From Bigelowiella natans CCMP2755 (lineage: Eukaryota > Protista > Cercozoa): 64,000 nt of DNA. Position 1 is the first letter of the stretch, and every line of letters begins with the position of its first letter. The translations under genes and the position numbers were made by a program. The stretch lies in contig ADNK01003482.1 of assembly GCA_000320545.1 (NCBI GenBank), forward strand, positions 1-64,000, in the 5' to 3' direction. The notes under the pieces are model-generated. The model saw only the letters and a program-made list of their open reading frames with translations. It was not told the origin of the DNA and did no database searches. Below, piece after piece: positions 1 to 64,000 of this stretch.

Positions 1-1050
1 GTAATATTCCTTGATAAGGAGTTCTATTCCACAAAGAATGTCTGATATCCACCTTGCGGCTTGATCATCTTCAGTTTGAGTGAGTCTTGAGATATTTCTC
101 TTCTCACGTAATTTTTTAATTGCTCCACAAGACTGAGCAAGATGCCGATGAAGACAGCTACGTCCCATCCTGGTCTAACGATCTACATGGGCATTCCGTT
201 GTGATTTTTTCCCTTTGCCCGCACAGGGACAAGTCATTTTGATTCCCCCCCCCCCCCCCCCCCCCCCCCCCCCTACGAAGGTGGAAGGGCCTCTGAAAGG
301 CGTTCCAATATGTGGTGCTATTGGAGATCAACAGGTAGTCGATATGATATGGTAGATTTATTGATAGATTATAACATGTCACCTGCTACCTAGGGGGCAT
401 TGGTTGGCCAAAGGTGCTTTGAAAAAGGTGAAAGATCCTATGATGTCAATGATGTTGATGATGATGATGATGATGATGAGGAAGAAGAAGAAGAAGAAGA
501 AGAAGATTGGCAGTGTGATCATGGTGGTGATAGCACATATAAATGAAGATGAAATCATACCAAACTTTAAGATTAGAAACATTTTATAAGTTATCTAATA
601 CTACTGCTGCTGCTACTACTACTACTACTACTACTACTCCACTATCACTAGAAATACTTCTTACAATAAAAGGAATGTTAGTTACCTTTGAAGTGTTGCT
701 CGTATGACTACGTATTCAGCTTGATTATAATGATGAATATGATATTACATGAATTCTAGCTCCTTCTTCTCAATCTTCAACTCCATATTCATTCTTTCTC
801 GTCTTAGGTCAATTGAAGAATACGTTTGGAACCGGACAATTCCTTCTCCTCAACACTGGTACCACTACTCTACTACTGCTGCTGCTGCTGTGTACGTCGT
901 CACCGCTATCTATCTAAACGAGGAGAGAGAGAGAGAGAGAAAGAGAGGAAGAATACAGATAGGGTGAGGTATTTTCTCTTATTAGTATGTGCGGGCTATT
1001 TTTCCTCTTGAACTTTGTCCTTGTTCGCTACTGCTGCAACAAATACAACA

Positions 1051-1081
<31 letters not shown>

Positions 1082-1550
1082 GAACCAAGTAACGATAATT
1101 TTATAATAGCAATTCTAACTGCTTTCTCCTCCTCCCCCTCCTCTCCCCTTTGCTGTCGTTCTCTTATTATTCTCTTTTTACAGGGACAGAGTGCGTGTAC
1201 TCAGAGGAAGGTGATATACTGTTAATATGTTGTGATTATCGATGTAAGCAGTAGTGCTGTAATGATAGTTACTACTGTTCAAAGCACATATCTGAACTCG
1301 ATTATTTCTTTATAAGACTCTACCATCTCTCAGTTCTCGTCCTCCTCCTCCTTTCTCCTCTTATGTGTGTGCAATCAATCAAGCCACCCCCTTCCAGCAC
1401 CTACTAACTGCTACTACTACTACTACTACTTTACCACTCAGGGCTGTTGTCCACTGTAGCCTACCAAATCGGGCAAAGTGCAGATGCGACATATGCGGTT
1501 GAGGTCATATCATCGTAGCAGCAATGACTATTATTGTCATTACTATTATC

Positions 1551-1582
<32 letters not shown>

Positions 1583-2688
1583 GATTCACTCTGCCATGTT
1601 GAGAGTACGATCCAATGCATAATCATCGCGTAGTGTGCAGCATAACATATATTACCTTTCGCAACACACACACAACACATACAACACACAGGGTGCGGTA
1701 GCTATATCCGGTGTCGGACTCAAGTGGATGGTAAAATTTACATGACGATGTTGTTGTTGTTGTTGTTGTTATCGTCCTCCTTTTCGTATGATAAGTTGTC
1801 GGTCTTGATCTGTACTTCTCCTGCACTTGTGACGATGGGTATGCACGAATGTGAAATACATACTCATTAGTGCTTTGGGTTGATATCTGTTACTATCGTA
1901 AAATACCTCGCTCTTAGGTGGAAAGCATGGGATTTGCATCGTCTCCAAAAGTAGATTACATGTTTGTTTGTAGTAGCTAGAATGATAAATAGTTCCGGCC
2001 TCTGCGCTCTCTTCTGTATCATTATCATCATGATGGTTCTTTGCCTCTTATTTACATAATAACTAAAGGAAATAGTAGACCTTGCACAGACAGTCGAATC
2101 AACCAAAGGTAGGTAGTAGTAGTAGTAGTAGTAGTAGTAATAGGAGGAGGAAGGGGTGATGGGGGAGGAGGAGAGACTGATAAGAGCTAACTTCCTGTCC
2201 AACATTATTATTTACTAATAAATACAATTTTGAAACATGATCTTTTGTTTTCTTTTGTTATGTTGTCTTATATCTTTGTAGGCCTTTACTTCGTCCCTGC
2301 GTTCAGTGGTCTAATGGCTCCCCACTGGAAACCAGATGCAAGAGGTTGATCAACACACCAGGAACAAGAAGATATACAAGATAAAGAAGAAGAGAAATAG
2401 TGCTCTTGCAGCAGCAGCAGCAACAACAACAACAAGAAGAAGAAGAAGAAGCTGCATCAACTTCAGTTTCATTCTTTTTTCACTTAATTGCAATCGATGT
2501 TGTCATTAGACACTACACCATCTTTCCTTTTTCCATCATTCATTTCATCCCCACTTTACTACTAATCATATTACATTCTTATTAAAGGAATCATGATCGG
2601 TTGGACGCATTATCACGGGTATTACTACTACTACTACTAATAATAATAATGATAATAGAAATGCTGTTTGCCCCTTCTTATAAACTTG

Positions 2689-2749
<61 letters not shown>

Positions 2750-3187
2750 GATGATTAGGTTGTTGTCTTGTTGCCATCTTTAATGATGATGATAATGACA
2801 AGTATTCTGATGTTTACTGATTTTTCTGGATTTTAAATTTTTGTTATAATTCTCATCACAACGTGATGTTGTTGTTGTTCTTGTTGTTGTTGAAGGAGAG
2901 CACATTTGTGTCGTGCACTCGTCGAGGTACAAGAGGTGTGGGAGGGGAATCAGGAGGCATAACACACACTATTCGAGCTAAGTGATGATGATGGTTGAGT
3001 TGAGGATGACTCGATACTTGAAGAATGTGGAGCACAACAACTATACCCTCATCATAACTTCACGTTTGTTGTTCCTGCCAGTTGAATTGAAACTACTACT
3101 CTTGCTTTAGCTATTTTGATCGTTGTTGTTGTATGTTACTACACTACCAATCAGGCCTTGTGCTTCCAATGTCGGGATGTTGGTAAG

Positions 3188-3241
<54 letters not shown>

Positions 3242-3440
3242 CAACAAGAGACAGCAGCAACAAGAACAAGAACAACATTATTAACAAATGACTGATGATT
3301 AGTGCAAGCAATGGGAGTTGGTCCTGAGCTTATCAAAGTGGATGGTGGTGTAGGTATACAAATATGATACATACCTACATAACATAATATTTATCTGCCA
3401 ATGCAACCAACTGCTGTGACATATATGAATTTGCTGCTGC

Positions 3441-3493
<53 letters not shown>

Positions 3494-3637
3494 TCCTCCT
3501 CCTCCTCTTCCTCCTCCTCCTCCTCCGTATGATGTTTTCTACAGCAGCAGCAGCAACAACCATCACACCACCTCCAAGAATTCCAACATCCTGTTATCAT
3601 CATCATCTTCACTTATACTCTTGCTGTTTCTTGCATA

Positions 3638-3670
<33 letters not shown>

Positions 3671-4766
3671 ACAGCACAAAACGACTTCGTAATGCAGCTA
3701 TTGGCTGATATAACTCAGGTGGTGGTTATAACGGGTGGTTACAATACCCCCTCCTTCTCCCTCCCTAATCTATCTATACGAATCAGCCCGACACACATTG
3801 CTAAATAACAATGTAAATATATTAGGTGCCAGTAGTAAGGCCCAAGAACGTTGAGACCACAGGTGATGGATTTGTGCAGGAGGAGGAGGAGGATGATGAT
3901 GATGACGATGTTGTTGTCTTCTCCAAATGTAGTGGTAGTAGTAGCATGTGAATGGTGTTTGTACCAACACTATTCTCATCAATGTGTTGATCAACAACAC
4001 TATTAACTACTGCTGCTGCTACTACTACTACTACTACTACTACTTCATTACACGCTACCAAAGGTGCGGGGGCAGCCATTATGGCTGGACTCGGAGCTGG
4101 CCTTTGGAAAGGTACTAGCATTAGTAGTAGAATCCTCTTTGCTGCATTCTTCGTTTATTCCCATAATATTCTCATCATAAACATCATATTATGAACGATA
4201 TATCCTAGACATAAAAGATGTAGACAATTGCCACTCGCAAGGGGCTGCTGCAATGCGGTACTTCGATAAAAACTGCTACATCTACCATACTACTACTATG
4301 TCTACTACTAGAAGTATACCGTAATTATATTATTTCTAGTGCCACGACAACACGCCGGGATTCTGAGTGATGATGGTGATGTTGGTGATGATGATGATGA
4401 CGACTACGACGATATAGCCCTGTTATTTCACTCACTTACATTGCCATTGTTGTCGGCTCGAAACGATCGACTGGCTGTATTCTAAGATTTGACCCTGATC
4501 TTGAAGCTGAAGCTGAGTGGAGGTAAAAAGGAGTGATCTTGTTCTTTTGCTGGTGAGGTTGTTGTTATTATGTCTTGGTGCTTGTTCTTACGCGCGGTGA
4601 ATGTTGAAAAGCAAAAACTATTATTCAAAAGTTTTTCTTTCAGCGCAATTTCTTATATTCTGCCTTTTTAGATGGATCGCTCACACGTAATACTACTTGG
4701 TATTATGATTATTATTGCAGGCATGGAAGATGGAACGAGGCGTTGCAGCGATGCATTGGGTTATGA
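1..4766 (+). CDS. GK: Glycerol kinase (FGGY family), 3' part, many short exons
   Basis: Exon peptides in family order: GVPICGAIGDQQ (~280-333), GQLKNTFGTGQFLLLNTG (~808-870), GLLSTVAYQIG..YAVE (~1441-1503), LYFVPAFSGLMAPHWKPDARG (~2281-2344), IKVDGG (~3330-3349), DFVMQLLADI, VVRPKNVETT, GAAIMAGLGAGLW, RWNEALQRCIGL* (TGA 4764-4766). The gene starts upstream of the window. Confidence 0.93.
245..273. repeat. Poly-C homopolymer (29 nt) in glycerol kinase intron
   Basis: Directly visible run of C. Confidence 0.95.
2692..2746. repeat. (TA)n microsatellite, intronic
   Basis: Directly visible. One of many intronic microsatellites (TAC, GAT, GA, CA, GTT) across the window. Confidence 0.95.
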
Positions 4767-5729
4767 TGATTACATACTGACAGTATTTAAAGTAGATTCT
4801 GAAAAGGCCAAAGTTATGTGCTTCATGTTATTCTTGCGTATAATCATTGCATGTATCACTTTGTATTTTGCATCATCTTATTGTTGTTACGACAGACCTA
4901 TAAACATTCAATAGGATAAAATTCGGAGAGTATCATATTGCAAAGCAAAGCATGAGAAATACTCAAGCATTAACCGTTCACATAGGTGGGAAGATCATCA
5001 CTCTGGCGGGGATTATGAGGAGTGAAGAACATAGCAGTCGAACGATCGTTAGTTACCTCAAGGATCACATGTGTCCTCCAAACAATGGTCGAGATCGTTG
5101 CAGCAGGTCTACAGGTGTCCAACAGCATGCAGCTCAACAATTAATGAATAATGCTGCACTAATGTATTTATGAAATAATCTAGTAATGGTACCCATAAAC
5201 TAGTAAATAACACTCATGCTAGCATGCAAAGCATACGACGTACGTTGTACGTACGCAGTAATCATGTGCTAGCTAGCTAGCAGAGTGCGGTGCACATGCT
5301 AGCATGCGGCGAGTGCTAGAGTGTAAGCTGTGAGCGCCCGCTTGCACGCATATGATAGATAGCAATGAGCTCTACAGCTGAATAAATAATATGGCGGAAT
5401 AGATCGACACACTAGCTAGCTAGCAAGCAATAAATGTAACTAACTGACTATAAGCAATCTGATCTCTGCTTCATGGCTATAGTAAGCAGGCGGGATGACG
5501 CGCAAGCCCACACTATTGGTCTGCCTACCTCTCTAGCTCTAGACCTACTAGACTGGTCTACACCTGCTGCGCAACATTGCATGCATGCGGATGTCGACCA
5601 TAGACAGCACGGTACATGTCGTTCCACAAAAAGGCGCAGCCCACATCACAATTTTGCTGGGGATTCTCATTTCCCTCTCGGTTTTGTTATACTGTGCGAA
5701 ACACACAAACCGATATTTCAATTCACTGT

Positions 5730-6868
5730 CTACCAACTTGCTCCCAGCATACCTACAGCTGCTTCTAAATTATTCCCATTTCGTGATAGTGCTCTCCTAG
5801 CTTGTTGCTCCTCAAAACCCATACCAACCAGAGTTTGTACTCGAGTCGGGTCTGGTTCGACCAATGGCACTGCTGGGGGGGGGCCAAAGAGTTGTTGAGG
5901 CATGCTGGGATCTGCTTCAGGGACTTGTTGATAGCCTGCATTGCGTCGCCTTCTCGATTGGTTGTAAAAACATTTACAATATTGTGCACAACAACGTTGA
6001 ACCCACAGTGGCATACGAATCCGCTGGAAAGGAAAAAGTCGGGAACGATAAAGAACACCGGCCAACAGGCCACACAACGAAGGCCAAATCGAATGGGGGA
6101 ATTCTGCGAACATGAGCTGAGAAAAACACATAAGTAAGAACAACTGACAATTGGTATCGCTATCATTCTTTTATTACCTGTAAACCAAAGAGGTACTTGA
6201 AAGTCTTGTCACTTATCGGGATAAAGAGAAGGCCCCCTTTCATTGAGGGCGGTATATCAGAAAAGAAGAAGGTAAAGAGTCCAAACACTATCGAGTACGG
6301 TCCCGGTGCAAGGCGTTTTGCAACTTTTGCAGCTAGAAGTATAAGTTGAAAAATTGTAGATAGCGTTGTCAAAACGAGCACGGCAACCTAACAAGAACAG
6401 AACCATTCAATTAAGTTCCTTTAAAGATGGGAATGCAATTTTAGACACACCGCAAACTTGGGGGTTTTGAATCTCCGTTCAAACTCCCTGAAGAAATACA
6501 GCAATAATATTCCAAAGAAGATCCCCGATTGCGTAGAAAAAACAATGTGACTGGTGACAAGTCGCCACACCTAAGAAAAATGGTAAGTGAGAGGTAAGTG
6601 AGAGGTATTTGCTCTGAACGAGAGCGTCCTATATTCTACAAGTATCTCAGGATTCAAAATGATTTCTACCTGTCCATGGCCAAACGTGTTTTTAATGTCT
6701 AAATTGCACAGGTGCTGCACATTTAAGAAAGAAGCCAGTACGGAGGCTCCAACGCATAAAGTACACAAGCACTTCGAGAAGGGGGCCTTCCCTGAAAACA
6801 AAAATTGATCAAATATTTTTCTGCATGGGATGCAATGGAGAAATGCTGGTACCAAAGCCTGGAGCCAT
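5730..6868 (-). CDS. UBAC2: UBAC2/Dsc2-like rhomboid pseudoprotease with C-terminal UBA domain
   Basis: N-terminus MAPGF|GKAPFSK, FRxFERxxG-type exon at ~6450-6560, transmembrane segments (APGPYSIVFGLF, SDKTFKYLFGLQ), and C-terminal UBA VQTLVGMGFEEQQARRALSRNGNNLEAAVGML. Confidence 0.85.
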
Positions 6869-7262
6869 GACTTTGTGGATTAAAACTGAGGGAATATGAT
6901 TATCTCGTAAACAAGAGAGGCAAAAAAAGAATATCGAGAACGAGGTGTTGTGCAAAAGGATGAGGAGGACCACTCCCCAACATCATTTTCTTACTGTGGT
7001 TAAGGAAGAGCTCTGGACGTGGTCTTTTGAGAGGTCTACCAACCTCCTGGCAGAGAGTCTCGAGAGAATATCCTACTGCGACAAAAGAAACTTGACAAAA
7101 AAGAGGCAAAATAGAGTAGAGCGACGAGCGAGAAAGGGCAATTTAATAAGTTAAACATCTCCTTCGTAGAGTACACGGCTGATGATGATCCATTAGAGAA
7201 GTCAAAGACGATGGAAGAAGTGGACCCAGACTCATCCCTTTCCGCATCCTAAGAAGAATTTA

Positions 7263-8512
7263 ATGTCGTCTATCGTGAGGAAGTTGTTGTTTCCATTGCC
7301 GGACCCTCCCGACTATGATGACACCACTTTTCCTGAAGACTTAATTTGGGTGCCCCAAGATGAGAAGAAAGAAAAACCCATGATACCCTGCATCTTCCTT
7401 CCACACAAAGGGTTAGTCACCATTTTGAGTACATTAGTTACTGCTATCAATCCTGAAAGTTGAACTTGAATCAGAGCGAAGAGGATGGTCATCTATTGTC
7501 ACGGAAATGGGTGTGACCTTGGAACCATATATGAGGAACTGTTACGCTATAGGGAATATTGGCAGGTGTGTGAAAAATGCAATGTTGCTAAATTTGTTTT
7601 ATATCGGAAATGTTGTTGGATTTTTAGGTTCACATACTAGCAATGGAATATCCGGGTTATGGTCTTTGTAAAGGAGAACCTGGCGAGAAATCAATCAACG
7701 AAGCAGTCTTCAGTGTGTATGATTACATTACGCAGCAGCTTCGATGGCCTTCCCTTTTCATATTTTTCTATGGGAGATCCATTGGCACGGGCCCAGTTTG
7801 TAAGCTGGTCTCTACCTTACAAACTCAGGGAACACGAGTAGGTGGAATAATTCTCCACTGTGCATACACCTCTATTCGGGCTGTGGTGAGCAATGCTATT
7901 GGTAGTGTAGCAGCTGCACTTATAACAGACAGGTGGCAAAATATTAAAGAAGTTCAGTCCATTGACTGTCCGATGCTCCTGATTCATGGGCAAGCAGACA
8001 CTCTCATTCCATTTACACACTCCGAATTATTATACGACAAATGTAAATCACAACATAAACAGCTAGTTATTGTTGCTGAAGCCACCCACAATACGTTCGA
8101 TGAAGTGGAGGATATAAAGAAGCCGATTGAGAAGTTTATAAAGCGAGCGGCCATGTTGATGCAGAAGACGTTGAAACATTATGCAGACGCACGTAAGAAA
8201 AAACCCACGAGAAATAAGCAAAAGAAGTCATCCCAACGGAATAGCAGGATAGAAGATTCCAAAAACATTTTTGCAGGGTCAAGTAAAGAGGTATTGCTCG
8301 ATTCTCCCAAATACGCCCCAAAAGTTATGAGGAGGAATCCAGAGGAATCTAATACACTCTTTCAGGAACCTCGGCATCTTGAAAAGAATAGCGGGAGAAA
8401 TGGTCATAAAAAGAAACTTCATAAACAAGGGAAAAAGAAATCTGCACCCAGAGACACATCGAGAAACTCTTTTACGTGCCAGTCAAGTAGTTTCTCCGTG
8501 AACTCTAAATGA
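7263..8512 (+). CDS. ABHD17: ABHD17-family alpha/beta hydrolase (depalmitoylase-like)
   Basis: Three exons (~7263-7411, 7474-7566, 7628-8512). Motifs YCHGNGCDLG, EYPGYG, GRSIG (nucleophile), HGQADTLIP, ATHN. Basic low-complexity tail. Confidence 0.88.
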
Positions 8513-9253
8513 TGAAAGATGATGACTTTCATAATTGGTTGATGCATGTGTACACTTCTGCACTTAATTGCCGCTGAGCTGACATGTGCAGTTGTGTCAT
8601 AATCCAAACAATGTAGCTATGACGAAGTGTTATTTCACCTTAACTAGGGCATGCATACGATACGACCGTAACCACTTGTGTAGATTTATTTGCATTGCAG
8701 CTGACAGTGCCACAAGTAATGCATGAGCGATCGATCGCTGAGCCATGCAACATGCAACTAACATAAGCGAACATGTACAAGACGCGAAGACTGCCGCAAG
8801 CATGAACAATGCACGGCCGCCACTCGAGTACTAGAAATACGCCATTGATGTGGAAACGATTTTTTGGAAGCTGCTTGTAGAACCCTGTCACCCATCTGGT
8901 CATCATTTGCGACGGTTATTGAGCCCTGTTCGCCTTTTCCCACAACCAGCTGAAACCCGGTGATCGACACTCTAGATCTGCAATGCATGGAATTTTTTTT
9001 GTGGTTTTCCAAGCTTATTGCTTGATGAAGTTTGGTGCGGCCACCATGCTCGCAAAGCCGATGTTGCAAGTTTCTGCTGGCTGTGCCACAACTGTAGCAC
9101 CAGACCAGTAGCCTTTACATACACTTTTTTTACCTTCATCATGATAAGTAATATGACATTCGGTTTCATGATGGCATAGCAGCAACAGCGATAACTGTGC
9201 TAAGGCGCATGTTATCTGCCGTGCTCATAAACCCACAGGTGTGCAGACTGGCT

Positions 9254-12233
9254 TCAATAAAACACGGTATCTTGCATTAGATGCCTCGCTTCCTTGCGCA
9301 CTTGAGGCAACTTACCTACTTCCCTCCACAAGTAGAAGTCTAGAGCATCGCTAGTTACAAGCTTTTCAGGGTCATGAAAATCATCCCCATGTGTGTCCGT
9401 ACCATGACTAATATTCTTATTTTTCCTTTGGTATTCTTTTGGAATTTTCCACTTTAGAGAATTCAGTTTTGCTGCTACTTGGGTGGTATAAAGCACTTCG
9501 CGCAACATGTCTTTGTCTTCTTGGTACATTAACATCTTTTCCGCCTCTTTTAGAGGAACCAACACCACTTCGCAAGCTTCTGAATTGGGTCGTAGTTGTG
9601 CTTCGTCCTGGATGAAAGAAGGAAGAAGTGGAGGAGGGGAGGAACAAAGAAGACAATAAGGAAGTCTGACAACATAACGCAATTGAAATATATCGTTCTC
9701 CTTTTTCGTTAAAAAACGTTTTTGTCTTTTGACTCAGATTTATTCTCCAACCACGCTCGTTAAATACACACACGAGTAACAATAAAGAAGCAAGCCAAAC
9801 AGATGGACATAGGATTGTCAATGACGTTTATCAGGCCTAACACGCAAATCAAAAATTATTTATGAGCATTATAACCCCTTTCCTTCAATCCCCCCCATCA
9901 GTCTCCGTGACTTATCGCTTCTCTCATTACCAACGTAGAACACCAGGCAAAATAGAGGCGTTCAGTCTTGTGCATGACCAATGAAGGCCGCTTGGTTCCA
10001 TCAGGGTATGCAGAGTGCCTCTTCCATTTGTCACTATGCAGCTTTCCAATAAAGCTATAGCTCCTTTCAGAATAGGCAGTTTGGAGAAGCCCAGACACAC
10101 TCACTCCTGTTTCCTCCCGTGTTTCTCGAAGTGCACAACTCTCTATATTCTCACCAGCATCTGGATGTCCTTTTGGAAAAGTATAGCCCCTACTCGTTTT
10201 TTTGGGTTTGATTAACAGAACACATGTTTGCTGCACTTGCTGCGGATGCTGTTGAACTTCTCGTCCAAGTTCCTTGCTAGCGGGGTCGGTAGAGCATACA
10301 ACGATGCAACCATAGCTATAATCCTCCATTTCATCAAGCCGTGTTTCCCCTGTGTAAGATTAATTATAGATATATTATAAATGTAGACATGCATTGGACT
10401 CATAGAATGATTGTTAAAATAAAGATTAATCAGTTTGACTTGCTTGCTTAAGATCTGATTCGGAGAGGGGTCGACATCGAGGACGTGAGTATGTAGCCTC
10501 TAGTTTCATGTTTCTCGGTTTTACATTGATCAACTTTCGTCGTTTACTATTTTGCGACGATGGCGATGACGGTAGCGCCTGTTAATGATCAATTTACAGA
10601 ATGAGAACCCGGAACCAACCATTAAAATAAGAAGAAGATAGTTGCGGAAATATAATTATCATGTTGCAATGAGTGAACATGCTACTCGCAAACCTGAGGT
10701 CCAAGTAAAAGTTCCACACCATGGCGTCCATTAATTAGCTCTCCCATTACGATGCCTTCCAGGTCATTGTATTCCTTTTTCTTTAAATCCTGTAGTTTGA
10801 CTTTGTGTCCGACAGAAAAAGATGTAGGTGATGATGAGGAGGATAGTGACGCCTCTTTCTGTGACTTCCCTTTGCCATCGTCTTCGGTTCCATTGCTGTG
10901 CTCAGAGGCTCCAATATTTTCCTTATTGAAGTTAGACGCAGTGTCAGGATTTCATTATTCATATAAGTTATATTCTTCGTTTGAGATGGTAAAGGTATCA
11001 TCACTCAACTACGACTTAGCTACCTTCATGTCCCAAGTACTAGCTTCTTTCTTCAGTTCTTTTAGAATCATCTCACAAGCAACGATACTTCCGGCACGCA
11101 GAGCGCATTCCATCTCCCGGTTTTTGAGGGGCTGGCGTGAGTCAATATTCCTTCCAAGCTCCTCCGAATACTCCAGTATTCCATAGTGACGTAGCGCAGC
11201 CGGAAGCACGTTGTCTGCGCAAACGGTCATGTTGTCAATATCCTCGAAGTCAAAAAGCGAGGGTTCTTCGTCTTTAAATCTTCGATGCAGATCATTTACA
11301 AGAAGCTGTGCCTTTTTGTAGACATGCACCGTTCTCACTGTGGTACTTCTAGCGACAACCGAGTCTTGTTTTTTGTCTTTTTTTCCCTCTAGATTCTTGG
11401 CACCACTGTCCTGCTGTCTAAATTCGTAAGCATCTTTGAAAACAGAGGGGAATGTTTTACCAAGTTCTTTCACAAAGTCTGCAGCGGGTCTAATGCTACT
11501 TTTGCCCCTTTGTTGGCCCATTCCCCGTATATCCCGAAGTGTTTCCATAACAAAATCACTGAAACCTTCCCATTGTCTAGCGCGCATTGTGCGGCCCATC
11601 TCGTTACAAACAGCGACAATCTTCGACGCAAGGGGCCTCACAGGGCTATGTTGCGTGGAGTACATGGCTGGCTTTATCTCCACATCCATGTCTATGGGGA
11701 TGCCAAAAAGCTGCGGTATATCGATCAGCTTAAGATTGAGGAGAAAGTCCGCATTTATTGTTTGCGAGATATGGGCTCCGATGCAGCCGTGAGCGATGGT
11801 TTCATAGGCTCCACGTTTACAGTATTGGTGCAGCAGCTCCCTATAACCGGAACCGAAGTTTAGGGCGTGTAGAAGACCAAGGAAATTTATCTCAGATGAG
11901 CGATCCTGAGATTTACCAAACGAAAATACGCATATTTATCATTTATTTTGGGATTCTTATTCGAAGCCTACTTTATACCAATAACTAGACGTAGATACTG
12001 ACCTTGAATTGCAGCGGAAACGGTGTGCGGGTTGCAGAACGCAGTTCTTTTGGCCCGATTGTAGCTGCGAATTTCACAACAGCTTCCTCATGAACTTTGA
12101 CGTGCCGAGACACGGATTCTAGTGCAAGATACTGGTAAGTCGATGTCTTGATCAACTCGAACATGCTAATATCCCCCTCATCCTTGTTCCCCTTCTCCTC
12201 CTTCGGAGCAGCTGCTGCTGGTCCTGCTTCCAT
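9254..12233 (-). CDS. QNG1: Queuosine salvage protein (QNG1/DUF2419, Q-nucleotide N-glycosylase) with inserted SH3-like module and Nudix hydrolase domain; about 750 aa, 6 exons
   Basis: Exons 12233-12003, 11905-11024, 10921-10694, 10578-10440, 10349-9931 and 9607-9254 join in frame through GT-AG introns. DUF2419 motifs: SRHV, LNFGSG, FKD, YKKAQL, MTVCADNVLPAALRHYGILEYS, ECALRAGSI, and terminal LDFYLW...RH..QDTVFY*. Nudix box: FPKGHPDAGENIESCALRETREETG. Confidence 0.85.
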
Positions 12234-12806
12234 GCTCGGTCGTCGTCGTCGTCGTCGTCGTCGTCGTCTTCTCTCGCTGTTACCAGATCTAGTCTACTGC
12301 CGCAACTGCTACTGTGTTTAATCGATCGATCTCGAGAGAATCTCCAAAAAAATTGAACAGAATTGCATAAAAGTCTTAACTGGATTTCAGATTTCACGTT
12401 GATGTGCGTGACAACCCACAAATTCACCTAAAATTGGACCAATATGAAGTTCGGAAGTTCAGATCGACTACCGCTACTCCTCCTCATCCACGCCTGGAAT
12501 TTATAGGTGCGACAACCTATTTTTGTTACAAATTGGAGAAATCGTAGACCACATGCGGACGTTTAGCGTCATCACCAACGTAGCATCATCATCCACGCAT
12601 AGGTTGGTTACATGATAACCCGAGATAACGGTGAATGGAGGCGCGTTGATGATGGATGATATGATAGACCGTGTGTGGTTCTGGCGCATGTAGATTTGAT
12701 CAACGCTTTGTTCATTGTTCATTGTTCATCATTGACCGCTGATAGGAGGACACGAGTAGCAGGACCAGGAGGCATTAAATAGAATAGAAAGATCAATCCC
12801 ACAAGA

Positions 12807-15800
12807 ATGATGTTAAGTTCAGGCCCCCCCCCGGCGATCTTTGTCTTGTTCTTTTTACAGCTGAGGATATTTGTCATAGCTGCTGTTGGCGTTGATCTCG
12901 AATTCTACAAGCGCTTTTCCCCAAGCAAACAAACCTTTATATGGGGATATCCGGGTCAAGAAGGCCTTTGCATTCATTATTGTCAGCTGGTGCAATTAAA
13001 TTATCGACAATACATGAACTCATACCTAGTATAACTGTTGCAGAGTTCGGTCCAGCGCATGATCTGGGACACATTGAGCTTGTCCACTATGTTAACGAGA
13101 CCATCTACCCGCTTTTTGACCCTCCTATTGAGATTGTTGGTAGGGGTATACCTGACCCTGAATTCGGCGTTCTATCGAGCGCTGATGTAGCTGGTGATTG
13201 ATCTGATAATATTGTAAATAGTAGTCGACTTTGTTGTTCCTGCTTTATAATTTATATCAACCAACCTCGTTTAACGCAATGTTACACCTTGATGAGTTCT
13301 AACACGTTTTGTTCGGGCTGAACTTAATCTGCAGGCATTGACTATGTCCACCTCGATCAGCAAAAGCACGTTTGTTTGCAGCTGTCGCATGCAACACAAG
13401 CGATAGCTACTAGGATTTCCAGAATTGGAAATACGGTTTGTAGCTCATCATAATTATCAAGAACATACGTCAAAAAATGGAACTTATGTAAATCAATCAC
13501 AGGGAATTACTACCGGTTACACTGGGGGTGCTATATTTACGCTGGTGAACAATACGGAAATAAATGACCTCGCTGATATACGAGATAAGGTATTTTCTCT
13601 CAAATTTCCTCCTTTCCAAGAAAATGATCAATAGTAAACAAATGTCATGGCTAATATAAAACTTACTTACTGACTTTATATTGTCGTCTTGTGTGTACAC
13701 TTTTCAAAAGAGCAAGCCTCACATTATAGTATATCATTGAATAACCAATATGACATCATCTACCACCGTTATTAGGTGATTTTAACTTTAATACCGAGCA
13801 ACTTTCCATCTGCTGTGATTCATCGAGAGGCTATTAGAGTTGCTGCTGGGTTAGTTATTAGAGAAATCATCATACCAACACCTATGTCTTGGAATAAAAG
13901 ATTTGTTCACGCTCATTGATTTATTTTATTGTTCCTTACATCTACGCAGCTTTGACATAATGGCTGAGGCACGAAAAATTATTATCATGAGAAGATTTAA
14001 CTTCACTTCAATCCTGAACGGGCATGCGGATGTCGTATTCCTACCGGCTGGTGTTATTCAGACTAAATAATTAAGCCTATTTTTTTTCTGATGATGGATC
14101 TCCTGACTAGCATGCTAATTAAGAGACATGTTGTGAAATACTGGGAGTACTTATCCTCCTTTCAGCTCTTTTCTGGGAATTCATTTTTAACAAGTAGCTA
14201 CTTAATGTTTTTATCCCTTTCTCCTTCATTTTCTTCTTCTTCTCCTTGTTGCTACTGCTACTGCTACTTCTAATACAAACATCATCATCAATTCTCAGGG
14301 ATATATGAAGCATTTCAAGGACTTGGTTTCTTACAACCCAATCTGTTCAAGGCTCTCAACCCACCACAAGCAGCCAACACCACTTCCTCATCTTCATCTT
14401 TGTCGTCGTTTCCTTACCAGCTTTCCACAGCTTTGTATCCCGAGTTTGCAATCGCTTGGATTCCAGAACACTCGTCGCCTGATGTTGATTGGATCGTTAC
14501 AAAAGCGATTAATGAGGCTCTTATAGCGCTTAATGGCACTCACACCGCCATGGTTAACTTAGGAATGGATAGGTTTGAGTCACCGTTTAGCTACGCGAAA
14601 GTACATGACGCATTAATCGAAATTGGGTTAGCAAAGCAGGATCCCATGTCGCTCACTAGGGAGTGTGAAGTTCCTCAAGACATTTACTCATCCATTACAT
14701 GTTCTGAAGGGTAATGTTAGTGTATTTTACATGGGTTCTATGTCAAGTTTCTAATAGGCACGTGTGATTTATATATTATTCTGTACTTGTAACAGTCAAA
14801 ACGACAAACAATCTCCTTTGGTTACTTCTCCTCCTCCTCCTCCCTCTCTCCATTATCTTTTTCCAAATTTTGATTCAGATATTATAAGCGCAGTCGTGTT
14901 CAATTCAACACCGATTGTGGTAAGGAAGACTGTCCCTACGGTATGACATGTACGTGCCGTCCCTGTCGTAAGGCGGAACCAGTCGAGATTTTTAGGGCAA
15001 ACAATACGTCTTGTGAAAAGTTATCAATTTGTGCAAAAGTCAAACAGAACGAACCTATGACTTTCACGATTCGCGACAACCTCAATCGCAACCTACCTAT
15101 CAGGTTAAGATCCTTACAACCAATACTGTATGTTTGCACGGAGCAAATGGATGATGCCCATGAAATTGATGATAACAGTATTGATGATATTGATAATAGG
15201 TAATGGTGGGGGTGGTGGCGATGATCATGAATAATCTAATGAAGGGTTGATAACGATAGCAAACATGATGATGCTGGTTTTTAAGAGTCCATATGAATAA
15301 CCTCAAGCATTCACGTGCTAATCTCAACTAATACTCCTCCTCTCTAACTTTCCCCCCCCCCCCCCTTCTCCCGTGCATCTATCTCTCCCTTTATCTCTGT
15401 CTTTGTGTATATACACGTACAAAAAGTTATTTATTCCGCGTTGAGACTACGACGCCAGGGATTTCATTTCCAAGATATGGAAATTTATCATCATCCGGAA
15501 ATTCCACTTACACACTATTGCTGGCAACTGCGCAGAAAGGAGAGCACATCCTAGAGATTTTTATAAATAATGAGAAAACTTCTGTTTCGCCTGTCCTTGT
15601 TACCGTGTCGGAGAGAAGTTGTGGGTACAACTTTAAAGCTAGTGCAACCACTGGCGAGTGCTTAATGACGAAAAAGTAATAAATTAGATGCTATTAAGAG
15701 GATTATACCATCGCAATGCTTGCAGCATTTAATATAGTAGTTATTTTGGCCTTACTATCGTGTTATTATGCCTGTCAGGTACGTATACTTCGATAGATGG

Positions 15801-17018
15801 TTTCAGTACTTTTGCATTGTACTCGTAGCCATTGCGGTGGCAATATCACTCTTTTGTGCCGCCTGGACATACCAGAATAGAGAGCTTAAAATTGTAGTCG
15901 CGTCTCAGCCCATATTCCTTTACATCCTGTGTCTTGGCTGCGGGGTTTCTTCAATAGCAATATTATTCGTGGGGCTTGATGATGATCCAAACTACGGTAT
16001 CTCCGCTAGAAATCTGGACTTCACGTGTAACGCATTCCTATGGGTGCACACATTAGGTTTCAATCTCACAATATCTGCGTTGTTCACCAAAATGTTTCGC
16101 GTGAAGCAGCTCATGATAGACGCCATTTCTACTAACGTGGATCAATCCCTTATTCCGCATATCAAGGGAATTGTTAAATCTTTCTTCCTTGAGGCTATTA
16201 TCATCACCACATTTTCGGTTATTTCGCCTTTGCGATGGAAAAGATATTGTGGACAGCAAAGTGAAGATGAAAATGAGTTTTGTACTTCAATTGGACGATG
16301 CCACAGCACTTTGGGATTGCCGTTATTTGGTGTGGTGTTGCTCCTGCATATGTCTTACATCGTCTACACGCTCATCACGTGTTACCAGGCACGCACTATA
16401 CCCCAAGAATTCGCAGAGCACAAATGGATCACTGCAGCCTGTATCAGTATGGCGGAGATCATACTAGTTGTACCACTTCTTATCGCTTTAACATGGGATT
16501 ATCCCATGATCTCGTCCTTCCTCCTTGCAGTTTCCTTATTTCTCAATGATATATCCGTATTGCTTATGGTTTTCCTCCCGAAGATGCACCTCATATCGCA
16601 AGCTGACACCGAAAAAACTCTCAGACAGGAAGACGTTATGTTCAATCTTCGGAAGAAGGTCCGTAACATCAAGGATATAAAACATAGCAATCTGGAGAGG
16701 AACATGAAACGCTCTTCTCCTATTACGAAATCCAAAACTGGGGTTCGCAGTTTACCTGGGAGGGGTGGGTGTTCATTTGAAAACGAATCTAATCCTGGAA
16801 GTCTTGGGTTTCATCCTGACCGGAGTGCTAATAGGGCTCTGACAAACATGTTCCGAATTTCCCCAGAAACTGATGTCAGCGTTGTCAATGTGTTAGCAAC
16901 TGCGGACAAAAGCCAACGAACCTTTCCAACACCAACGCAATTGCAAGTGTCAGCTAATACTTCTATTTCAAAAGCTAATTTTCGAAGAAGCGCATCTCGA
17001 AGCATATCTCGAAGTTGA
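12807..17018 (+). CDS. Class C (GABA-B-like, 7tm_3) GPCR with N-terminal phosphate/phosphonate-type periplasmic-binding domain and Cys-rich linker
   Basis: Hydrophobic N-terminal signal. PBP-like motifs GGAIFTLVNNTEINDLADIRDK and STALYPEFAIA. Cys-rich CTCRPC. Final exon has 7 TM segments with class C motifs IVVASQPIFL, GFNLTISALFTKMFRV, PLRW, IPQEFAEHKWI, FLPK. Confidence 0.82.
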
Positions 17019-17099
17019 CTAACTGTGCATTGCACACAGTGTGTGCACGTTGCATTTGTTGTCTTAACAACAGTAGTAAGATTTCCCACCACATCACAG

Positions 17100-17900
17100 A
17101 GTGCAACCGTTCAATGATTCACACACTGTTCAAGCCTCACAACGTGTGAACCACAATGCAAACATGAATTTGGCAAATTGTTGGCTGTTGCACACCACAG
17201 GACACCACAGCACACCACAGCACACCAGGTGTGATTGCAGGTGAATTTTCCATGATCGTGATGATGACAGGGGGAAAGCAATGGGAAACAAGATGTTTCG
17301 ATCTGCAGTGACACATTCATCTCTTGCTCAATGATGTTGTGATGCTCGCAGCACTGCCGCTCATTCGCTGGTTTCGCAATGAACCAATCTAGCAATGGCA
17401 ACCGCCTCAATTGGTGTCCATTGCAACAGGTACTGTGTCCACAGTCATTGCTCTCATCCTTTGAGCAAGCTCCAGTGCTGGCAACCTGGCAATGGCAGCT
17501 CTGGAGCTAGTTGCCCACGTGAGCTCACAAGTGAACGAGCTTTTGCGCGTGGCACAAACCGTTGGCCACGCACGCGCACCAAAACTGCACTCAACCTGCA
17601 ACGCGTGCAACGTGACAAGTGACACGTCGTGTGTGAGGACAGTGCAACGAGCACTCGGCTCACTGCGATGCGCGCTCAGCGCCAGAGCTAGCGGCCAGCT
17701 AGCCAGGCAGGCGTGAGCACAACAACATTTGCTAGCTTGCACCTGCTGATTCCAACAGTTCAGCTCAAAGAATCATTGGATGTGCTGATTCATCCAATTC
17801 CTCTTCAAAGCACCATGAAAAATTGAGGGTTCGTTTCGCATCCGCCTGTCACGAGCGCTCAGACATTGTTTGGTGTCGTCCTCCTGCATCTGCATGCAGT
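17100..17900. other. TpA-depleted zone (CTAG spared)
   Basis: Hand count: only 6 TA dinucleotides in ~800 bp, 5 of them in CTAG. Rich in TGCA/CATG/CACA, with CpG present. Confidence 0.85.
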
Positions 17901-18151
17901 GCTCTCGATGACAACTAACTTCTTCTTGCGGAAGCAACAACACGTCAGTAATTTATCTGATGATAATATTCCTGAATGTGATGCATCTTTATTGTAGCTG
18001 CTGTGAAATTAGGATCACAGGTTGATCAACAATAGTTTGAATTTGATTAATTTAGATGTATTGGGAACACAAATTGGCCTAAAAGCAGAGTACTACAAGA
18101 CAACACACAAGACAACAACCACAAAAGTCGCCCCCCCCCCTCCTGGTGACT

Positions 18152-19468
18152 ATGACATCTCATCATCAACTGGTCGATGAGTTTGGAGAAGAAGCAGCAG
18201 CTGACCTAGAATACTTTGATTCGCTTCTCAATACAGTTCCTGCCAATTATTATTATCCAAAACAACACGACTCGGCCAGCGCTGCGATTGGAAAGTTGTC
18301 AGCGAAACAGCGCAAGTCTTCGGGCATCACAGATCCCCACCGCATGCTAAGCGTTCTTGATGTAGCTAAATTCGTGTGGAGTAAAGCTTCTGGATCCAAA
18401 AGGTCCAATTTCAACACAGCTGACACAACGAAGAAGGCAAAAGGTGCTAAAAAATCACGCAGTGAAGCCAAGAGCATCGACGCTTTACGCCAACTACTGA
18501 AAGATAAAATGGAAAGTTTACGGTCAGGACGTGGTTCAAAAAATGAAAACGGTGGTGGTAAAATCAAACAGAAGGTTGCATCAAAGAAAAAAACAAAAGC
18601 TGATGATACTGGGGCAAAAAAAAGGAAACATCAGAGGGAATCGAAAATGAATCCTACGAAAAGACTCAAATCTGAGGATCAAGCAACTGAAGAGGTTGGT
18701 GACGGTGACCTCATGTTCAGCGGACTTAAAAATAATTCAGAAAAGAATTCTAGATCTATGAAGAAGAATAAGAAAAAGGCGAAGAAATCGAGTGAGGAAC
18801 TACAACTCCAAAGGATACAGGAATTTGAGAAGAAGGTGTGAGTACTCTTTCGAGAAAATTCATTTAAGTCAAATAATAAGTCTTTGCTTTATCAGCTTAA
18901 GAATGTCAGCACGAAGGAACGGGAAGAAATTCTTCATGAGAGACGAATTTCCCATGCCATAAGTCGAGCGCAGGGAATTGCAGTGAAAGACGATAAAAAG
19001 TAAAATGTTCACCTTATTGCGAATAGCAGAATCTCTCAAAATTATAATTGTATGAGGGAAATCTTTATAAAAAATTAAAATGTCACTAACATTCATAGTT
19101 CCATTGTAATGACTCTATCGTAAGCGTAAGCTCTATCATCTTTTTTAAAATCGGTGTATAAGACATATGACTTGTTTCAGATTGCTACGGAAGCAAATAT
19201 CACGCAAGAATGCAAAGAAGGCGAAATCAAAGAAGGCGTGGGAATCACGAATGGTACCTATCGACATTTCCTATAACTTGTTGAAAGACTTCTCCAAACA
19301 AAAGGATATATCACCTGATCTAAATTTTCTGGCATGTATTAAATTTCTCAGCAACAGCTCCAGACGGAGCAGAAGACTGAATTAGATAAACGAGATCAAA
19401 ATGTCAAGGAATATAATGCAAAGAAATCAGAGGCGCGAATTGCTAAACGAAAGGCAAAAAGAAAATAA
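18152..19468 (+). CDS. SURF6: SURF6/Rrp14 ribosome biogenesis protein
   Basis: YFDSLLNTVPANYY (Rrp14 N-terminus), LRQLLKDKMESLR, RAQGIAVKDD, LLRKQISRKNAKKAKSKKAWESR. Lys-rich and spliced. Confidence 0.85.
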
Positions 19469-20125
19469 TGCTTCTTCGCAATTAATGCAGCAGCCCGGCA
19501 CATGATATAATTTATGTATCATCTTTGATGACCATGGCAATATACCATGATGTTATTAAGCACAACAAGTATGATTTGCATTTTTATCTCTGACATTATA
19601 CAGCTCTATGCAAGTAAATGATAACGTTCGTATGTTACTTTTTGCAATAGTTGGTCAGAGAATCTGAGTCTTACGCATGTGAACTAGCTGCTAGAGAGCA
19701 GCCAGCTCAGCTCATCGTCATGCATGGCTATTTGTAGCAACCCACCCGCCATGCAAGCAGCATTCATAGACTTTAAATTGACGCTCTAATTCATCGTCAC
19801 GCATGTCATTTTTTTTAGCTCTGTGCGTTGTTTCCATGCTAGCACGCGTGCGTATACAGTAGCGAAGACATATGCACAGGTAGATAGTCTCACATCAGTG
19901 CACGCTGCACTTATTATATACACTGTCCATGCTGCTAACAGCGAGCAAGCATGCTAGCAGCATGCACATGTCTATGCACACCATGCGTGCTGTTCCATCT
20001 GCATCCCAATGTCATCCACGGATACACATCTGAATCATCAATATAATTTGCGTTTTGCTCGCACATGTGTAAAAATTGTGAGGGCACGCTACGATGCAGC
20101 ACCTGCCAAGGAAAGTATTTCGCTG

Positions 20126-20214
20126 TTATTGAGTGTACCATAAAGCTGAGAAGAGGTCAATGACCCTTGTGTGCTTACCTGTGATTGCCGAAACAAATAT
20201 GTAAATAGATGCAT

Positions 20215-20271
<57 letters not shown>

Positions 20272-20830
20272 TTTAAAAAGATGATTAATTCAATATATAG
20301 AATATGGCTTACATCTATTGCTGACGATTGCGATCTATCTCCATCTCTGCAAAAAAGCAGCACTGCACTCATTCGTGTTAATGGCTGAATGAAAAGAGGG
20401 AGAGGAGGGTGGAAGGGGAAAGAAAAATGCAAAAAATGTGTTTATACGTAGTCTTACCCCCATCGTCCCTGGAGATATCTAATATCTTTCTCGATCTGAT
20501 GAGCCAAATAATAGAATGCAGCCATACTTGTGAGACGATGGTCAAGTGGACACGAGATCCTACTGAGCTAACACCATGAGAAATAACTAGCTGCTTGTGA
20601 TCGGGGTTGCAGCTGTTTGCTTAAATTACTACTCACCTCTACATGTGTTGCTTCAGCTACCCTGCACATAACTTTTGCTAGATCAACAACCTCGACACCC
20701 TGATCAATACATATATGATCCAAAACTGAAGAAATGAGAAGGATTGGGAAATATTTTCCAGAAGAGAGTATAGGAGGGAGGAGGAGGAGGAATATTACAA
20801 CTACTGAGAAGAATCCAAAATTAGTTGCAC

Positions 20831-20867
<37 letters not shown>

Positions 20868-21510
20868 TGGTCGTTGTGGTAATGATGATAATAACCTCAC
20901 GCATTTCTTCTCACCCTTCTTCATATTATGAACTACCTACAAAGACAAACAGCTTGCCAAAGCACCAAAATCAATACCTTGAGATGCGACGGAAGGAGAA
21001 GTCCAAGTCCAAGCTTATCATAAACCTGCATATCATCATCATCACCATCATCATCATCATTATCTCACTATCGGCTTCCTTCATTATCACTAGTCATCAC
21101 CATCTCTCTTAAAGGGTCTTTTCTCCAAGTTCCAAGGATCTGCATGGTCATACAGATAGTAGCATGAATAATCTCCGTGGTTACGTGTGCATTTGTTGTA
21201 TCATAATGATAATCAGTAGTAGCAGCAGCGCACGAAAGCATATTGTCCTGTAATGGAGTCGGTCTCCTCCAGAAATTACCCATCTCGGCTGATATATCGT
21301 CACAGCTGGGAAGCTTAGTTCATTAAGCAAATCCTCACACTGAGTTGACAAAGAGAGGATGGTAACAATAATGACGACACTTGGTGCTCCTTCTCCTTCC
21401 ATATCTTCTTTTTCTCGATACCCGAAATGATGATGCGAACAATAGACCAAAGCTGCTACGTCGTCATTTTTCAAATAATTTATGAGAGGCTTGATTCGCT
21501 ACATAACCCC

Positions 21511-21545
<35 letters not shown>

Positions 21546-23036
21546 GCTGTTGTTTGTTATTATTATCATTGTTGTTGTTGTTGTTGTTGTTACGGTCCAA
21601 ACGAACCTCTCCCTTCGCTCTCAATACGGCATCTTCCGAGCAAGGGTCTGCTCCTGTTAGGAAGTAGTGGTAGGCATTACGTTAACATCATTCACCAGTA
21701 GTAGACTCGAATAACATCTCAGAACGAATGGATGTGTGTAAGTAACCGTGTTGTGAGAGATAGGAAAAATGCCCGACAGTTCCTGAATCCTTGCAAACTA
21801 TTTTTGTTATTATATTGTCACTTGTTACTGAGGATGTCATATTTTTTTCACCTTCCTTCCCACCTTCAGAGCCATTTCTCTCACAGTGACGAAAAGTTAG
21901 TTAACAAAAATAGAGGAGGCAAGAAGAAAATTAAGCCTCTTGTTCTTCTTCTTGTTGTGGTTGTCGTCGTCGTCGTTGTTGTTGTTGTTGTTGTTGTTGT
22001 TGTTCCTCGATCTTAGTTTCCTTTCCTTTCTCTTTTTCATATAATGTTTGACTCCTACAATAACTACCACTTACTTTTGGCGAAGGCATAGGCAAGATCT
22101 CTATCCACCATCTCAGCTGTGCTGCTACTGTCATATTCCTGCTCTTTTACTTCATACTGCGGCCATGCTGTGTGTCTCCTATGGTTTAGGTACTGATTTA
22201 TGGGATAATCGCCTCTCCACACGTACATTTGAAGATCACATAGATGCGTTGTTATTTAGTCATTATTTCTCTACTAAGTTGGTACAACTTAATGTTGTCC
22301 GCCCCAATGACACAGAAAGCGTGGGTGCATCCCTTTACCAGCCTAGCTCCATCCCTGCCATAATTTCGTCAAGATGTGATGAATTGTATAAAATGATAGC
22401 AGCCGCTGGCATACAAACATGTGTGCGGCGTGCTAATAATGCCCACAGGCGTCTACCCTGAGATATTTACCTCTCCAGATCTTCCGGTGTCGGGTTCTTG
22501 CCTATCATATGCTGCATTGGGAAATGAGGTTTAGAACTATTCTCTGGAATTATATAACAACGACGACGACGACGGCAAAAGCAACGATTACTTGCCTCAA
22601 GCCTCGCATATCCAACTCTTTGTCATATATCGCCAGTTCCAATGGGTACAACCGCGATCGGGAAATGCTTGCAATCTGCTTTCAAATTGCAAACACTTAC
22701 TACTATTTGCTCATTGTACCGGGCAACAATTTTAGTCTCCTGGTGGATACAAACGCAGAGAAAACGAAAGCAATTTCGAAGGCTATCGAATCAACTCAAA
22801 AGTGAAGGAAATTTTGAAAGGATAGGCGTCTCCATTACTCTACCCCGTTCGTGAAGACTTGGGAGTTGAGTAGTTGGACGATTAGCCGTCTGCCCACCTA
22901 ACAATGATGGCACGAGGCGTGGGAGAGGAAGTTGAGGAGTAGGAGAGATGAGTAATTGACAATTTACTGGTCTGTGAGAAAATGGAAATCCAATGGATAG
23001 AACCTGCCCTGTACCACCAAATACAGCTGCTCGCAT
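20126..23036 (-). CDS. TIP30/HTATIP2(CC3)-like NAD(P)-binding Rossmann protein, multi-exon
   Basis: MRAAVFGGTGQ|VGRRL (GxxGxxG), GCTHAFCVIG, VDRDLAYAFAK, HFSYLSQHGAD, RAKGE|CEDLLNELSFPAVTIYQP, GVEVVDLAKVM. The 3' end is approximate. Confidence 0.72.
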
Positions 23037-23079
23037 CGAAGTGCCGTCGTCAGTTAGGGTGGGATGATGTAAGGAGAGC

Positions 23080-23125
<46 letters not shown>

Positions 23126-23431
23126 AGGGTAATTCAGAATATTTTTAATGCATAATATATCTAATTTCTACTTTATTTTATTTTTATTTTTACTGGAGAA
23201 TTGTTTTCATTATTTTCATATAAAGGATAGTTCTACATTGATACATCGATGATTTATCCAATAATATTTTCCTATAAACTCGCATCCTGCAAGAATAGCT
23301 CGAATGCAGGCCGTAAACCCGAGGAGGAACTGTGTAAAACATAGCTGAAGAGAAGGAGGAGAGGAGGACAGGAGAGCATGAGAAAGAGCCATCCCTTGTT
23401 CTTCTTTAAATAAAATCTGGTCTTCATTCTC

Positions 23432-24107
23432 ATGGCACTTACTACGAGTCGCTTTTCGATCTTCACCTCGCCCACTTTCGTTACGGCCTTGCTCTTTACC
23501 GTCTCCACCACCAAGGGCCTCCCATTTTCTCTGTGGGAAAGCTCACTTATGCTAACTGGTGTGAGTAATGTTGTGAACCGTGCTGCAGTGGTGACAACAG
23601 CTGCTTGTACCAAAGTCGCGCAACCAGCAGAGCTAACATGGTTACCTAAGCACCAATGCGATCTCTGCAACAGGACGTATACCAGGTAATAGAGTTAAAC
23701 GTAGAAGATTGCATAAGGGGTAGTTGTGAACGCATCTACTTAAATGGGTGTCTTTTACGAGGAGATAGATATTACTTTGACGACAGAACGCACAATTATT
23801 TCGGAAGGTTCAAAGCGATGACGGCGCATGTAAAGACAGCTCACCAAAATGCTACATGGCCATGCAGCCTCTGTAACAAAAAGTTTCCCTATCCAACAAG
23901 CCTAAGGCTCCACATAAATGTGCATAAGGTGAGAGATAGCGTATATGTAAGCTATAATTTATTGCCTTAACATCAAAATTTTAGTCTCTCAGGCCATACA
24001 AGTGCGGCATTTGTGGGCACTCGTACAGGCAGAAGAAAGATCTTGAGATTCATGAAACAAAGAGGAGTAAAAAAGGAACGTGTCCACCGATTAAAAGAAG
24101 AAGATAA
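23432..24107 (+). CDS. Small C2H2 zinc-finger protein (3 fingers)
   Basis: Spliced: HQCDLCNRTYTR|FKAMTAHVKTAH, WPCSLCNKKFPYPTSLRLHINVHK|SLRPYKCGICGHSYRQKKDLEIH, basic tail KRRR*. Start codon uncertain. Confidence 0.8.
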
Positions 24108-25142
24108 TGAACAATGAACATCAAGGAAAAACTAATTGAATAATGAAGAGAAAGGATTAGTAGCAAGTGTAGTTCCAGAAACTCTGAAAACGACGAGGTA
24201 TGTTTTCCAAAATCTTTCCAGACGAAAATAATACAGTCATGTCACGGAACGTCTTTTAATTTATTCTACTTTATTAATTTAGATCGGATGTGGAGCTTGT
24301 GAATTGATATTACGTGACCGCAGCGACTTGACTTTCTCTGGAAGTTGGTGAATCTTCCCCTTCATATGCGGGAAACATGTTATTTCATGAAATATACTAG
24401 GCGTAGTATGTCTTCCGGTGAAAGTGGCACTACCAGACTTCCTCAGAAAGGAAATTTGCAGCTGTATCTAAGAATTATAATTATAGTGACTATCCATACG
24501 CGAGGAAGAAAAAGAAAGCATAGGAAATAAAATCGAATTTGAAAGTTTCTTCTTCATCACAACCATGTTCGCGTCGATCACGCAATCAAAAGCTGTAGGT
24601 AAGCAAGTCACGATAAAGGTACCCTGCATGATGATGTTATGCAGCTGAAAGCAGCGAGACTGTCTTGCATGCCATTACTGTAACTAGGTAATAGCGTCAG
24701 TGCATATGCATGTAGGCATCGCTAGATCGCCGCTGTGTCATGACCACAACCCCACATTCAATTTCCCTGCTGACGGTAGTAGCAAAAATTGCGAAAATGC
24801 GCAACATGAAAAATTTTGCCTACGTACTGACGACCTACTGCTGAACTAAATTGCTAGAATGACATGGTGAAAATCACAGGCATATCACATGTTTTCTGCA
24901 AAAACAATCTTTGTTGAAAATGACAGCATAGCAAAAATCCACAGCAGTAGAACATCGCGCACAACACAATGTAACTTGCCCATCGCCTTACATTTATGCA
25001 CACATGCAATGGAGCAGCTCGTGCCACTTTTGCGCGTCATTGTTGACAAATATCTTCCGTTGTGAGAAGAAAATTTGATATGAAATAGAAATACATGTGG
25101 CAAGCTTTGATTGCGTCAATGTATTATATTCATCCATTAATG

Positions 25143-26128
25143 CTAGGAAGCTGCAGATTCTTCCCCCATTTCTTCCTCCTCGACCCTCGGCCACAGATCT
25201 GTGCAGGGTCTGTTAATTGCTGGGTCTTTCAGCGTAGGGTCTGCCGTTGATACCAGGGGGCACGGTGACTTCTCTTCGACGAGAAATCCCATGTCTCTAA
25301 ACATCTTGAGGGTTTTTTGGAGCTTCTTACAGAATCTGTCAACATCCTTACGTGTGTTGTACACGTAAAGGGACGCCCTAGCAGATCCAGCAATGCCTAG
25401 AGAACGATGTAGTGGTTGCGTGCAATGATGACCTGATCGGATTGCGACACCTTCCTGATCGAGAAAGAAAGCAAGGTCGTTGGCGTGCACGCCGGGGATA
25501 TTGAAGGCCACAAGTGCGCCCCTTCCCTCCCCCGCTGCTGAATCGGGGGAGGGGCCATAAAGGCGCACGCCCTCCATCTCTGACAGCGACTCCCATAAAT
25601 ATCGGCCGAGTTCCACCTCGTACGAATGGACACGTCCCATGTCCAAAGACTGGAGATATCTGCAAGCTTCCCCTAGCGCAACAGCCTCCGGGTATGGAAC
25701 TCCACCTGCCTCGAATCTCCATGGAACCGGAAGGAAGGCCGTTGAGGGCGGAGGTGCAGAGGGATCAAGAGATACCTCTGTGAATATTTGAGCTCCAGTG
25801 TTTAGCGGTTCCATAGTCTCGAGCAACTCTTTTCTATATTATTATTATTTTCCCGCAAAACAACAAAAGGAGGAGGAGGAGGAGGAGGAGGAGGAGGAGG
25901 AGGACATTTAGTCACCAAGCATAAATGCTATGAGATCTATGGCAGCAGCTATAGTTTCATCGCGATTTCTTTGCGTTTATTCCATAAAGGTTCGATGATG
26001 TTTTCCGTGATGATACTTTCTGTCTAACGTTTGTTAGTAATGCAAGGGAAAACTGATCGATTATCTTGATTATGATCGCTTGGGATTCTCGATGTTTATG
26101 ACATTTATTTCTCTCTTCATCACGCACT

Positions 26129-26194
<66 letters not shown>

Positions 26195-27576
26195 TCTATG
26201 TACCTTCCCCATAGAAATCCAATGCCTGTAGGACCCAGCATCTTATGTCCTGAACGACGACAAAAGAGTGGTAAGCTAGGAGATGATCATATGTAATGAC
26301 GGCTGTGATGGTGATATAGAGCATGGAGAGATCAATTACTACAAGAGAACCCATCAAGTGAAAGATATGTAAGTATGAACGTATGTATGTATAATTTAGA
26401 ATATGGGATGCAATAAGTTGGGAGGAAGGAGGAAATCGCGTTCATTCCAACGCAAATAACTTCATACCTGAGGCGGATATAAAGTCAGCACCTAATTCAC
26501 GCACATCGACAGGCATATGGGGAACACTTTGACAGGCATCCAAGGATAGCACTGCCCCTGCCTCGTGAGTCAATCGGGCTATTTCATTAACCGGGTTGAC
26601 GCATCCGAGGACATTGGAAACATGATTCACAGCAACGATCTATTTATGACAGAAAAGTCACTAAATAAAACGAAGAACATTTTGAAAAGTACAATGTGTG
26701 GTTTCACCAACCTTTGTTTTCCCAGGATTCAGCATAGATTTGAAAGCTTCCAGATCAAATGCCTGCATGTAGAGGAAGTGAGGCAAACGTTGAGCATACT
26801 ACCCCCTGCACAATGATATTATTACTATTACTCCAATGCAATTTATAGTAAACAATAACAATAATCATAATGGCAATAATTCTAGTAGTGAGGATGAAAT
26901 AATGGTAAATCATTTGCTCTCCCACCACCTGATCATTCGACAACGGGACGAACCTCAGAATGGCTCCTTTTCGTTCAGCCAAATTCTGCCACGGCACTAA
27001 GTTGCTGTGGTGCTCCATCACTGAAAGAATGATTTCATCTCCTTCTGAAACATGCAGATCGCCCCAACCTCTAGCTACCAAATTGAGGGCTTCTGTAGCG
27101 CCACGTGTGAAGACAACCTCTTCTGGCTCTGCGTTTATCAATGATGCGACTTTTGATCTTGCCTTGTTAATGCCCGACTGGATATCGGACTCATCTAGAA
27201 ATGTAGTAGCGTTTTTGGATGCCTCTCGAAGGACCTCTGTTACCTTTCTTGGTTTTTGGGATGTGGCAGCGCTGTCGAGATACAGTAATGGCTTTCCCTC
27301 GTGAACCTTTTGCATCAGGATGGGAAATTCTCCTTGGAGTGCTTCGCCCATACTCATTGATGCTTCGGATGTTATTGAAGAGTCGACTATAGAAGAAGAG
27401 TATATCTTTCCTCTACTTGGTCTTCGGGAATGGAAAAGAAGAGTGGGAGCCGGGGGGAAGCGAGTCCGCTGTACCCCCCTCCACAGGTTCCCATTTCTGC
27501 CTTGCTTGCCATGAAATGTGAAAAACACTGCAACAGCCAGAATGAGAAAAAATATCGTTTTGCGTTTATTCATCAT
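25143..27576 (-). CDS. sufS: SufS-type (group II) cysteine desulfurase with bipartite plastid-targeting leader
   Basis: YLDSAATSQKP, FTRGATEALN, EHHSNLVPWQ, HVSNVLG, DACQS, SG|HKMLGPTGIG, RFEAG, IRSGHHCTQP, RASLYVYNT. Hydrophobic signal followed by an Arg/Ser-rich transit-like segment. Confidence 0.93.
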
Positions 27577-27786
27577 TTTGTTCGTGTCCAGGGAGGAATA
27601 TTGGGTTTGCGTGAGGGCTCCTCCTCCTCCTCCTCCTTCTTCTTTGTTTTCGTTCGTTCTTAGTAGGGTCCCCGTCTCGTGTCCATTGTCGTATGGTTGT
27701 TGTGGAATGTGTTGTGTGGTTGTTGTGTGGTTGTTGTGTGGTTGTCATTGTTGTTGTCGTTGTTGTTGTCGTTGTTGTTGTCGTTG

Positions 27787-28022
27787 TTAGTTAACTATTC
27801 TGTTCGCGTCCTTGACTTACCAATTATGTTAATGAAAGAATTTTAGCTGGGAAGTCAAGGACGCGAACAGAATAACTAGTTAGTTAGTTAGTTAGTTAGT
27901 TATTCTTTTCGCGCCCTTGACTTCCCAGCTATGTTGTTACACCGAAGTGTCAGAAAATCATGGACAAATACCATGGATTTCTTGGCTTATATGACTAACA
28001 AATTTTTATTTTCAAGGTGTTC

Positions 28023-28087
<65 letters not shown>

Positions 28088-28195
28088 GCTCTTTTTCGAT
28101 TCCTTGACTCACTCATCATCCCCACCCACCATCGTCACCCCCTGCAAGCCTGGGCAGTCAAGGATGCGACTAGAATAACTAACTAACTAACTAAT
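27787..28195. mobile_element. Four copies of a ~30-35 bp unit in alternating orientation (two back-to-back MITE-like inverted-repeat elements) bounded by (TTAG)n/(CTAA)n
   Basis: TATTCTGTTCGCGTCCTTGACTT at ~27795-27818 pairs with its reverse complement at ~27852-27874. A variant at ~27900-27930 pairs with ~28147-28180, followed by (CTAA)n. Confidence 0.6.
28023..28088. repeat. (GTT)n microsatellite inside the second inverted-repeat element
   Basis: Directly visible. Confidence 0.95.
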
Positions 28196-28282
28196 CGAAA
28201 GCATTCATGCCTTGTGCAGTGAGCGCACTCGGAACAGAATAAAAGTAGTAAGAGGCGATTGAACGTGAACATACAAGAGACG

Positions 28283-28760
28283 ATGGCCCGAAAAGGCACT
28301 TCTGAAAAACTGCAGCAGGGTGAAAAGAGATCATCTCCAGTCTTGGTGGGAATGCTGGTGTGGCATGGGTCGGAAGATTCCCGCAGGGATGAGGAAGGGA
28401 AGCCTCGATGTAACTCAAAGATCAAGCTCTGGAATCGTGAGACAGTTGTAGGAAGGGGTAAAAAGCTCCAAGCGCGTATAAGACAAAGCCTCGTTTCCAG
28501 GTTGTTTCGAAGTTTAACAGGGGAGAAAGCCCGATCGCCTAAAGCAACAGTTCCCATTCAGCCGTTTATTTTCATGATTATTTGTAGGAAACATGCTACC
28601 ATCCGAGTTTTCCCAGGGACGGGCAAATCACGTCAAAACCTTGTGTGTGAATTGGTTGACAACTCCACAAATGGAACCTACGTGAATGGCACCAGAATTG
28701 ATCAACATTACCTAGAAGACGGCGACTTGATTGCTTTTGGTGTGAACATTTGATTGTCAT

Positions 28761-28793
<33 letters not shown>

Positions 28794-30715
28794 ATACACA
28801 TAGACTTTTTGAACATCGCTTACGCACAGCAGGCGCGTGCGTAAGCGTCCCTGATGCGTTGGTGATTTTCATTATTGCAAGGTGCGATCGGCCCCCTCGC
28901 TAAAGTGGGTGAATATCAAGATAACTATCTCGCCAGCGGTACCGTGTTCCAATATAGGGCAGCTGGTGGTCTTCACTGGGACGATAAATACGACGATAAC
29001 GATCAAGATAAGGAGGCGGAAATGGAAGAATGGGAACAGGATCGACTTTATGACCATCCCCCACGTACAATGAAAAGCGAGGAGAAGGCAAGAGGCAAAG
29101 CAGCAAATGATAGTATGAGGGTAAAGGCGTCGTCATCTAGGTCTTTATCTGTGAAGAAGGGCGCAAAAGTAAGAACAAAGAAATTGAATAAGAAGCGAAA
29201 TGCCAAAGCCACATCGTCGAGGAATAAAAAGAAAAAGAGGAAGCAAGGAGCAGGTGTAGACAGCAACGGAATGAGGACGTGCGAGATGTGTGGGGTGCTT
29301 CATAAATGGAAATGGGGATCAGGAAGATTTTGTGCTCAATCTTGTGCAGCTCAGTATTCCAGGAAACGTGGACCGCAGGTAGTAGAAAAGGGGGTAGGGG
29401 GAACAAGAGGAGACAAATATCTATGATGATGCCAGAAGAGCATCTTCCTTCTCAGTTTCCCAATGCTGCTTATACTTAAGAAGTGTATATTTTGCGTTGT
29501 TTTGTAGCGCAATTGTGTGTGATAACCTATAATAACGATGGTGGGAATTGCTCAGTCTGCGGTTGGGAAGAACAAACGGGGACGGAATACGATCACCTCG
29601 AACACAGATGGAGGAAGATCGACCAAACCATCTAAGAAGAGAAGGCAACACCAGCGTAAGTCGGCCAAAAGTAGTAGTAGTAGTAGTAGCTTCAACGCCA
29701 GCAGCAGATCATCGGCAGATGCTGGAGCAACGACACGAAGAACAACGAGAAGATCCGCTGCAGTCGCAGCAGCGATGATCAAAGAAGAGGAGGAGGAGGA
29801 GGAGGAGGAGGAGGAGGAAGCAGAAAATGATTTGGACGAAGAAGAATATGATGATGATGATGATGAGGAGGAGGAGGAGGAGGTATTCAGCTCGCGCAAC
29901 CGTCGCAAAAATCGGAAACGAGGCGTGAAAATGGAAGATGAAGATGAGGAGGCATCAGATGCTGCAGAAGGGGACACTTTTGAATCTGAACTTGCTGAAA
30001 TTGAATTCCTCCGCAAACGATTTCCCCCACCATCTGGTCGCACCGAGCGACTAACACTCCGGCCATCATGGATGACGATACATCCCGCCACTAAATTCTT
30101 CAAGTAATAATATAAGCAATATCGGTACTACTATATCACAGAGGAGGAGATTTGTCGAGTATGAGTTAACCCCTTGATGATGATACTATGATCAGGGTTG
30201 AGGCCTCCTTGGGCGTGCGATGTTACGAATCTAAAGACGTTACTTCGTTTGTGCGTCCTGAAATTCATATAAAGAAAGCAACGATAATTCCGTGCGCAGA
30301 GGTGTGTCCTCCTTGGGTACGCGTTGGCCATTTCTGGGTTCCTATCCAGCTTGGCGAGAAGACCTTCCTCCGAGAAGACAAAACGACAAGGAAACTTTGG
30401 AATCTCCACGTCACTCAGCCTTTCGCTCAACAAACAACAGCAGGAGGAGGAGGAGGAGGAGGGGAGAAGAGGAGGGAGTCTTCTGGGAAGGATGCGACAA
30501 CTGCCACTGAGAATGGCAGCAGCACAGCCAGTATCAATAGCAGTGTTAGGGGCAAAAAGACGAAAAAGAAAGCAAAAAAGAGCGAGACCACCGTGGTCGA
30601 GAATGCGTGTGAAATATGCGGAAAACCTGCCACCTGGGGTAAACTAAGATTTTGTGGAAGATCGTGCGCCGCAAAGCTGGCGGCTACCTCTGGATACAAA
30701 AGAGGGGGAAAGTAA
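28283..30715 (+). CDS. FHA-domain nuclear protein with two FCS-type zinc-ribbon motifs and acidic tracts
   Basis: FHA: TVVGR..VS|RKHATI...LVDNSTNGTYVNG...LEDGDLIAFG. Zinc motifs CEMCG..WGSGRFCAQSCA and CEICG..WGKLRFCGRSCA. May extend to a last exon ending near 31080. Confidence 0.8.
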
Positions 30716-30978
30716 GAAGAGAGAAAAAACTTCAGATTGTACCAACAAATACCATAATTTTGTCCTATTATCATCATCGAGTATTACTGAACTCCAACAA
30801 TGAAAACATTAATAATAACTTACAAAATGAAACTACTTGTCTGCTACTGTGGAGATTTACAATATCTGAGACGCAAGAACCTCCACTGAGTTTGATGAAG
30901 AGAATTGTATGTCACAACTAGATGATTATGTATAAATATAAATATATACTGCACACACACACACACACACGCACACAT

Positions 30979-31018
<40 letters not shown>

Positions 31019-31603
31019 TTGTTCACATTCAACCATACTCCAGGAAAAAGCAGGCAGAGAATACTTACTACAGAGGATGATGTAGCATCTGGTCTTCAAA
31101 TCTTCAGTACTACCCAGATATAGGCGCCATTATGTGATATGTGATACAATACGAGCTGCTGTTGATGCTATGGGAGACACGGAAAAATGCTAGCAACCAG
31201 GTTTATAATTTGCACAATCTTCAGAACCTCTATGCCGTAGGATGCATGCTTGGCATGGACCAATTTCACAACTGATCGATGCATCACAAACATGCATGCA
31301 CACATCTGCTAGCCTGTGCTGCAACTTTGCAGAGCTCTCGAGCTCTAGAGCTAATGATGCCAGGATGACGAGTCAAAGAATGTCCGTAGGCCTCATCTCA
31401 TCATCTGCACACCACCCGCCGTTTCGTGCATGTGCACAGTTTGCTTCACATGTCAATGTCGCACTTGCCAATGTGGCAATGCATCTGTTCATGGCTGCAT
31501 GTACGCTAGCAGCAGCGTCAAAGCATATGCTGCTGTGTGCCATCTAGGCCATGACATCCACAGCGATGGACAAAACGCGCACATAATGTTCATTGTGCAC
31601 ACA

Positions 31604-31634
<31 letters not shown>

Positions 31635-31678
31635 GCATGCATGCATATGTGTACATGTTTGTACATGCATGTGCACAC

Positions 31679-31722
<44 letters not shown>

Positions 31723-32203
31723 AACTCAAGCTGAAAAAGAAGCACGGGACACTGCACGCGCTGTACGACACAGACGACATGATGCAGATGCTTTCACATG
31801 CATGAAACACATCATAGCGGAAATAAACAGATACAACATCAGCGCTGTAGCCGCTGCTTTGCATAGCTACATCAGGATGACCATTGAAAAGATTTAATTA
31901 TAATCAATTCATTACATCCGTGTCATATATATAAATGTGTAAATATTACACTGGATGTAACACATTTACCTAATTGCACTTTACAACGATATATCAGATC
32001 GAATATTATTGCTACGCATTCATAGCGATAATAATCAAAGTAAAGCAAGACTACATTGTAACTAACAATAAAGCATGACCACACAGCCCAAGAAGCATTG
32101 GGCAGGTGTCAATATATAATAATTCATTCCTTTATCAGCTGAACTCGTGACTAATTCAACAGCTTGCTTGTGTAGTGGGAGTCCCACTTCTACGCAGTGG
32201 TTC

Positions 32204-33277
32204 TCATTGCTTTGCAGAACGAAGTTGTACCTTTCCCTCAATATATTTGAATATAAATTTTATCTCCTCCTTCGCCATCCCGCTGAATTCATTATCTGTT
32301 TCATTTGTAAGCACCTTTGACATTATTACATAGCAATCAAGATGAATCATTAACCATGTCGTCTCCTTTAAATCAAACACCAAGGACGAAGATACAGGTG
32401 TGTAAAAACTACTTACCCAGGTTTTCTCTAGATCCTTAGCTTCTATTTGCTTTCGACATATCGGACATGTGTTGTTCTTTACATTCCACTCCGTTATACA
32501 TCCTTCACAGAATGCATGCATGCATGGGAGGACGACGTCGCTTGGCATATCGAAGCATATCGAGCATAACTCTAACAAACCACACAATCAAAGGTAAGAG
32601 ACTGATGCTGACGATGACAATGATGTGCTCATGGCCACGCTATTTCGAATCACCTGCAGATTGAACCTTCTCCAGTTGTGGAGGTTGCTGCTCAACATTG
32701 CCGCTGCTCTCATCCTCCCTCTCCTCCTCTCCACCTCCCGCCTGAGCAACCACAATCGCGATGAAAAAGAATCAAGATGGGTTATTGAGACATCAAACTA
32801 GCAGACATAGTTGTTGTTGTTCACACACAGCAACTATGCAACCAGACGGGTATTGTTGTTAAACCTTTAAATTTTCCTTTTTGTCTGGCGATTTTATGAA
32901 CAGCGGTAACGACTTTACAAAACAGGTGTCCCTTGATCTAGAGGACGACAACTTGTTCTTGTTCCCATGCTGCACATCCACATTATAGTACACAGACGTC
33001 CTCCATCTGAACCGTCGCGATTTGTGCCTCGACGATTTCCTTTTTCCTACGTGATAAACAGACAGATGCGAGCGACAACAGATTGAATAATGAAGGTACT
33101 ATAAGGCTGCTATAGAGGTTGTTTTGAGTAAGCATACCGTCTGATGCTGATGCTGCTGCTGCTGATGGTGATGCTTGTCGTTTTAGTTTGGACGACGATT
33201 GTTTTGCCTCCGAGGATAACGACGACGAATCCTAAGGATTAAGAAGTAGGTCATGCTTTTATATGATTATAGTGATA

Positions 33278-33308
<31 letters not shown>

Positions 33309-33625
33309 CGATGATTCTGGGTGAGATCATGCCGAACTTGGCCTCCGCTAACTTCATTTGCTAATTTTCTGACATCACACTACCTGTGAAAGCTTCTCTA
33401 ATAACTTGCTGCTTTCCATCATCTTGAGACGAATGTAGTAAAATTGATTTATCTGGTATACCAAAATCTCTTAGAATGAATAATATGTTATCTGCTTTAC
33501 ACATTATCTACCGTAAGAATATGCCGTTTTTGCTGCTGCTGATTTCCCTATGAGATAAAGGGGGTAGAACAATTGAGAGGAGTCGCGCCACTCCCGAGAT
33601 GATAATGATAATGATGATGATGATA

Positions 33626-33663
<38 letters not shown>

Positions 33664-33859
33664 AAAAGCTAGCTTCCGAGAAGTTCAATTGTAATTCAAA
33701 TATGATTAATCAATTTCTCATTTCCTACGTTTCAGTCACCACCAGCTCAAACTTAATTTACGGGTCTCTTGTTTGCGAGATACATTTTGCATCATCATCA
33801 TCATCATCATCATCATCACCACCATCACAAGTTGTTATGGAGCTCTACTACTACTTCTT

Positions 33860-33904
<45 letters not shown>

Positions 33905-34422
33905 GCACCTCTGTGTTAGAAGGGATGATGTGAGTCATGATGAGCACGTTGCCAAACCAGCTCCAATACTGATCTAATTCTCCCAAAGCCAGACGACTGA
34001 TGATAATAATAATAAACAAATAAATAATCATAAATAATAAAAATATAACAATAATAATAACAATAGCCCTGGATTTATATTCCTGTTCTCCTTGTTGATT
34101 GATTAACGTGAGATTAAAACAAACCTGTAAAGCTCGAAGCGCAGTCTTCTCTGCTCCTGGGGGTCGATGAAAAGGTCTGCCAACCTATACAACAGGACGC
34201 AAAAAAAATTGTAAGAACCACAGTCGATTCCGAAGATGAGCACTTGACCTTTCGTTGGTATCTTTTACGTCGTCCATGAGTTTTTGGAAGGATTTTGATC
34301 TGAACATGCAGTATCAGCATCATCGAAATGTCGATGAAGAGAATGTAATTACAATCTCAACAGTAGGAAACCTACTCGTTCCTAACACGGGTGGAATTCT
34401 CAGCCCCAAACGCAGCGCCCAT
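32204..34422 (-). CDS. RNF141-like RING-HC E3 ubiquitin ligase, N-terminal MG (possible myristoylation)
   Basis: CSICFDMPSDVVLPCMHAFCEGCITEWNVKNNTCPICR..WV|LT; upstream exon INQFYYIR; start MGAAFG at 34422. Confidence 0.75.
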
Positions 34423-34966
34423 TATGACGATGGCCTTTGTCAAGGGAGCCTGATCTTTGTCCCTTCGTCACCGAGCAGTTCTAGCAGCTTCTTCGTCTTA
34501 TTATGGCCTCCTTCGAATGTTGACTGGTTTAATGACCACGAGGACACTATTTAGTCCATTATAAATAGAATATTCCTCGTGTAAGAAATCCAAAACGATG
34601 AATTCCAAACCATTGTCGACAACAAGCACAATTAAGGCAGTTGAGAAGTGTGTAAAGAATTTGCAGCAAGTTCCTGGTATAATGATGACAGTGTATTGTT
34701 TGTTAAGTTTGATGACGATGGTCCATGTGATTCATCAACTACGACTTCCGAAATTAGCGGAAAAATGAAAACGGCTGACAACAACAGTTGAAAATTCCAG
34801 TTAATTTTGTGTAAAAGTTACGTATATTTCATTGTCTCTGTAAATAAAACGGCATCTGATTACTTGTTGAACCCCTTCCCCCCGATCAAACAATGATCCG
34901 TTGACCCACCCCAATGATCAAAGCGATCTTGAAACTTGCGAAAAAAAATAATGCCCTGATAGAGAC

Positions 34967-35662
34967 ATGTCCGCGCGCAAGAGGACTCGGATTCGGCCGA
35001 GCAAATTGGCCAAATCTAAAAAGCCACTCAGGGAACTTGAGGTCGTCAACGACAACATCGATCGATCGATCGGCATTATGTACAAATCATTCATTTTAGA
35101 ATCCCATGTTCTACTGCGGTAACATATTGGCGTCAAGCTCACATACTGTACAATTTGGATTATTATTGAATCTTAGACTAATATCTTCAAGTTCATTGCT
35201 CGTGGTTCGGCTTCGTCAAAGACCCTTTCCAAGGGGCAGTTAACAAGGTTTTTGCTTCCTTCTGTTTTTGTGCTTTGTGCGTAATACAATTGGGAGGGGA
35301 TTCGCAATTAGTCGGTGTCATCATAATGGTAATATCATTGCAATATATCAAATGTACCACAGTTGTCTGTCAAGAAGTCAGATTTGGATTCTCTTATTTG
35401 GTGTTTTGTATGTGTGTGTGTTTATGTGAACCTCTAGGCTTCTAACTGACAACAACTTCAAGTCATCGCCATCTTCCTCTTCACCTTGTTTCTCATCATC
35501 CGGAACTAAACTTACTGAAATTCTTAATCGAGCTGTGACGCGCACCTCGTCGAATTCTTCTTCTTCCTCCAACAAATGCACATCCTCCTCATTAGACATC
35601 GAAGCATTCGTGCAGTTCATGCGGGAATTTCTCTCAGACTGCCACAGGTGCTAGCAGCGTAA

Positions 35663-35709
<47 letters not shown>

Positions 35710-37480
35710 CAATAACGTTGAAATTGTCCTAGCAGGACGACAAGAAGACATATAATGTGTGCTCCAACATTTTCACCGTAACTCTCTCCTCTTCCTCTTC
35801 TTCCTCCTCGTCCTCCTCCTCAGCGCGATGATGCTCGGAAGTAGCCCTCCGCCTCTTCACGCCACAAACCAGGGGACCGGTCAGACACCAAGAAAGTCCT
35901 ATATTTTGAGGAGTTTCTCCAGTGACTCCGCTGCTGTTGCGGAAGAAGATGAGGACAACGAGGGAGATGATAGATACAGCTGTGGATTGGAGGAAGAAAG
36001 CATTTGCTCTAACGCTGCGGTTGGGGACGATGGAATGCTGGAGATTAGGGAAGACAGCATCGATAATCTTGCATCATTGTTGATGCGCATATGTAGCCGC
36101 AGCTTCCACCAAGTGAGTAGTACACTACACATTCACCGACGACGATAACGATGACGGCGACGGTGGATAATTCAAAACCCGTCTTCTGCTGCAATACCTA
36201 TCATGTTTTTGAAATGATGTGTTATCTTACAGGAAACGTTTGACGATGCAAAGCAATTGCTGTTAGCAGCAGCAGCAGCAGCAGAGGGACGCAAGTCGTC
36301 CTTTACCGATGAAGAGAAGGACACTAAGTGGGTACTGCACGCCAGGAGCAGAATCGACGTTTCTTCTCCTCCTCCTGATGCAGCTGCCACGTTGAAGGAA
36401 GCATTCATACAGTTGGCTATAACACAGTTCCACAAGTCGATATTAGAGGGAGGTAGGTTTTTGCACACTTTATAGTGTGCAGAGAGAGAGTAGCAACAAC
36501 CCACTACGGAAGATAAGATGATGAAGAAGAAGAAGAAGAAGAAGAGCAATAGAATCTAGCCATACTATATAATACTCGCATTACCATCAAAGTTACCCAT
36601 CTTTGTTATTTCCGACCCATAGCCAATACCACCATGATAAATGATATATCAGTTGATCAAAATGTTGTATATATAGGGCTGGTGTCCTATAAGCGTGTAA
36701 TGCGTGTCGCCTGGTATGCAATGTCTGCCCCCGAACGTTTTCTCTCAAAGCAAAGGCACCGACAATCATCATCATCGCCGTCGTCATTATCTTCTCTTCG
36801 TAGCAGCTTTCCTAGGGTACGGCCAAGTTGTCGGAATCATCGTTCTTCACGTATTATTCACAGCAGCTCGAGGACGACTCATCAACATTCCTCCAGCAGT
36901 TTGGCTAATCTCCTCACGAATACCGACAGTAGTTTTAATGATAATAATAGCAATAGTGACAGTAAAAGTTGCATCGACGCCTCTATGCTGGTGTGCTCCC
37001 CGCTGAGTTTCTCTTCTTCTACTATTAATGTTCCTGGTAGAATATCATCCACATTCACTTCCCCTGCCCGAACTCCCCGCACCTCTCGCCGTCGTCTGAG
37101 CAGTAGCAGCACCCATCACCGAAGCAATAAACGTTCCAGCAAAAAGTCCTCCCATCATCTAAAGCATCACCAGAAGAAGCAGCAGGGTAGAGAGTGGGGA
37201 TATGGCGGGCACAAAAGAAACATTAGCAAAATACCCATCTCATCATCATCCATTACAAAGAATAGTCGTAATAGCGCTACTAGTAGTAGCAGCAGCAGTA
37301 GTAGTAGATTGTTGCAAAAAAATACGAAAAAGAGCAAGGAGATTCGTGGCTTATCCACGCCAGCACAAAGATTTGTAGGAGGAGAAAGGCGAGGAAAAGT
37401 AGAAGAAACAGGGAGGAGCAGCTCGGGTTAAGATGATTGTTTTTCTGTTTTCGTTGTTGGCATAATACATGACAAGGCAC

Positions 37481-37519
<39 letters not shown>

Positions 37520-40500
37520 GAGCACCATTCTTGCTTCAAGGTTTGAAATCCAGGAGGCCTATGATGATACTGAGGAATGTGCACAGATGTAAAAGAAAGC
37601 TTCTGAATGATAATACTTTTTCTCCCCCCCCCCCCCCTCTAGAGGTATCAGAGAAAATTACGTCGTCTTCCTCCTTTGGTAGAAGCAAGCTGTTACTTGA
37701 CAGCAAGTCAATACCTGCAAAAGGTGTGCCAATAGTAGCATTAACAATAGCAATGCCATTAGAATATCTGCATTTTTCGGTTAATGTATATGTGTTACGT
37801 GTGGTGATGAACATATAATCTGCATGCGACATATGTGATCATCAATTCCTACAGCGCACACACACTCGCAGATGCATGCATGATTCAACGTATATTGACA
37901 CATTTCGTATAATGGTAGTATCAGGACAGAAGAAGACGACGAGGAGTAGAAGAAAAGGAATAGTGGCCAAGATGAGTAGGCAAGGGATCATGCCAATCAA
38001 TCCGATTAAGAAAGAGGCCGTTGTTAATACCCCTACCAGCAGCAATGACGTTACGAATAGCAACACCGACAACTGTAGCAAAATTACAGAGACGGGTGCT
38101 GAAGTAACATCGTCGTCATTATTAGATTCATCAATGCTAGCATCGGAGCAGATGAATGAGCAATATAATCCTATGCTTAATGTAAAAACGCACCATCAGC
38201 TACAGCTATTATCAATGGAACAAGACTCAATAGAGCAGGATGCAGTCTTGGATGGTAGTAACTATTGTAGTGAATTGCATGAGTATGTGCAGTGTGTATG
38301 GTGTGTGCACTATACAATTAATGATGCTAATATGTGTAAATGCTCTTTCCCCCTCCTGTACTCCTAAATATCATATCCTGATTTACTGATGATGGGAGAC
38401 GACGACAACGACGACACTGATTCCTGTGATCACACTATCATGATCAGGCATGGATACATTGTTTGGTGAGCTAGATCGTCTCCTCATTGAGGACGTCGAG
38501 GAAGAAGAGAATGAGGCTCATCATGCTTATGAATTGTTAGTAAAAAATGAGGAGGAAGAGGAGGAAGATCACATCGATGATAGTAACGAAAAGAGATACC
38601 TCCAGCAGCAGCAGCAGCATAATAGTAGTAGTCGTCGTCGTAGTTATAGTAGAAGTGGCAGCACAAGTTGTCCATCACCTCAAAAGCGAATACCTAAGAA
38701 TACGAAACAGCTTTCCGCTTTACACGATGTTAGTATCGGATCTCATCATGATGCTAAGACGAATAAGACAGCAAGCAAACAGATTAATAGTAGTAGTAGT
38801 AGTATTAGTAGAAGTAGTAGAAGTAATACACAGTCTTTGTCGGGAAGAAACCATATTCTTTATAGTGACTGTACAGATGACAGTAAAAGCAGCAATAACA
38901 GCAACGTTAAAAGCAACACTAGCAAGAACATTAGTAGTGGTGGTAGTATCCGAGAAAGAAATAAACTTGCTCAGAGTAGTGGGAATATCAGTAGCAGCAA
39001 TGGAAGTAACAATCGTTGTAAAGAAGATGCGGTTGATGATAGAGTGTTAGTGAGCGTCATCCCATCCTCCTCCTCGTCTTCATTACCTTCGATCTCGGAG
39101 GTGGCAGCAGCAGCAGCAGATGTACCAGGCTCAGTAGGAGTATCTCCTTCTGAAGGAAAAGAAGAAGGCGAAGAAGAGCCCATTAACACGACTTCCTCTC
39201 AAGTGTCTAGGCTTAGAAGGTTATATAGATATGAAACATAAATGAATGGTGTGTGAAAATAAGACGATTGCTATAGATCTACGAACATAATCTTGTTGTA
39301 TGTAACGTAACGATGATATATGACTCGATCAACCTCTCTTCTATTCCAAATGTTGTTACTTGTTATTATAAAGTCGGAATCATTTTGGGAGTGACGTCCT
39401 CCGATCTGCCGTCAAGATGGTCATCACTGCTCATCCCATTCCCCCCCCCCCCACAACGTGTTGCCAGCCCTATTTTCTCCCTCGTTGTCCTCTCCCAGGA
39501 TAGGGGGATAGCATGTCTTAAGTATATAAGATACTCTTTTTAAAACGACATTTCCGATGCAATGTGGTGGTGGTGGTGGTGGTGGTGATGTTCCACTTAC
39601 TCACACTTGCGTGCCGTTGTTCCGGGCTGATTTACAACGTGGTAATTGTGCAGATGCGAAAGGCTGAGCTTGAAATTCTACAGGATATGGGGTCAGCATC
39701 ATCTTATGCTACTTCTGTATTGCGTGCTTCTTTTGTGTTGTTCCTTTACTGCTAATAATTGGTAGCAATAACATGAGATTTACTCTTTTGAAGGAAGTAA
39801 CTTAAAGCAGTTTTGATGAGTCTTTTCTCATTTATTTTCTTCTATCTTTTCTTCCTTGTTACGGTTGGTCAGATTCGCAGGAGAAGACGTAGGACAGCAA
39901 AATACCGATTCGCGTTCTCGTTGCAAAGCAGTTTTGTTTATTTTGATACGACGAGAGGAATTTCACATTTGATTGCATTGTATTGGACACCATTTGTGTT
40001 TAGGTCATTATCGACGCTCTCATGATGACACATGGAGATATAGGAGAAGCAGCAGAGCTTCTTATGCAATCACTTAGGTGCTTCAGCCTTTACTCCCTTT
40101 TTTTCAAATTCATTACTCTTACTGGCGTTGTTCCAACGTCATGTTCATCAGCATTTGTGATTTATTATCATCATAATCTGATATTACCGAATATGCATCA
40201 GTTTTCTTGAGGAGACCGAAGGACAGTCACTTGACTATTCTTATCATGTGGTTTCGCCTGTAACATCGCCCACTGCACAGCAACAACCGATGTGGGAAAC
40301 AGAAGGACTCGACGATCTAGGTGATATAAAGTCTCCTCTTCCATCACAGAATCAGCAACAACAGGAAGGAGCTTTGGATACAACTTCCCCTCCATCCTGC
40401 CCATCTCCAGTGAAAGAAGGAACAACAAAAGCGACAACAACATTAATCAAAGTTTCCAGCAGTGTAGCAGCAGAAACAGTAGAACAGAGATTGTCGGCAC

Positions 40501-41213
40501 CTTCACCATGTTCTCCGTCACAGAAAGAAAAGAAGGGGGAGGAGGAGGAGGAGGAGGAGGAGGAGGAGGAGGAGGAGAGGTGCTTTGTCGCAACATCGGG
40601 AGAATTGAATACTACACGCGAGGAAGGCAAAAGTGGGGAATCTGTGAGTCCAGATCATGATAATCTAGATAGGAAAATTGAAGACACGAAAGCTGGTTTC
40701 AAGGGCAATAGTATTATGAATGCAGTGTTCAGAACACTTCCAGACCCCAGCGGGAAATATACAAGCTGCATCTATGATCGCAATGCCGTCAATTCTGACG
40801 AAAGTAACGATAAACATTCGCTTGATTCTCTCAAGAAAAGGAAGGACCAGGAGAAAGACCAGGGAAAAGTCCGTCGCGCACTAACAATTCTTACCCATAG
40901 CACCAAAAAAGAACCATCAATCGTTTCTTAAATGAAACCAATGCATATACACACTTTCACATATCCACTAACATTTGTAGAAAATTGGTGAGATGAGTAA
41001 TCAAGATCAATATATCACGATAAAAATGTACGGCAGAGAAAGAAAAGGGCAGGGTCATCATCATCTTGGATACGATGGGGGCTAAGGTATAATCTTAGGA
41101 ACATCTTGACTATATGGATAACAAACATGATATTTGTGAAAAATCCAATTGTTGGGGGAAATACATTTACATAAATTATTTCTCTATTTTCTATGTGCGT
41201 GTGTGTGTGTAGA

Positions 41214-41252
<39 letters not shown>

Positions 41253-41664
41253 AAAGTATGATAAATTGTATATGTTTGTGTGGTGATACCTACCAGTGCG
41301 ACTGCTGCTGTGTCCATAGCTGCATCAGTGGCTTTTGCATTCGCAAGGTGAGCATGATATTTTTTCGCTTTTCTTCACAAACAATCACGTGTTTATGGGT
41401 TGTGGTGGTGGTGGATGATGCAGTACTGATGCTGACGATGTGATTGATTTTTATCAATAAGTGCTAATATTATAAAATCACATGTAAGATGTATTGCATG
41501 CAAGTGGTGCTAAGTAATTTATCTGACCAAATATGGATTTCCTGTTCCTCTGATATTTCTTAAGGGGAAGGCCACAAAGCGGGGGTACTGCGTATGATCA
41601 ACATCATTCAAAAATATGTTCGGAATTGATACTTAATGCTCTATTTGATGAACGGAGACACTAA
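34967..41664 (+). CDS. Large low-complexity multi-exon protein with UBA domain and C-terminal hydrophobic segment (may be two genes)
   Basis: Long Ser-rich ORFs (36634-37431, 38450-39241, 40248-40931). Spliced UBA MRKAELEILQDMG|FAGED|VIIDALMMTHGDIGEAAELL (~39654-40077). Near the end, WIRWGLS|ATAAVSIAASVAFAFAR. Continuity of the 5' exons was not verified. Confidence 0.5.
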
Positions 41665-42399
41665 TTTTTACGGAATTTTCTTTTTGGGTACAGGCAAGCG
41701 ATAGCGTTCTTGGTTTAGGCCTCGATGATACGACGCTCACTTCAGTAAACGTCATTGTCATTTTGTGCATCAAAATCTCCTGCAAAATGTTGCTGCGCAT
41801 CACGCTAGCACGGCTCAAACTTTGCTCACTAGCTCAGGCACTTAACCGGTTCCGAAAATTTAACAGATACTATATACAACGCATTCAAGATGTGGTGTAC
41901 GTGGTGGCTTGCATGGTGGTGCTGGTGCGCAGCGTGTACACTGATCTCCGACTACATGCACTGCCAATGTCGCTGTGGGTGTATGAGTTGCTCAGCATTG
42001 ATGCTATGATGACGCACTGCATAGCTGCGCTTCACCAAACAATTTCGCGAGCCGCCCGCATAATATCCGCACCAGCAAGGCCACATGCATGCGATGAGCG
42101 CCTGACGACGCTAGCTAGGACGTGCACGCATTTGATCAAGCTATTAGGTAGTGTGCCAGAACACATTTCCCCCCGCAAGCCTGACACGTACAAGCGTGGC
42201 TAGATTTGGGGTGATGTACATGTGTACTTGGGATGCATGTAAGGCCGGTGCGATGCGCTACCATCGCACTTATTAGTCGAACGGAAGCTGGCACACATGA
42301 CGTTTAAAAAAAAAAACAGAGAGGATAGAAGAGCAAGTTGGCTATTGGTCATTCAAATAAGTTTATGCACAATGTATAAGCGCCATTAGTCTTCAATAC

Positions 42400-43976
42400 C
42401 TTATAGGTATAAGGCTTGGACCACTCAACGTCATTTTGGCTAAGATGCCACCCCAGAGACTTGAGAACTTCTCAATATTCCGACTCCTACTTCCTCAAAA
42501 ATGCAGGATGCACTTTGGATCCATTCAACCTCTAACAAATAAATTCCAACGAAACTCAAAAACGGAACTGAATATATCGCAAATAATTTTTGTCACCCTC
42601 TCCTGGTGGGAATACGACAAAGAAGTTTCCTCTGGACGGTGGACTGGCCTAATAAATTCACTTTTCTAAAAGGACCGATATTATTACTCGTAATCTTAGA
42701 AGTACCCTTGTGTATCGCCAAAAAACTGCCTTCAAATGCTTTGCACAGTATTCAGTTGCTGTTTTTATTTCAAAGTTACAATCGGAAAGTGAACCTCTTT
42801 TTCACAACGTTACAACAACTCTAACACCTGATTCTAAAGCTCTCAAATCTTCAGCTTTAGATAGATCAAGTTCGAGAAAGCCATGCACATACCTAAGGTT
42901 TTATGTTCAAGATCTACCAGAGCAATTCGCATGGAATTTTGCTTACATTAGCCCAGATGACGAAACACTATCGGTGAGTTTAGCGTCAGAGTTTACAGCA
43001 TCAATGTCCAATTTTGCGAAGAGTTTATCCAATGGTTTCCTTGTAGTTGTCTTGGATACGGTAGTATTGAGTTTGCGATTGTTTTCCTTCTCGTGTGCTA
43101 CAGGTGATACCGGAAACGACGGAAGTGGTCTCGTCAAAATTTCATTTAAAGATTCTGTCTCAGAAATATTACATTTCTGCATTAAGGGAATCTCAGGTGG
43201 GGATTCTGTCGGTGGTGTATTCGGCACTGCAGGTGGTCTAGAAGTTTTCACTTCGTTCGTTGCTCCGTTGAACTCTAATGACTCCTCCCAAATATCATTC
43301 ACGCTATAAAATGACTCTTCTTGTTGTAGCGACTCATCAATGTTTTGCTTTATAGTGCTTAGAGCCCTCTTCTCATCTGAGAAAATAAGGACAATCCTGA
43401 GTGCGATGTGTAAAGATGGAAGGTAAGGGCTACCTGGTGATAAGCAAACAGCTTGCATGATTGGCTTTTCGAATTCTATCTCGAACTTTGAAAGTGCCTT
43501 ATGGGTGAAGGTATTGATTCAGAATCCAACCCAAACCTTCCGTCCCACTTTCCCATTCCCACCCTCTCCCCTTCGTGCACCCCCGCAGTAAAATTACCAA
43601 TTTAAGAATAATATGATCACTATGGCCACTTTTTGTCGTAAGAAGAATTCGTTTCGAACCTTCTCCCACGCATGGAGCTGTCCCAACTGGTTTTCATCTG
43701 CTTGTCTTACTTTCCTATCTCTTTTCCGAAAATGCGGAACCGGAGTTGGTAGCTCTCCTTCAAAAGGATTTTCTATCTTGGGGATACTTAATGAATGCGG
43801 TCGGTCCGGAGAAACCCGAGTGTGTCGAGGGTCGCTCTGCAATACATCCTCCTCCCCATCCTCCTCCTCCATTGTCTTTGTTGGGCTATGAAATGAGAAA
43901 GAACGAAACCTCTTCGCGCTTTTTGGGTTCGATGTAGTTAAAGTAGTGCCGGGATTCGCACCGGTACTGCCAAGTT

Positions 43977-44029
<53 letters not shown>

Positions 44030-44259
44030 ACTGATGCATCTAGGAGAAAATTTGTTCCACCCGAAATGATAAATGTACTTTGGTTCATCTTGAGCGACAT
44101 ATGCGAAATCCAATTGCCACTGATATTTGCCACATGAAAGCACAAGGGCAATGGTTTCAACCGATGAATCGTCAATGAATTTTGTGGGGTATTGCAACGA
44201 CAACATGAATCTGAATTTTTGAAAGAAAATCCAGTCATTTTTTGACACATTTCTCCCAT
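42400..44259 (-). CDS. Hypothetical multi-exon protein
   Basis: Protein-like ORFs 43594-44259 and 42943-43458 with plausible splice sites. No recognisable family; ends approximate. Confidence 0.5.
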
Positions 44260-44453
44260 TATAACATCAAAGCCAAAGCCATCCCTCCCCGAGGTTATTC
44301 GTACTCGATAGAACTCAAAGCCTCACCCCTCAAGAGGATTCACTCGTCCTTGACGAAGCTAGGGGCCTTTGAACAAATAGAAAAATAAAGGTTCTCTTCT
44401 CAAAATTTATTGTCATGAACCAAATTGTTTTCAGCGTGGAAATGTCTTCTTAG

Positions 44454-46109
44454 ATGAGTGCAATGGTGCGCCGTAAGGGCAAAGGACTTGTCCGGATGGC
44501 TGTCGATCACATAGTCGGAAAGCATCACCCTAATAGAGGGGGAAAACACCAACATCATGAAATAATTCTCTTACATGGACTTCTCTCATCTCGGCGAGGG
44601 TGGGGTCGCTTCGGCTCAAGGCTTCTCCAGGCCCTTGAAACACAAGCGCGTAGTAATACAAAGACTCTAGTCTAGGAGCTACCCAACATATATAACCCTT
44701 CACTGCTGATTATGTTGTCTTTTAAATTTTAGGTAAGAGCTCGTCATTCTCGTCAGCTTGTGGAGCTGTTGCTACTACTCACTCCTTTCGCATTCATGCC
44801 CTTGACTGCCGAAATCATGGCGATTCAATTCACACAGATCACCACTCTTTAGAGGTTGGTTACTCAATTGCATCTTTTTGGGAAATCATATTCTTATCTG
44901 AACCGGTTTAAGCTGCTTAGCATTCATGGTTGCTATGGGTTACTTCAGGCGATCTCCGATGATCTTTCACTTTACATGGAGGAAAATGAGATTTCATCAC
45001 CGATTCTGATGGGGCACAGCATGGGAGGGAAGGCTGCATTGCTACACGCTATGCGTCATGGCCACAGTAATGGAAAACGATCCCAGGCTAGATTGAACAA
45101 CAGTGTCCGCTGCGTTGTAGCCCTCGATGCTGCTCCCTGCGCTTATAAGACCAACCATCAGTATGTCTTCGACGCCATGCGAGGCTTAGGTAGCTTCATC
45201 GTTTCTCTAGATTGTAGAGATGTTATTAAAAACACTCAAGATTCATTCAAATCTCATCGTTTACTCTATTCTCCGACATGATTTTCATTAGATTTGAAAA
45301 CCATTTCTCGTCGCATGGATGCCGACCAGCAATTGAAGGAAACGATTGTTCATTCTGGAGAGAGGGCATTCATTTTGTCAAATTTAGTGATTGACGCACA
45401 AAGCAAATCTGGTGAGGGAAAGGGAAGATGTAAGAGGGGGAGGGGGGGGGGGGAGGAGGTAAAAAATGAAAGGGAGAATTATGGAATCTACTTCGTTTCC
45501 GATTTTATTATGTCGTTTTTGGATGTCCGGTCATAGTAAGAAGCGTTATCTTCCATTAGGCAAGTGGACACCAAATCTTGAGGTTCTTTCACGCGATGAG
45601 AAGTATGTACATGACTGGCCGGAAGAAGTTCCACAGCGACAGTTTACAGGACCCGCCCTCTTCGTTGGAGGAAATCTAAGCACTAGACTGACGACTCCAA
45701 GGTGCAGTTATTTTCGACCCTAGCTTGCGCGTGCATAATGTGTTGCAAATACCCTTAAATAATATAATTCTGATAATTCCGTCATCATCATCGTAACATC
45801 ATTATCATCTTCTTCAGTCACCTTGACGCAGTGTCCCATAAGTTTCCCCGGGGCGTAGTCGTAATGGTGCCAGCCGGCCATTTCGTGCATCACGCTGCGG
45901 CAATGGATACAGTGGAGCACATTGCTGATTTTCTCTCCGTTGAGTTGAAGCTTCCTGGCGCCATCGACCCTCAAGATTCGCCTAAAACATTTAAGAAAAT
46001 AGCAACAGGGGCAACTATTAGAGCGTTATGCTTAGAGGAATCGGATGAAGTTCAAGGAGGAATCATGACTACTGAAGCAGATGAAGGACGTCGCCATCAC
46101 CTCGTATAG
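44454..46109 (+). CDS. ABHD11: ABHD11/YbfF-like alpha/beta hydrolase
   Basis: LLHGLLSS, DCRNHGDS, GHSMGGK, LDAAP, RAFILSNL, FTGPALFVGG, AGHFVH. Confidence 0.88.
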
Positions 46110-46739
46110 ATAGTGACTGTGACATGTACATTTTGTTCCCTTAATCTACAATCCATACATCATTTGTAGTAGTGGTAGTAGTGGTACTCAATATTGCTTT
46201 GTCGAAGAGTACACATTTCCCTGTTTCTATGCTATGAAGATTGTAAGTGCATGTTATTACTAATTTGTGCCCATATTTCATTTTCTACCTACAGTCAATA
46301 GTTTGAAATTACGGAAGTACATAGATTACGATGCGAATCATATGCGCAAACAAATTTGGACAACCCTCACAGTTGCGCAATTGAATTTGTACATTTATCG
46401 GTTCTTACATCACGTCCACTAATTTTTGTAGTAGATCATGCCTTGCATCTCGAACAATGTCTTTTCTAATTCATTTTCACAATGCATTTTTCATCGACAA
46501 AATTCATGATGTGTCTAGACGTGCTGTTCTAGTGTTGAGGGAAACGCGCATGCGGCGGGATGCATGCATGATCATTCAGAGTGCTTGCACGTTCGTGCAG
46601 CGCGTGTATACGACACGTGTCGTCACACACTGCACGCTTGATGTCACAGAATTGCACACCAGCATCCGGTCCCATCTTTATTTGTGCGGACGCGCGCACA
46701 GCAGCAGTGTGTGGCGCACACACATCGAGACACAGATGC

Positions 46740-47700
46740 AACGTTGACGCGCTCATGTACTCACGATGACATGTCTGGATGTGCGTGAAGCTCTGGAGCT
46801 TTTTGGCGAGTTGACACGTCGCCTGCAGCCTGCAGTCTAGTAGTCTAGCAGTGGCCATGTCGTGCTGCACGTGTCTATCCCATCCATGCATGCCAGCATG
46901 CTTGTTGCTTTGCTGGTGTGGGCACAACTAGACAATGCTACAGAACACTGGAATGGCACACAAGCATGTGTGATGTCACGTGTCCATGATGAGCACTGGA
47001 GCATTCTTTGCCACCACAACACTTCGTGTGCACTTCGTGAAATCAAATCCGCTAGTCCGTCATGGCATCATTGTCATCGCCCATGGTGACCGTCGAAGTG
47101 TCAAAAGTGAGTTCGTGGCTTCACTCACTCAACTAGTCAAGCACATCCGATCCAGACGCGTTCAGCTAGACGTGTGCCCTGATGCCTGCTGGCTGTTCAG
47201 TTGGCGACCATGTTGATGATCAATTGCCCCACAACTTCATCCTTCATTTGTGTGATGCAAAAACGATCACCGTGGCTCGAACATGCAATGGACCAACTTT
47301 TTGTGAATCACAACGTCCAATTGGAACACTTTCTGCGTTGTCAGCGAACTCGTTTCACTGGGTTCTCTGCACACGCTGCACCGCCAGCTGCATCAATGCG
47401 CCAAGAACACTCAGTGGATCTGTTCAACATCCGTTTCAGTCCTCCAGTTGTCATCCGCCCTGATTGTTCTTGGAGGCGCACGTTGGAAATTGCTGGCCGA
47501 AATCACTTTTCGGAACTTGAGTGGGACGTGGAGTTTGCGTGCCAGGATGCTGCCGGCGAGGCAGGTTCTCCTTGCTGCAGCTAAATTTCCAACTCACAAC
47601 AGAACGCGTGGGAAGTGGTTTTCATGAGGGTGGTGTCTTTTCTGATGATGGATTGTGATCGCTTGCTCCCAATCAATCTTGTCAGTCCCTGCCCTGTGGC
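46740..47700. other. TpA-depleted zone (CTAG spared), possible mutated gene or TE relic
   Basis: 46961-47580 contains only 3 TA by hand count, all in CTAG. Overlapping Cys/His-rich, Tyr-poor ORFs. Confidence 0.85.
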
Positions 47701-47749
47701 CTAGGTTAGTCTTTTAGAGTGCCGAAATTTTATTTTGTTGTTGTTTGAA

Positions 47750-47782
<33 letters not shown>

Positions 47783-47904
47783 AGGTATAATTACCTAAAA
47801 AAAGGTCGCTAGAAAGACTGATAGATACACAGGTATTTATCTATGCTAGAAACCCACAGTCCAAGCGCTACATCTACATCCATCTGGAGTCATCATTGTC
47901 CAAG

Positions 47905-48852
47905 ATGGACGGGGATCAGAAGACGAAGAACAAGAAAACCATTATCCCAGATATCACGTTCGTTGCCAACAGTGCAAACATCCAAAAGTATGTTCCTGCG
48001 TTCCTTGAACAAGGTGCCACTACGGAGTCCGCTGTCAACGTTCTAGAGAAGGGCAAGGCAAAATGGGATGTGTTTTGTCAAAAGCTCGGATTGAAGCCTG
48101 GCCATGCTGCAAGATTAAGGCGAGCGTTATTGACGGTGATGGAAGCAGTTAAAAAGGAGAAGGAAAGGATCGAGGCAGCTAAGGCTCCCATCGGTTATGG
48201 CATTCTAGCGTCGGTGGGTTACTTCGGAAAATCTTTCGGATCCTGTGGCACCGCCTTGAAGATTGCATCTAAAAAGAAGTCAATCGAACTCGTTTTCCAT
48301 CCTGGCTATAGGCCTGTCAGTGGAGCTTTTCGCATCAATAATCTTTCAGGTAATATTGCACTCTTTTCTGATATGAAAAATGAGACTAAGTCCTGCTTAT
48401 GTACGATACAGGGCATACCCATAACAGATCGATGGGTTTTGTTCCTGCACCAGACTGCTACCACGTCTTCGATATTAAGATAAATAAATCAGGTCGTTGA
48501 GTGCTACGATAAATTTGCTCTTCGATGTGTGTTAATAGTTGATACCCGATTCTATCGCTAAGGAGAGAACGAGGTGAAGATCTGCGACGAGAAAAGCAAA
48601 CGGACGTTTGTCCATAAGTTTAAATGCCAAGTGAGTGGCATCAATTTCCTGCCTTATCATCTTTCTTCCATCGTCATCATGATGTATGATCATCATGGTG
48701 ATGTTCGCTATCTTATGTGTGACGACTTCATTCATATCTTGCACAAGCGAGTATTCCAACCTTTCTCCGCGACAGCCATATCTTTGGAAACATCCACCAT
48801 GTTCTGTGCTATTACTTTTGCATCTGAGCATAGAGTGATGCATAAAACAAAT

Positions 48853-48889
<37 letters not shown>

Positions 48890-49087
48890 CAGGATCTGTA
48901 TGACCCGACCAAACCTCCAGTTGTAAGCTGGGGCCATGAGTTCAACGACGGTAAACCTCTGGAGCTCGGAAAGGAAAGCATGAAATCAAAGTATGGTTTA
49001 CACAAGATAAAACTATCAAAAATTGATAAGATTCAAAAGAAGGAAAAGATCGAGGCAGCTGAGGCTCCCATCGGTTCAGCTACATGA
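47905..49087 (+). CDS. Hypothetical protein with N-terminal SAM-like motif
   Basis: KYVPAFLEQG...FCQKLGLKPGHAARLRRAL resembles a SAM domain end. Spliced ORFs; internal peptide repeat IEAA(K/E)APIG. Confidence 0.6.
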
Positions 49088-49742
49088 AACCAGCCTAGCA
49101 GTGCATGTCGTTAATTTTTAGACACATTGTGAATGTTGATCCTTGGAAATTGTTCTTTGTGACATCACACTAGATGAAATGCATGATGCACATGTCTAGA
49201 TGTTACAACACACGTACATGACCATGCTAGTATGTCTATATGTGCATGTACATGTGATGTGCACCAACACACACTAGCACACACACCTGTCTAGCTGTTT
49301 AGCTGTTGGGCTCGTCGCGTCCAATCATGAAAGATATCTATGCTCGGGTCACTTGTCCAGAATCTAGACAAATGCTAGAATGTTGTTGCTGACACCAGGC
49401 TCTAGAGGCTGCCATGCTAGTATGGCTACGCGTGCGCACAAAAGTGCGCATGTACATGTGCGTGCTAGTGTGTCTAGATGTGGCCATCACAAAGTCTGCT
49501 CCACACATCACTGCTGCTGTTGCTGAGTGCGTTGTTAAATTAGCTGGCATTTCTGACACCAAAAAGTCACGTTGCTACAGCATGTGTTTGAGATTTCACG
49601 ACTACGGATAGAACTGCTGTGCAGCGCTAGCAGCTAGCATGCATTGTCACATGGAACGCGGATGCAATGCTGGAACAGGCTGCATGGAATCGAATTACGT
49701 TCATTAATTTTGCAAAACATTATGGCAACGACCGATAGGGAA

Positions 49743-52316
49743 CTACGATACCAATATTTGCATTAGAATTGGTAATGTGTTACCTACATAATCTCTTTCG
49801 CATGGTTTTGAAGCTTCACCTCGTCCCCTTTAGTTTTCTTGCTCTTGTGTTCTATATGTGTGCGAAGTCTATTATCCAGAAGACGGACGAATAAGTCATA
49901 AGGTTAAAATGATTTGAACATTGCAAACATCAAAAACATCACACCTTCGCAGAGATGACTTTATTTCGGCTGCATCCTTTCTTAGTATCTACAGACAAAT
50001 ATAATTTTCTCTTATACTATGAAGGAGGAAATAACGCATGTTGGGGACAGATGTCGTCATCCACATTTCAGTTAGCTTGAATTTTTCAATGTTGATTCGA
50101 AAACCTCTTGTTTGGTTTCACTATAAGTTTGCCTTTTTATTTGCTCGAATAAACCCTTGACGTCTAACTTTGCCTAATGGAAAATATGAGGAAGATTGAG
50201 GGATATAAAAGCTTACATGGATTCTTCACTTAGAACATATATAAGCAGAGGAAAATATATTGGAAACAATATATTGCCTTAGCCGAAATGGTAATGGTGT
50301 CTTGAATTGTAGCGTTATGAGAAAGCATGCTAAACTTTGATTTAAAGAAGTTAAGTGCCTGTAAATAATTTAATTGAAGGTACCCATCTCATAGAACTAA
50401 TCTAATCTTTACCTCTATCATGCTTGAATTATTGCCTTTGTAGTCTTGAAAATAATCTTGTAGATCCTTGCGTGCAATCTAATTCATGTTGTATAAATTT
50501 TTGTTCATTTGTTTCTGAGATGCACGTTAGAACTTCGTACTTCGTACCTCTTTTTCGAAGAGATCCTTCTTGTTTAAGATCAAATAAATAGGAATTCTTT
50601 CAAATTAAAAGTTAGACCAACATGATTAGAGAAAGAGTGTTATACGTGAGATTCTACAAACTAAAGTGCGCATAAGAATACCCTTCGAAAGCCTTTTCTT
50701 TGCAGATTTGTCTATCATAGTAAATTCTATTAGTATCATGAAGTTAAAAGACAGGTAAGTGTTGGAGTCACATACTCAAATAATCCTAAGCTTTCCGTCA
50801 TCCTGTTCGCGTTTTGATCCTCAAATAGTCTTTTTTAATTTTAGCAAATTCAGCAAGCTTAACGAAGTTCCATTGTATTATAGAACTAAACCTTTTATTG
50901 TAGCCAGCAAGGTTCGAAACGAATAGCACTAATTTTATTGAATGAAGATGCTTATAGTGGTTGATGGAAAAATAATCGTCAATAACCTGCGGACACATCA
51001 CTGAAAAGATTTAACCATTTCTTTCTCTCGCTTCGTTGTCCTCCTACATCCACCACCTAATATGCGGAGGTTATCATAAAATTTATACCACTACGTAATT
51101 CTGCTAACCTGATAGTTGACTGTGTCAGGGTCTCCCAACACTTTTTGCTCGAAGGTCGTCTTGACTATTCCTGTGGTTCTTACTCGAGCAGTCACAACGT
51201 CTTCCTCTGTCGGTTGATAGTCAGGAGCTGCAATGCGCTCCATGTTCTTAAAATTAAAATCATTATGACTAAATAGCTTTTGTATTTATTTCGTGCAAAT
51301 GCAAACCTTCATCAGGAAGTCAAAGGATTCGAGTAGCCAAAATTCACTCCGCCTTTTTAAGGTTTCTTGTATAGCTTTGCACTCGAGAAGTTGTTGCAGA
51401 TGCTTTGCTGATAATTAGAAACATGGACGAAAAGGTGAAATGATTGGCCATGTACAATAAGGTTTACAGATGAACCGATATTTGGAGTAAAAAATTCATC
51501 TATTTCGTCTTCATCACTTATGTCTTCCTTTTTCCTGTGCAAAATAAGAAGATTTAAAAATTGCACCTTAACACTTCCACGTTTGTGTGTACTTTTTGAG
51601 CATTTCAACTGTATCCTTATGCTTTGAGTCAATGATGTTTTCGAATTCCTCTGCCTTGTCAACAATATTCTATTGCACATCGAAAAATCATTTTCGTATA
51701 ATACTATTATATGATGTATGATGTACCTGCATACATTCCAGTATGTTTGTCTTTAGACCTATTCTGGCCCTCGAAAGTTCTTCCTCCGAGGGTGTCCTGC
51801 AAAAAATGTTCCAACTGACAACAACTGCAGTCCGACTCTCGATAACGAGTGCATGGAATAAACTGTGTACGGAAATGTTGCTTCTCACCAACGATTTATT
51901 AATTTTATCTGCTTGAGAATGGTAGACTTTCCGCTTTCCCCTGCTCCAAGAAGCAGCAGCTTGAATGTGTACATTCTTTCTAGTTGTTGCTCATACAGCT
52001 GAATCCCTATGCGGCATTCGATCTGACATTTACAGTTTATTTCAAATTGATGATTCCATTCATTTGCTTCGATCCCAAGATGTCAGAGCCTCTCAATTGC
52101 TCTGGTGCATGCATGAGCAAGAATGATGCAATCACACAAACAAAACTTAGCATGTACCTCATCGAACTGACCATCCTTGAAGCTATCACCGCAACAAGCT
52201 TCACACCAGCAGGGAATCGAGCATGCACAACAGGCATCTGCCTTGGACACCTCATGGTTAACGTTCATTTCGCGGGATGGTTTGCCGCAAACGCACGTGC
52301 AAAAAAAGGCGCCCAT
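49743..52316 (-). CDS. Heterotrimeric G-protein alpha subunit, many exons
   Basis: FKLLLLGAGESGKSTILKQ (G1), RVRTTGI (G2), DVGGQRSERKKW (G3), ILNKKDLF (G4), VLFED..NRMTESL. Candidate start MGAFFCTCVC near 52316; 5' exon joins unresolved. Confidence 0.88.
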
Positions 52317-52639
52317 CACAGTCGTGACTATTTTCCACAAATGCACGCACGCCTCAATTTTGTTCTGCTCAAATTTGTGTTTTCTCTCTTTTCTTTCGGT
52401 ATTTTACCAGAATTTATCGCGTGTTTGTGCAGTGTTCGCTTGACGCAGAGGAAAATCCGGCTGCGTTCGCAATGAATCTCTCATTGAGAGCGTACCCACG
52501 ACGCTTTGCTTCTGAAAAATCAATTTTTGAACTTTCCGTCGGGTTGATCCTCTCTCCTGCTGGTCTAGTTGTGTGTGGAACCGCTTCCCATTCATTGAGG
52601 AGGTCACGGATGAGTCAGCGTCCTGATGTCCTTTCAAGC

Positions 52640-53900
52640 GCTCCCATGGAACTACTTCACTCATTCGTTCATCGCATTCTGGCAGTCTCAGCACGTCTGT
52701 GATCCTGTTGCCTGCAGGCCATGCACCACTGCAGCATCTTGTGACGTGTTCACCAGTTCAGCCTAGCAATGCTGGAGTGCACATCGGCTCAGGCTAGCAG
52801 GGGCAACACTGAAATGGGCGCGGCACAGCTGCAGCCGCTGCATTGCACAGCCACATGAGGATCTAGGGATGACCATTTGCAACAAGTTCAATTTGATTGA
52901 TTGCACTCGTCTCACAGCATCGCAACTCCAGAACTGGCAAAGGTCAATGTGGCTTGTCACGTGCGACGACGTGGTGCTGGCTTCGTCAATCAACGTGTTT
53001 GTGATGAACATCGACACATTGCATCGCGTCATGCACAGCGCTGCAGCTTGCAGGTCTGAAGGTCGGCAAATTGCACACAAAGCTAGAAAATGTGCCATGC
53101 TGGCATGCCCAGGCTAGCAGGTATGTGCGCTCGATCGCACGTTGTGTGCGACAAACCAGCAAACGCAAGAGTGCCCTCCAGCCTTCCCCACCTCTAGACC
53201 TAGCCACAGCGATGAGTGAGTGAACGAAGGAATTCCACAACCTGAACAAAGATTCATGGAACACGCTGTCTCATCATGCCCTCATCTAGTCATGGACCAA
53301 CATGTGCATGAGTGATCAAACGAAACTGTGACACTTTCGATCAACGCTAGAACGATCGAGTGCCTGATTTGGTCCTAGCTGGGACACGCGTGTGTCATCG
53401 CAGCGTGGCCAACTGACTAGCTGGCTAGCTGGGAGATCGAGCGCCTAGTCAATGCAAAGTGCACACACGCACGTGTCTCAACAAGTCGTGTGCATGCACA
53501 TGTCCATCTGTGCATGACGTGCATGCGTGTCTCCATGTCTCTAGCTAGCTAGGTCTAGACATGGCTGCACGTGCTCAATGTGCAGACAACTAGACAATGA
53601 TGCATTTTGATGTGTGCACCCATCGTGTGCATGCATGCGGAGCTACTTCTTGCACTGCTTTTTTGCTCTCTGTCTGTATACACGTGCAACTTCAGAACTC
53701 TTGATAATCGTTGCACATGATGCGCATGCATCTAGGCCGTAGCCCGGGCGCTAGCCCGGGCCGCTTGCACTGCAGCGCGAGCGCTAGCATCGTTGAAAAA
53801 TGCTGCGGACATCATGCATGCATGGCATGCACCGTAGCTGCACAAGCGTCCATGCAAATTCAGCAGCATTGAGCGCATAGGAAATTGTGTCGGACCACTG
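52640..53900. other. TpA-depleted zone (CTAG spared)
   Basis: 52681-53640: hand count of 19 TA, 18 of them in CTAG. CpG abundant. Confidence 0.9.
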
Positions 53901-54067
53901 TTGCCTGCGACAACATGTACAGATAAGAGCTCCGAGCTCTAGTAGCTAGTCACGTTGCATTTTGCTGCATGCACATTGCACTTCTTTCAATTTGTTCGAT
54001 CCTTGCTCATGAAGTCTTCCGTCGTTCTTTTCGATCTAGAGCCGTACTGTCACATGCAATGCTACTG

Positions 54068-54112
<45 letters not shown>

Positions 54113-54232
54113 TACATACACACACACAAATTCCCTTGTTTACAATTCAATGTGTGAAGCTGCACTACATTTGAGTTGACTACATTTTACTATCGGTCAA
54201 ATCTATCTATTGATATTATTCAGAGGAAGATA

Positions 54233-57159
54233 CTACTGTTCGTCGGCATCGCTATCGTGCAGCTGGGCTTTTGCCCTAGAAATCATCTTTCTGTAGAGTT
54301 GTATGACTTCGTCTTTCAGCTTCACAACTCTTTCCTTGTCTTGTAAGGATTCCTTCTGCATAGCAATCCACTCTCCTCTTCCAACTTGAATTTCGTAAGT
54401 AAGTGCTTGTATTCTCCGATCCTTAGCTGCGATCGTCCGATCCCTTTGCTCCATCAAAGTGCTATTGGCCTTCTTTGTATCGTTAATCTGTTGCTTCGCT
54501 GCATCCAGTTTCCTTCTAGAGGCCTCCCGAATAGTTTTTAGCTCGTTCTTAAGCTCAGCGACCTCATTTTTCAAATTTTCATCCTCATTAGGCCCACGCT
54601 TTGCTAGTGCTAACTGTCGCTTAAGTTCGGAGCATTTCTCGGAAGTCTCTACTAGCTTCGCTTGCAGCTGGCGGTATTTAACCTCATACTCCTCTAGGCT
54701 AGCCTCCATTGTGGCACATTTATCCCTGTGACTTGCTTCAACTTCCGCTGCTTTGAGTTGTTCGCATTCAGCCTGTGTATCTTCCAATTGCTGCCTGGAA
54801 CTCCTAACTTCAATGCTCGTCCGCTCCCCTTCCTGTTCCAAATTCTTTCCATTTTTCTTCGGTCGCATTGTGTGAGCCTTTTTTATAAAAGCTGCAAGTC
54901 CGATAAGCTTGGTCCGGGCTTTACTACGTAGCCTTATCATTGCTAACTCATTTTCTTCAGAGCTTTCCTCTCTTCCTTTCTGTCCCTCAGCCTCCCCTGT
55001 TTTTTTTAGATCAGCGAGTTCTTTTCGGAGAGCCTCAAGCTTTCGCCGCCACCCTCCTTCTTTATCCTCCTTCATTTCCTCATTTTCGTTGTCGTTGCGT
55101 CGTCTGTCTAGCACTTCTGTTTCTTCTCCTCCGATGGAGACGGGCAACATCTCTGTAGCGACCTCAATGAGCTCAGCAACCCTTTCTGCACGTTCATTTC
55201 TCAGTTTACTCTGTGTCTCCCGCAGGGTGGTAGAGACCCTTTGCACTTCCTCCTCGGCCTCTTTGTGTGCAGTAGCCTTGATAATGTCATCCCTCTTCTC
55301 CTCAAGCTCGCGAATCTTCTTGTTTGCCTTCCGGAGCAGCCGCTGATACTCACCAAGGCTCTTTGATTCGTTGATCTGAGGTTTATTCTTTATCATCTTG
55401 GCTCGTGTAGCGAACCGCAGAGAGCAGATAGTTTCTTCCAGATTCATAGCGGATGGTGAAGCCGTGACGATAACGGTAGTCCTTGAGTTTCCACCAAGGG
55501 AATCACTTAGAATCCATGTCAGCTTCGAGTCGCGGTAAGGAACTTGCAAGAGCATGGTAGGATGGGAAAAGAAGGAAAAGGATTTCTTAGGGATATGAAG
55601 TTTTTCAAATTGTTTCAGGGGAAGGAGAAGCGTATATTCTGAAATTCTGAGCCCCCCCCCCCTAATGTCAAAAACCTCATCTATAGATAATGTCATGGTC
55701 ATAATCATGATCATTATCATTACAACTCTTCTTCACTCATATTACTGTGGTGTGATCCCTTTGTGGTGAGGGAATGGATGACGTTTCCCAGTGCAGAAAG
55801 AGATTTGTTAATCTGCTGCGCCTCCTTGAGAGTCTGTCCTGTTGCGCCCGAGTTCTCAACACGCTCAGAGCCTGCAAGATCGACCAATATGAGCTTCGAG
55901 CTTCGCGCCGTTGTGTTGTCCTTGTGCAGTTGCTGAAGCTTTAGAAAGAACACACTGTGGCTCCTTGAACTATGTGCATTCATGTTTGTTCTTCCGGTTG
56001 CACGGTTGCGACTTCCTAGATCCATAACGTGCATCACATCGTCCTGGCTGATTACCCTTGCCTCACATACACCTTCTACCCAGATGCCATGTCCATGATT
56101 CTCACGAATGCGTAGGTTGGTATTACGAGGCTTGAGTAGGTCTTTTACATGGTCCATGTAAATCTCAACGTATGAAACCGACACCTCTACGTGGTGCTCC
56201 TTCTGTTCAGCAGCTTCTGAGTGGCCATAGTGCTCGTCGATGTGCTCAAATACACTTGATACCAGACGAGGGATTACGCCTCTACAGGGTTAGTTTATAA
56301 AAATAACGATATTTCTCGGATAGGCTCATCGTAGTGATGAAGATTAGGGAATGATGTACTGAAGGTGAGAGTTTCTTTTCGTTGGTATATGTATGCAGTA
56401 TAAATAATGATTTTTTTCGCCTTCTCGAATTTCTTTGAATTATGCGGTGAAGATGATAGAATGTAATTGATAATATCACCCGTCATTATTAATTACCTTT
56501 TCTCCTTAGAGCCCATCATCGTGTGCGTCTTCCCGCTACCTGTTTGTCCGTACGCTAAGACTGTACAATTTATTCCGTGGAATAAGTCCTTTGTGTAGCA
56601 TAAGAAAGTTATTCTGAGAGTGCAGAGAGACAAGAGAACAATGCAAAATGGAGATATGGGAAAGTACGGGAAAGATACGATCCAGCCAGCATTATTTATC
56701 TGGTCACAGCACCTCTAGCATTTTCGAGCATGCGACTTTATAGACATCTTCTTGATTCGCATCTGGACCGAATACTCGATCATATGTGAACCTTTTTGAA
56801 GAGCATACGTTATCACATCTGAATTATAGTAGAACACACGCCGCGGTGCTGCATTTACATCAGCAGGCTTCGTCATTTCGCAAACATAGAGTTGAGATCT
56901 ACGTGTTAGTCCCATATGCTTATATGGTGGCTTACTGAGTCTGGGGAGTTGAGTGCTTCAAGAGGAAGGGTTCATCTGTCTTGATTTTGAGAGATGAGTC
57001 GCTGGGAAATTCGAATAACTCCTCCGTGTGTTGGCCTTTGCGCTCACGTTCATTAGTCGGTCGGAATCGTGCAACAACCATTACACTATCCTTCTTCGAT
57101 AAAATGCTTTCCTTTCTACGGTGGTGGTGGTGGCGGCGTGCCCCATGAATGTGCGACAT
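54233..57159 (-). CDS. Kinesin motor protein (kinesin-1 heavy-chain-like N-terminal motor plus coiled coil)
   Basis: [79 protein letters not shown]; long coiled-coil tail. Confidence 0.95.
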
Positions 57160-57648
57160 GCCTCTTGCTGTTGCCTTAAAATCTTTAGGTCGGAAAGCTT
57201 TTCTTATGTAGATCTATGACAAAGCCGTGCTTTCTGAACTTCCTCAATGTCAGTTATAATTTCATTCCTTATTTTCCGTGGAATATCCACAAGAAACTCG
57301 AAAGGATGATGCCACTTGAGCAAGTTAGAACAAGCGTTTGCAGGTGGGGGGAATCTCCGAAACGGCCAGGCGATTATGATCTGAAACTCTCATAATTACT
57401 GTTGCCTTTCTCTCTGTTCCGATGGGATTCTTGCCTCTGCGACAATCATCGGTCCAGAGAAAGACTTTGGGCTATCTTCTTCGGCTTTCGTCCTGGAATC
57501 GAACCCTGCGACAAAGACATACATAGGTCTCAGCGCTAAAAAAAACTGGTACTAGGTTTTCGAGTACTTGCCCTCCGAGAGAGCAACCCACGTCGTCTGT
57601 AACGCGTTCAGGACCCACCACCATTTTGAAGAAGAGGAAGAAGAAGGG

Positions 57649-58224
57649 ATGGTTAGTTTCTTAGTTGCCATTGCCTCTCGAGATGATGGAAGGGCGGGGG
57701 TATCAGAAGCTACAGCATCATCATCGTCGTCGTCGTCATTTCGTTCCATCTACGTGGTCTCCACGCTCGTCTTCGTAGTCGGATTCACGGCCTTCGTCGG
57801 GGTTCAGCTACTGGTAGTCCAAAGCATAACAATTGAGTACATCTTATCGACCGCAGGAGATGGTAGTTGGGATGCAGATAATGAAGAAGAAGATGATGAT
57901 GATAATGAATTTGCATGTTGATGTTTGAACACGACACAGCAGTCGACTCACAAAACTTGCAACAATAGGTAGGATCACGGCACCCTTCAACTAATCCCTC
58001 TTTGAGCTGCCCTAGTTCATGTTCCAAAAACTCTTTCGCTCATCGCTGGGTCGGGCCAAAGATTCAAGTTCCTGCTGCTTTAGGTAGTAGAAGCAGCAAC
58101 CATATTTTTCACCAGCGTCAGCAGTACCAGCGGAAAAATTGGATTCCTCAATGCGACCCAAAAATTGTCACGAATGCAAAAGAAAACCTCCAGTGTGAGA
58201 TTGCCGACGGTGATTGGCACGTCG

Positions 58225-58260
<36 letters not shown>

Positions 58261-58960
58261 TCGAACAAGAACAAGAACAAGAAGAAGAAGAAGAGCCAAT
58301 GTCTTCAACTTCAAAATCGCTCGTCATGTCAACGAGAAGGGAGGCTTTACATCGCTTTGCAATACTAGCATCTATCCTTGGAACAATGGAGTTGCAGGCC
58401 CCCGCCATCATAAAGGCGCAGGAAAAAGACGCCACCCTGTCAAGCACATCCCCAGCCTCATCGTTATTAACCTCCTCATCTTCAGAGTCGTTCTCTACCC
58501 AGCAGGTGCGGGCCTATCTCCTGGGGACGAAGGAAGCAGGTAGAAAACATTTGTATCATGATTTATGGAGGTGATTTAATGTCACAAATTATTAATCTGC
58601 GACTCCTTATAGAACAGGCACTGACCTATAAAGCTGAATACTGCAAGATCGTGTACTTTGGTGAGAACCGTCTCCTCAATAATCAATATTTACCCTTTTG
58701 TCTTACTCTTGACCGATTGTCTATCGTATTTCTCTTTAGTACGTCATGGCCAAGGATACCATAACTTGGGGTACAAGTAGCTGTTATTGTCGTGTGTAGT
58801 GTGTGTGTGTGTGTGTACTGGTGAGGTGTGAAAGCCTCTGTAGCATTTGTGGTAATATTCATACGATTTTAGGAAGAGGAGCCCCGTTGATAAGCTTGCA
58901 CGCTGCAATGACATGGATCTCTTCGATGCGTCTCTCACGTCTGTCGGTGAAGATCAGGTA

Positions 58961-58993
<33 letters not shown>

Positions 58994-59212
58994 GTGGAAT
59001 CTATTCTTGTCATTAATCTATACTTTCTCCCTCTTTCTCCCCCTCTCCCTTCTCCTCCTCGTCGTTGTTCTTCCATTAATCTTCCCTTCACATCTCGATC
59101 CATTTAAGGCAAGTCGTATTCAGGATATCTCTCTAAAATTAAGGTCGTGCTACCTTATGCTTGTGTACATTTAACTACCACACACACATACACACACACA
59201 AACACGTACACA

Positions 59213-59251
<39 letters not shown>

Positions 59252-60215
59252 CATATTATATGTGTTATATGTATAATCTGCAGAAGAACCACACTATCTT
59301 TTCGAAATATTGTGAAGAGATATCTACTCTGATTCCTCCAAACGATCCTTATCGCGTGTGTATTTTTTTGCGACATGGGTGATCAAGAAGCCTGTATACA
59401 TAACATTAACTTATTGTTACTATTATTATTATTATCAATTATAATTATAGATGATATTAGTTTACTTCATCTAACTAGGCCAGAGATTATCTACGTGTCC
59501 CCTATGCGCCGAACTCTGCAGGTCAGCTATTTATTATCTTGTTGATGTTAATGTCGTATGTGTGCTTCTATCTTCCTTTTTCCTTCTTGTTCTTGTTGTT
59601 CTCGTTCTTGTTTTTCTCCTCTTCCCCCCAGCACCACAATCACCATCATGCTTCGCCACACATTACTAGATCACCATGATTGATTGTTTTCAGACGGGGA
59701 CGCTTGCGTTCAAGACTGTTGATGTTCCCTTCATAGCATTTGAGGTTGGTGCTGCAGGGCGTTGCTGTTTCTCATTCGTCAAAAATCTTACCATCATCAT
59801 TGCCATCATTGTGGCCGTCGTCGTCGTCATCAAAACATCTCATCGTATGATTATTTATAGGAGCTACGGGAGGTGTATGGATGCACGTCATCACAGAGAC
59901 GAAAGGCTTCAATTGCGAAGTCGGTCTTAAACTAGTTTCGCACACACCTATCTTCGTTATTTCTGTTATTACATTATATGAGCGACTCTTCTTGACTTTG
60001 CACGAATACATCATCATCCTCCCCATGTTTATAATAATAATAATAATAATCATCATCATCATCACTGTCTTCATCGATACAATCAACATTGAAATTGGCC
60101 ACAGTCCGATGTTTGATTCGTTCATTGCATTATTATCTCCCTTTCTCTTCTTCTCATCTGTTCTCCGATCCTTCCTTCTCCTTCTCATCCCTTTCAATCT
60201 ATATTTGTTTCCTAC

Positions 60216-60246
<31 letters not shown>

Positions 60247-60331
60247 TGTTTAACAGAGCGGAATTTCCCAAGGTGGATTTTTCGAGGGTCGGTACACATA
60301 AATGCTTCATCTGATCATGATACATCATTCT

Positions 60332-60376
<45 letters not shown>

Positions 60377-61268
60377 GGATGTGTGTAAACACATATTTTC
60401 ACGTAGATAGCTTCCATTCATGACTGTATGACTCAATGCTTGCCTCATGTTCCCAACAGTAAAACCTCTACTACTGTTTTTCTTCCTGTTCTTCATATTC
60501 TTCTTCTTCTTCTTCTTCTTCTTCTACTACTACTACTAATACTGTCACTATTTATATCTCTATCGTAAATGTGCAGATAACTGAAGATGATTTAGAGTGG
60601 ACGGCAGTAGAGGTACTGGATATTCCAATAGTAATACCGTAATATCGTCGGTGAGTTTTACTAACATTCCCTTGAGCAAATTCATGTTCTGGGCCTGTAT
60701 GATGTTCTTAGAACGAATAGCTCTATGCTGTAACAATAGTGTCATCAAATGGGGTACCCATGTTTGCACGTACAGAGTCCAGGCCACCTCAAAGAACGTC
60801 AAATAAGATTTCTCAACTATATTCGAAATGTCAGTATAACCCAATTGCGCATGAATCACCCGCCTCCCTCTCTTTATGTCTCTCCTCCCTCTATTGGAAA
60901 CGCGGGTGATCTACCTGCTTGGATGCATGTGTATGTCAGCGTATTGTATTTGACGTATATCGATAGTATGAAAAGAGGAAAGAGGTTTGGGGTAGGCCTC
61001 GTCATAACCATGATTGTAAAATGAATGAAATGATTAGCGACCAGAGAGGACACTTGGCGTCGTAACGCATAGCCTGTGGCTACTTAACTTCTTTAGGGTA
61101 TGTATCAACCCTTCTCTACTTAGCGCATACTCATTCCTCCCCCCCCCTCCAATGTGATGATGATGGACACAGGAGACAGTGGCATGCACGGAACCAGCCC
61201 TCACAAACTCCATTTTCAACACCGGAGAACTTAAGGGCGTTGTGCTTCAGATGGATGGATTTGACTGA
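57649..61268 (+). CDS. Histidine phosphatase / phosphoglycerate mutase-family protein with plastid and probable thylakoid-lumen leader
   Basis: IVYF|VRHGQGYHN, DASLTSVGEDQ|A, YVSPMRRTLQ|T, ELRE, FPKVDFS, GVVTHS, FNTGELKGVVL..* (TGA 61266-61268). Leader has a hydrophobic segment, a Ser/Arg-rich region and STRREAL...IIKA. Confidence 0.85.
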
Positions 61269-61699
61269 TGCCCTTAAAAAAGAATGACCATCAACAGCAC
61301 TGTGCATATTGAACAGGACGGTACAATTGTGAGCTTAGCGATGTACCTGCAAAATGTAGATCAACAGCACTTTGTCCATGTGCTTCGCAAGAAATTCCAT
61401 CATTCTTGTCCGATTAAAGCCATGCATTGCGCCATGACAATTTGCCACCCATTTTTTGGGCTGATTGTTTCGATCACCACACGGTGGCATTCACTTCGCC
61501 AAATTGAACACATGGCGTGTCTAGATCTAGAGATGGGTGTTGCTCATAGCTCATGCGTGGCGTGGCATGCGATGCCAAGATTTCATCATGGCATCATGAA
61601 TGCTTGTGAGCGCTGCACAATCATGGTCATCGGTGCTTTACATGTTGTTGAGTACAATCATACAACACACATGCACAACGTTTCAGAAGCACATCTATA

Positions 61700-62560
61700 G
61701 ACCATTGGCCCTGCAACACTCGCAACAATTCAAATCATCAGGAGGAGGTGCGGAAAATTGAGCTGAAACTGTCAGTGCTCCGCCAGGTTCATTCTTTGAC
61801 GAGTTGCGCGCAGCGATCTTCTTGCTGCAACTGTGCCATGCTTGGGATTGCAGGGCGTGAAGACCCTTTCTGTGCGCAATTTCAATGAATGGGCGAAGTG
61901 TCGTTCCCATTCATTGTTGCTCTGGCGCGGTGCGCACGCTGTCAGTGACACGCGGAAGGAAAAGGAGAAGAAGAAAAGAAGACTAGAAGAAGACGACGAC
62001 GTCGACGAAGTGTGCAAATGAAGCTGCAAGCAATGAAATGCAGAAACATTGAAACATTGATCACAATTTGACGTTCAACACCATCACGATGCACAGACAA
62101 GCACCAGAAGTAGCATGCTGCGCTGCGGCTAGCTGGTGACGTGAAGGTGCGCCTCTGGCAACAAGGCGAAGTGAAACTAGCCACGAAGATGCGAGGTCTC
62201 AAAAAACTGGCCAAAAGCAGGCGAATAAATCAATTGACCGCCAAACAAAGAATGGGAAGAAGTGGAAAATGAACACACGATCGAAGGTGAAAGAGCGGCC
62301 CAAAACAATGATTGAACGACGAATGATGATGAGCGAAGCGAGGGATTTCCAGTGGTGCAGCCAGAGGAGTGCTGACTCACCTTGAACATAGCCACCCGAG
62401 TGAATGAATGAAGTGATTCCAATGGTGCAGTTCTGGAGTTGAAAGGATCATCATGACTCCTCGCTGCGTTTCAGGAAGCAGGCTCCTCAAATTTTTGGTG
62501 CTTGAATTGGCATCACCCAGGCATGCATTCCCCGGGATTCGGCAGCCATTTTCCATGAAT
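61700..62560. other. TpA-depleted zone
   Basis: About 6 TA in ~850 bp by hand count: 3 CTAG, 2 other xTAG, 1 ATAA. Confidence 0.8.
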
Positions 62561-62891
62561 AAATCTTGTCGCTGTGATGAAATCCAATTGATTTCTGTGC
62601 TTCCTTTCCATACCTAAAAACCCACGTCGAACGACATCATCACTTGTACTCTTACCATGGGGGCGGGTATGCGAATAATAAGTGATTGCATTCGGTTTAC
62701 GCTCCAATGAACGTTCATATTTGATTTCCTATCTCATTTTGGGATTATTTTCTAATCATCTCGACAGAGCGCCAAAATATCTTAGCAACACGCGAACACA
62801 CACACACACACACACACACACCAACATATGTGTGTACATGATATGTCTTCTAAAATCTTGCTTGAATTTCTTGCACGTTGTTCTATTCAAT

Positions 62892-63994
62892 ATGGCCTTA
62901 GTTTGCTCTCCGATTTCTGCCGACTGCACAGTGTAATTGAAGCCGCTATCCTCATCAGCATAAAAAGAAGCATTCCTTTCCGAATTGTAAACTTTTATTG
63001 AAATTCTACAGCTTTGCGAGGAGGTTGCTGCCTTCAATATTCCATATAAAGCCAGAAAAGACAGTATTTTTGGCTGGACGCCAAGGGGTATACAATTCTC
63101 CGCACCTTATAGAACATCTACAACGAAATATCTTATCTCAGGCTGGAAAGACATCTCTTCTATACAACATTCACATGTACAGACCAATGGGACATAGCAA
63201 ATTACCAGCAACTGAAGGATTTAATTATGAGGTTAGTGTTCAAACAAATTTAACCTATAATAAAATGGTTTATTTACTTATTTTGTATCAATCTCAGGTC
63301 GTAACCTTCAGTCAATATGTCTACTATCAATTTATCGATCCTTCAGGAAATTACACAATGAGGGGGCTGTATCCAATATTTTGGCGAAATATGAAGTTTG
63401 ATTTTGTTGTGTGAGTACCATTTATGCCATTGCAGTAGTGCATCGTAAGATCGTATAATGTATTTCGAATCTACAGATATGTGATTGATATGACCGAATA
63501 TCTAAAATGCCGTTCTGAGCTTGAGAGATATGAATTCCTAAGACAAGGTATTATGGCTGCTCAAACTCATAACTAGCATACAACACATGTATTCATTTTT
63601 TCAAACATTAGATCGTGAGCAGCTTTCCACAATATTAAGCGACCTGAGCCTGCACGCTGTCCAAGAGCGATACAAAAATGTAATCGTCTTCATGAACTTC
63701 AAAAATGAGGAGCACAATACGATTCGAAGCATTGCAAAGGCGTACCTCATCGACGATATTCAGCTTGAACAGCAGGGATCAAAACAGACAGATGAAGGTT
63801 CATCGAAGGCAGTAGACCGAAAACGGCCTTTCCTCCCACCTGAAAATTTTGTAGACAAACCTGAGGATGTCTTACGCTTGCTTATATCCGAAGATGTGGA
63901 TTGGGTAAAAGGTTGTGGATTCTTTACAACAGAGGATGGATTTCAAGGAAGATTCTTTCCAAATCAATTCGATGCAGCAAGTGCGACAATTTGA
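62892..63994 (+). CDS. Divergent Arf/Arl-like small GTPase
   Basis: After removing a 54-nt GT-AG intron (63088-63141): VFLAGRQG|AGKTSLL (P-loop), LPATEGFNYE (Arf switch I-like), FIDPSGN..MRGLY (G3), FDFVV|YVID. Start approximate. Confidence 0.65.
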
Positions 63995-64000
63995 GCTTCA

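What the first reader, a model, noticed from the sequence alone, without database searches (positions are those of the whole stretch)
9254..12233. Queuosine-salvage glycosylase QNG1 with a complete Nudix hydrolase inserted inside it: candidate two-step Q-nucleotide salvage enzyme
Seen in sequence: the ORF track suggests two genes, but six exons splice in frame (intron phases 0,0,0,1,0; 2253 nt, 750 aa). The order is DUF2419 core, then SH3-like module, then Nudix domain, then the DUF2419 C-terminal signature LDFYLW..GK...RH..QDTVFY*. The QNG1 tail is missing after the core and reappears only after the Nudix domain, which indicates domain insertion rather than neighbouring genes. Established: QNG1/DUF2419 releases queuine from queuosine-5'-monophosphate, and Nudix enzymes (here Ap4A-hydrolase-like, FPKGH..G(E)....ALRETREETG) cleave NDP-X, NTP or dinucleotide substrates to NMPs. 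Inference: the Nudix domain may convert Q-di/triphosphates or Q-containing dinucleotides to Q-5'MP and channel it to the glycosylase, linking nucleotide-pool sanitation to queuine salvage. I do not know of this architecture being described.
Basis: partly seen in the sequence, partly recalled or inferred. Interest (0 to 1): 0.88.

Follow-up and report, generated by a model that had tools for sequence, protein, structure and literature searches.

The report
Nudix hydrolase nested inside QNG1-family glycosylase
In the alga Bigelowiella natans, one six-exon gene encodes a queuine-salvage-type glycosylase that has a small beta-barrel and a complete Nudix pyrophosphatase inserted into its last surface loop, which suggests (untested) that the two enzymes work in sequence on a modified guanine nucleotide.

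Summary
All five predicted splice junctions appear in spliced transcript contigs from three studies, and single contigs span exons 1-5. The product is 750 aa. Its order is QNG1-family core, SH3/KOW-like barrel, Nudix domain, then the 30-residue QNG1 tail.

That tail carries the base-binding Asp and Trp and the catalytic C-terminal Tyr, and it aligns with canonical QNG1 tails. A folded relative with the same architecture superposes on bacterial Qng1 from residue 9 to its last residue (Z 33.3).

Natural relatives form a series: barrel only (Amorphochlora), barrel plus Nudix (this gene and one other chlorarachniophyte), and Nudix only (a B. natans paralog on another contig). The scan already reported that paralog (s1-739045). 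The Nudix box and the glycosylase catalytic residues are intact and under purifying selection.

The two-step Q-nucleotide idea remains an inference, with two caveats. The gene belongs to a divergent "ADN" subfamily that lacks two phosphate-pocket residues of characterised Qng1. The genome also holds a canonical QNG1. Public gene models are truncated, and I found no paper describing the architecture. I rate it a new variant of a known kind, of moderate to high interest.

The parts
12003..12233 (-). Exon 1 (77 codons): start codon at 12233-12231 and the N-terminal helices of the QNG1-family fold.
   Evidence: Matches residues 1-77 of the public model P0001. Joint 11904/12002 is seen in X1 and X4.
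11024..11905 (-). Exon 2 (294 codons): QNG1-family core. HhH Lys at 11317-11315 (= StQng1 K199). Catalytic Asp at 11215-11213 in CADNVLP (= D231), followed by N and V where Qng1 has Y232 and K233. Glu at 11110-11108 (= E267). LNFGSGYR at 11863-11840.
   Evidence: Pfam PF10343 at 84.3 bits. PDB 7u07/7uk3 alignment. Coordinates.
10694..10921 (-). Exon 3 (76 codons): Ser-rich linker and the first four strands of an SH3/KOW-like beta-barrel.
   Evidence: No Pfam or PDB sequence match. The homologous segment of L006 folds as a 5-strand barrel (pLDDT about 80-90) whose best matches are Spt5/NusG KOW, NdhS, PsaE and SH3 at Z 5-7.1.
10440..10578 (-). Exon 4 (46 codons plus 1 nt, phase 1): the last barrel strand (KRRKLINVKPRNMKLE) and the linker to Nudix.
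   Evidence: Alignment A3. Joints 10577/10693 and 10348/10439.
9931..10349 (-). Exon 5: N-terminal two thirds of the Nudix domain. FPKGH at 10179-10165. Intact Nudix box GX5EX7REUXEEXGU at 10170-10102.
   Evidence: Pfam PF00293 at 48.7 bits. Motif coordinates.
9608..9930 (-). Intron 5 (323 nt), spliced in X1 and X15 but also retained. Retention gives an in-frame stop after 10 codons and the truncated 643-aa public model.
   Evidence: joint and retained contigs. P0001 ends in the read-through.
9254..9607 (-). Exon 6: Nudix C-terminal strand and helix (about 9607-9473), a linker, then the QNG1 tail at 9346-9257. Asp 9340-9338 (= D298), Trp 9328-9326 (= W302), His 9283-9281 (= H316), terminal Tyr 9259-9257 (= Y323), stop 9256-9254.
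8934..9253 (-). Probable 3' UTR.
   Evidence: 3'-biased raw RNA reads of X22 and contigs of X1, X4 and X15 continue below the stop to about 8934-9170.

Best explanation
Shown: this is one B. natans gene and one mRNA encoding a 750-aa polypeptide. A QNG1-family (PF10343) HhH N-glycosidase fold is interrupted just before the helix and tail that complete its active site. The interruption is a nested insertion of an SH3/KOW-like barrel followed by a complete Nudix pyrophosphohydrolase that is closest in fold to Ap4A hydrolases. Both catalytic sets are intact and under purifying selection. Inferred: the protein is bifunctional and the two activities act in sequence on the same modified guanine-type nucleotide, most likely queuosine nucleotides. 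The tethered Nudix domain would cleave a pyrophosphate-containing form (such as Q di- or triphosphate, or a dinucleoside polyphosphate) to the 5'-monophosphate. The glycosidase would then release the base (queuine) for tRNA-guanine transglycosylase, which the genome also encodes.
For: All five junctions are in spliced contigs from three studies, and single contigs cover E1-E5. The tail after the Nudix domain aligns with canonical tails: 56.7% identity over 30 aa to P0006, and the Asp, Trp, Lys and two Arg columns are at least 90% conserved in 63 sequences. The AF2 model of relative P0154 has core and tail at pLDDT 95-98 and superposes on wild-type StQng1 7uk3 (Z 33.3, 311 of 319 residues, model 9..674 on chain 5..323), while its Nudix part matches human Ap4A hydrolase 4ijx (Z 12.5). 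The architecture recurs in the B. natans paralog P0151 (100% tblastn match on contig C1447) and in P0154 of another chlorarachniophyte; Amorphochlora P0152 has the barrel only. The equivalents of K199, D231, E267, D298, W302, H316 and Y323, and the full Nudix box, are kept in all three Nudix-bearing copies. Between the paralogs dS exceeds 0.9 in every segment (at least 1.27 in both Nudix parts). dN/dS is 0.18 (Nudix N part), 0.06 (Nudix C part) and 0.014 (tail). The genome has TGT genes. Q-5'MP is the known QNG1 substrate and its upstream supply is unresolved (PMC9881137).
Against: No activity data exist. The Nudix domain reaches no equivalog-level family, and its nearest structures include Ap4A/Ap6A hydrolases, RppH, MutT1 and decapping enzymes, so its substrate is open. 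The glycosidase half has N and V where StQng1 has Y232 and K233, which contact the 5'-phosphate and matter for complementation. It also has F for W299 and K for Q306, so Q-5'MP specificity cannot be assumed (PMC9881137 sections 22-23). The genome keeps a canonical QNG1 on C915. The insertion site is a loop that other members fill with low-complexity sequence, and the linkers are predicted disordered. The Nudix part of the model has low confidence (pLDDT 33-67), so no inter-domain geometry can be claimed. The E5/E6 joint has only 28-30 letters on one side, and intron 5 is often retained.
Confidence: 0.55

Rival explanations
1. The fusion is real, but the Nudix domain is a general housekeeping ApnA/NTP pyrophosphatase inserted at a permissive loop. 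The two activities share a polypeptide without sharing a substrate pathway.
For: The insertion site is expandable: other family members carry 50-90 extra low-complexity residues there. The linkers are predicted disordered. The Nudix domain is closest in fold to generic Ap4A hydrolases. Amorphochlora has the barrel without Nudix.
Against: The Nudix insertion has been kept in two old paralogs (dS at least 1.27 in the Nudix parts) and in a second species, with dN/dS of 0.06-0.18. There is no close stand-alone copy in the genome: the next Nudix is 42% identical over 61 aa. Nesting inside an enzyme next to its active-site tail is a rare arrangement to keep without a functional link.
Confidence: 0.22
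2. The glycosidase half is not a Q-5'MP enzyme. The ADN subfamily acts on another guanine-type nucleotide or on a differently phosphorylated Q species, and the Nudix domain prepares that substrate.
For: Y232 to N, K233 to V, W299 to F and Q306 to K, with probable changes at F75, Y93 and W94, all relative to StQng1. The extra tail Lys and Arg residues are at least 90% conserved in the subfamily. A canonical QNG1 coexists in the genome. None of the proteins held from the 150 best representatives has the ADY form.
Against: The guanine-type base-recognition Asp and Trp and the C-terminal Tyr are kept. The N-terminal alignment to StQng1 is weak (10.6 bits), so the pocket changes there are uncertain. 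Databases name this subfamily QNG1, and I could not establish whether any characterised member (S. pombe, Entamoeba, plants) belongs to it.
Confidence: 0.18
3. The Nudix domain is a non-catalytic ligand sensor or regulatory module controlling the glycosidase.
For: Nudix folds serve as sensors in regulators such as NrtR and AraR, which appear among the structural matches.
Against: The complete catalytic Nudix box is conserved in all three copies. Sensor Nudix domains usually have degenerate boxes (my own knowledge).
Confidence: 0.03
4. This is an artefact: two adjacent genes, or a chimeric or read-through transcript.
For: The public models split or truncate the genes: P0001 stops in intron 5 and P0002 stops in intron 2 of the paralog. 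Intron 5 is often retained.
Against: There is no QNG1 tail after the core. The tail is present only after the Nudix domain, in four proteins from at least three species. Contigs join E1-E5, all introns are in frame, and complete MMETSP ORFs have the same order.
Confidence: 0.02

Closest known systems
QNG1 / Qng1 (DUF2419, Pfam PF10343), queuosine-5'-phosphate N-glycosylase; structures 7U07, 7UK3 (Sphaerobacter thermophilus) and 7UGK, 8DL3 (human)
   Same: Same HhH glycosylase fold (relative's model at Z 33.3 and 31.7). Keeps the HhH Lys and Asp, the base-binding Asp and Trp, the Glu and His, and a Tyr as the very last residue, whose free carboxylate is part of the active site in Qng1 (PMC9881137).
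   Different: About 375 residues (barrel plus Nudix) are inserted between the last core helix and the tail. The phosphate-pocket Y232 and K233 are N and V, W299 is F and Q306 is K. The motif LNFGSGYR replaces LNFCFW. It belongs to a separate ADN subfamily, while a canonical copy exists elsewhere in the genome.
Asymmetric Ap4A hydrolases of the Nudix family (human NUDT2 3U53/4IJX, C. elegans 1KTG, Aquifex 3I7U, Thermus Ndx1 1VC8)
   Same: FPKGH motif, complete Nudix box and best structural matches (Z 12.0-12.5). Sequence matches to Ndx1 (E 2.9e-8 with P0154) and to 3i7u across the exon 5/6 boundary.
   Different: It is not a stand-alone 130-150 aa enzyme. It carries a lineage-specific loop (HSDKWKRH..PD..KRP) and reaches no equivalog cut-off. 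RppH, MutT1 and decapping Nudix enzymes score almost as well, so its substrate class is unassigned.
KOW / SH3-like small beta-barrels (Spt5/NusG KOW, NdhS, PsaE)
   Same: Five-strand barrel of about 55 residues; best match is DSIF KOW6-7 5ohq at Z 7.1, rmsd 1.9 over 51 residues.
   Different: No sequence-family match. Z below 8 shows only a common fold.

Membership tests
Q_salvage / DUF2419 (PF10343) | Pfam profile match above the gathering score | tested here: met
   E2 scores 84.3 bits against a cut-off of 25, covering profile positions 147-245 of 285. The remaining 40 profile positions are supplied by the tail in E6.
Q_salvage / DUF2419 (PF10343) | HhH-motif Lys and catalytic Asp (StQng1 K199, D231) | tested here: met
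   Lys in VYKKAQ at 11317-11315 and Asp in CADNVLP at 11215-11213, aligned to 7u07.
Q_salvage / DUF2419 (PF10343) | Base-recognition Asp and Trp (D298, W302) and a C-terminal Tyr as the last residue (Y323), with His H316 | tested here: met
   LDFYLW, RH and TVFY-stop lie in E6 after the Nudix domain. These columns are at least 90% conserved in A1.
Q_salvage / DUF2419 (PF10343) | Complete Qng1 fold, including the tail packed into the active site | tested here: met
   Tested on relative P0154, not on the window protein itself. Z 33.3, rmsd 2.5 A, 311 of 319 residues of 7uk3, and tail pLDDT of 95-97.
Characterised QNG1 (Q-5'MP-specific enzyme) | 5'-phosphate pocket residues Y232 and K233 (also R80, Q306) | tested here: not met
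   Y232 to N, K233 to V and Q306 to K. R80 falls in a gap of a weak alignment (PMC9881137 section 23).
Characterised QNG1 (Q-5'MP-specific enzyme) | Aromatic cyclopentenediol pocket (W48, Y93, W94, W299) | tested here: inconclusive
   W299 to F is secure. The other positions rest on a 10.6-bit N-terminal alignment.
Characterised QNG1 (Q-5'MP-specific enzyme) | Queuine release from Q-5'MP | not testable with these tools
   Needs an enzyme assay.
NUDIX (PF00293) | Pfam match above the gathering score and a whole domain | tested here: met
   E5 scores 48.7 bits against a cut-off of 21.1. Relatives cover profile positions 5-132 and 16-132 of 134. E6 continues the domain.
NUDIX (PF00293) | Nudix box GX5EX7REUXEEXGU with its catalytic Glu residues | tested here: met
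   The box lies at 10170-10102 and is also intact in P0151 and P0154.
Ap4A hydrolase subfamily of Nudix | Specific assignment by sequence model or substrate | tested here: inconclusive
   Best folds are Ap4A hydrolases at Z 12.0-12.5, but on a low-pLDDT region, and g5Rp, MutT1 and RppH are nearly tied. No NCBIfam equivalog reaches its cut-off.
SH3/KOW-like beta-barrel | Five-strand small barrel fold | tested here: met
   Model m9c1c081c7d85 has pLDDT of about 80-90 in the barrel and matches KOW, NdhS, PsaE and SH3 at Z 5-7.1. This is fold level only.

The most novel reading that the evidence does not exclude
The ADN-type QNG1-like proteins are a distinct, uncharacterised enzyme subfamily, widespread in protists and coexisting here with a canonical QNG1. 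Their phosphate and 7-substituent pockets differ from those of Qng1. The chlorarachniophyte Nudix insertion would then be a Rosetta-stone clue to a two-step route (pyrophosphate-linked nucleotide to 5'-NMP to free base plus ribose-5-phosphate). That route could act on queuosine di- or triphosphates or on another modified guanine nucleotide, and it is so far unrecognised in nucleotide salvage or sanitation.
Probability: 0.2. Interest if true: 0.8.

Novelty: new variant of a known kind. Interest (0 to 1): 0.62.

Why it matters
QNG1 acts on Q-5'-monophosphate, but how cells make, limit or recycle phosphorylated queuosine is unresolved (PMC9881137). Here a Nudix pyrophosphatase is permanently built into a QNG1-family enzyme, beside the tail that closes its active site, and has been kept in two old paralogs and a second species. 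That is a concrete, testable pointer to a pyrophosphatase step feeding the glycosidase. It is also a clean natural example of nested domain insertion into an enzyme whose free C-terminus is catalytic. Finally, it shows that the public gene models for both B. natans copies are truncated.

Tried and rejected
- Exons were searched by reference instead.
- **Stand-alone Nudix relatives:** The search for homologous proteins with E5 found none. Searches with the insertion regions of P0001 and P0154 found only P0001, P0151 and P0011. The wider distribution is therefore probably under-sampled.
- **Barrel identity:** The protein atlas gave no usable hit for E3 and was busy on a second try. A PDB sequence search of E3 gave nothing meaningful.
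- **Bacterial neighbourhood test:** The test was not run.
- **Literature:** Zallot et al. 2014 (PMC4136680) is not held, so I could not check whether fusions or subfamilies were noted there.
- **Nudix subfamily:** NCBIfam gave no equivalog for the Nudix domain.
- **RNA genes:** No tRNA or Rfam family explains the very high RNA depth from 12674 upward.
- **Raw reads:** X22 raw RNA reads were too few (57) to test the junctions.
- **Unused job:** Complex prediction was not used, because I do not claim a defined domain-domain interface.
- **Rejected readings:** Two neighbouring genes, and allelic copies (dS above 0.9 in every segment).
Full report
**Gene model and transcripts**

The window is from the nuclear genome of the chlorarachniophyte alga Bigelowiella natans. 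The public protein with 100% identity to exon 2 is jgi/Bigna1/91892. On the minus strand between 12233 and 9254 there are six exons with GT..AG introns in phases 0,0,0,1,0. They sum to 2253 nt, which is 750 codons plus a stop.

I laid the contigs of three public runs from three studies, plus one raw RNA run, on 8800-12800. All five predicted junctions appear as CT..AC joints at exactly the predicted bases. Two contigs, X1 record 3 (1933 nt) and X4 record 13 (1938 nt), run from exon 1 to the end of exon 5 with four introns removed. The glycosylase core and the Nudix domain are therefore on one RNA.

The exon 5/6 joint is present in X1 (depth 28.8) and X15 (8.1). It has only 28-30 letters on its short side because the assembly graph branches there. 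The branch exists because intron 5 (323 nt) is also retained in contigs of X1 (depth 5.5), X4 (7.45) and X15 (4.2). No other intron is retained, so this is isoform variation and not DNA contamination.

Independent support for the exon 5/6 junction comes from the paralog's complete transcript ORF, P0151. It has the same junction position in the protein (..AWCSTL / ..QLRPNSEA..). The few raw reads of X22 are 3'-biased and lie below the stop codon, and none marks an end after the core. Exons were searched by reference, and the whole architecture was tested on natural full-length relatives.

**Domain content**

- **Exon 2** matches Pfam Q_salvage (84.3 bits), but only profile positions 147-245 of 285.
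- **Exon 5** matches NUDIX (48.7 bits).
- **Exon 6, first 40 residues** continue the Nudix domain, matching Aquifex Ap4A hydrolase 3i7u residues 89-126.
- **Exon 6, last 30 residues** read LDFYLW..GK....R...RH....TVFY-stop. Canonical family members end in the same way. P0006 residues 317-345 align to window 9346-9257 at 56.7% identity, and tails are printed side by side.

In a 63-sequence alignment, the Asp, Trp, Lys and two Arg columns of this tail are at least 90% conserved. P0006 in turn aligns end to end with bacterial StQng1 up to its last residue.

According to Hung et al. 2023 (PMC9881137), this tail is catalytically essential. D298 and W302 hold the 7-deazaguanine. [quoted passage not shown]

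In the window gene these residues lie after the Nudix domain: Asp 9340-9338, Trp 9328-9326, His 9283-9281 and Tyr 9259-9257. The HhH Lys (11317-11315), the catalytic Asp (11215-11213) and the Glu (11110-11108) lie in exon 2.

**Relatives form a series**

- **P0154** (674 aa, a complete MMETSP ORF from another chlorarachniophyte; transcript contig L006) has core, barrel, Nudix and tail.
- **P0151** (657 aa) is the complete transcript of a B. natans paralog on contig C1447, with a 100% tblastn match. It has core, Nudix and tail but no barrel, and its locus has no exon-3-like sequence.
- **P0152** of Amorphochlora amoebiformis (475 aa) has core, barrel and tail but no Nudix.

The window gene is closer to P0151 (80% in the core) than to P0154 (54%). 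The paralog therefore most likely lost the barrel secondarily.

Among the 150 best representatives of 1.84 billion proteins, only these chlorarachniophyte proteins carry Nudix. Other members with long loops at the same site carry Ala/Pro/Gln-rich low-complexity sequence there. The loop is therefore a permissive, expandable site.

The public gene models are wrong. P0001 (643 aa) reads into retained intron 5, and P0002 (346 aa) stops in the paralog's intron. The scan had already noted the paralog on other DNA (s1-739045). My results agree with that note.

**Fold**

An AlphaFold2 model of P0154 has pLDDT 95-98 for the core and the tail, about 80-90 for the barrel, and only 33-67 for the Nudix domain, where the alignment is shallow.

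It superposes on wild-type StQng1 7uk3 with Z 33.3, rmsd 2.5 A and 311 of 319 residues, model 9..674 on chain 5..323. It also superposes on human QNG1 7ugk with Z 31.7. The tail therefore returns to complete the fold.

Residues 454-620 match human and C. elegans Ap4A hydrolases (Z 12.0-12.5). ASFV g5Rp, MutT1 and RppH score nearly as well.

The barrel was modelled alone from L006:1125-1364. It is a five-strand barrel resembling KOW domains, NdhS, PsaE and SH3 at Z 5-7.1, which is a fold-level statement only. Linkers on both sides of the inserted domains are predicted disordered, so I claim no inter-domain geometry.

**Selection and genome context**

Between the two B. natans paralogs dS exceeds 0.9 in every segment compared, and is at least 1.27 in both Nudix parts. 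The copies are therefore old and are not alleles. dN/dS is 0.18 for the Nudix N part, 0.06 for the Nudix C part and 0.014 for the tail. The Nudix box is intact in all three Nudix-bearing proteins.

The genome has tRNA-guanine transglycosylase genes. It has no close stand-alone copy of this Nudix domain.

First, the gene belongs to a subfamily I call ADN after its HhH motif. Where StQng1 and human QNG1 have ADY-K/R, this subfamily has ADN-V (at least 90% conserved). This replaces Y232 and K233, which contact the 5'-phosphate of Q-5'MP and whose alanine mutants complement poorly (PMC9881137 section 23). In addition W299 is F and Q306 is a highly conserved Lys. LNFGSGYR replaces LNFCFW, and Y93 and W94 probably differ, although that N-terminal alignment is weak.

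None of the proteins I held from the 150 best representatives has the ADY form. The subfamily occurs in dictyostelids, oomycetes, Arcella and Heterolobosea, and it is auto-named QNG1. I could not establish whether any experimentally characterised member belongs to it.

Second, the same genome has a third family gene on contig C915, with many small exons. Its pieces read LNFCFWP, FLKRAQIFVGDVYGAFEGKG, DYRIPQLLHHL, AGSEEEIAIRAATV and QLDWMLWERGE..PHHRTKTVYY-stop. That is a canonical QNG1 without an insertion. The Nudix-bearing copies may therefore be specialised.

**Mechanism**

The architecture, the intact catalytic motifs and the selection are shown. It is inferred that the tethered Nudix domain converts a pyrophosphate-containing form of a modified guanine nucleotide, most plausibly queuosine di- or triphosphate or a dinucleoside polyphosphate, to the 5'-monophosphate, and that the glycosidase then releases the base.

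I give this about 0.55. The rivals are:
- independent housekeeping Nudix activity at a permissive loop (0.22);
- a glycosidase substrate other than Q-5'MP (0.18);
- a sensor Nudix (0.03);
- an artefact (0.02).

**Novelty**

I found no paper that mentions DUF2419 or Qng1 together with Nudix in a relevant way, or that describes this fusion. The proteins are in public sets with both Pfam domains precomputed, but the correct 750-aa product of this gene is not among them. I rate it a new variant of a known kind.

Noticed in passing
G000:C915 about 17050-21300 (+), = L005 2054-6299: A third QNG1-family gene of the canonical ADY/PHHR type, split into many small exons and with no insertion. Only one exon passed the Pfam genome search.
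   Followed up: partly
G000:C1447 about 229330-231920 (+), = L004 4333-6921: A paralog of the window gene (P0151) with Nudix but without the SH3/KOW-like exon. Its public model P0002 (346 aa) is truncated in an intron. The scan noted it earlier as s1-739045.
   Followed up: yes
window 9608-9930: Intron 5 is the only intron retained in the transcript contigs. In X4 only the retained form was assembled. Retention truncates both the Nudix domain and the catalytic tail, so it could act as an on/off isoform switch.
   Followed up: partly
window 12674-12800 (+ strand): Very high RNA depth (up to about 890) starts abruptly at 12674, with several different upstream sequences in the contigs and an A/T polymorphism at 12694. 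No tRNA or Rfam family matches there. It could be a repeated or spliced exon of a highly expressed + strand gene.
   Followed up: partly
window 12240-12278: A (GAC)n/(GTC)n trinucleotide repeat lies immediately upstream of the start codon, in the 5' UTR. The read tool skipped it as a repeat.
   Followed up: no
window 9045-9085: A 41-nt stretch in the 3' UTR region matches contigs that continue into unlike sequence on both sides (loose ends in X1 and X4). It is probably a short repeat shared with another locus.
   Followed up: no
window 7643-8512 (+): A 289-aa ORF with a lysine-rich tail. At a glance it resembles an alpha/beta-hydrolase (GRSIGTG motif). It was not searched.
   Followed up: no
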